NCBI GenBank assembly: GCA_013239625.1
Contig: MU053881.1
Coordinates: 14,934,373-14,998,372 of the forward strand
DNA: 64,000 nt
Origin: Lama guanicoe
Lineage: Eukaryota
Direction of reading: 5' to 3'
The position numbers and the translations under genes were made by a program. Position 1 is the stretch's first letter; every line of letters starts with the position of its first letter. The notes beneath the pieces were generated by a model. It was given only the letters and a program-made list of their open reading frames with translations, did not search any database and was not told the origin of the DNA. Positions 1 to 64,000 of this stretch are shown in pieces.

Positions 1-289
1 AGAGGTCCCTCCTCCTTGCCCCCCATTGCTGCCTGTGCACCCTCCATCACATCACCAGCCACCTTGGCATGTATTGAGTTTGTATGTGGTGGTTGTATGT
101 GGTTTTTGTATGAGGTTGAAATTCTTGGTTATAAATCCTGGGGCATTGCTGGGGGAGGTCACGGAAACTCAGGCGGGTAGATGTTACTCAAACCTCATCA
201 CTGAGGCTGGTATGTCGTTTTGTCCACAAGAAGACAGAACCCCACCTACTATGTAGATACTAACTGTACTAACTATACTTTACTCCCTG

Positions 290-980
290 CACACAGTGGT
301 ACATGCTGAGGGTAAAGCATGGTTTGGATTTGTATGAACATACACACAAAGAAGATAATTTCAGAGTGTGAGAGTGTTTGGAAGAAAATTGGGTGAAAGT
401 ATCTTTGCTCAGGATTGGAAGGCCTCCTAAGGTTGGTGATATTTAAGCTGAGACCTCAAAGATAGGAAAGTACTGTGTAAATATGGAGAATGAGAATTTC
501 AGACAGCAAGGATGGCTCGTGCAAAGGCCCTGGGGTGGGAAAGGGCGTGGCTGTTGGCAGAATAGTGAGGAGGCCAGTGTCACTGGAGCAGAGTGAAGAG
601 ATGGGCCAGAGGGATAGGCCAAAGTCAGATCATGTGGAGCATTGCAGACACAGAGAAGAGGTGGAATTTATTCTGAGAGTAATGGGGAGCCATGGAGGCT
701 GTGTGAGCCAGAGAGAAACATGATCTGATTTATGATTTTGAGACATCCTCTGTGGCTGCTGAGGGGAAGAGGAAGGGCAGTGTCCAGGCAGGAATCAGCA
801 GGGTGGAGACCACAGCAAGGCTGCAGGGAGGGGTAAAGTGTTTGGATTTGTATGTTTTGGAGGCTGAGGGGACAAGGGCTGCTGACAAACTGAACATGGT
901 GGGGGGTGGAGGGAGGAGCCTCAGACGCTGCCCAGGTCTCAGGCCCAGCACAGAGTGAATAGTGGGGCATTGCCTGAGAC
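290..980 (-). mobile_element. L2 LINE remnant
   Basis: gtgcaaaggccctgggg...ggaggccagtgtcactggagcagagtga...tttattctgag...ggagccatgg, a typical antisense L2 pattern. Confidence 0.7.
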
Positions 981-2079
981 AGGAAGCCTTAGAGAGATGA
1001 CATCAGGGGACCAACAGCCATGCCTTAGCTGTGTGGTCAAGGTGTCTGGTTGGAACCACACGTCTGGGCCAGGCCGGCCAGGCTCCAGATGAAACCGTGG
1101 ACCTTGTGGGCCAAGAGTGGCCTTTGACGTCCAGGCCTGGATGGGGTCCACTGGGGAGAGGCAAGCAGGGGTCTGGGCCAAGCCCTTAACCCCCAGCCTT
1201 TGTGCAAGTGGGCAGGGCCCCCATATTCCCCATCTGGATCTTTTTGTCCCAGCTGGAAATCAGGACCAAGTCAAGAAGTCCAGATGTGGAGTTGGCTGCA
1301 GCCCCATGACCGTGCGGTTTGGGGAGGTCCGGCATCCAGGCGTCCAGAGGGTCAGGCCTCCATGTGGCCTCACTGGCCACGGCACGGCCGGGTGTGGGGG
1401 ACAGGATGGTTTCAACTTTGAGTCTCAGGAGGCAACTGCAAAGGTTAGAAAAATAACCACCAGCACCGAGGCCTCACCCCTCCTGGTGTCAACCCTAGCG
1501 CCGGGTGGAAAAACAGGTCCTGGGACCCCGGCCAACCCACAGGCCTGAGACCCGCCCAGGGGCCTGTTTAGGAGCAGGGGCGTGGGTCAGGAGGGCAAGA
1601 AGCTGGGTCCCAACATTTCTCTGGTCTATGAAAGGTGACTCAGTTTCCCATTTGGAACAGGGGGCATCACTCTGGGATCGCATCCACATTCAAGGTCTCC
1701 CAAAGCACCAGCTGCGCACCCACCAGAGGGCCGTGCTCTAGTGACCAACTCCTCAGACAAGCCTCCCAGGCCGACAGGACAGGGTGCAGGATTCCCTGGA
1801 TGCTGTCACGTCCCTGGGCCTCAGTTTTCCATCTCTACAATGGGTAGAAAAACAGCCCCCACCTCAGGGAGTCTGCATTATCCCCATGACAACTTGTCTT
1901 TGTCGAACCATCCATGACCCAGCCTGGGGCACCATGGGCAAGACCCTGGTGGTCCCAAATCTTCCAGGCCAGGGGTGCAAGTCAGCTGCTTAAAATCAGG
2001 TGGAGGTAGGAACCGGGTTGAAGCACTTTCAGGTCTTCTGATCCCAGTCACTAGGAGGAAGTGGTTCCAGTGTGGCTTA

Positions 2080-2270
2080 AGAACCGGGAATGGGTGGCAG
2101 GGGCAGGGGTAGGGATGGGGATAGGGTTTCAGTTTTTCAAACTGGAAGTGTCCTGGAGATGGATGGTGGGACTGGCTGCACACCAAACTGTACACTGATG
2201 AAGTCGGTAAGTTGTATGTTATATGTTTTTACTACCATAAAACATACGTTTTAAAAAAGAAAAAAAAAAG
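2080..2270 (+). mobile_element. Old L1 3' end
   Basis: gggtttcagttttt...ctggagatggatggtgg...gttatatgtttttactacca plus poly(A). Confidence 0.7.
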
Positions 2271-3184
2271 GTGACGATTGAAATCAGATCTGCCTCTCAT
2301 TTGCTATGTGGCCTTGAGCAAATGTCTTGCCCTCTCTGGGCTTCTGTTTGTCCCCTGACTCCCTCCCTTTCAGTTTTGAGTCAGAGTCTCAGCCCTGATC
2401 TTGATGATTCCCTGTGATTCTACATTTCCCCAGTTTCAATCTTTGGGGACTTGATGTGGGGCTGGGGTCGAGGGAGACGAACATCAGCTGAGCAGTCTTG
2501 CAATGAGTGATGGGGTGAGGAACTAGTGAGTGTGGTCTCCTTGGCCACCAGCCAGCTATTTGGAGATAACAGGCTGGCGGTGGCAGCCGTTCTGGGTGAA
2601 GCCTGTTTCCTTGTGATGTTCAAGGTTGCCTGGTACCCAGGGGGAGGTCAAGAGGCCAGCAGAGTTAAGAAGGGCCTGGAGCTGCCCCCGGTGTCAGCTT
2701 TCCCTGGAAGTCTGGGCCAGAGCTGAGACAGCCACCCTTCCTGCAGGCAGAGGGGGGACAAGAGGGGCCCTGAACATAACATTTGGAGATAGAGGCAGAG
2801 AATGGAGACTTGGCACATGGCCAGGGTCACCCCCATTAAATCAGGTTGTGTCCAACAGCCTGTAATCCAGAAAATCCACTAAAACAGGAGGCAGTTTCCA
2901 TTGTTTGCATCTTGTGGCATCCAGGAGGGGCCAATCCCCTTCCCCACCTCAAGAGAATGACTTAAGCCCCTGGTCTGACCAATCAAAGCCCTCCATCTGC
3001 AGATCACAGTGGCTGGTTCAGGAAGGGCACGGAACCTGAGCTGGGCCAATGATCTTCAGCTCTGAGATTGCTGCTGAGCCTTGCAGGGGAAAAGTGTTCT
3101 GTTTCCTCTGGACCATGGGGCTGGAGAAATTTAAGCCTGGCCAGTCTTTGCCACTTCAAGGAGCAGGAAGAGAGCTGATCAGGG

Positions 3185-3918
3185 AGATGCAAAGCATAAC
3201 CACAAAGAGACATCCTCTGACACCCACTAGGATGGCTATAATCAAAAAAGATCGAAAAACCAAGTGTTGGCAAGGTTGTGGAGAAACTGAAACCCTTGTG
3301 CATTGCTGGTGGGAGTGTCAAATGTTGCAGCCGCTGTGGGAAACAGTGTGGTGGTTCCTCAGAAAGTGAAACGTAATTCATCATATGATCATATGATCCA
3401 GGGGTTTCATTTGCAGGTATATACCCAAGAGCATTGAAAACAGGTGTTCAAACTAAAACTTGTACACATGTGTTCATAGCATTTGTTATTCACAATAGCT
3501 AAAAGGTGGAAACAACCCAAATGTCCATCAGCTGGTGAACAGATAAACAAAATGTGGTCCATCTGTACAATGGAATGCTATTCAGACATCAAAAGAAAGG
3601 AAGCTCTGATACCCGCTAAAACGTGGATGAACCTTGAAGACATGCATAGTGAGAGAAGGCAGACACAAAAGGTCACATGCAAGATTCCATTTCTATGAAA
3701 TGTCTAGAACAGGAAAATCCATAGAGAAAGAAAGCAGATCAGTGGTTGCTGGGCAGAGGGGGATGGGAGTGACTGATACTGGGGACAGGGTTTCTTCTGG
3801 GTGATAAAAATGGAACTAGACAGAGGTGATGGTTGCATGACATCACAAATGTACCCCAAACTACTGAATTGTACACTTTAAAATTGTTGAAATGATCGAT
3901 TTTATGTTGTGTGTATTT
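3185..3918 (+). mobile_element. Old L1 (L1M-type) ORF2 C-terminus and 3'UTR
   Basis: Decayed ORF2 peptides (PTRMAIIKK..KCWQGCGE; LFTIAKRWKQPKCPS) and an L1M-type 3'UTR. Confidence 0.9.
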
Positions 3919-3934
3919 TATCCCAGTTTTTGTT

Positions 3935-4289
3935 AACTCTTATTTTTTATTGAAGTGTAGTTGATTTACATTAGTTTCATGTGTACAGCAAAGTGATTCA
4001 GTTATACATATACATACTTTTTTTCAGATTCTTTTCCACTGCAGCTCATTACAAGAAATTGAATATAATTGGCTGTACTACATAGTAGGTCCTTGTTGTT
4101 TACCTATTTTATATACGGTATATGTATCTATTAATCCCAAACTCCTAATCTAGTCCTCCTCCACCTTTCCGCCCCTGGTAACCACAGTTTGTTTTCTATG
4201 TCCATGAATCTATTTCTAGTTTGTAAATACAATTTGTATTTTTTTTAGATTCCACATATAAGCAACATCATACGATATTTATCTTTCTC
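3935..4289 (-). mobile_element. Younger L1 3' end, antisense, nested
   Basis: ttttattgaagtgtagttgatttaca...ttttagattccacatataag; degenerate TSD tatcccagttttt / tatcacagcttttt. Confidence 0.8.
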
Positions 4290-6249
4290 TATCACAGCTT
4301 TTTTTTTTTTTTAAGGAAGAAGACAGCTGACAGAGAGACAGATCCTGAAGGCCTCATTTGGGCTCTGGATCCAGCCATGCCTGAAGGCAACCCTGACGCT
4401 ATGGTAAGGCAGCGAGGAATGGGTTTTCTCTCCCTGTAACTTGGTGTTTCAGAAAATCAGCTGTGTTGTTTCATGCCCATGGCCCCATCATGATGAGAAA
4501 AATCTTCACTGAAGGTACCAGAGTCCTCAGGAGGGGTGGAACCCCCTGTCCTCTCTGGGTCTCTGCTTTCCCATCCATAAGATGGGAGGAGGGCAAAGTC
4601 TTTCCATGCCAACAATACCAGGTCCCAGTGTACACTCACTATGTTCATGTTTCATCCCCACGGCAGCCCTGTAAGCAAGATGTTTTGAGGTCAACAAGGG
4701 GAAGATGCTGACAAGGCCCATGCTCCTGCCTTCCATTCTGGGTCACATCTGGAAGCAAACAACTGGGGCCTCAGAGAGGAAGCCCGGCTGGGTGGTGACG
4801 AGCTCACACTTAGCATCCAGCAGGTCTGGGTTTGAGTCTCAGCTCTGGCCCTTTGTGACCCCTGGGCCTCAGTGTCCCCTCTCCAAAGCAGACTGGTTAT
4901 TCTGGGCCGGGTTTGCTGGATGAACAGTTGCTGTCCCGGAGAACTCATTACTACCTGGATGTCTGGTGGAATCTGAGCTGGGCTGTGACTTCCCGCGTGG
5001 GCAGAGGCCGGCGCTGGGGCTCGGGGGAGGGGGGGAGCTTCCCAGTTTACCGCCACCCGGAGGCAACACAGCCAGTGTACAGCCTCTCCCCCATGGCGTG
5101 TTGCTGTTGGCTTTTATGAAGTTATGGATGTAGAAGGACCTCGTTGATTCTTTTTCCACTTGCTGCTGAGCACTCGGCGTCCCGGCGCGCCTGGCCGGAG
5201 GCTGGCACTGCTTCCCGGCACCTGGACAGCCTGACTTGGCCCTGACAACAGGGACTCACTGAGTGTTTGGAGGCTGGTTGGCTCCAGGCGTTGGCGATGC
5301 GTGGTCTTTCTCTCCTGTGGCTGCCCCCCAGAGACCGGGGGAGAGCACTTCACAGCTCCTGTGGCCTCTGGGAGCCTCTTCCGACAGCCGACAGGTTGAG
5401 GCTGAGGCCAAGAGGGTGATTCTGATGGGGTCATCTCTGAGATTTCATCCTGTGGCATCTCATATGTGGGATTGCCCAGTGCCGGGTCTCAGGCCCCCTG
5501 GACTCCTGTGGTTTCCACTAACCCACGGTTCTGTGCTTCTGTTGACTGGTGGCCACATCACTCTGGGGCTGTGGCTTTTAGCACTCTGTGGCCCTGTGAT
5601 CCTAGGACCCCACAGGTCCATGGCTTTAGCATGCTATGGTCCCATGGCTCTATTAACAGATGATGTTATGACTCTCATTCCTTAATTCTTAGATGTTTTG
5701 GAACTTCCTGGCTCTAGAAAAGGGTAAATCATTCAACCCAGTGGGAAACAGAGTCAGGAAAACTCATGGGGTGGGTGTTCCTGTGAACTCCCCCCAGGAC
5801 CATGTGGGCAAACAACAACAGTGTTATCACCCCTTTTCCAGAGGGCTCCACGTGCCTGTCATTGTCCCATAGCTCTCTCGCAGACTGCCCCATTAGCTGC
5901 TGTGGTTTGGCCATACCTGGGAGCGTTTGATTAAACACCTCAGTCTCCCTCTGTGGGGTGGGAATAGGGACACATGGGCCAGCAAGCCTGGTTCAGCCCG
6001 AAGGAGGAACCTTTAAGTTAGGGTAAGTAGGGGTCAACCAGGTAAAGAGCAGGAAAAAGAGTGCTTCAGGTGGAAGGGCACAGCATGTGCAAAGGTCCTG
6101 AGAAGGGGAGAAGCCTGAGAGTAGGAGGCACAGAGAGAGGCAGCCAGTGTGGCTAGAGTGAGCCAGGCCAGTTCACCTTCTCTGTCTCATGTAGGGCAAA
6201 GGAGACAGAATGGACAAAATCACCTGCTATGTGCTTCACCTTTATTCTC

Positions 6250-6371
6250 TTTTCAAAATTTTTTGGGGTGATTAGGTTTATTTATTCAGTTTTAATGGAG
6301 GTACTGGGGATTGAACCCAGGACCTGTGCATGCTAAGCACGCCACTCTACCACTGAGCTATATCCTCCCCC
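6250..6371 (-). mobile_element. tRNA-Ala-derived SINE (camelid Vic-1-like)
   Basis: Reverse complement gives TATAGCTCAGTGGTAGAGTGGCGTGCTTAGCATGCAC-AGGTCCTGGGTTCAATCCCCAGTACCTCCA plus an A-rich tail. Confidence 0.85.
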
Positions 6372-6449
6372 TCAGACTCTTATTGACTCCTCATAGTGAC
6401 CAGTGACCTCTGAATGGGGTTGACACATAGCTAGAGACGCTCCTAGGGG

Positions 6450-6815
6450 GCATCCATCCATTCATCCACCCACCCACCCATCCATCCATCTGCCCACTCA
6501 TCTGCCTGTTTATCTGTTTACACACCCAGCCATCCCATCTATCCATCCATCCAGCATCTATCCATCTATCCACCCAGCTATCCACCTGCTTGTCCATCCA
6601 CCTGTTCACCCTTCCAACCATCCATCCACATCCTGATCCAACCAGCCAGCCGTCATCTATCCAACCACCCATCCATCTGCCTACCTATCTGTGTGTCCAT
6701 CCATCCCCCACCCATTCATCCATCCACCCACCCACCTGTCCACTCACTCATCTACCTGTCCATCTACCCACCCAATATCTATCCATCCACCATCCATCCA
6801 TCCATCATTCATTTA
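6450..6815. repeat. (CCAT)n degenerate microsatellite
   Basis: About 360 bp of catc/ccac/ctat tetramers. Confidence 0.92.
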
Positions 6816-9469
6816 TTTTAACATGTGCATGATGCTGGAGACATAGTGGGGCTCAATGTGATGGAAGATGCAGCCACATAGCCATGTAATCCATCTGTGC
6901 CCATGCAGTGTGGTCAGAGGTGTGGCTGAGGACACTCAGGGCACTTTGGAGGTCAGAGGAGGCTACTAACCCAGCTGGGATGAGGAGGAGTGAGCAATGT
7001 TAAAGGGGACGGTGCACCAGAGAGCAGTCACAGTCCAAGTAAAGACCCAGGGGGCAGAAAGAGATGGGGCTAGAGAGGCCCTTGGAGCCCAGACACGGCT
7101 CAGGGCTCTGACCCTGAGCAGGGCTTCCATTACCACATTACCTGTGCTCCAGCCCTCTCCCTCTCCATTGCCCCCCACCCCTCTGCTCCAGCCACATCTG
7201 CCTCCTCGCTGAACCTCCAAGGTATCAGGCACAACCCACCCTCAGGCCCTCAGCCTGGCTGTGACCTCTGCCTGGGACACCCCTCATCACCTGGAATGTG
7301 CTTGCCTGTTTGGGTCTGGATAACAACACACCCCAACAGAGTGGCCTCCTTGACACTTGGGCTCTGTTTCCTACAGCCCAGCCAGCCCCTAGCTCTATGC
7401 AGCAAGTGTTCCATGCAGTTTGTGTGCCCTTGGCCACCTTCAAGGCAGGGCTGAGAGGCCGAGACCACCTCTGACCCACTGGCTGTGCAGCAAGGGGTTA
7501 ATGTTTATGCAGCAGATGAAGTTATTTAATTTCATCCTATTGATTGTTAATCATTTATTTGGCACCTACTGTGTTCAGTCTTCCCACTTAGGGGTTGGGA
7601 CTCCTCCTTTCCTGGTAGCCTCCTTCCCAGACTGGCCCGTGCATGGCCTGGATCTCTGCTTGCCAGGCGGCCAGCAGGTAAACACGCCCCGCCCTCGGCC
7701 TCCCACCCGCCAGGACTTTCACTGGCCTGAACAAGGGCCTCCTGTTAATGAGCTGGAGTGGGGGTCAGAGTAGGGGAGGAGAAACTGGAGGCAGGTCTCT
7801 GGTTCCTGGGCTCTCTGCTTCCCACCCACCCACAGAAACCTGGGTGGGGGACCCTCTCCCTGCAGCAAGGCTGTGTGCTTTCCCTCACTCAGCATCCAGT
7901 GCCCAAATCAGGGAGACATGACGAGTCTGCCATGCTGAGCCTCCGTTTGCACATCTGTAGCATGGGGACGTTAACAACCACCGACGTGGGAAAGTGTTGA
8001 GAGCATTTTTCACAGACTAACTTATTCAGGTCTCGTGATGACTCTAAGAGGTTGGGGCTCCTTGCCCCCATTTCACCTTGGTTTCTCATGCTGCTATTAT
8101 GGTGCAAAAAAACTTGAGGCAGTTCCATTTTCACTTCATTAGACAGTGAGACAGACAGACTGAAAGAAAAGGAAACTTCTATAGCGAGCGCCACAGGCAG
8201 TCTCTCTCCCAGTAACACAGACACAGGTTTGTTCTGCTTTGTTACCTACAAAACTCTCACTTAATGTGAGAGAAAAGGGAATAAAACATCAGGGTGGTCA
8301 TTTGTCCTGCTATAGCTACTCCTGGAAAATTATGAAGATAACAGCTGTATAAATTCATTCCCAGAAATCAGTGCCCATCAAATGCCGCAACATTAAGTTC
8401 CAGTTGGTTCCTGGTGAAGTCCTTTCTCCCCTGAGGCAACTCTGCAGTCCATTCTATAAACTTGAGAAGCAAGTATCTACATTAAAATAAACTATTGAAG
8501 GTGTCTCAACCCCCACCAGAAAAAAAAAGAAGAAAGAAAGAATAAATGCTGAGGCACAGAGATGTTAAGCAACTTGTCTCATGTTGCACAGCAGAGCTGG
8601 GTTATGAAGCTCAGGGCCCTGGTGCCAGAGACCAAGACCTTCATGGCCGCATCTGCTGCCTCCCATGATGATGGGTTCCTGCCTTCTGAGACTGCAGGGA
8701 AAGGAGATAGAAAACCCACAAAAATGATGTGGCAAGGTGTCGAGCATTTGGAACTAACTCAAAAAAAATTGTAGCCATTATATTTATTGTTATTTTCTTC
8801 TTTCTTTATCATACCTTTCAGAGAGCCTGGGGCGGAATGTCCATAGGGTCTTGGGGGAGGGAAGGAGGGTGGGAGGGGCGGCAGAGCTTGATGAATTTCA
8901 CAGAGCAATTCTAAGTGGGTCTGCCGGACTCCAATGCCCAGATGACACCCTGTCTGTCCCCCTGCCCCTCAGCTCACCACTTGGTGCTTCTGGAGACGGG
9001 TCCAGAGGGGCCGTCCAAGGCAGGCTGGGTCAGGCTCCTCAGCTACAGAAGCAGCAGTGGCTAAGTGGCCTCCCTCGCTGCTCTAATGAATTCCCCAGAC
9101 CCTGGGCCTGTGGCCGGGCCCGCCCAAGGCAGGGCAGCTGCCTTCCCGACATACTTTCCTTCTGGATTCACAGGAGAGGCGGCTGGGCAAGCTAGGGGCG
9201 CCCACATGTCTCCTGGCCCAGCAGGAGTCTGCCAGGAGGCTCAGGGGCCCCATCACACAGGCATCAGCCCCTCTGCCCCGGGCTGGCCAGGCTCCCGGAA
9301 CTGCTGGGTCTAGCGTGGTGGGAAAGGGGGGCTGGCTGGGGTGCCGGCCAACAGCTCAGGCCAGGAGGTCCGAGGCAGCAGAGTCGTCACAGCTAATAAG
9401 GGGCCTAGCATTCCTCATCTGGAATCTGTGGCCAAGGGGAGAGACAGGGGTGGTGTGAAGGCCTTCGGG

Positions 9470-9790
9470 GTCCTGCCTTCCCAGTTCTAATTCCAACTGT
9501 GTGACCTCGGGCTGTCTCTTGCCCTCTCTGAGGAAAATGTGAATAAGAATGTTCTGAGGCATAATTGACACAGTGTTTAAGTCCCACACTGTATAACGAG
9601 GCTAACACTGGAGCCAGACACTGGGCATGGGTTAACTCATTCAATTCTCTCAGCAATGATCACCCCGACATTCCAGGTGAGGAAACAGGCACAGAGAGGT
9701 CAAGCAACTTGCCCTAGGTCACACAGCAATGCTATGCCCGACTGACATTTGAATGTAGGGCATGTGGCTCCTGAATCTGTGCTAAAGTAC
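9470..9790. mobile_element. Two MIR SINE fragments in opposite orientation
   Basis: ctgtgtgacctcggg... and gaggaaacaggcacagagaggtcaagcaacttgccctaggtcacacagc. Confidence 0.7.
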
Positions 9791-10867
9791 AGTGGTAGCA
9801 GGGGTTACTATTAACAGGAATTATGTTACATTAATTATAAGGAATAACAAAAATGTTATTCTATTTGAAGCAGGTGCTCTCTGTGGGCCTCAGGGGGTCC
9901 CCAGGCTGTGAGGAGCAGAACCAAACACAGACACTCCCTGTCCCCTGGGTGAGGCCATCCCAACCTTCTCTGCCAGAAATACTCTGTCAGGGATCCTAGG
10001 AGAATGTTACACAGGCACCAGCCCCTAAGCCCCGGCCAGGAAAACAAGGCGGGCTTCCTGAAGGAGAGGGGGCATCAGAGGGAGACCTTGGAGGATGGAG
10101 GAAGTTATTTGGGATGTTGGGAACAGACAGTACAAAGGCCAGAAAGACACCCAGAGTGAGTTACTGTGTAATGTGAGGCTGCTGAGGTGTGCATGGGAGG
10201 AGGGGGCTGCTGCCTGAAAGGGGGATTTCAGGGCCAATGGGATCCAGGAGGCAGGAGTTTGAAACAACACTGCTCATTGCCGGATCTCTGTTGTCTGATC
10301 AGAGACTGGGACATCCTCAGAGCCTCTGTCTTTGCCATTCCCTCTGCCTAGAATGTTCTTCCCCACATCTCCTCGTGGCCCAACCATGAACAAGGCCACG
10401 TGTGTCCAAGCCCCAGCCTGTGGCAGGGGCCTGGCTTCCATGTGCCCTTGTCCCAGTTGCGTGAGGTACACACAAGCACACAGGCCCCACTGGAGCCATG
10501 GTTTTCCCAAGAATGCCAGCACCAGCCAGGAGTGGCCCCCAGATGTGCCGGATGCCAAGGAAAACAGGAGGTGAGCTCATGGCCCCACCACAGGCATCAG
10601 GGCACAGGCTTCACTGGAAACGTCAGGCTGTGATTGGCTATTCTCACCCAGTCTCCCCCACAGACCCACCCCTCCTCACTCACCCTCTGTGGCTCCCCGT
10701 TGCCCTCAGAAGACAGCACAAGCCTCGCACCAATGGTGCTACTTCTCCTGAGCCCCAAGATCTCTCTACCCTGAGATCAGTCTGTCCAGCAGACCAAGTT
10801 CATTTTTGCCTCAGGATCTTTGTATACGCTGTTCCTCTACTTGGAATGCCTTTCTACCATTTCTCTC

Positions 10868-10950
10868 TTTTTTTTAATGGAGGTACTGCAGATTGAACCT
10901 AGGACCTCTTGCATGTTAGGCATGCACTCTACCACTGAACTACACCCCCC
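10868..10950 (-). mobile_element. tRNA-Ala-derived SINE (Vic-1-like), short tail
   Basis: Same tRNA-like body with poly(A), inserted within L2-like sequence. Confidence 0.85.
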
Positions 10951-10954
10951 ACCA

Positions 10955-11275
10955 TAGTCCCTTTATCTGGCCATGGCTTCCTCCACTTTCCTGGTCCTAG
11001 TTCGATGTTCCCTCCTCCTCTAAGAAGACTGCCTGGACTCCCCCTGCAACCCCAAGCTGAGTCAGGGACCTTCTTGGAGCTCCCACTACTGCCTGTGCAT
11101 CCCTCACCACAGTCCTGGCCCCTTGGGATGATTATGTAGATTCCTCCCCACCAACCTGGGCTCCCTTTGAAGGAGGGGCCCAGTCTGGCTTGATCACTCT
11201 GTTCCCAGTGTCCTGCACAGGACATGACACACAGTAGGTGCTCAATGCATGTTTGCAGAATAAATGAATGTGCCT
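10955..11275 (+). mobile_element. L2 3' end
   Basis: acacagtaggtgctcaatgcatgtttgcagaataaatgaatg. Confidence 0.75.
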
Positions 11276-12139
11276 GAAATTTCTCTACTTCCAAGCCCCA
11301 CATGCTTCCCTCTGCCAGAGCCATCCTCATCTTTTCTTCTTCTGCTGATCTGAGTTCTCCTTTCCTTTAAGCTTCCTTGCTATCTCCTCCAGGAAGCACT
11401 CAGTGACTTCTCTGCAGCCTCCCAGGAGAACAGATCTGGCAATGAGTCTACTTGGCTTCATCCCTGACCTTTGCAGTGGCCGTAGGCTAGTCACTTCCCC
11501 TCTCTGGGTCTCAGTTTCCCTGTCTTTAGAATAGAGGCTACAAACCCTACAGAGTAGGGGTGGAGAGGGTTAACTCCAGAAAACAGAGGTGTTTTGTAGC
11601 TTAAGAGCATGGCTGGGCTGGGAGGATTTTCCTGATTAGCAGTAATTTCTATTTTTATTACAGGCTGTTCCCACAGAAGCTGGAGTGGAGCTCGGAAGGT
11701 ATGGCAAAGTCTTGACAAACAGAAGCACTGGGCCCCTCTCAGACCTCCTCCAACTGGAGCTTTTTAATTTGCTCACCCTCCTGTTGGGGAGGGACACGTG
11801 CTGCCCAGTGCACAGATTGGGAGACTGGGTGGGCTCCTGGTGCCTGGGCGACCAGGCTGCCTCTGCCACCTACCCACCACCCAGAGAACCATAGAGAGAG
11901 AGGACTAGAAAGAGGTGTCGGGAGGAGATGAGTCCTAACCTTTAGCCACTCTTGACTCAGTTTCCCCAAGTATGAGCTGAGGGGATCGCTTCGTTCCCAG
12001 CTATGCCCCAGTCTTGGCATGCAACAGGCACTCAGATATAGGAATGAGAGGGCTAGAGGTTGGTCCCACCTGATTCTCCGCTCCATGGACCCCTGCACAG
12101 GCCACTTGTGACTCAGTTTCCCCCTCTTCTGAATTCAGC

Positions 12140-12314
12140 CTCGCTGGGCGGGGCCTTGAACCCGAAGGCCAGCGCCGGCTGTTTACCTTGCGGCTGGACG
12201 CTGGGCAGGGCCGCGGTGGGCCGTCCCCGGGGCCGGCCACGCCGCGGGGATAAATAGACCGAGCAGGCCTCGTGGGCGACAGAGTAAGCCGCCATCCAGC
12301 TCCCCGCTGCCGTC
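12140..12314 (+). promoter_or_regulatory. COMP: COMP proximal promoter / 5' CpG island
   Basis: CpG-dense; GC box GGGCGGGG 12146-12153, forkhead-type TGTTTAC 12180-12186, TATA-like GATAAATA 12249-12256 about 60 nt upstream of the ATG. Confidence 0.75.
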
Positions 12315-19680
<7,366 letters not shown>

Positions 19681-19765
19681 TGACAGCCACCCTCACAGCT
19701 GCCCTCACTGTGGCAGGCCATCAGCACCGGCCGGAGGTGGAGGGAGAGGAGCTCAGAGAGGACAA

Positions 19766-19771
19766 AATAAA
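19766..19771 (+). terminator. COMP: COMP polyadenylation signal
   Basis: AATAAA 111 nt after the stop, followed by GT-rich sequence (tgtgtgtgg, tgtggtct). Confidence 0.8.
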
Positions 19772-20179
19772 GCATGTGTGTGGCGGAGCGGCCAGCTGTG
19801 GTCTCTACTGCAGGGAGATAGTGGGGTCGAGCTCTGAGGGAAGGCTGGGCCAGGGACCCCAGACACAGGCCTTGGGAGACTGGGGGCCTGCCGCTGAATA
19901 CCCCCTGACTGGCTGGGGCCCTAGCAGCAATGACAAGGAAAGTCCAACCGTGACTGGGAAGCCGCAGGCCTGCTGCTGCATCCCACCCACTCCCCTGGAA
20001 CGTCTGCCCCAGGATCCTGGGGTGTGTGTGTGAGGGGCTCACATCTGCCTGTCCAAGTTCAAGTGTACCTATATGTGTGTGTATGTGGCCTCTGTGTGGT
20101 TCCTGCCTGGTGCACCTGCAACACCCACGGTTCATCCTTGAAGGGAGGGAAGAGGGCAGGAAAAAAGGGGAGGAGGCAG

Positions 20180-23100
20180 AGACGAAAACATTGGATTTTT
20201 ATTACGTTTCATTACAAAGGATGCAAAGGTACAAAGACGATAGCGTCCACACCAGAGAGGATGGGCAGGGGCTGGCCAAGTGCGCCCTGAGCGCCCGCCC
20301 CTGCCCACCGTGGGCACCCACACGTGCGGCCCACGGGACATCTACAGCACAATGTACATGCTGGGGGGTGTGGGGGGCAGAGCCAGCCTGGGGAAGAGGG
20401 ACACAGGTGGGGCAGCGCTTGGACTGGCAAGTTTGCATATATCAGTGGTACCACCCAGCCCCTGGGAGGGGGCAGTTTCCTACAGAGGGGCATGGCAGGG
20501 CCAGTGGGCCTTGGCTGCCAAAGCCCTCCCTCCTGGGGTCTGGTGGCAAGTGCTACAGCTGTGTCCCCTTTTCCCCAGTGGGCAGGAGGTCAGAAGTGAC
20601 AGATCAGGCATCAACTGCCCCTGAATTCCACAACCCTGCAAGATAGGGGCAACCCACGTGTCACTAGCTCCTTGGGATGGGGTTTTGGGTGCTGGCAGGA
20701 GGGAGGAAGATGGAAGGAGCTGTCTGGAACCAGCATCACCCTGATGTCCAGCCCCTGCTCCCCATCCTGCCTGGGATAAGCCTGGGGCCCTAAGATCTAT
20801 GGGCCTTAGCTAGTGACACGCAGGAACAGAGGTCACAAGCCTCTTGTCTGCCCCCCGGTGCCTTCAGAAGTACCCCATTGCCCAGGCCTGGTGGTGCAGG
20901 TCACCCCATCTCTGCTGGGGGAGAACTCATCTGTGCCCAGTCACCTGTGACACATCAAAGGTTATGAGAGGTGCCTGAGCCCCATGCAGCCAGGACCTCC
21001 AAAGACTGAGGGAAACCAGAAACAGAGTTGGCTCAGGCCAACCTGGCCAGGCAAGGCCTGACAAAGGAATGTCCCAGGGACCCCCATCACACACTGTGAA
21101 ACCCCCCAGAGGATGGGGGCCCAGGTTCCACAGAGAACGCGGGCAGAAACAGACCTGGCTGCCCACTCACCCCAGGCAGGCCTCCAGGGGTAGGTGAGGC
21201 TCCTCCCCCAGCTCTTCAGGCAAGTGCTCAGGTGGCCACAGCTCCCTCACCTGGAGCATCACTTGCAGGGGCGGTGGGCCAGGCCCAGGGGTGCCAGGTA
21301 CTTGACCTTGCACCCTTGTGCCCAACCCTGTGCCAAGGGCACCCTGAGGCCTCTGACTATGGTTCCATCAGAACCCAGTGAGGGTGATGGGTGCTGTTGC
21401 TCTGTCAGGGCCGGGGGGCAGGGGAGGTGGAGGGTCTCCACCACCAGGCCTCACCACACCCAGCCTGTACCCCAGGGTGGGGATGCCTTCTTTGGAAATG
21501 CAGAAATCTCAGAATCCACTTAGGGGCAGGAGTCTGGCAGGATGTTTGGTTATGAACTAGCTCAGGGTTGGCCGAAACGTGGAGGCCTGAGGAGGGGCGC
21601 ACCATCCCAAGTGTCCTCAGCCCCCTGGAGGCCTCTAGGTCAACAGAGCCCCCCTGGGGGGCAGGTGATCATGAGGGCTCATCAGGCCCAGGATGCTGGA
21701 GGAGGGTTGCCCCTGCTGCCTGAGCCCTGCCCAGGCCCCCACAGGCCCTGTACCTATTCCTGTCCCACCTGGCCACAGCCAGCACCTGGCACACAGCCCC
21801 CAAACCAGACACCCACCCTGGTGGGACAGATAAATGACATGAGGCCTCTTGTCCTCCATGCAGGGGTCTCACTAGCACTTGACAGATGGACATAGAGCTG
21901 TCCTCACCTGCCCCACTGTGACACATGGGCCTTGTGACAGGGCCCACTTGGCTAGACATCCTCCTGGGAGGTTGGCCGCCTGAAGAAATCAGGCCAAACA
22001 AACCTACAACATCAGAACCCTCCTGCCCAGCCCCAAACCCCCACAAGCAGATGACAGCAGGCAGACCATAAAGGCTAAGTGTCCGAGGCAGGGCTCCCAC
22101 CCCCAGTGCACACCTGTCGGGCAGCCAAGTGGCCCTGAGGCCAGTAGGGAGGCTGGAGGTTAGTGTGGAGCATCACTGGGAAGAGGGTCACACACACACC
22201 CCTGTCCTGGCCTGGCCTGGAAGGCCTGATCCCGAGGAGCTCTGTGGACCACAGTGTGGGGAGTGGGGTGGGACCCAGTACAACTGGGGTACCTTCTGCT
22301 GTGTGCTCGTCCCCACAAGAGAGCCTGGCCAATTTTTGGATACTGCTGGTTGTGGATCCCCAAATTTTGCTGAAGGGTTGACCTGCCCTGAGCCTCTCAC
22401 TGAAGGCCTCAGGGTCCCCTGCCCCAAGGGACTGGCACCATCTTGCCCAGAAGAGTGTCAGGGGAAGCAAGGTGTGCAAGGACAGCAAAGAGGGGCTGCA
22501 GGGTACCCCAAATAGTGCTGTCTTCCCTCTCGTTAGGGTGGGGGTGGAGGTCCACACAGGGACCTGGGACAGGGATCCCAAGACTCTTCCTTCTCCCCCA
22601 GGTCTGGGCACTGGAGGGGGTGATGCTGATGGGTGGGGGACAGGGGCATAAACTCTTCTCCAGAGGACACAGAGAGAGGCTGACCCCGGCACTCATCCTC
22701 AGCCCACGAGCCTCATGGGGGAACCGACTCACCACCCAGAGGGCTCAGGGGACAGAGGGTAAACCGAGGCAGGTGGGGACACACTGGTTGGCTCATACTC
22801 CCGGAGGAAAGATTTACACAGCTGAGGGGCCTTGGCCAAAGCGAGCAAGGACGCAGGCAACGGGTCTATATACACTACGCAGGGGCCCCGGCTCAGCCCT
22901 CGGCCCTCACGGCGCAGCCTGCCTGAAATCACAGTATTTTCATATCACAAGTCAAAGGGCTGATTCCCTTAAGCTGTCTTGTTTCTAAAAGTCTTGGCAA
23001 TTTAAGAGTATTTAGTAGAGAAGTGACATTTAAGAAGAAAACCCAAATCCCCTGTTGTAGACCCCCAGAGGCCTGCCCAGACCCAGGAGGGGGTGGTGAA

Positions 23101-25419
23101 CACTTTGAGGACGTCTGGCTGTGGGCTCCTGGTTGGAACTCCTTCCCAGGGAAATCTCTGCACCTATGCCTCTCGTGGGCCAAGTTAATGCAAGGTCACC
23201 TGTGCTCCTGGCCGAGGGATGCTAGAAATTGGCCATGGGGCTCTCCTGCCCGTCTGCACCAAGAACACAGGGCCAGGCAGACCGAAGTATGGGCTGATGG
23301 GGCTCCCTCAAGGGGTCCCCAACGCCTTGTTTGAAAATTGCATCCAGGAAGGTTGCTTGTAATTTTATTAAGGCCATTTTTTTTAAAGTTCTACATACAA
23401 TTCTAATGGTAATCAAATCCTTCTATGTACACGTAGTTTTTCTGTAAAAAAAACCAAAACAAAACAAAACAACCCCCCCCCAAACCCAGTCCTCATTCTT
23501 TGCCCCCAGCCCCTGCCATGGAAAGAGGACAGGCCTTGATCTGGATGGACTGACACTGCATCCCTCAGCCCAGATGACAGTGGCGGAGGCCAAGTGACCA
23601 AGGAGGGGGCCCTTCTCATGTGTGGCTGCCCAGCCACTTGGCCACGTGCTAACAGCCTGGCTGGGAAACGGAGGGAGGGTGGTCGCGAGGATCAAATCTG
23701 GCTCCCACAGAGGTGGGTGCTCCCAAGACCCCAGCGGAAGCAGAAACGCACCAGGCAGGAGGAGACAGCAGGCCACCAGGCAGGTGGAGGAGAGAGTAAT
23801 AATTCGAGATATGATGTCGGAGGGAATGAAACAGAGGTTCCTGTTCCAAAGCAACCGACAGAAAACAAAGCCAGCCCTGCCGCCCACTCACAGGGCCTGT
23901 ACGGCAGAGGGACGGCCTCCGGTGTGCCAGTGAACCCCGAAGGATGGTCCACCTCAGCCTCCTGAGGCACTTTGAGAAGCACCTGGAAACCAGCCAATAA
24001 AATACATACTGTTCTCTGCCTCCAAACCCAGCCCTGACAGGAGGAGCTATGAAAGGGATGGTGGAGGGGATGAGGGTCAGCTGGTTCTCGGGGTGGGGGT
24101 GGTAAAGACAGTCTCACCTCTAGGGCATCTTAGGGCAGACAGGCTGCAGCTGCTGCCAGCCACGGGGTCTGGGATGGGCCCACCCTGAGGACCAGCTGGC
24201 CCCTTCAGGAGGGTCAGGTGGAGCTGGGTCTTTGTGAGACCCTTAATGAAAGCCCTGGCTCCTTTCCAGGAGTCTGTCACATGAGCAGAGCGGAGGTAGC
24301 TCTGGCCGCTGCTGCGAGCTTCCCCGGAGAGCCCGCCAGCCCAGCCTGGCCCTAGCCAGCCCAAGCCATCCTCACCATCCTGCCGTTTTGAGACAACAGG
24401 GCAAAACTAAAAAGGCTGGAGATGCAGCTCAGACCCGGGCAGGTGGCAAACTGCTTCCAGTTAGCTTACAAATATACAGAATGTGGGATTTCTAGAATAA
24501 AAACATGCTCTCAGGCAAGTGTTGTCAGGGAGTCAGTTACTCATCTACAACCAAAATGTAAATACAAACCAAAAGAAATAAACAACCCCCCCCCGAAAAA
24601 ACACAACGAAAATGCCCTGGCCGCCCCGTCCCTACCCCATTCTTTAAATAATAGTAACAGTGACTACAGCACAGAGAAAGAAAGATGGAAACAAGTTGTG
24701 AAACTCCCCAGAAATAATCCCTGCCTCCCCGTGCATCCCAAGCAGGCCTGTTCGTCCTGGGCAGGGGGGTTTCACAGCGAAGGTGGCCACAGAGGGGCCT
24801 GGGCTTCCCACTGGGCCCCAGGGAGATTTAGCTGCTTTGCATGCTCTGTTCACATGTTTGCATCCCACCTCCATGGGATGGATTCTAGCATTCTGCGTGT
24901 GCTCAGAAATATAAAAGACAGCAGTCCAAATAGTGTTTATTTCACTTCCTGTCCACCCCCCACCCTCTGGCGCCTTCTCCTTTTGGAAGGGTGGGGCTGG
25001 CTTGCTACCTAACCACGGGCTGGGGGTGCCGGCGGGTGGGGGGACCAGGGACAAAGGAAGGCAGTGAGAGCTGGACAACAGTTGGAAGATGCACCTCAGC
25101 CCACCGCCATCACAGAGCACAGCGCCCTCCCAAGGCCGGCGGCCCTGCCCAGCACTTTCCGCATCTTACAGGGGGACGAGAGAGCAGGGAGGGTCCGCGG
25201 GGGCGACGCGCGACCTCACGTGGGAGAGGGGTGACGGGGGTGGGGCGGCGGGCGGGGGCGCTTGGCGGCATTGCAAGCTTAGAATCACAAGCTCGGCCGT
25301 TTGCGAGGGACGGAGCGCCGCCGTCCCTGGGCTCAGGGAGGTGCCGTCGGGACCACTGACCGGTGGGGTGACGGAACCAGGGGCTGGGCGGCGGTGTGGC
25401 AGTGTGCCAGGCGTGCCGC
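20180..25419 (-). other. CRTC1: CRTC1 long 3'UTR (about 5.2 kb)
   Basis: No recognisable repeats between the stop and AATAAA at 20203-20198; AU-rich blocks near 22930-23050, 23340-23470 and 24460-24720. Confidence 0.7.
20198..20203 (-). terminator. CRTC1: CRTC1 distal polyadenylation signal
   Basis: AATAAA on the minus strand followed by U/pyrimidine-rich downstream sequence. Confidence 0.7.
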
Positions 25420-25665
25420 TCACAGACGATCCATCCGGAAGGTATCCTCAGTGGCCGGGTCGGCCAGGACCATGTCTGGGTCATTGAGCATGTGCAGTCC
25501 GTCCAAGGTCAGGGGGTCAATCTTGAGTTCATCCAGGGGGAACTGGTTGTCAGAGTCGAAGCTGACATCACCGACCCCGGCAAGCGTGCTGGTCAGTTCT
25601 TTAGAGAGGCAGGGAGGGGCCTCTCCTGTCATCTTTAGAGAGGCTGGGAGGGGACTCTCCTGTCA
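25420..25665 (-). CDS. CRTC1: CRTC1 terminal exon coding part (transactivation domain), with 34-bp duplicated 5' end
   Basis: ccccag| [11 protein letters not shown]..., then [62 protein letters not shown]; the functional acceptor is uncertain. Confidence 0.9.
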
Positions 25666-28600
25666 CTGGGGGGGGGGGTGGGCAGGGGTACAGAGGAAAG
25701 GCTCAGCTCAGCCCTGGCTCTCCGCACCCACACTCTGTGCCTCAACAGCCCCCGTCAATGCTCAGGCCACATCAGGGGTGCTCACCTGAGTGGTCTGTCC
25801 CCCAGGGGACATTTGCAATGTCCAGGGACAGCTGCTGTCACAACTGGAGAGAATGCTACTGGCATCGGGTAGGTGGAGGCCAGGGATGCTGTTCAATACC
25901 CCACAGTACATGGGATTACCCCAACCCAGATGTCAGGGCGCCAAGACCAGGAAGCCCTGGGATAACGGCTGCAACACAAACTTCAGTGTGACCTGGTGGG
26001 AGCAGGGGTCTCTCCCACTTGGCCAGGTTCTACCAGGTGGTCTGCTCTGTGTGCATCAGGAGCCTTCCTGTGGGTTGGAGGGAAGCCTGGGTTTCCCGAT
26101 GGAGACTCAGGTTCAAACCTGGGCTCCCTCCTCTACTTGTGGTGGGACTCTGGGCCTCAGTTTCCCAATCTGGGAAATGGATGTGAAAGTTCTGGTCTTT
26201 CTGGGCTGTTGGACAATCATAGGTCCTGATCCTTATCACACAACCTCCACCACTAAGGCCTCCACTCCCAGAGCATTAACTGCAGACCCCTGGGGCAGGG
26301 AGAAAACACCAGGTCTGCACTGGGAGTCCAGGCCATGCAGGGGCTCTGGACAAGGACCCCTCCATCCTAGAGATGTCAGTGGGGACTTCTGGGAGGGTCT
26401 CACCCTCAATCCCATGACAGCCCTGGCTTATAAATAAGGAAACTGCTTCCTTCTTTGATAAAACCCAGAACCTTCAGGGGCATGATGAAGGGTGGGGGAA
26501 GGGGGACTGAAGGGTCTGAGCTCTGCTGGCCAGAGTGAAGACTTCCTCACACGTGCATGTGCATGTCTGGGTGCCTGGGCACTGTGCTCAGGCCATTCGG
26601 GGATGCCTGACACAGCATGTGGGAGCTGTTACACGTCTGCTGGCTGCACAGGAAAAGCCCCACTAGGCAGTGCCCACCCCATTGTCACTTGAGTCCCCAG
26701 CACACTCAACTAATGGGGTTTAGGGGTCTGAGCAATGGAAGAGGGGATAGGTGAGCGACTGGCTCTATCCTGTGCTCACTCTGAGCCTGGGATACTGGAC
26801 ATTTGGTCCAGGACCCAATGTGTGTTCCCCCCAAGCCTGTCCCATATGCCCAGCAGTGAGTCAAGGTTGTTGTCAAGAGGTGTTCTGGTCTCCCTGGGTC
26901 TGCACCAATGCCTCAGCCCTGTCACACCTCACCCTGCGGGGTGGGGACTCCATTTCCCCCAGGGCTGTGGCCTCTCACAGCAGCCTGGTCCCAGCCTTGG
27001 ACCATGGGACCAAAACCCTCACCCAAGACACCGGCATGGGTGGCCTCACCTGTGAGGATGATGTTGGGGATGCTGCTGTGGCTGGGGTAGCCGAGCTGCT
27101 GTGAGTCAGGCAGGCTCCCGTGGCTGCCTGTGAGGCCCATCATGGCGGCCTGTGAGTAGTTGAGCGTTGAGCCCGGGCTGTACAGGCTGCTGGAGCTGAT
27201 AGCGTTCTCCATCATGTTGAACTGCTCCAGCTGGGAGAGGAAGCACACAGGCATGAGGCCAGCCCCATGGAGCTGGCCATCCTGGGGCCCTGGCTGCTGC
27301 TGGCCAGCAGGCTGGCCTGCAGCCACTGGCACCCCCTCCCCTGTAAGACACCTAGTATCCATGCTAAGGTACACCTGGGGCTGCCAAGCATGAGTCTCTC
27401 CACCTTGGGGTCTCCCTGTCTCTGAACCTGCTCGAGTCTGCCAGCACACAGCCCCTTCAGGGCTTGCTGGATGGATGGATGGATGGATGGATGGATGAGC
27501 AAGTGAGTTACCAGCTCCAGGCAGCAGCCAACCCCTCCCATGCCCACACGCCCCCAACCCCAGCCTCCACACAAAGCCAGTGCAACCTCCCGGCAAACCC
27601 ACGTGCAGGGCCCCCATCAAGGCACCAATGTAAGAGCCACCACGCATCCCTGCCAGCGTTCACCACTCGCCCTTCCGCCCCCTCTGAGGGCAGCCTCGTT
27701 CTGCGGGCAGGGTGCAGACGCCAGGGGAGGCAAAGCCAAGCCACCCACTCCAGGGCCTGGGCCTCTGCAGCATGGAGACAGGAGAGGGCTGAGAAGTTCA
27801 CACCCGAGGAGTGGGTGGGGTCTGGCGAGCGTCTGCGGTGGGCGCCCGCTCACCTGGTGGGACAGAGCATTGGCCTGCCTGGCCGCCATCTGCTGCTCAA
27901 AGTATGAGTCCCCAAACACGCCGCCCAGGGTGGAGGAGTGCTGCAGACAGAAGAGAGGCCCGCTGTCGTCAGGATCCCCAAATCAGGCAGGGGGTGAGGC
28001 TACTGTGGGGTAAAGGGTGGGGGATGCCCCCATGGGCTGGCTGCACCCACACCCCTCTCCCGAGACCTCACCAGCTGGCCTGGGCTGGGAGACGAGGGAG
28101 GCCTCTGGAACTTCCTGGAGAATACTCAGGATGCAGGAGGCTGACAACGTCTATCTCAGGGCTCCTGGTAGAGCTCACACCCGCTGGGACGGACAGATGC
28201 ACCCTTAATCTTGGGATGACTGCTCTCGGGGGGCCTCTGTACCCCAACTTCCCCAAAAGTGCCATCCCATCTCCTCTCCTTGAGGCCCAGGTTGGGGTGA
28301 GCCCATTTTTGTCAGATGGGAGATGGGGGGACACATGATGGGGAACCCCACCTGGCAGGCCCTGGAGGAAAGTTCCTGGGGCAAGGTGGGAGGTACTCTG
28401 GATGTTCAGAATGGGATGTGCACGTGGTGACCCTTGTCAGATGTGGGGGACACGAGAGGGAGGCCACACACACGTGGGCAGGAAGGGTGCACAGAGTGAG
28501 CACGGGACAGGCACAAGGAAGCCCCTGCCCACCTGTCCACTCGTGGCTGCCTGTCTGCCTGTCTGCCTGTGAGGCCCCAGGGCCAGTCCTGCTTGTGCAA

Positions 28601-31600
28601 CATCAGATGCAGCAGAGGGATGGGGGCTCCCCTGGGAAAGGAGCAGGGGGCTGGGGATCATCAGAGGCAGCAGAGATGCCAGAAAGAGGAGCGCTGAGCC
28701 CCTGTCCATCCCTGAGATGCTGCCAGGGAGATGGCAGGACAGGGTCTGGTGGGTTGTGGAAGAAAGGAGAGGGAGGGCCATGGCATCCCCGAGGCTGGGT
28801 GCTCTGGCCTTTTTCCTCTTCTGCATGATGCATGTGCTCGGCCTGCATCCAGACCACCAGCCCTGGACCTCCTCCCTTTGAGCTCCCTGTTCTAGAAAGG
28901 TGCTCCCATTCCCTGACAACTCCCAAAGCTTGAGTCTCAGGCCTACATACCAGAGAGGGGCTGGACACAAACCCACCTACCACTCTGGATGATCAGTGGA
29001 CAGACAGCCACCCTGGCAGGTGGGGTGGCTCCTGGGGATGGACGTTCCATTCAAACACAGGAATGAGTTAAAAATGTGAAAGGAGTAAAGGGGTGGAAAA
29101 GACAATGTGGCAAAAATGCCACATTTGCCATAAAAATCGCCAGCTTCAGGTTTGGAAAGAGGGGCTGTGAGGTGTTGGGTTTACCCATGAAGGAGGCGGC
29201 AGATGAGGGCCTTGGCTGAGGCTGGGGGCAGGTCGCTCTGGGGCACCTGATCCTGTCCCCTGAGGCCTGGCCCACACAGGAGACACCAAGCTATGCCTCC
29301 TCTTGTGAAGCTGCCAAAAGGGTTTGCCAGAAAGGTCTGCTCAGAAAGGAAGAGGGAAGGCAGCCCACACAACCCAACCCCAGCACCCCTGATTGGGGTC
29401 AGACGGCCTGGCTCCATCCTCACATTTTTCATTTTTGGAAAGGGAGGTAATTAGATTTATTTATTCATTTACTTACTATTTTTTAATGGAGGTACTGGGG
29501 ATTGAACCCAGGATCTTGTGCGTCCTAAGCATGCGCTCTACCACTGAGCTATACCCTTCCCCTCCCCTCACATTTGAGTGAGTGGCCTATCTCCCTTGCA
29601 GGAGCACGATGGATGGACAGACAGATGGACCAACACACAGACATGAGCTTGATGAGATAGCAGCATGCTCTTTGCCCAGCATGAACCGCTTTGGTTCAGA
29701 TGAACCTCTCCTGAGAGAAACTTGCTCTGCCCTTAAATTCCTGTCCTGCCTCACACAGAAGAACGGATGTAACTCAGGAGCCAGCCCCCGACAGGGCAGC
29801 CCACCGGGGGGCAGAACCCACCTGCTGCTTCCCCTGCCTGGACGGGCTTCTCCCACCCTTAAGCATCCCCTGCCACACACACCCCCCCCCGCCGCATCCC
29901 CCTGCACCTCATGAGGAGACCAGACGCCAGGGCTCAGAGCCGACAAGGACAGAGAGCGTGCAGACACCAAGCTGACCCCTGGCCTGCCCTGAGCAACTGC
30001 ACTTTCCCAGCCTTCTACAGAGCGGGAGGCTGCACACCTAATCCCAGCAGGACCCCTGGCTGCCGAGGGTGGGAGATGAGGGAGGGCCCTGGGAGAACCC
30101 CTCCTGTATCAGAGAGTCATGAGAAGAGCCTTGGGTCCTCCTTGATGCCCACTGTCCTGACCCACAGGGCCTGGCTTGGAGTGTACCTCTGAGAGCCTGG
30201 GAGATGGGGACAGCGGGGCATGTCCCGGGACAAGGATCCCCAGGTCCTGCCTGGAGGAACAGCTCCTCTTCCTGCTCTACCCAGGAAGTAACAACATCCC
30301 CTCAGCTGAGAATAAAGCTTCAGGGCCTGGGGCACTGTAGTGGCTCCAAGAGGTTTCTCAGCTTAGTGACACTCTGGGGACAGGGAGGTAGGGTCCTGGG
30401 GAGGCTCCACTGCTACAGTGAGATTTAGGCCCACATGTCAGCTTTGTGGGAACTCTTTCTCCTCTGATGGAAGGTTCCAGGTAGAATGCAGCCATGGGTG
30501 GAGTGGAGCCAAGGGGAATTTTGAGGAACCTGGACTGGGTGTGTGTGTGTTTGTGTCGGAGATCAGAGTCCTGTGGTGCCTGGTATAGAGGGAAAACGTG
30601 AGTCTGACAGATGTGGTCTAGCCCTGCCTGTCACCTGGAGCAAGCCTCAGTCTCCTCATCTGTGAGAAGACCAGGACCGAGAGGCTGCTGTGCCCTCAGA
30701 GAAGCTTCCTCAGCCTGGAGACCGTGAGACACATCCTCTTAAGGGGTGGAGAGGGCTGAGGAGTCGGAGTCCCCACTATAACCTGGCTGTCACCTCAGCT
30801 GCACCCCCAAGCAGGGGGGCACCCCTCCACCTCCAGAAGCCTGGAAGCACGAGGCCTCAGGGTGCACAGGCCGTTTGATGCCAGCTCTGAGCCTCACACC
30901 AGGACGTCCCAGCCTTGGGGTGAGGAGCTGGGGCAGAGGCCACACCAACGTCACTAACGTGAGTGGAGAGCCCACCACCCCCAGCCTGGGCTTTGCACAG
31001 ACCACAGAGGCACGGAGGGAACGGGGGCGCTCCCAGGGAAAGCGCCTTCTCCTTGGCCACTGCCCAAGGTGGCCACCCCTCTCTGGTCCCCACCCCGGTG
31101 GAGTGCAACAAGATGGGATGGAGTGAGACAGGAGCACAGATAGTGGATGGGTGGGCCGGGGGCACGAGCTAGGCTGGAGCCAAGGAGGCGGGGGAGGGGA
31201 TGCGGCGTCCCTTACTTGCGGGGAGCTCCCGGGGGAGAAGCCTTGATTGGAGACGGGCGAGGTGGGAGACTGGTTGGCTGGGGAGCCGGCGCTAGTGCGG
31301 TACTGCTGCAGAGCCGGCGCCTGTGACGACAGACAGGTCAGGACACTTAAGGGGCCCCGCGCCTGGCTGTTCCCTGCCGGGCCCCCTGGCAGAGCCCCCA
31401 CCCCTCAGGTAAGCAGAGTACCCAGGGCACCCACAGGAGGTGCAGGTTCCTGAGCCCAGCAACTCGAGGGGACCTGCCTCCAAACCCAGCTCTGGGAGGG
31501 GTGGGGGCGTGTGGTCACAGAATCGCCCCAGGGGGCTGTGGGAGGGGCGTGGGGGAGGGAGCTGGCCTCTACTCAGCAGGTTTCAGAGCACCCCCATGAA

Positions 31601-34600
31601 GGCGCACCCACACCCACGTACCCGTGCACATGGCTGCACACACGTGAACACGCACGCCCACACACATGGGCAGGGAAGGCCCAGGGCCAGTCAGATGGCC
31701 TTGAGGGGTGGCAGGACTGACAGTGAGGGCTGTCTGGGGCACGCTGCAGGGCTCCCGGTGCCAGGCAGTCGCTGTCACTGATGTTGCTTGGAATGAGCCT
31801 GCTGGGGTTATACTGTCCACAGACTTCTAAAGGGCAGCCACCCCCTCACTTGGAGGACAAAGGGCCTTGGCTTCTCACCAGATCCCTTGGGGGCAGGACG
31901 GGCCAGGCCAGGACCTGGATTTAGACCCTGTTCTGGTCCCACTCAGTGAGGCCCTGCTGTATACCTCTGGGCAAGCTATCTAACCTCTCTGAGCCTGCTG
32001 TTCAGTGAGGCCCAGCCAGCCAACCCAGGGCCCCCTAAGTGCTACGTCTCTGTCTCCTTCAATTCCTCAGCAGCCTGTCCTGAGTAGTTTGGGATGGAAG
32101 TTGAGCCCAGGTTGGGCAGGGGGTCTGCACAGGAAAGTATGGGTATCAGAGACAACACTGTGGTGACTCAGCGACGACCAGCTCAGGCCTCCTCGGGGTT
32201 GGAAAGAGGAAAACGACCAAGGAACATTCTCCTCGCCTGGGTGGGTCTGCAGAAACACAGAAGCCACTGGAGCCAGAGTCCTGAGAGAGCCAGCACTCTC
32301 TTGGGGCAAAGTGGGAGTAACAGACGACACATGCCTTGACCTGAGAGCCTGGCCTGGACACCCCATAATTCCAACATCTCCCCAGCTCCACAGTGAGGAA
32401 CCACCCACATCCTCATTTAAGGGGACCCTTGAGGTCTGCCCTCCAAGGGGTCAGAGCAGCTTGGAAATGTGGGTCTCTACCTGTTGGGTTACCTGCCTGC
32501 CCTGCCCAGCTCAGGCGGGGGGCCTGTTCTTTGCAGAACACATGTTCTGATGACATTTATCCTGGGGCTGGCAGCCAGGGGAGGGCTGGCTGGGCCCCAA
32601 ACGTGGGTCCCTGTTCCTCTGGATCTAACTGTGACCACCTCCCTCCTACCAGGGAAATCAGGGTGAAAGTCTGAACAGTCAGGAAGGTTTGGGTGCAGGG
32701 GTCAAAACTTAGCACTTGTTACCCTGAGCCTGGCCACAGGCAAGGGGTCCCATGGTCTGAACTGCAGGTCCCCAGCCCAAGGCCCTGTGCTGTATGAAGC
32801 AGAGCTGGCTTCATCCCTTCTTCTCCTCCAAGTTTATCTCTATCCCTCTGGCTCCCAGAAACCCATTTCCCAGGCCCTGAGAGCTCTGTGCTCTCCCTGC
32901 CTCTGAGGTAGCCTTTTCTTGGGCGGGAAGGGCTGAGGGGGCATTTGGGCCCACGGGGGAGGGCTTGGCATAAGACATGCAGTGGGCCATCCTGGTGAAG
33001 TTTGGGGCACTTGACCCTTGTTCGTGCCTCAGGTTCCCCATGTATACTGGGGTGACGACCTTGGCTTGAGGATTCCAGGAAGAATCCCCTGTGGAACCCC
33101 ATGCCTCAGGCCAAGGTGGCCTCAAAAGCGGAGCCTCAAGGTGGCTGCAGATAAAGCCAGGTGCCCTGACGGTCCTCCTGTCAGCTCCAATGGGGGCCTC
33201 TCATAGCCCCCGGGGTTCCTCCCACACAAGCCTCCCACCCAGGCCCCACAGGACTCCATCGCCGGCTTACCGAGGCAATGTCGATCCCCATCGGTGGCTG
33301 GCCTGCATTCTCTGGGGGGGACTGGGGGAGAGAGGACGGTACCGTGACTGCAAGTGGGGGCAGTTGGGGCCCCCGAGTCAGGCTGGTGCTCGGCATCAAC
33401 GGGGGTGGGGGCTGAGGTGGTGGTGGTGGCGGCTGCTGAGAGCCTGCCTGGGTGAAGAAGGCGTAGGGCAGCTGCTGCTCCAGAGACAGGGCATCCATGG
33501 CCACGGCCTGAAGGGAGAGGAGGGCATCAGACAGGAGACACGCTCAGAGATGGGGTGGGGCTGGGAGCACCTGGTCCCCAGAGGACCCCCATCGGCCTGG
33601 CGTGCTTGGCAACAAGGTGATGGGCAAACAAAGGGATGTCCAGATCCTGGATCGGCGAAGTGAAGGCTTAGCAGGGAGGCCTCCCCCAGGACCCACGGAG
33701 GACCTGTCCTCAGCAAGCCTCTCTCACCGCACACTGAGCAGCAGCACCACCGTCTGCACTCAGAGACTCAGGATGCCCCCGGCCTTCCTGAGCTGGAGTT
33801 TCCCCACTGTGGGCAGGCACGGGGCACCACACTCTGGAAGCCTAGTGGGGAGCCAGCACCCAGCCCCTGTGGGGTCCTGCAGCGGGAAGGAACCCCCTCC
33901 CACCCTCCTCAGCCTGGCCCATCAAGGGGAGGCTGGAGACGAGTTGGGTGAGGAGACACTGATGTAGTCACTGAGCAATGACCAGCTCGGGCTTCCTTAG
34001 AGTTGGAAAGAAAATAGCTGGAGAGAAGTTTTCAACATTCACGAGTCTGTGCAGACAGTTCCAGGGGCAGGCAAGGGCTCCTGCCCTCTGAGGGAGGCTG
34101 GACGTGCCCAGGAGCTACAGCATGAAACACTTATCCGAATGCCAGCTTCTGATCAGCGGGGAGCAGTTTATGCCCCAAAGAGTGTTTCCGGAAAGGGAAG
34201 GCAGGACTCAGGGGTGGGGCATGGTGGGAGCAGAGAAGAGCCAGGGGCCACAGATGGAGAGACTGAGGACACAGCCACCAGAAGCCACCCAGGGCACTGC
34301 CTGGATCCTGGTCTGAACAAGAACTATACAAGCAGACAGTGACATACTGGGGAACTGGGCCCAGGTGGGTATAGGAAGGTATAGAAGAATTACTGTTCAT
34401 TTAGTTGTAAGTGGATAAGGTCATCGAGGTTATGTAAAGAAACAAACGTTATCTATTAGGGTCTGAAAAGCAGACAAAATGGACAAATTCCTCAGAACAC
34501 ACAAACTACCAAAACAGTCCAAAGAAGAAAAAGAAAATCTGAGTAGACTGATAAAAGTGAGATTAGATCAGTCATCACACAATTTCCAGTGAAGACATGC

Positions 34601-37600
34601 TGAGACCGTAGTGCCTTCAGTGGTGAATTCTACCAAACATTTAAGAAAGAATTAACCAATGCTTCACAGACCCTTAAAAAAAAAAAAAACCAGAAGAGGA
34701 GGGAACACTTTCTAACTTGTCCTATGAGCCTACGCTGACTAAGCGAAAGAGAAGATTCCAATTACTGAAATCAGAAATGAAAGAGGGAACATTACTGACC
34801 ACTTTACAGAAATAAAAGGACTATGAACAGCTATATGCCAGCATGTTGGGTAACCCTCAGGAAATGCACCAATTGCTAGGCATAATCAAACTCCCAGAGA
34901 AGTAGACAAAGCAAAGACTGTAAATTGAAAAAATACCAAACCTCTTAACACATTTTATTTTGGGAAATTTCAACTAGATCCTAAAGGAAAAAAAAAACAA
35001 AACTAGATCCTAAAAGAGAGACTAGCATAATGAAGAAGGTCAATCATGCAGGCACACACTAACAGCCATGATTGGCAAAGGGGACCTCAGGCCACTGATT
35101 TCTGCATTTCCCATGTGTTTGAAAATCTGACAACAAAAAGCAAACATGTTGGGAAAGTCTTCAGGATTCTGCTCCCTGGAGGAGCGAGAGGCCTCCCAGA
35201 GAGGCAGAGCTGGGCCCCACCTCCCCTGCCCCACTAAGCCCTCGCACCTGAGTGATGGGTGACAGCGGGGAGAGAGTGGGCGACACCTGCTGGGCCTGCT
35301 GCCGCCTTGCCTCCGTGTTCAGGGACAGTGGGCTGATGCCAGCTGGGCGGTGCTGCGGTGAGGAGCCAGGCGTGCTCATCCCTGAAAGGGAGGGAGGGAA
35401 GGTGGGCGTGATGCGAGCATGCAGGGGGTGGCACTCACACACCCAGGATCATTGCTGGGGACAGCCCAATCACACAGACGGAAACCAGAGGGCACATCCT
35501 GATCGCCAAATCCACGACTCCACTCCCGCCCCAGGTCCAAGGCCCCGATACCCTGACCTCTGGGTCCCCCAGCTCTGCACGGGCTCCATTCTCCTTCCCA
35601 TCTCCAATGCTGACCAACGCTCTCCCCACTGATCCCACCAACCCTCCAGGAGGGACAGGTTCTGCAGGCCCCACTGATCAGCGCTTCCCCACCTTTGGGC
35701 CACAGCATGATTGGCCCCCAGATGGACATGCGACCAGGCTGGCCAATGAGACCCTGTTCAGGGGCTTTTGCTGGGACTCCAGGAAGGGAAGTCCACAATT
35801 GTGTGAGGGGGCATATGGTAACCACAACAGGGAGGGCCAGATGACAAACAGGGAGCTGAGGAGCAGAGTTAGCACCTGAGCCCCAGACCCAGCCATATTG
35901 GTGCTTCTTGATTTCGGGAGACAATTGGTCCCCTTTTTTGCCTGAACTGGTTTGGGTTTTGGAGAGCTCCAAGCAAGTCAGTCCTGCCTGATGTTGCAGT
36001 TTCTTCTTGAGTCTCATCATTCTGCTCACCCTCCTTTCATGAACTTGCCCCTTCCCATAACTGCTCCTTTGGCTCCTCTTGGCCCCAGATCTATGTATCT
36101 GGTGGTCCCTCCCTCACACCCACAACCTTCTCCCCCCCACCTCATGCACTCCCCAGGCTGGAGCACCACTCCCACCAGGATGCCCAAGTTGAAATCCAAT
36201 TCCTTCATCTTCTTCCTGATAGAGCTCCAGCTGGGGGGCTCCAAGTCACCCTTTCCCTCACCCTGGCCCCATCCCTCAGCAATCTGATCCCTGGATGTAT
36301 CTGCTGTGAAGGGGCTGAGTGAGGTCAAGTTCAGTGTGGCAGCAGTTAGGGCCTGCCAGGTGATCCTGGGGCAGTGCCAGGGAAGCAACAGGCCCCTTGA
36401 TGCTGGGGGAAGGATGGAGACCCCTGGCAGGGGAGGTCTCGCCTGATCCCCCAGACTCTGTCTCCTTGTCCTTGTGGGTTCACTGTGAGGCCCTAAGGAG
36501 GTCATGAGCAGCTATGGCCCACAGTCAAAGCCAGGTGAAGGCTCCTGACTCACTGGGGAAGCTGGGCCCATCCTGCGAGATCAACCCTGTTTCAGCAGGT
36601 GAGGCAGCAGGTTCAAGGGCTGGCGAGCGCGCTCTCAGCACGCACTGAAGGGAGATGACGGGCAGCCTGCCCTCCACCAGGGCAGCTGTTCACTGGGGCT
36701 ATGTCATCTGTGCCAGGCGAGCCCGGTCATGCCTGCACTTCCCCTAGGACGTCCTGGCAGCTTCACTTGGCCAACTGCGGGGGCGCCTGGCACTGTGGAC
36801 TGCTCCCGCAGTACAGCCCTGGGGGCCAGTTTCTACACAGACTTTGGGCCCACAATCAGGCTGCTGCAGACATAGCAACGTCACAGGAGCCACTGGTGGA
36901 GGCCTAGGCAGGAGGAGTCTGGGAGACGCCTGTTGAGAGTGCACTGGGAGGTGGGACCCTGGGTTGCTCCTTGTCTTCTCTGAGCATCCAAATGCCTCAT
37001 GTGTCCGGTGGGCAGAGGAACACTCCACACCCACGTTGGGAGGAGATGTCAGGGCTCGGTAAGCAGCAGAGAAGCAAACACCAGGAGTGAGGGAGATAAG
37101 AGGGGTGGCAGGGATGGGAGGAGTCTGTGGCAAATTGGAGTGCTCCAGCCCAAATTGAGGTGCAGGACCTCGACCCTCCATCGCTAGGCCTGATTCTTCC
37201 AGAGAAGCTGGAAATCCAGGTCTTTACATGTATGTTTGAATGTTGATTCAAAGCATCACACACAGTCGTAGGCCAGCCAAAATACACTGATGGGCTGGAT
37301 CTGGCCCTTAGGCTGCGAGCCTCTAATGTCTGCCCTGAATACAAGGGAGTTTTTAATCTTCTGCTGGGCTGCAGAGCTCGCTCTTGGCCTTCCATGGGGC
37401 AGCCACCACCCCCAAGACATCAGTTGGGCCGGGAGGGCCGAGGGCCACTTTGCCGTTGAATTTCTGACAACCCGGATCACTTTGGGGAAAAGAAGTGGGT
37501 CCAGCTGGAGGGGAAGCCTAGCTTGGGCAGGGAGAGCTGCCAGGGGAGGGCAGGCCTGGTGGCAGGAGCCCAGCCCAGGGGCACGAAAGCTCAGTGGCAG

Positions 37601-40600
37601 GCCACAGAGCTGTGCCAGGAAGGAGGACCCCAGCCTGTCCACCCCCTAGGTCCCACAAGCAGCCAGGGAAATGACTTTAGCAAATGTGGAAGGAGGCGAG
37701 AGGGGCCGCTGTCTCCCTGGCGGCAGAAGCCTCCCTCTTCCTCCTCCTCAGGCTCACGTTCTGACTGCAGGGTGGGCCGGGTGATGGTGGGGGTGAGCTC
37801 CACGTGTGCCAGCGGCCGGCGGCTCAGCTTGACTTAAAACACGCCCAGAAAGTGAAGCCCCTGCCATGTGAGCTGCTGGAGCGGCAGGTTCGCAAACAAC
37901 CAAACACATGTCAGACATTACTGGGCCGACGCTCTGAGCCAGGGAGGCTGGGGTCTGGGCCCCAGGCTCGGGGTCTGCACTCTTTCCCGCATCTATGGTT
38001 TTCACATGTGTGTGTTTTCCTGTGCTTGTTTAGACTCGGCGCAGGCTGGAGGTGCGCGGCTCCCGGGCGGGCGCTGGGGAGCTGCCAAGGACCCTCTGGC
38101 GGAGGGGGGTGGTGCTCTGGAGGCTGCTACAAGGCGTGAGGAGAAAAACAGGGGCCAGGGAACAGCAGTGTCTGCAATGGGGGGGCGAGTCCCTCCCCTG
38201 CGGCCCCAGAGCCAACCTTCTGATTTCTTGCCTTGCACAGGCGTGCGTGGACACTGCCCACCCATCTGTCTCTTGGAGGGCCATGGGTCTTGGGCTCCCC
38301 CAAATCTGCTCATTTTGTCTTCTGGGGCTCCCCTGGAGGCGGGGCATGGCCAGGGCTGGTGTCCTCTGCCCAGTGGCTGAGCCTCAGCGGGCACACGGCC
38401 AAGTGTGTGGAAGAAACACAGCCTCAATGCAATCAGGCCAGAATCCCACTCCCCGCTTCACCATTCTGGCTTCTATCTCCTCATCTAAAAACCTAGGAAA
38501 CCCTCACCTGCCCCCAGCCTTGTCGGCACCAAAGTGAGGAATGACTCCAGGCTCCTGTTTTGCTTTACTGCCTGAATCAACCCAGCTCCAAGGCTGGCCA
38601 ATTTCACCCTGAAATCTCTCTGCAAAACTCTCAGTGGGGCTCTGCCCTGGTCCAGGTGCTGCTGCCCGTTCCTTATGGCCAGCTCTCCCCGGCAGCCAGA
38701 GGAAATGCGGCAAACACGAACCTGAGTGTCTGATTCTCTTTCACAAAATCCTGTGTGGCGCTACCCACCATGCTCGGGGCAGGGGTGCAGGGGGCCCATG
38801 GATGGGGTGAGCGCTGGCCCCTGCATGGCTCCAGGTGAGGTAGTGCTCTCACTAACCGCTGAGTCCTGACACACATGGACTCACAGAAGGGCCCCCTGCC
38901 GTCCCTCCTGCCTGCCCCACCACCAGGCTGTGGTGGGGCCATCCCATCTCCATGGATACAAACCCACACATCCCACAGTCAACATGCGTACAGAGGTCAC
39001 AGCAAGGACATGGGAGATCAGGGCCCAGCCCAGGGGACAGATGAGAGCAAATAGCGACTTAACAGCAGCAGGGAGGGTGCAGAAAGGCAACCCAGTGTGA
39101 GAGGCGGCAGGGGTTCGAGCAGGGAGTCAGGAAGGCCTGAAGATGGGAGGGGAGGTCATCTAAGCCGGGATGGAGCAAGGGGCCTGGAGGAGGAGGAGGC
39201 CAAAGACCCCAAGGTAAACTCATGGGCTGGAGCAAAGTCAACATGGGGAGCAGGAATTAAAGGTCCCGGGGGTCTCAAGGTTTCACTAGGAGGGAGCTGA
39301 GGGGCTGAGCAAGGTCCTGACAAGAGGGCCATGAGCTGATGGCAGTTCTGGTGGTGAAGAGGCTGGGGGGCCCAGCAGGTGGAGGCCATCCCAGGGAGAG
39401 GATCTGAATCGAGCTGGGTCATGATAGGGGGCCGACAGGACATGCCAATGGGTCAGAGTGGATAAGAGGACAGAAGAATTGGGGAGGATATCCCCAGGGT
39501 CTCTGCCTGAGTTGCAGGGGGACGGTGCCGCTGGAAGTCCTCAGAAGGAGGGGTGAGGCAGCATCGAGAGATATTGGGATAGGCGAGGGGCCCGTGGAAC
39601 ATCCTCAAGGATGTGATCTGGAGAGAAAGGAGCATGGAGCGCTCCTCTCCCAGGGAGGGGGTTGGCTGGAGCATCCCAAGCAGGCAGCCAGTCAGCTGGG
39701 GGTGGGAAGGGCAGATCAGGTCTGTCCCTCGATGAGGGGCATGGGGAAGGCCTGGCCCACCCCAACTCTCTGAAGCACCCAGCATCCCCTAAGAACTACG
39801 GTCCAAGGTCCAATCCCTGGGGGCATGAACCTGAGTAGTGCCAGGCCTTTGCCCAGGAAGTGCCCTCTGCCCAGATGCCTTTCCCCTTGGGTCAGCCTGG
39901 CAACAGCAAACCCTCGTGGTGGACTCTGCCCTCCACCCCCACGGCCAGCATTGTGGATGTGACCCTGCTAGGTCATCATTCAAACACATGTGTCATCATC
40001 ACTAGATAGTGAGCTCTGCCAGGGAAAGGAGTGTCCCCGCCGCCCGGCCGGGCCTTACCCTGGCCGGCACCGCCGATGCCCAGGTGTGTCAGGTTGGCTG
40101 CAAGGTTCCCGGTGCTGCTGGAGCTGCTCAGCGCAGGGAAGGTGGGCTCCTCCGGGTCCAACGGGGTCGGGAGGGGGGAGGGGAAGTGGATGTTGGTCAG
40201 GTCAGGCAGGGAGCCCCCCGTGTTGTGGGTAGCGGGGATCAGGGCTGTAGTGTTTTCCTGGTCAGCAGATGGAAAGATGCTGGGGGGAAAGGCCAGACAG
40301 AGGGGGAGGTGAGCTCTTGGGATGGCAGCTGGCCCGTTCTCCCCCAAAAGCTGTGGCTGAGGCAGGAGGAGGCCGGTGCAAAAAATTAGCAGGTGCAAAA
40401 TGACACCCCACAATTAGGCGCTGCCCTGCTCGAGAAACAACTGTCAGCCCACACTTCCAACGGAAGCTTAGGAAGCAGCCTGTCCCTGCGGGATGGGGGC
40501 TGGGGTGAGGGTCCTCCCACTGACCAGGGACAGACTGTGTCTGAGGGGTGAGTGTGCTGGGGCTGAGGCCAGGGGCTCAGTCATCTCGGGCAGGGAGGGG

Positions 40601-43600
40601 CGGGAGCATCCCCCACGGTGAGGCTTGCTGGGTGGCTGCCAGAGGCACAGTGTCCCCTCCTGTTGGGACCTGCAGCCTCATGAGCAGATAGGAAGCCCTG
40701 GGGTCACCCAAGTAGCCCATGGTGGCCTTAGTCACACAGGGTGGGGCCCTGCTGACACTTACTTGATTCCGGGGACCTCACAGGACTTGGGCCTGGACCC
40801 TGCCTGAAAGAGAAGACAGCAGAGGCTGAGCTGGCTCCTCATGTGCATTGTGCCTCCTCACAACATACTGATCTCCCGAGAGGGGCCAAAATATGCTCAA
40901 CAAAAAACAAGTTTATCTGCAGATGAAGAACAGGTAGCCCCGTGGGATAGGGAGGCCTGCCCCAGGCACACTCAGGGCAAAAATAAGAGCTGTGTGGAGA
41001 CGGTCTTCCTACAGCCTCCTCCCGGCTTCAATCTGTCTGCTTGGTAAGGTGGGCACAGCCCAGGGGTGGCTCAGTCCCTTGTCAGAGCAGGCATGGGGGA
41101 GAAGAGGATGTCTGCCCACTCTTCACATATGAAACCCCCACATATGTACCACGGCTCTCGGCAGCCAGCTGGGGGGCGAAGCAGCTGAAAACCCAGGTGC
41201 CTCCAGGCTAACCCTGAAGCCATTCCTGAGCCAGGGAAGGCGGGGGCTTCAGTGGCAAGGGATGCCTCTGCTCGGTGTCCATCAACCCGTGACAGGGAAG
41301 GACATCACGTGGGGAAGTCTGAGGAGGCTCAAAGTGGATGCCTTAAATAACACAGAAGGTACTGCTGGTGCCCTCTGCTGACCCACCTTACAATGGTGCC
41401 CCAGAGCTGTGACTCCCATGGGGACCCTGGTGCTGGCATGCTTCCTGGCCCACAGGCCTGAGGACAGAGACAGTGGTTACCAGCCCTGGGGAGGGGGTCC
41501 CAGAGAAACCCTATTTCCTCCTCTGTGAACTGGGGACACTATCGCCATCCAAGAACTGCAGGCTCCAGGCAGGATCTCTAGACTCACGTTCAAGGACAAA
41601 GGAGGCAACTCTCTTCCGGTGGCAGCAGACATGATCGGACAGAACCCCGCGTGCCAACAGAGGGCTCAGCTGTGTGTCACGTTCCCTTAGTCCTCTCTGC
41701 CTCTCGGGCCCTCAGGCAGACACTCCTGGCTGATGTGTTCTTTAGGGATTATCAGACAAGACACACACCAGCGGAGGGCTGGGCCTGCCTCACCGTGCAC
41801 ACACCCGGTGGGGGTGGGGTGGGGAAGGCCTGACTGGCAGAGACTGGGGAGCCCAAAGGATGGCATGTGACCAGCAGGCGGTAAGCCTCTGTGGGGAATG
41901 CCAGAGGAACGGGTTTCTGCTTGGCCACAGGCTCCTTAATTCCGTGAGTAAACACTCGCTTCATTACCAGATTTTTTTGCAAAGCACTTTGACAATGACT
42001 TTTTCTGAAAAATCTTTTCAAAAGCATTCCACGAACATTATGGGATACTAATGGATTTCTAAACAGCATTAAAAATCCACCCATCATCCCCCCACCCCCA
42101 CAACGAATCCCCAAGAATTACTCTGCTGACACCCTCACAGATGCATCGTTTTGCGCGGCAGTTAAAAGGCATCTTGCCAAGATGCTGGGCTCTGCCGCCC
42201 TCTTCTCACTCCCAGGATGCTGGGGCTGTTTCCCTTCTCAGAGTCACGACACTCGCCACCTTCATTTTCTTTACAGCAGCACATCTGGGCACGCAGAGGG
42301 ACCCTGTTGTCCTTTCTTATGCACCCCCCTGCAACTAGATGTTTCAGTTGCTTTCTGACTTTGAATTGTCAAAATTTTTAAGTTTTTCCCTAGAGCTTGA
42401 AAATCATATGCATTCTGCATGCAAAACTGGAACATGTAGACAGGGATTAAAAGGCCAACAGTGGTGCCCACACCCCACTACTTGGCAGGACATGCCCCAC
42501 GCGGGGCTACCTGGGCTGCGTGCTGTACACCCAGGGATCTGTGGGCATCTCTGCGTGGTCTGTGCCTGTCCAAAGGGCTTTATCCTGCTCTTTCCACATA
42601 ACAGTTTTATCACAAGTGTCTCTCATACCTTTAAAATTTCTTCAAGATTCCCAATTACAATCACATGGAGCATTTCATGAGGGGCTGAGGACAATTTCCT
42701 TATAAATCCCCTACTGTCAAAAATTCAGGTTGTTTCCAGTTGATTTCAAAAGCTCGGAACCTATGCTTTTAAGGAACATAGGGCTGTTTGCTCATTCACC
42801 AGCTCCCTCCAAGTTCCTCAAGGAATAGGTGATTTTTGGTGCTGCCCCTTTCATGCAACTTTAACAGCAAAGGGTTTCAATTCTTTTTTTTTAACATTCA
42901 AAATAGCTTTAGTGTTAAATGCATTTTTGTTCTATTCAAATTCTTTGAAATCTGTATTCATGGCACAAATTCTATTTTATCACTAGACAGTTTTGTAGGT
43001 TGAACTTGAGAACTTTCTTTCTGGATACAGAAATCCCAATACAACTGGGAATTCCAAGTAGACGCTGTAATCTTAATAAATTATGCGATTATTGTGCAAA
43101 TGAATGGGAGTTTATGTTTAAGGATGATGATAAACAATGATAATTACTCAATACTGTGCATTAGTAACGCGATTAAGGCTAAGAATTAGGAGGCATAGGT
43201 TCTAAAACCCTAAGTATCTTCACATTCTTGGGCAAATCACTTAACCTCCATGGCTTCAATTTCTTTTTTTTTTTCAGTTGAGATAAAATTGACATATAAC
43301 ATTATATTAGTTTCAGGTGTATAACATAATGCTTCGCTATTCGTACATGTTGTAAAGGGATCACCACAACAAGTCTAGTGAACATCCATCACTACACATA
43401 AAAATATACAACGCTTTGTGAATTTGCGTGTCATCCTCGAGGGCCATGCTCATCTTCCCTGTATGATTCCAATTTTAGTGTATGTGCTGCCCAAGCAAAC
43501 GTGGGTTTTAATTCTTTACATGGTTTTCGATAGGCTATGTAACTGGTCAAAACTGAATGAGGTTCACACCTCAGGGAAGGCGACTCTCACCCAGTGTGTG

Positions 43601-46600
43601 ATTTCGCCAGCTTCACCCAGGGTTGTGCTTTAAAAAAAAAAAAAATCAAGAAGGAAAACCACTTTCAAAAGCTCTTAGGTGCTTACCTTCTTGGTGTCCC
43701 ACGCTTGCTTGGAAAGGTTCTTGTCTGTCTCCGATGTGGTCTCCTCCATTCCTGGGACTGTTAACAGTAAGACTAGGGTGGGGTGGGGTGGGGGAAGAAG
43801 GAGAAGCAGAAAATGAGTCTTTTTGCAGCTGCGTGCTGGCGCCAGGAGGGCACTCCCTCGACATAGTCTCGTGACTGTGATATGATTGTAACTGCCCCAA
43901 CTACTACTTCTGGGGATTGTACTGAAGTACAAGAGTTTCGTTAAAAAAAAAGAGAGAGAGAGAAAGAAAGAAAAGTGAAAAAGAGAGAGAGAGAACCTGT
44001 GACTTAAAAAGAAATGAGAACGAAAGCTCTGGAGCTAAGGACACATGTTGGCTCTGCCTCTTACAGAACCCACTCAGGCCTTGGAGGCCTTGGGGTGCAG
44101 AGAACAGCCAAGAATCTCTCCTAGCATCCCATGAGTGGTCGCCTTGCCCTGTGCACTGCACCTGCAGCCCTGTGGACACCCGTCTCCCGCACTGGGCTGT
44201 CAGTACCCAGAGGCCGGGCTCCTCTTGCGCTGTTGGCACCAAGCACAGGGACCCAGGCCCCGTAGTTCACCATGGGCTGAGGTTGATCCACGCGTGGTAG
44301 TTATGGCCGCATGAGTTGCAATGCCAACCAGCCCCAGAGAAGGAAAGGAGATGAGAGGTCTGAGGGACTGGTCGGGCATCTTTCAAGGCCCTAGAACCAG
44401 CTGTGCCTGAAGTCCATTTCCCTTAAATCTTTCGGTTAAGGTAAAATGAAACATTTTCTTTATGAGACCCAATTTCTTTATGTCGGTTGGAGGTTCAGTT
44501 TTTCACGTGCAATAGAGCCATTATGATGTGTTAGCCTGATGAGTTAATTCTTCCTTCTTGAAACCAGGACCAGGAGATGGAAGGGCAGCCAGACTAACCC
44601 TCAACTTCGTTACTGTCTGGGCCCCTTGAGGAACAGAAAGAGTTGATGTGTTTCTCTTCCCCCCACCCCAAAGCCAACTGGACTCTGAGCTGCCAGAGGT
44701 CCTTCCATTGTCACAGCAAGTCCCTGGGGATGGTGACACCCACTCATTGCCCTGAAAGTCCCATGTTCCTAGGGGACTCTCCAGGGTAGACAGCACCCTC
44801 TGAATGGCCCTCAGCATCAGAAGCAGGAGAGAAGCACTAGATCCATTCTTGTCACCCTTAGGCATTTGGAATCCTCGCTTTTATTATAGAGGCATTTCCT
44901 TCTGCGATCTCGCCTTTGCTGCCTCGTGAGCTGGGATCCCGGGAAGATCACATAAGGAGAGCCTCTGCCAGCAAGGGGTGAAGTTCTAGCTGACCATCCT
45001 TCTTCTAACAGCAAAATCTCCGTTATGTTTATACTGGCACAGTGAAATGCTACTAAAAAAGTAGGAAGCGTCTGGGCCTTCGGAATACACGATTAGTTCT
45101 CTGGTGTCAGTGCCTTGGAGCACAGCAGGCCCACATGGGGTTTCCTAGGGCTGGCCTCAGCATTGCTCTCCCCTCTATGGGTAACACTGCCCCAGTTTTT
45201 AAGATGGCATGTACCATCCTGGAAGGTCAGGGATACTGCCTCCACATCTAGCTCTAAGGAGGGACTGGGGGCCTGGGCACAAATCTGCCCTAGCTGCAGG
45301 GGTGTGTGCATGGCCCAATTGGAAAGGAGACTCTGGGCAACAGTTAGGAAACAGTCAGCCTCTTTTCCACCCACTGTAGCTAGGATGGGCCCAGGGGCTG
45401 TGGATCTAGAGGGTCCTAAGCATCAGAAACGGGAAATGATCCAGTGTGAAGCCCTGGATCAAACTATACCTGAAGGTGAACATCAAGCCTTGACTGTTGG
45501 TCATAAGCCAATCAAAGCCCTTTTTGCTTCAGCTTGCTGCTCCCAAAATTTGAAAGAATCTGCAAGTCCCCCAGACTGTGTGGCCATACCCTGAATCCAT
45601 GAATGAAAGCCAATGTGCATTTTCAGGGTCTGTTTTCTGTGTCTCTGCACTCCTCAAAATCCAACTCAAGTAGCACCATCTCTGAAAGTTTTCCTGAACC
45701 CCTTCCCTTGTTCCACAGCACCCGCTGAGTCTTCCTTCTCAAGTCTATCCACCTGTGAGTTTGTGATTTCGGGGAGCACAGCAGCCACCCACTGGACTTG
45801 CCTGACCCCAGGAAAGACGCCTGTGTGCCCTGTTGATACCTCTTTTCTGGTGCGTGTCCTGGGACCCACTCGTAAAGGGCTCTGGCTGGGTGGGCGTCAT
45901 TGTGCTCTGGTGCAGGGCAGAGTCAGAATTGGTCCTGGAGAGAGGAGAGAGACAGTGAGCCTCAGCCCCAAAGGGGACAAAGGGATAGTCTTGGCCCCAC
46001 TCTATCTGGGACATGCCCAATGGGACAGGGTGGCAGTCATAGGTCATTTCTGTGAGCTGCTGTAACCTGAGCAAAACCCTAAAGAGCCACAAGAGTGACT
46101 GCAGTTTTCATCTGCAAAGGCTGCAGCAGAAATGTCCTTCCCTTCCTAACCACCTAGCCACCTAACCAGCCCCTGTCTATCCCCGCCCCTTTGCTGGGGT
46201 TCTCAGCTTCAGGGAAAGGTTGGTGTTTTCCAGTTGAAATCCTCCAGGGAGAGGCCCTGACAGTCCCACAGTAGCCCAGTCTCGGGGGTACAAGCCCATC
46301 ATGGAGTTCTCTCCTGGTGAAAAATGGCCAAGGGGAGTCTTGCTCCAACCAGTCCAAATGCTGCCAGGGGCCTGGGAGAGGCTCCACTCTCTGCCCCAGT
46401 AACACAATCTGCCCCCAGTTGCAGGTGCCTAAAGGGAGGGTCCCCAGAAAAACCCTTCAGCTGCCTAGGAAACCAGGGGCACCCATGGGGAGCTGGGCGG
46501 ACATGCAAAGGATGGGCCCAGCTGCACAGCCAATTTGGGGATGAGAGTAAAAGCCACACGCACCCAATGGGGATGTCCCAGACACTGAGAGTGACGTGGA

Positions 46601-49600
46601 GGAAACTTGGTTCAAGGACAAGAAGAACAGGTTACAAAGGACTGGGCCACCTCTGACCCTGGGGCCAGCTGGGCAGAGAGGAGCCAGGAGGATCCTGCCC
46701 TCCCCTCAATACCAGCTGTGTGTCCCTGAGCAAGTGTTCTGACCTCTCTGTGCTCTTATACCTAAAATGAGGAGGATAACAGCACCAACTTCACCAAGCA
46801 CTGCACATCCTACATCAGTTAATGTATACGACGGTTGAAATAGCACCTGATACATGAGTATGACCTTGGTGGGTATTTAATTAGGTTACTGAATTATATA
46901 TTCGGTGTTGTGTTTATATATATATAATATGTATTATATATATATGTATTTTTTTAACAGCTTGCTTACTTTTGGTCTTTGTTTACTGAAATCACCTACG
47001 TATTTTTTTGTCTGTATGTATTGTAAAACAAACATGAAAACTGTCTTTTTAACCTTTTTTAAGTGTATACTTCTTTTGTCATTAAGTACATTTACACTGG
47101 TGTGTAACAATCACCTGTGTTATTTTAGGCATTTATATTAACTATACTATTGTTATTTAAGAACATTCTCACAACATTGTAAAATGATCATAAATCAATA
47201 AAAAATGTAAAAAAAAACATTCTAGATGATGGTATTATGGGTGGGTTTTTTTTTCCACTTTCCAGATGCACTTATGTATTTTTCTAATCTTCTAGTAAAA
47301 AATATATAATCCTTTTACAATCACGTTTTCTATGACTGTTCGGGAATGTGAGAAACCAATCATAATATAGCATTAATGGGAAAAAAGCAAGCCGCAGCAC
47401 TGAATATTCAATACAATCCCAACTTTGTTTGAAAAAGAAAAAAAAAATTTGTAAATAGAGAAGGGGAAAAAATAATCCCCAGAAGACCCCAAACTGTGAC
47501 CTCACTGTTAGAGGGCTAGAGCTGATTTCTAGAAACTTCTGGATTCTTCTTACTTTTGTCATTTTCAAGTGACTGAGTACTGGTTTTTCAAGCATGACCA
47601 TGAGGAAAGTATGGCTTTGTTTCCAATGAGAGGGCTGGGTTGGCTCTGAGTCACTGACCTTCTCCAGCTGGTGTCCGCAGGTGGCGAGAGGTACACGGTG
47701 CCGTATGGGCAGCTGTCCGCGTGAATGTGAGTTAAGGGGATGGTGCTGTCAGCTCAGGCCCGGCCCTGAGCCCTAGGAACCCTGCACTGGCCATTGGAGT
47801 AGCCAGGCTGCTGGAAGCCTGCAAACAGCTGGGGCCTCGGGGCGGGGGGCCTTTCCTGCCTGGCGGCGAGCAGCCCCCAGGGTGCAGCCCTGTCCACCTA
47901 GCACTCAGCACTCACCCCCTGCAAGCGCACGTGCGGGCTGCACCCCTTCCAAGAGGGGCCTCAGCCGTGAAACGGGGGCCCATGGGGGTGCTGCGGGGAG
48001 TCTAGTTCAGCTGACCCTGGTCTTGACTCTTAATTCTGGGCTGACGGGGCGGCTCCCGGGGCCCCAGGGCTTGGTCTGGGGCCCAGCTGGTCAGGCTCCC
48101 CTAGACCATGGAAATGAGAACCAGGAAAGAACAGGCTTCTCTGTTCTGGAGAGCCAGGGTTCCCAGGAGCAGCCACTCCGACTCCAGTGGTGGGGGAGCC
48201 TAGCTGGCCAGGCACCAAGGGGCAGCCAGGTGGGGGGAGTGGGGGGATTCCTGACAATCTCTCTGCTTGGCTGAGGTACAGAGGCAAATTCTATGTCTTC
48301 AGATCAAGCCTCACTCTGTTCTGTCTGGGTCTGGCTCAGATCCCCCTCAGCCCCACTGCCTTGGCTCGGCTGCCCTCCATAAGGCCCTAGAGGGGTCCAC
48401 CGCCACGGCCCTGACATGTAAATGCTCTGCTTGCAACCTTCCTGGGCCCCACTGCCCAGCCAGGAGTCTGAGCACAATGTGGTCCAGCTTCATCCTCCCA
48501 ACTCTCATCTCAGAATGTGTGCTCCAGTGGCCATCTCTGTGTCATTGGTCCTTGTGCTCCCCTAGCCCTTCAGCTCACATTGCATCCTCCAGGATGTCTT
48601 CTGGGGTTGCTGTGCAATTGTACTCCCTTCTTGGTGCTGCCCAGTAGCCCTGGAGAACTGGAGAAGCCCTGATTCCATCCCAGAGCTGGCAGCAGGCAGC
48701 TCTATCAGCTAGATGAAGCAGTCCCCTCCCCCCTCCTCTGGGAAAAGGATATCTGCCTTCCATGTTTGTCCACTGACAGGGGCCGGCGATGTGGGGAGCC
48801 GAGCCGGCCACGCTCCCGGTACACTCTGTCCACTAGCCCATGGTGCCGGGTAGTTCGGCTGGTGTCCAGGCCCGAGGACTGGAAGGGTGTCTGGGGATGG
48901 GAAGGGGACCAACGTTGGGATGGAGGAGAGGAAGAGATGGGAAAAGAGAGAGAGAAACCCAAATCACAGTTACCAGCTGTGGTCTGAGATCCGACCCCAG
49001 CTCTGTCCCCCAAGATCTGACCTCAGGGTCCCCCCACAACCCTCCCTGTTCAGGTCTGGAGACACCATCAGCCACTCTAGGTGGGCTTCTTTTCCTCCTG
49101 CGGCCCCTGCCCCAGGTCTCTGAGCACTGTGGGGCTGGAGGTGAGCTGGGGTTCCCGGGCGCCAGGGCAGCAGGCGTGCAGTGCAGCCGGCATGCACGGG
49201 CCAGGCAGAGCGGCGCAAGCTCGGGACCTAGTGCTGGCCAGGATGCCAGGGGTGCAGACGGACTGAGCACCGCCCTCCCCCACCCCCAGCCTCGCCAGGT
49301 GCAGACAGGCCTCCGCCCTCTCTCTCCAGGCCTGGCCGGCCTCCTCTCCCCACCTACGTCATCCCTGGAGGGGCCTGCCAAGAGACAGCCCCGGGGCTTC
49401 CAGCCCAGGACGTCGAGGGGCCCACCTGGCCAAGTGCTGGCTCCCTGGAGGCTCCTTGTTGAGCCTGGGGCTGGTCTTGGTTGAGACTTGGCCTCCACGC
49501 GCCCTCCCCCACAGCCTTGTCCCAGCACAACCGGGAGCCAAGTGCAGGCACTTTCCGGAGCCCTGGCCTACGGCTTGGCCGGACAGGGCTCCCTTCCAGC

Positions 49601-51792
49601 ACCTGGGGCTGGCATGAGGCCCCTGGCCAGGCTCTGCTCCCACTCCTGGCTCCATGCTCCTGGGGCCCCCAGGAACCTGCTCTCTACATGTCCTGGCGCC
49701 AAGGGCCCCTCACCATCTGACTGGGGTGAGACTGGCAGTGTTAGCTAGCTCTGGATGCAGCCCGTCCCCCTGCCAGGCCATCTGGCCCTTGGGCCCTTCT
49801 GTCTTCTCTGGGAAGCCAGGCAAAAAGCAATTTCCTCTGGAAGACTGCCACTGGCTGGCTCACTGCTCTTCCCCACCCTCCAAACAACCTGGCTAGCATT
49901 CAGGGCTGCCTGCTCTCCCTGGCATTCAGGGACCCCTGTCTCTCCCTAACCCAGCAAAGACTCTACCAATTTGGGTCTTTCTGCGCTTTTGTCTCCAAAA
50001 GGCTGTGGGCCCAGGAAATGGCAGTGACCAAGGGAGTGTAGGAACCTTGCCACCCAGGCAAAGACATCAAAGGACAGGGGCCATTCCTCTCCTCCCAGAG
50101 ATGCCTGGAAGCCAAGAGGGGAAATCGAGGCGGCTGAAGCAGAGCCAGAGGCAGAGAGAAGCTCAGGCCCAGCCACAGCCTGGTTCACCAGGCCGGATCC
50201 ACACACACACGTGTGCGTATGTCACAGGAACGAACCATGCAGCGTTGGTGCGCATGCTCAGATCCCCCAGGCAGGGGTCTCTCGACGCGCCCACACGCAC
50301 TTCCCCAGACGGGGGTGCAGAGCGGATCTGTTTCCATTTGGCAGACAGGACACCTCCTGCTGGGCCACGGGGGCGGCCGCTCAGGGATACCCAGCGCCCG
50401 CGCACGTGCCAGGGATGCCGAGGCCTCAGCCCAGGGGCTCATTTACCAGAGAGACAGGAGCCGCTGTCAGAGCCTCCCCCAGAAATCCGCTGGGCTGAAA
50501 ATGCAAAGAACCGAGACTTTGAGACACTCCTGCCTCTCCTGGCCCCCCAGTGGGAAGCCCAACAGGGCCCCGTGCACCCTCAGCTCCATACTGGTCCCAG
50601 GCAGGGCCAAGCTAGGGGGTGCCCAGAGAGACACTCTCCTAGAGGGGGAAGGGGAGAGCCAGGGAGGAGGGGAGAAAACCCAAACTAGAAAGGGCACTGA
50701 CAAAGAGGTCAGGCTTTGATGCACACCAGGATCAGCAGGACAGCCCCACTCATCTGCTCTGATGAGGAGGCCATCTGAGGAGGGCTATGCTCCATGGGCC
50801 CAGGAGATAGAGCTGAGCCGGCTGGACCCCGAGGCAGCCTGAGGGACCCTGGGTTGGTGCCCTGCTGCATCCCAGCAGCAGTGTGGGAGGAGTAGGAGCT
50901 GGGGAGTGACTTGGGCGGGTGGGTAGGGGCTGAGCTCCCTGAAGGACTGACCCAGTACCACCTGGCCTGTCAACACACTAATGCACGAGGCTGTTTCTGA
51001 GGCTTTGTCCCAGCAACAGGATAGGTGTGTGGCTACCTGATGAACCTGTCCCTGCATAGCCTAGACATTGTGCTGAGGGTGGCCCTACCTCTTGGCCCAG
51101 CTCCTGGGCCCACCTTGACCCCACTGCAGACCAGCGGCTGGGGATGTGGCCTTGGGGAAGAGGCTAGCCCAGCTCCGGGCAGGCAGTGGCCCTTATCTCT
51201 CCTTATTTACGATAAGGACGTGCACGGCAGCTACATGGCCTGCGGGAGCCGCGCCGTGTGGGTCTCTGCCAAGAAACGTTTGCAGACAAGTGGGGTCAGG
51301 CCACGGGGCCTCCTTCTGAGAATTGCTGGGCTTGCGGATTAGTGAAGCGGGATGGAGCCAAGCCCCAGAGGCCCTGAGCGGTTCCCGCTGCTGCACACCC
51401 GGCCAACAGGTGTAGCGGCTGCCGAAACACTCAGGGCCAGACCATGGCCTCACTGTGGGGTCTGCTGACAGAGGATGGGCAGGGGGGATCCGGGAGAAGC
51501 CTGGCCCAGGGGGAGGAAGGGAGTAGGCGGGGGTGGGTCGGGCGGCAGCAATCATCTGGTGACCCCAGCTGTTCACAGGCTGTCATGCGTGCTCACTTGC
51601 TCTGTGGCCAGGGCGGGGCCCAGACTGCAACACGTCCCAGGTGGGAGGTGGTGTAGGGGAGGGATGGGGGCTCACCTGGAAGGGCAGATCCACAGTGCCG
51701 CTCCCAATCTGGTTCACGTTGGGCAGGGACCCGCCGTAGTACTGGCCACGGCTTGGGCCCAGCTGCAGGTACTGGGACTTTTGGAGCTGGAG
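25420..51792 (-). CDS. CRTC1: CREB-regulated transcription coactivator 1, exons 2-last (5'-partial; exon 1 outside window)
   Basis: Minus-strand join 51792-51676,(alt 50494-50447),48890-48753,47720-47659,45934-45840,43772-43687,40803-40763,40279-40059,35381-35248,33507-33271,31320-31216,27940-27854,27230-27050,25665-25420. Motifs [34 protein letters not shown]-terminal [13 protein letters not shown]. The last exon carries a 34-bp duplication (see findings). Confidence 0.97.
25772..25965. mobile_element. MER20 (hAT-Charlie) DNA transposon remnant
   Basis: cccccaggggacatttgcaatgtcc...gctactggcatc...gaggccagggatgctg. Confidence 0.8.
27050..27230 (-). CDS. CRTC1: CRTC1 exon 13
   Basis: tcccag| [20 protein letters not shown]...[10 protein letters not shown] |gtgagg. 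Confidence 0.96.
27467..27496. repeat. (GGAT)n microsatellite
   Basis: About 7 perfect TGGA units. Confidence 0.9.
27854..27940 (-). CDS. CRTC1: CRTC1 exon 12
   Basis: ctgcag| [29 protein letters not shown] |gtgagc. Confidence 0.96.
29428..29565 (-). mobile_element. tRNA-Ala-derived SINE (Vic-1-like) with 10-bp TSD
   Basis: tRNA-like body and (TAAA)-rich tail; TSD CCTCACATTT at 29418-29427 and 29566-29575. Confidence 0.9.
31216..31320 (-). CDS. CRTC1: CRTC1 exon 11
   Basis: tcacag| [35 protein letters not shown] |gtaagg. Confidence 0.96.
33271..33507 (-). CDS. CRTC1: CRTC1 exon 10 (Pro-rich)
   Basis: cttcag| [20 protein letters not shown]...MGIDIAS |gtaagc; 79 codons. Confidence 0.95.
34250..34935 (+). 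mobile_element. Old L1 fragments (3'UTR piece and ORF2 pieces)
   Basis: aaatggacaaattcct...caagaagaa..gaaaatctga; ggtgaattctaccaaacatttaaga; gaagaggagggaacacttt. Confidence 0.8.
35248..35381 (-). CDS. CRTC1: CRTC1 exon 9
   Basis: tttcag| [15 protein letters not shown]...[12 protein letters not shown] |gtgcga. Confidence 0.96.
40059..40279 (-). CDS. CRTC1: CRTC1 exon 8
   Basis: ccccag| [44 protein letters not shown]...GIGGAGQ |gtaagg. Confidence 0.96.
40763..40803 (-). CDS. CRTC1: CRTC1 exon 7
   Basis: tttcag| [13 protein letters not shown] |gtaagt. Confidence 0.95.
43262..43399 (-). mobile_element. L1 3'-end fragment with poly(A), fused to the U6 copy
   Basis: T-run then ttgagataaaattgacatataacattatattagtttcaggtgtataacataatg, a typical antisense L1 3' terminus. 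Confidence 0.8.
43400..43502 (-). pseudogene. U6 snRNA retropseudogene (near full length, diverged)
   Basis: Reverse complement reads ...GGCAGCACATACACTAAAATTGGAATCATACAGGGAAGATGAGCATGGCCCTCGAGGATGACACGCAAATTCACAAAGCGTTGTATATTTTT, matching U6; the ACAGAGA box is mutated to ACAGGGA. Confidence 0.93.
43687..43772 (-). CDS. CRTC1: CRTC1 exon 6
   Basis: ccctag| [29 protein letters not shown] |gtaagc. Confidence 0.96.
44240..45590 (+). mobile_element. Old MLT1-type LTR fragments (about 44240-44520 and 45090-45590)
   Basis: ccagctgtgcctgaag; gccctggatcaaactatacctgaag...taagccaat. Confidence 0.5.
45840..45934 (-). CDS. CRTC1: CRTC1 exon 5 (SIK/AMPK 14-3-3 site RTNSDSALH)
   Basis: ctccag| [31 protein letters not shown] |gtatca. 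Confidence 0.96.
46700..46880 (+). mobile_element. MIR SINE
   Basis: cagctgtgtgtccctgagcaagtg...gacctctctgtgc...taaaatgaggaggataacagcacc. Confidence 0.7.
47659..47720 (-). CDS. CRTC1: CRTC1 exon 4
   Basis: ttcac| [20 protein letters not shown] |gtcagt. Confidence 0.95.
47721..48752 (-). other. CRTC1: U12-type (minor spliceosome) AT-AC intron, 1032 bp
   Basis: Donor ATATCCTTTT, branch site TCCCCTTAAC (47740-47731), terminal ...TTCAC; joins KHGRQ to ADSCPY in frame. Confidence 0.93.
48753..48890 (-). CDS. CRTC1: CRTC1 exon 3
   Basis: ccccag| [46 protein letters not shown] |atatcctttt (U12 donor). Confidence 0.96.
50447..50494 (-). CDS. CRTC1: CRTC1 48-nt cassette exon (long isoform)
   Basis: ttttcag| [16 protein letters not shown] |gtaaat; phase 0/0; resembles the 16-aa insert of the long human isoform as I recall it. 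Confidence 0.85.
51676..51792 (-). CDS. CRTC1: CRTC1 exon 2
   Basis: ttgcag| [39 protein letters not shown] |gtgagc. Confidence 0.96.
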
Positions 51793-53699
51793 CTGCAAGA
51801 GAGAAGCCAGCAGCTATAGCGGAGGCAGGGGTGGCTGGGGGCGGTGAGGGGGGAAGCCCCTCATGAGCACACCCTGAAGAGCGCCATTCCCGAGGGCCCC
51901 AAGCAGTGGGGTCAGTGGCACCAGTCACAGAGGGTATGGGACCCTTGTGACTCAGATTCCCAAAGGAGCCACGAGTCTCTCCACCAAAACCAGAAGAATC
52001 AGAAACCCAAGAAGCCCCAGGCGGCCCTCCCCAGGCAGGGAAATGTGTCCTGGGTGCACTGCCACCACGAACTTGAGGGAGGCTTGCTCGCTGACTCAGA
52101 CGGTCTGTGAATAAGCAAGAGTATCAGGTGGACCTGGAGCCTATGCAGGAGGCCCCTCACCCACCCCAGGGGAGCCATTTCTTATCACCAAAGGCTGCGT
52201 TCCTGGGGCGCGGGCCAGAGGCTGCGAATTTACTCCCGGACACAAGGAAATTGTCCTTCCAATGGCCTGAATCGGAGAGGCTGGCTTAGAAGTGCAGAGC
52301 TAGCTTTCAAAGTCCAGCATGTACAATCCCTTCGGCAGCACACACAGGACGATTGGGTCTGCCAGACCCCTCCTGAGTTTTAAGGGGTCCTGCCCAAGCC
52401 CCAAGGCTCCTTCTGCCTATCCTGTCAGCCTCACCCACTGGAGAGCCTTCATCTGGGCTGGTCGCATCGCCGCACAGTCCTCCACCCTTCACTTGCATGG
52501 GAATTTGTCCCACTGGGCCAGGCCTCAGAACCAAGAGCCTGGGGCTCCCTGACCAGCCCTGGCTGCCTCAGAGCAGGGCTGGGACCTGGTCTCTTCTCCC
52601 TCCAGCAGCAATTCCACCTTGCTGGGAATGGCAGATGCTCCTGAGCTGGTTGATACTACCTGTGGCCCTCGGGGCCAAAGATCCACAATGCCTGTTAAAC
52701 TGCCATGGTAGGTGGGTGCCCTGATGGAGGGGCAGGGGCCAGGCATCTGGGGAGGGGTGGGCGTCCGCTCCAGCCGGCTGGGGCGGTTGCTAGGGTCGAC
52801 ACTGTGTACACAACAAGACCGGCTCACGTTCCCTCACAAACAGCTCCTGGCAGTGCTCCGTTTGCTGGCCGCCCACGCCGCCCTGCTATCCCACGCCAGC
52901 CCCCGCTTCCTGGGGGGCCCTGGACACCGGAGGGGGAAGTAAAGTTCAGGAACTGGCCGCTCGCCCGGTGGAGCACCTCACCCAGGTAAACAGCTGTTTC
53001 CTGCAAACTGCGAGGGAGCCGGGAGAGAGATTGACCTTGCTCCGTTCCTTCTCGGGGTGGTTCTCACGCATCCTCAGGGCCCCACCCAGGGTCTGTCTCT
53101 AATGGCTGGGGACCTCACTGTGAACACCCCACCATGTCCCGCCCTGCAGTCACTTGAGATGAAACAGGCCAGCCCCCAGTCAGGAGGGAGGGGGAGGCCA
53201 AGCAGGATGGGGCGCCCTGGCCTGGACATAGGTTGCCTGGGACCCGAGACCAGCCCTCATCCCTTCTTGTGTCTGAGCCGTGTGGCAGGAACCCGCATTG
53301 CATCCACCTCTCAAGAACCATGTGGCCCTGGAGGGCTCCAGCCCTTTCTGGGCCTCAGTTTCCCCCTCCCTAAAGTGAGTGGTCCAGGCAAGTGTGTGTG
53401 CAAATGCCAGGTGTGTGATACAGGAAGTGTTCACACCACACATGCTTTTGTCACAGGCTGAACTGCCAGCTCTGGAAACTTCGGCATCCAGGAAAGTACT
53501 CCGCAAAGCTGCCACATTCCGGGCTAGAGAGAGGCCAGACTGGGGACTTACAGGATGCTCATGGCTCAAGTGCTGCTGTAGCATTGGCCCTCCCAAGCCC
53601 CACCTCTGTCAGGCTTTGTGGTGTGGCCTCTGGAGTGGACACAGTGTGGGGCCTCGCTCTTCTTTGGGGGACCCTGTGCTCATACTTGGTTGTACATGA

Positions 53700-54270
53700 G
53701 GCTGCAAAGGAAAGAGTTAACCTGGTCCAAGGCGGTCTGACCTTTGCCCCCAGCTCCTGGGCGATGAAAGCCCTTAGAAAAGTATTGCCTGATAAGAGTG
53801 TCTTTGTTTGCCTAGGGCCTCAGGCCACACTGGGTATCTATGCCAACAGCCGTGATTTGAGGTGGAGGTCTCCAGCCAATGCGATATCAGCTCACTCTCT
53901 GCAGGGGCTAGAGATGGCAGTCAGCAGTGTCTGTCTGCATGGTGAACCCCAGTGAAAACCCTGGACACCAAGGCTTGGGGAGCATCCCTGGACATTATCC
54001 CATGTGTGTCATCACACACTGGTGCTGGGAGAAGCAAGCACTGTCCATGTGACTCCAAAGGGAAGGGACAATAGGCAGCTGTGTGCTGGGAACTCTCCTG
54101 GACGCCGCCCTATGCTGACTGCATCCTTCTACTCTAACAGACCATAACTGTGAGTATAATGGTTTTCTGAGTCCTAGTGAACTGTCAAGCTGAGTGTAGT
54201 CTCGGGAACCCTCATATTCTGCAGCTGGTGTCAGATATGATGGTGGTCTTAGGGAACCTCCTAACTTTGC
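53700..54270. mobile_element. MER21-like ERVL LTR
   Basis: cctgataagagtgtctttgtttgcct; gtgtcatcacacactggtgctggg; ctgtgagtataat..ttttctgagtcct. Confidence 0.75.
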
Positions 54271-55911
54271 AGGGGCTGACTGCCATCCCAGGCCTGGCTG
54301 GAAAACCCTAAGAGTGGGGTCCTGGGGTGAAAAGGGGGCCAGCCTGGGCTCTACCCATGGACCTGCTGCCTCAGAAGGTCCACAGGGACAGCAGAGTGAC
54401 ACCACCAGGCAGGGTCTGACAAGCTGCCAGAAGCCAAAGCTCATGCCTCTGCCCACTGCCAAGCTACACACTCATGCACCCCTCCACCCAGCAATCCTCA
54501 TTCTGTGCCCCCTCCATGGTACTTCCTACCCCACCCTGCAGCCAACCTCGCCAACAGAGCTCCATAAACCTGGCATGTGAGCCAAGGCCTAATGCTCAGC
54601 AGCACCTGGTGGTGGAACAAAGGAGCGGATGAACACACGAGTGAATGAATGAATGAGTGAATGAATGGTTAAGTGAATGAACACTACTCACTGTCAATAG
54701 CCGACTTTCATGAGCCAGGTTGACAGTCCCATTTGGAGGCCATACAAGAACCTTTCAGGACACAGACCCAATTCCCAACGCCTTATGGAGGCTTGAGCCT
54801 TCCCGCCCCCTTGCCCCGTCCTCATGGTTTTTGGCAGAGCGGGGCGCGGACAGGAAAGTGAAGCCTGGCTGAGGCTACCCGCTGGCACAGAGGAGCTACA
54901 ACTTCCAGGGCTCCTTCTTACTTATGGCCTGTAGATCAGACAGCCTGGGGTCCAACCCCAGGCTCCCCGACTGTGCAAGTGAACCCCACTCCAGATTCTA
55001 AGGGCATGCAGGTGCTCTGTGACCCATGCTTTCACCATGGCCTCCCTGCCCTCTATTCTACCTGATCTCCATTCCCTCCTGCCACCTGACCCCAAAGCAC
55101 CCTGAGTCTGTGCCCCCCAGGCTCTCAGCCTGTGACAGCTCCCCCTCCACACCCATTCCAGAGTGCCTCCCTGATACCCCACCCAAGGAGCAGCCCCCAA
55201 GTCACCATCACATTGGCCTCTGGCTTTTTTTTTTTAATAAAAGTTTTTATTGTGAGTCTTAGATGTACACACACACAAAAAGAACCCTGTAAAGATGGTA
55301 CAGCGAGCTCCTCAAAAGCAGCCCTCTTCCTCTATTGGGTCAAAATTAAGAGAACGACAGCAGTAGAGCACCTCTGACTGACCCAGACCCTCTGCATATG
55401 CCTCTTTGGGTTTGTCTAATCCCGTTCGTCCCATCAGAAGTGTGTGGCTCATGATCTTGTCCACTGTCCCCATCCTGTCCCCCAGCAGGTGGCAGGCACC
55501 CAAGACTCACGGTCTGCTGGTCACAATGTGTCTGGTGCCAGCCCACCATGTGGCCACGCTGGGCCCCTAGTAAGTGCTGCTGCATGTCTGACCTCACCTC
55601 CCATCGGCATCCTGCAGCCCCAGACCCTTCCAGTAACAGTGCAGTTCATGCCTCTCAAACCCTCTTGCTCTGGGGTGTGAACCAACCAACCAAGTGGCAC
55701 CACACCCTAGGGGTCACAGGTGTTTCAGAGTTGAGGCTGACGGGGCCACAACGTAGGACCAGGAAGCACAGCGGAGACCTTAGCCACCCTGTGCTCAGTG
55801 TCCCCCAACCTCAAACATTACCGATGGCACCGGAGGCCCTGCCATGGGGCACAGAGCTCTTCCCAAGTCTCAGCACGTTTAACATTTAAGCAGCACAACT
55901 GCCCTGTCCTA

Positions 55912-56330
55912 AGTGTCCTGATGCTATTGTAACAAATTACCACAACTGGGTGGCTTAAAACAAAGGAATTTACTCTCTCATAGTTCAAGAGGTAGAAGTC
56001 CAAGATCAAGGCACGGGCAGGGGTGGTTTCTTCTGGAGGCTCTGAGGGAGATTCTGTCCCAGGCCTCTCTCAGCTTCAGGGGGCTCCAGGAGCCCCTCGG
56101 CTTAAGGCTACATTGTTCCATCTCTGCCTCCATCTCCACACGGCCTTCCCTTCTGTGTCTGTGTCTGCACTCTCCCTCTCTTTTCTCTAATAATACCTGC
56201 CCCTGGAGTCACAGCCCATCCTAATCCAGAATCATCTCAACCTGAGATCCTTAATTACAGCTGCAAAGTAAGGTCACAGCCCCAGATTCCAAAACATATT
56301 TTTGAGGGGACACAATTTGCTCCAAGACAG
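55912..56330 (-). mobile_element. MLT1 (MaLR) LTR
   Basis: taacaaattaccacaactgggtggcttaaaacaaaggaatttactctctcatagttc...gaagtccaagatcaagg. Confidence 0.88.
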
Positions 56331-58099
56331 GCCCTTTGAGGGGTGACCAGTGCACTCCACTTTCTAGATGGGAAAACTGAGGCCCAGCAGGCAAGGGAAT
56401 TGCCCAGGGCCACACAGCTCAGAAGTGGCCAAGTAGGACATGGAGTCCACTTCTGGAACTTGACTCCTGCATAACCCCGTGGACCAGCAGGTGGCTGGGA
56501 CCGCAGAGTGTCAGAAAGGCCACATCACATGGTAGATGAGAGCACTCCTCTGGGAGTTCACAGTCACAGCATCAACCCAACCACGTCAGCTCTGCCAAGA
56601 AGGGGCCCAGCACAAGTCTCACTGTAAAAGGCCACTTCAGGCCCTGAAGTAGCCCTGGGCCCCTCATTTCCAGGCAGGGTCTCCCCCCCCCCAAAAACCT
56701 GACACAGCCTGTTCCAGGACCATACACCCCTGCACAAAGTCCTTTTTCCCTGTCCCCACCCCACATCCATTTCCCCGACAGAACCCTGTGTAAATGGGTG
56801 GCTTCTTCAACCTCCCCCAACCCCCTTGCTGGCAGGACCCCACAGAGATGGGGTTACCCAGTACAGCATGCCTTCCCAGCCTCTGTCCGTGCCCACGTTC
56901 CTGTTGAGCACATCCCCCTATCCAGACAGCATCCAAGGGGTTGGGAGGAGTGAAGGCCACAAGGTCAGGGAGTGGCCCTGGAAAGGCGTAGCACGGCAGA
57001 TGCAGTCACTTCTCCAGGGCAGCCCACAGTCCTCTAGGACCCTCCACAAGATGCAGCAACCCACCCCCACCTGCCAACCCCTCCCAGGCCTCGCTCTCTA
57101 GGAGCTGGCCTTAGTCAGGCCCATCAGCAATCATCATGGCAACTGGCCAGCCTTCTAATGAGATTAAGGGGAGGGGACGAGCTGAAGGCTGAGCTCTGTC
57201 CTGCAAAGCCAGAGCAGGCATGGGGGCCACACTACAGAGGGCCAGAGAGGAGCCAGGTACTCTGAGCAGAACTGTTTCCTGCTCTCACCATGAAGGTCTG
57301 CATTGTCTGGCCCTCTGCTCTCCCCCAGGCACTGCACTCCACCAGCTGAGGTAGCTGCCTCAGGGCCTTTGCACTGGCACTCCCTCCTCCAGAAGGCAGA
57401 ATCTTCCCACTGGGCCAGCCCAACACTGCACCTCCTCACCCCCACAGGATTACCTCCTCCATATCACTACCCAAAACCACCTGACCGAGGTCTATCTCCT
57501 CCCATCAGACTGTCTGCCCCACAAGGACCCTGGCACAATGGAGAAGCTTGGCACCCACGTAGGAACTGAGCGACCAGACAACAGAGGAACATGTGAACAC
57601 AGGAACAACTGCTCGGTGCACTCAGAATCCCAGGCAAGAACCATGTTTCTCCTGTGCCCACATGGAACTGCCCACTCCTACCTTTGGGGAAGCTGAGGCC
57701 CAAGGAAGAAGAGACAGCTCCCCAAGTGCACAGGCAAAGAATCACCCACGAGACGGAGGTGGAGAGCAAATCTCATCTTGAGTACATGATCCTTTTGGGA
57801 CCTGAGTGCTGACCAGGACCCCAAGGGATTCGCACAACCTGGCCCAAAGTCCTGCTCCTCAGGGCTCACCTAGGTGGAGTCCTCAGGAGGCTGCCAATGG
57901 CAATGGGGCCCTTGAATGGGCCACCTTTGGGGGTTGTCCCCTAGGAGGGAGGGGCTAGGGCTTCGTCAGGTTCTCTAAGTGTCCAGGCAGCTGCAGAAGC
58001 CCATAGAGGGAGCCCTGGAGAGCTCCTGAAAAGATCTGCAAGTCCCTCACCCGCCAACCCCTCCCAGGCCTCACTTTCTAGGAGCTAGCAACCATCACC

Positions 58100-59135
58100 C
58101 CAAAGGACCCAGTGCTCACTAGCAGTCCCTCCCCATTACCCTCACAGCTCCTGCGGCCACAAACCTGCTTTTTGTCTCTATGGATTTGCCTGTTCTGGAC
58201 ATTTCATATAAATGGAATCATATAATAAGTGGCCCTTTGTGTCTGGCTTCTTTCACTCAACCTGATGTTTTTAGAGTTCATCCACATCGTAGCATGTGTC
58301 AGGGCTTGGTTCCTTTTTATCGCTGAGTAATCTTCCATTGTATGGATGGACCATATTTTGTTTACCCATTCATCTATTGATGGACATGTCAATTCCCACC
58401 TTTTGGTGATGGTGACTGGTGCTGCTATGCACATACGTGGACAAGTAAATGCGTGAGTCCCTGTTTTCAAATCTCTCAGGTACATACCTACAAACGGAAC
58501 TGCTGGATCATATGGTAATTCCATATTTATCTTATTGAGGAGCTGCCAGACTGTTTTCCACAGCGACCACTCCATTTTACATTCCGACCAGCAGTGCATG
58601 AGGGTTTCAATTTCTCCACATCCTCATCAACACTTGTTAGCGTCTGTTGTTTTTTGATAGTAACCATCCTGACGGGGGCGAGGTGGTTTCTTACTGCGGT
58701 TCCGATCTGCATTCCACTGGTGACTAGAGATGTTGAGCAAGTTCTCATGTGCTTATTGGCCTTTTGCCTGTCTTCTGTGGAGAGATGTCTATTCAAGTCC
58801 TCTGCCTTTTTGAAAAATTGGGCTGCATGTCTTTTTCGTGTTGAGTTGTAAGAGTTCTTTAGATACTCTGGATCCTATTAATCCCTTATCAGCTTTGTGG
58901 TTTGCAAATATTTTCTATGGTCTTTTCATGTTCTTGACAGTCTTTTGATACACAGAAGTTTCTAATGTTGACAGGGTGCAATTAATCTATTTTTCTTTGC
59001 GTGTGCGTTTAGTGTCATAGCTAAAAATCCATCACCTAATCCAAGGCTGCGAAGATTTACACCTATGCTTCCTTCTAGGAATTTTTTAGATTGAGCTCTA
59101 ACATTCAGGTCTTTGGTATGTTTTTAATTAACTGT
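58100..59135 (-). mobile_element. Old L1 (L1M-type) ORF2 end and 3'UTR
   Basis: Decayed ORF2 peptides (HCWSECKMEWSLWKTVWQLLNKINMELPYDPAVP; NRHLSTEDRQKANKHM). Confidence 0.92.
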
Positions 59136-60024
59136 TATCAACTCTGTTGCTGCCCAGTTGCATCTCACCACTGGCCCCCATGCTGACTGAGGGCCCCACT
59201 ATGAGGAGAGGCAGGCTGCCCCCACCAAAGCGTGCCTGGTACACTGGAGTTTCTCATTACACATCTGCCGAGCACAGGAAGGAATAATGAATGAATTTGG
59301 GAATGAATGAAAGCGTCACAGGCATGTGGCCGAGCGCAGATTTCAGGCTTAGTCACCCCAGCCCCCGGCCCCCTGGCCGACTAAGACACTCCCCAGCTGC
59401 CTCCTCACTCGTTCCCAAAGTGTAAATACAGAACCAGATACACAAACACCGAGCATGCCTCGGAATGCCTTTAATCAGGCTCTGTGGCTGCTGCCAAATC
59501 CCCAACCCCGGCTGAATCAGAAGGTCCACTGTGAGCACGTTTTGTTTCCCCTGTTGGTGGCGGCTGCTGAGCACAGCCGTTCCGGCTGGGATGTAGGAAG
59601 GGTCCCTTGGGGTCTGAGTGAAGCACAGCTGGCTCGTGGGGCCTCTCTCCCCGAGAATGAGACTCCGGGCCTGGCCGCCAGCCGGGCGCCCACTCTAGGT
59701 GGGGCCTTGAAGCCGCCCTGGGAGGGGGAGACACGGGTTCATCTCTGTTTTACAAGTGGGGAAACTGAGGCCCTAGGGGATGATAGGCTTGCCCTGAGGT
59801 CACCTGGAAATGGGAAAGGGCCTCGGTTACAATCCAGACTTTTTCCCTAGCAGACCCCAACTCACCGGCGGCCCACGAGACCCTCCCCTGCCTTCTGCCC
59901 CGGGGTCCTTGCACCCACTTCTTTTCTGGAACCTTCCACGGTGCTCCTTCTCATCCTTTGGGTTTCAGCCCAAACATCACATCCTTGAGAAGCCTTCCCT
60001 GACCCCTTACTTCAAAAATAACCC

Positions 60025-60418
60025 TCTGAGTTAGCTCGGGCCATCGTAATGAAATACCACAGACTGGGTGGCTTAAACAGCAGGCGAGTATTTCTCACAG
60101 TTCAGGAGGCTGGAGTCGAGGTCAGGGTGCCGGAGTCGAGATCAGGGTGTCGGCGCTGTCTCTGGTGAGAGCCCTCTTGCTGGTCTACAGAAGGCTGCCT
60201 TACCCAATGTCCTCACATGGCCTTTCCTCGGGGTGGGCAAAATGAGAAATGTCTCTTTTCCTCTTGTAAGGACACCAGTCCTATCGGATCAGGAACCCAC
60301 CCTTACAACCTCATTTCATCTTAGTCACCTCTCGCAGGCCCCATCTCCACATACGGTCACACTGGAGGTTAGAGCCTCCACACAGGAATCCAGGGGACAC
60401 AATTCAGTCTGCAGCACC
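60025..60418 (-). mobile_element. MLT1 (MaLR) LTR
   Basis: aaataccacagactgggtggcttaaaca...tatttctcacagttc...taaggacaccagtcctatcggat. Confidence 0.88.
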
Positions 60419-60974
60419 CTCTCACGTTGAAGTAGCCAGCCCGTGTCTGTCTAGTGGGGGCCAGCATGCCCTGACAGCTGGGGCCCTACTTGCCCGGACA
60501 CTGTGGGCGCCTCAGGGACCAGCTCCCATCCTGAGGAAGTGACCATCGACAGTTGTATCTGGAATCAGGAAGCCCAAAACTGGTCCCACAGTCTGAGCCC
60601 TCCAGGTTAGCCTACCCTAACCCACAGCTAGCCAGGCCTAGGCAAAGCCCAGGGACCCCAGGATTCTCCTGGCAGGAGCCCTCAGGGTACAGGGTGGGGT
60701 GGCCTGTGAGGAGGGGCCTTCTCTGGGCCTGACCCAGAGTCAGTGAGGCAGGGCTGACCAGCAGTGCGCGCTGCCCCAGGGCTACTGGCAGCAGAGACAT
60801 GATAGGGGGAAAATCATGGTTGGCGTTTCCAGAAAATCAGCTGCCCAAATATAAAGCAATGTGCCTGTTCACCAGGGTCACGAGCTGGGGGCCGGGTGGG
60901 AGTACTTGCAAGGCAGCACGACAGAGCAGAAATAGCCCAGGGTGAATCAGCTCTGTTCCTGATTCCCACCCGGA

Positions 60975-61408
60975 GAGTGTCCCCCAAAGTACATACACAC
61001 CCGGAACCTCAGAATGTGGTCTTGTTTGAAAACAGTTTTCGCAGTTGTGATTAGTTAAAGCTCTTGAGGTGAGGTCATCCTGGCTTTAGGGAGATCCCTA
61101 AATCCAATGACTGGCATCCTTGTAAGAAGACAACACAGAGACAGACAGAGAGGAGGCCACATGGAGGTGGAGGCAGTGACTGGAGTGATGCAGCTCCAAC
61201 CAAGGAAACTCAAGGGTTAAAAGTAGCCACCAGAGCCTGGAGAGAAGCCTGGGATGGATTCCCCCTCGGAGCCTCCCGGAAGGATCCAACTCTGCCCACA
61301 CCTTGATCTCAGACTTCTAGTCTCCAGAACTATGAGGGGATAAATTTCTGTTGTCTTCAGCCTCCCAGTTTAAGGTATTTGGCTACAGCAGCCCCAGGAA
61401 ATTAACTG
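60975..61408 (+). mobile_element. MLT1 (MaLR) LTR
   Basis: acctcagaatgtg...ccctaaatccaatgactgg...cagacttctagtctccagaact...cagcagccccaggaaattaac. Confidence 0.88.
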
Positions 61409-62944
61409 CTGACGAGCAGACTCCATGGGGACTCAGAAAGAAGGCAGGGCCACTTAGAGTCAAGCTTGGGGACCCTGAGATTGTGTGGTTGGGGAAGGTC
61501 AATGATGAGAATCCTCCAGTCGATAGGCCAGTGTGAAGAATGAGGGAGTAAGGGTCCAGGGAGAGGGAACAGCAGGGGCAGAAGTGCAGGCCCAAGAAGA
61601 GAGGAAGGACAAGTCCAGGCCAGCTGATGGGCAGTCACTGTAGAGTAGGCGGGAGGGCAACACTGGTGCCCAGACTAGGACAGCACAGGGGGCAGTGAAT
61701 GTCCAGCTGGAGACCCAGGGGCTGGTGATACCACAGGGGACTCATCAGGTAGAGGGTCTCAGCACACTGGGGGCCACAGAAGGGCTCGCGCCTAAGACAT
61801 GCCACCCAGAAAGGTCCTGAAGGCATGCCTCCATGACCCCAGGCCAACCCCACCCCAAGGTCCTGGGGCTGCACTGGGTGGAGCAAAGGGGATGCAGGGT
61901 CTCTTGGGCACAGAGCTCGGTCCTGACTGCACACCTCCCTCTGGCCTGCATCTGGGCACCACATCCCAGGAGGCTGGGGCAGGAGCCAGGGAGCAGAGGC
62001 CTTAACAGTGTGACTGCCCCCAGCCCCCTGTAGCCACTGACTGCAGGGCTATAGCACATCACCATCTGGACCACAGGGGGCTGTGTGCAGCAGGCCAGGA
62101 GAGGCAGGAGGGGCCTCAAGTGAGAAGCAGGGGAGCCATGCTTTGCAGGTCCACATGCGGCCCAAAGGCCAAGTCCAGTGCTACCAGCAGGACTGACCAG
62201 AGACGCCACCCACCTGATCCGACATCTCGGAGTCCATGAGAAAGGAGGCCGAATGTCCCATGGGCATGAGATGGCCTGCCAGCCCAATCCTATTTGCCTG
62301 AGCACCAGGTTCCTGCAGCGAGGCCGAGCATCCCCTAGGCAGGCAGCCTAGCCCAGCACATGGGGAGGCCCTGTCTGAATGGCCCAGGGCACCTGGCTTC
62401 ACCTTTGATCTCTGGAAGCTCTCCCAGCCTCCACGGGGGCTGCTTGGCCTGAGCCCAGCAGGAGGCTCTGGGGGAGGTCCTGGGGCTGGGGAGCTCCAGG
62501 CCAGTGGGGCTTCCAAGAGTGAGGCAAACAGAATACAGTAAACTACGAAACAGATCAGGCTTGAAGCAGTTACTCGGAGCTGCTCGTGTATATTATGACT
62601 GCATTCTAGCATTACTTGATTTCTGGAGCTGAGATCTAGATCTCTGATATTTTTAAGTCCAAACCCCTTGGACACTGCAGCTCTTTCCGGGTTTTGCCTA
62701 TCCACAATTCATTCTGTGCAGCTAATTAAGCTGAACAAGCCTGGGAATAAAGTCTGGAACAAGGTTAATAAAGTTACTTGCCTAGCAAAAAAAAAAGGGG
62801 GGGGGGTGGTCAGGACAATGCACACTCCTGACCCCAGCAGCCTTGCTGGGTGGCAGGGCACAGCGGGAGCGGTGCTTTCGCGGGAGCAGGAACCCTGACC
62901 CCAGAGGCCCTCTAGGTCCACCCCCTTCTTGGGCACTATACAAG

Positions 62945-63465
62945 TGTCCTGGGGCTGCCACAAACTGGGTGGCTTAAAAAATAGGAATTTGAAGTGGGGG
63001 GTATAGATCAGTGGTAGAATGCATGCTTAGCATGCACGAGGTCCTAGGTTAAATCCTCAGTACCTCCATAAAAAAATTTTTTTAAAAAACCCACAGGAAT
63101 TTATTCCCTAACCGTTCTGGAGGCCAGAAGTCTGAAATCCAGGTGTGTGCAGGATCGGGCCCTCCTGGATTCTCTCGGGAGAATCTGCCCCAGGCCTTTC
63201 TCTTGGCTTCTGGTGGCTGCCGGCAGTCCACAGTGCTTCTGGGCTTGTAGACGTTACCCCTGATCTCTGCCTCCATCTTCACAGCCCTCTCCCTGTGTGA
63301 CTCTGTTTTCTCTTCCTGTCAGGACCCTGGTCACTGGATTTAGGGCCCACCCTATTCCTAGATGACCTCACGCTGACTTGGTGAGATCTGCAGAGACCCT
63401 GTTTTCAAATGAGGTCCCATTTGTAGGTTCTGGTTAAGCATGAATTTGGGGAGACTCTCTTCAAC
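62945..63465 (-). mobile_element. MLT1 (MaLR) LTR interrupted by a SINE
   Basis: cacaaactgggtggcttaaa...ttctggaggccagaagtctgaaatccaggtgt...ggatttagggcccaccct. Confidence 0.88.
62991..63094 (+). mobile_element. tRNA-Ala-derived SINE (Vic-1-like) nested in an MLT1 LTR
   Basis: GGGGGTATAGATCAGTGGTAGAATGCATGCTTAGCATGCACGAGGTCC...TACCTCCA plus A tail; flanking repeat AGGAATTT at 62983-62990 and 63095-63102. Confidence 0.88.
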
Positions 63466-64000
63466 CTTTCCCAGTCACCCAATCCTGTGTCACCTCGAGT
63501 CCCACACTAAGAACCGTCCCATGGTGGCAACACCTCAAAGCCCAAGTCCAAGCCGGCTCCAGCAGCCCCTGGGCCCCCAGGCAGTGCTATCCCCTCTGTT
63601 TCCTCCATGGTCGCAGCACACGTCAGCCACAGAGGAAATGACCCAGACCTGAGAGGCAGGTGGCGGCAGCATTTGCAGGGCCATTTGGCAGCATCCGTTG
63701 GGAACCTGAACAATGTTCCTGCCCTCTGACCTGTAATCCCACTTCTGGAAAGCTCTCCTGAGGGAGCTCGTCCAAAAGGCAGATTTATGCACAAAGATGT
63801 TCCTGCACCACCAATAAGCAGAGGAGGGAGCCTGAGCTGTGCTGCAGGGTCAGGCCAGGGCCTCGCCTCCGGAGAAGAGCAGAGGATGCGCTGGAGGTGG
63901 ACGGGGGAACCTGCCCTTTGTTGGGATTTCTGGAATGTCTCTGGTTGGTCCGTACAGGTACAAGTGAACCCAAGATAAGGCTGGGCCACCCCCTTTCCAG

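Follow-up and report, generated by a model that had tools for sequence, protein, structure and literature searches.

The closest described counterparts of the locus reported here are the RefSeq models of CRTC1 from the alpaca, Vicugna pacos (XP_072803437.1 and XP_072803438.1), and from Camelus (XP_032321108.1, XP_064336113.1 and XP_045364104.1), whose exons, exon order and TORC_C tail are those of our window, the 64-kb stretch of DNA that was analysed. In these models a single copy of the peptide in question is encoded at the start of the last exon and the poly-proline tract is whole, whereas the window encodes two copies of that peptide and is short of 25 poly-proline codons. Two further camelid records, KAB1259322.1 and EPY79919.1, are abnormal at the very site affected in the window, the first 11 codons of the last exon, but are garbled and skipped there, respectively, not duplicated.

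Lesions of comparable appearance have been described in other genes. Excerpts of Kim et al. 2022 (PMC9516821) present older assemblies in which a C/G-rich exon carries a gene-breaking lesion that is absent from better assemblies of relatives, as here; the cases in those excerpts were proven by read mapping and comprise small indels or large haplotype duplications, whereas the window holds a 34-bp copy that is known from the assembly alone. The polymerase-theta-linked duplications treated in excerpts of PMC7368036 indicate that a head-to-tail copy, such as that of the window, is possible at a stalled replication fork. Those duplications measure 1 kb to 1 Mb and bear junction microhomology, in contrast to the 34 bp found here, which lack it.

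Gene identity and state of the region

By its sequence, the gene is an ordinary camelid CRTC1 of the South American type, CRTC1 encoding a coactivator of the brain. Its best named matches are CRTC1, and the exon set is full save for exon 1, which falls outside the window. The penultimate exon is identical in 11 fetched proteins, all from alpaca or camel, and 470 of the 472 aligned residues agree with the alpaca model, the differences being V311I and Q370P, in addition to one 25-residue gap; two camel models differ from the window at two further sites, at both of which the window has the alpaca residue. The V311I change (35381 to 35248, minus strand), seen against the alpaca and camel models alike, is a single conservative difference. 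The parts of the gene at issue are:

27050 to 27230, minus strand: penultimate exon, 181 bp, with a phase-1 donor; of the fetched records, only camelid ones match its 60 residues in full
25666 to 25678, minus strand: canonical acceptor of the last exon, a C11 tract followed by AG, unaltered by the duplication
25632 to 25665, minus strand: copy 1, the opening 34 bases of the CRTC1 last exon, which fit the conserved protein
25598 to 25631, minus strand: copy 2, which holds both mismatches (25620 and 25611), giving Ser to Ala and Ser to Cys at conserved serines
25601 to 25603, minus strand: premature TAA, reached when the canonical acceptor is spliced
25420 to 25597, minus strand: remainder of the last coding exon and the natural stop, with the TORC_C domain intact
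33400 to 33432, minus strand: second CRTC1 lesion, an in-frame loss of 25 codons from the poly-proline tract, with Q370P beside the gap, relative to the alpaca and camel RefSeq models

The neighbour of CRTC1 is COMP, whose first 18 exons give 741 codons with no stop and with canonical splice sites, and whose last exon was also located. The region as a whole is neither decayed nor badly assembled, COMP and the other CRTC1 exons being intact.

Two further observations concern these genes. The CRTC1 intron at 48752 to 47721 (minus strand) has AT-AC ends, with ATATCCTTT at its 5' end and CCTTAAC just before its 3' end; splicing it at the AT-AC ends restores the exact protein, and we take these ends to fit the minor-spliceosome (U12) consensus. 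In COMP exon 13 (17081 to 17083, plus strand), an Arg stands where human COMP (PDB 3FBY) has Gly, just past five consecutive Asp residues in a calcium-binding type 3 repeat; a change in the lineage or an erroneous base could explain it.

The 34-bp tandem unit and the CRTC1 reading frame

The assembled letters hold two abutting 34-bp copies (period 34, 2.0 copies, minus strand), a description that says nothing beyond the assembly. The first-pass annotation had reported exactly this, two adjacent copies with 2 mismatches right behind the C11 acceptor, and they are present as it stated. The copies differ at 25654/25620 (T>G) and at 25645/25611 (A>T), copy 1 encoding the conserved GESPPSLSK and copy 2 GEAPPCLSK. 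Copy 1 begins at base 1 of the exon, immediately after the acceptor AG (25667-25666) that the C11 tract precedes. On the plus strand this tract is a G11 run (25668-25678), the longest of the six G/C runs of at least 9 in the window, and it lies 2 bases from the 34-bp unit. Local GC around the unit is only 0.57-0.67.

An adjacent copy of this kind is not a product of chance, since about 6e-10 would be expected in the window; a period above 20 is found in only one of the window's five adjacent two-copy matches, and that one is the 34-bp pair. The junction is free of microhomology: the unit's last base is not repeated just ahead of it, nor its first base just behind it. There are no N letters in the window and so none at or near the junction, an absence that is compatible with a false duplication, because a closed gap leaves no N. 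A new ATG is made at the junction and would open a 70-residue ORF.

Elsewhere in the window, two-copy tandem repeats occur at 60112-60153, 49896-49947 and 49306-49349, with periods of 20, 26 and 21 and a match of 83-90%. An A10 run followed directly by a G10 run (62787-62806) is another likely error-prone site.

Use of the canonical acceptor puts the last exon out of frame, with loss of the TORC_C activation domain. Joined from donor 27050 to acceptor 25665, the reading frame continues for 21 residues and then stops, against 70 residues in relatives, while TORC_C (PF12886; E 1.1e-30, profile positions 6-75 of 75) is recognized in the frame of copy 2 (P0001). The earlier reading of the locus was correct on the gene, the frameshift, the lost activation domain and the placing of the stop in the last exon. 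A stop codon in the last exon lets an mRNA escape decay. According to excerpts of PMC8886117, the N-terminus of CRTC1 binds CREB and the C-terminus activates. If the allele exists, it encodes a decay-escaping truncation that keeps the CREB-binding end, because the premature stop sits in the last exon. Dominant-negative action of such a protein would fit this domain layout; no reporter study of the inhibition of normal CRTC1 by a truncated form was among the literature matches listed.

The domain layout is one of the points in favour of a real, recent and probably heterozygous loss-of-function allele private to the sequenced animal, an explanation that we consider unlikely. Its route, to which we likewise give a low probability, would begin with a fork stalled at the G-run or at a G-quadruplex, after which error-prone restart re-copied 34 bases with two errors. 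Its outcome, no likelier in our estimate, would be use of the canonical acceptor, an mRNA that escapes decay, retention of the CREB-binding N-terminus, and hence a hypomorph or a dominant negative. A G-quadruplex-pattern match on the plus strand (25668-25688) does begin at G11 and abut the unit, and stalled forks or breaks can give rise to tandem duplications (excerpts of PMC7368036). The pattern is, however, unspecific, since it has 53 matches across the window, and the junction lacks the microhomology borne by the duplications in those excerpts, which are at least 1 kb long.

Acceptors downstream of the canonical site

Counted from the canonical acceptor, AGs at +22, +40, +43 and +67 restore the frame; their scores come from a crude model whose training set was the window's 28 real acceptors (range 0.1-13.8):

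25644 to 25645, minus strand: in-frame AG at +22 (before 25643), the first site named in the first-pass annotation; score -5.5, under all 28 acceptors
25626 to 25627, minus strand: in-frame AG at +40 (before 25625), the second site named there; score -0.7, under all 28 acceptors
25623 to 25624, minus strand: in-frame AG at +43 (before 25622), absent from that annotation; score -12.0
25599 to 25600, minus strand: in-frame AG at +67 (before 25598), at the end of copy 2, also absent from it; score 4.4, above 8 of the 28

The canonical acceptor scores 11.6, above 26 of the 28 training acceptors, and by this crude model none of the four rescue sites (-5.5, -0.7, -12.0 and 4.4) is competitive with it. 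The best rescue candidate, as modelled, would be the AG before 25598, which joins directly to ELTS, as in the model EPY79919.1, and whose pyrimidine tract is lengthened by the A>T mismatch. That the same mismatch abolishes the cccAG of the second copy had been pointed out before and holds, as does the claim that the AGs at 25643 and 25625 restore the frame; the sites at 25622 and 25598 had been missed. What finds no support is the switch that had been proposed, in which splice selection yields either full-length or dominant-negative CRTC1: the acceptors named for it score -5.5 and -0.7 against 11.6, and the +22 and +40 products occur in none of the 263 fetched proteins. If the allele is real, its main product should be the truncated protein, the canonical acceptor being unaltered and first in line, and any leak should most likely pass through 25598.

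Rescue by an in-frame AG, most plausibly 25598, is the means by which a change fixed in one South American camelid lineage would have been tolerated, an account that strikes us as very improbable; that splicing would choose between full-length and truncated CRTC1, the outcome it entails, is just as hard to credit. The account can draw on the presence of four in-frame AGs, on the score at 25598, which falls within the real-acceptor range, and on the wild-camel model, which joins at the equivalent position. It also draws on the make-up of the matches, where the comparison covers alpaca and camels and vicuna, guanaco and llama proteins are absent. Yet the canonical acceptor is unaltered, comes first and is far stronger, and the alpaca RefSeq models are single-copy though the window is of the alpaca type. 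Downstream-site use is confined to EPY79919.1, canonical residues continuing in 176 of the 193 proteins compared. Furthermore, Crtc1-null mice are obese, and infertile in one of two studies, according to excerpts of PMC8886117, so that partial loss of CRTC1 should cost fitness. A South American camelid CRTC1 allele that combines a G-run replication error, escape from decay, loss of the activation domain and a leak of near-full-length protein through 25598 is, in our judgement, improbable.

As a separate matter, a further AG lies 6 bases into the last exon (25659, minus strand) and scores 8.8; its use in a single-copy gene would delete two residues without a frameshift. The damaged KAB1259322.1 model apparently starts at this AG.

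Relatives, draft models and the origin of the second copy

In the best 120 of 2143 matches to the last-exon peptide, the canonical peptide is present 119 times; in the one remaining protein (P0003), Cys naturally replaces the second serine. The first serine is conserved in all 219 matching proteins and the second in 216 of 219. The two mismatches, both non-synonymous, are confined to copy 2, and neither the copy-2 peptide nor the frameshifted tail nor the truncated form was found among 263 fetched proteins; GEAPP recurs in one other protein (P0128), near the N-terminus, and the tail of that protein is normal.

Eleven camelid records share the identical penultimate exon, of which nine have the normal single-copy tail and none the duplicated one. 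These nine are isoforms from about four annotation sets (alpaca, wild camel, dromedary and Bactrian) and therefore amount to about four witnesses, not nine independent animals. Current RefSeq models of the alpaca and of three camel species are single-copy, and the comparison with other assemblies that the first-pass annotation had suggested comes out in favour of one copy at the protein level, for alpaca and camels. The junction-ATG ORF was not found among some 15 billion proteins, its 69 matches including none above 96% identity, and exact look-ups of two copy-2 ORFs gave no match. This absence tells against a private allele, but the look-ups carry little weight, for want of an identified single-copy camelid genomic ORF to serve as control. 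In a search of sequencing runs, 20 of the 24 rows listed hold the stretch, and the best DNA runs share 0.87-0.93 of its words, none reaching 1.0, which indicates ample sequencing of near relatives. Since the duplication affects only 51 of 2371 words (2.2%), these shares do not discriminate between a single and a double copy and were used solely as a rough ceiling on divergence.

The two abnormal records among the 11, EPY79919.1 from wild camel and KAB1259322.1 from dromedary, are older GenBank drafts, and both depart from the norm at the same 11 codons: the former leaves out the unit's 11 codons and no others, and the latter is garbled there (GEIPSQLSKTS). The newer RefSeq models of both species are normal at the unit. 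A similar picture is given by the poly-proline tract, the only other structural CRTC1 lesion in the window, whose segment, 35-37 residues long in all 48 matching proteins, has 11 in the window, a length found in no fetched protein. KAB1259322.1 is garbled in the poly-proline exon too, and the gap at 33400-33432 is probably a second local assembly error; a private allele would need this second CRTC1 lesion to have arisen independently, at a place where another draft is garbled. The last-exon skip of EPY79919.1 may reflect how the model was built or genuine splicing at the TAAAG acceptor, and its poly-proline skip is also present in a RefSeq isoform (P0145); because both skips have other readings, KAB1259322.1 is the one record with clear damage at the two sites. 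This record presumably comes from the gap-filled dromedary assembly. Excerpts of PMC6618069 describe a dromedary assembly gap-filled with 11x PacBio reads, Pilon and Sealer, and the published llama, guanaco and vicuna assemblies are short-read SOAPdenovo builds in excerpts of PMC7331169.

Had the duplication arisen naturally, it would have to be younger than the divergence from the alpaca reference haplotype. A recent germline duplication is expected to be near-identical, and here 2 of 34 bases differ, both in one copy; the microhomology expected of duplication by slippage or TMEJ is absent. On a clock whose divergence is rough, being taken from the run word shares, the probability of at least two mismatches in 34 bp is 0.0015-0.013 at a divergence of 0.16-0.5% and 0.046 at 1%. 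The copies are therefore unlike a young natural duplication, 2 mismatches in 34 being too many for their age by this clock.

Two other origins were considered and rejected. RNA-templated write-back is ruled out by the absence of upstream-exon bases at the junction, and a hairpin-driven origin by the folding of 25560-25720, which is no better than that of shuffles (z -0.78).

Because relatives are single-copy and other drafts are damaged at the same place, the second 34-bp copy is, on the sequence comparisons, very probably a false duplication that arose in sequencing or assembly beside G11, and in the animal itself the unit is most likely single and the tail a normal one of 70 residues. Mis-assembly beside the G-run, put forward at first only as a fallback, thus becomes the best-supported reading. 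The site has the character expected of a place that is hard to sequence, with the longest G/C run of the window and 2 of 11 camelid records abnormal there. Coverage or read quality would have fallen at the G11 run, and the exon-side sequence would have ended at its edge carrying two miscalled bases. This exon-side piece would have overlapped the intron-side piece by 34 bases, and the two may have been abutted rather than merged, at a contig join or during gap filling. In keeping with such a course, excerpts of published work report error rates raised downstream of homopolymers (PMC13202175), sequencing errors after G or C (PMC3334598), as well as spurious SNPs and indels in exons rich in GC (PMC9516821). 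No report of a small-overlap abutting artefact of this type was apparent from the titles and abstracts of the literature matches listed.

Against an artefact, and in favour of a private allele, stands the quality of the window elsewhere, which is gap-free and clean in the COMP exons and across 472 CRTC1 residues (2 differences and one gap). Error-prone repair, moreover, can produce mismatches in one event. The modest local GC and the natural Ser>Cys change of P0003 also tell against an artefact. No report of a natural CRTC1 truncation, or of CRTC1 in camelids, was among the literature matches listed, which were ranked partly by camelid words.

If the second copy is an artefact, more than one draft is faulty at two C-rich stretches of camelid CRTC1, and an apparent loss of function there is therefore not credible without reads. 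If it is true, an activation domain that hardly varies has been truncated naturally in the window, in a gene without which mice become obese, and the allele would offer a ready model for the dominant-negative action of CRTC1 in a livestock lineage. A splice-tuned, dominant-negative CRTC1 would, in that event, be expected to affect appetite, fat or fertility in these animals.
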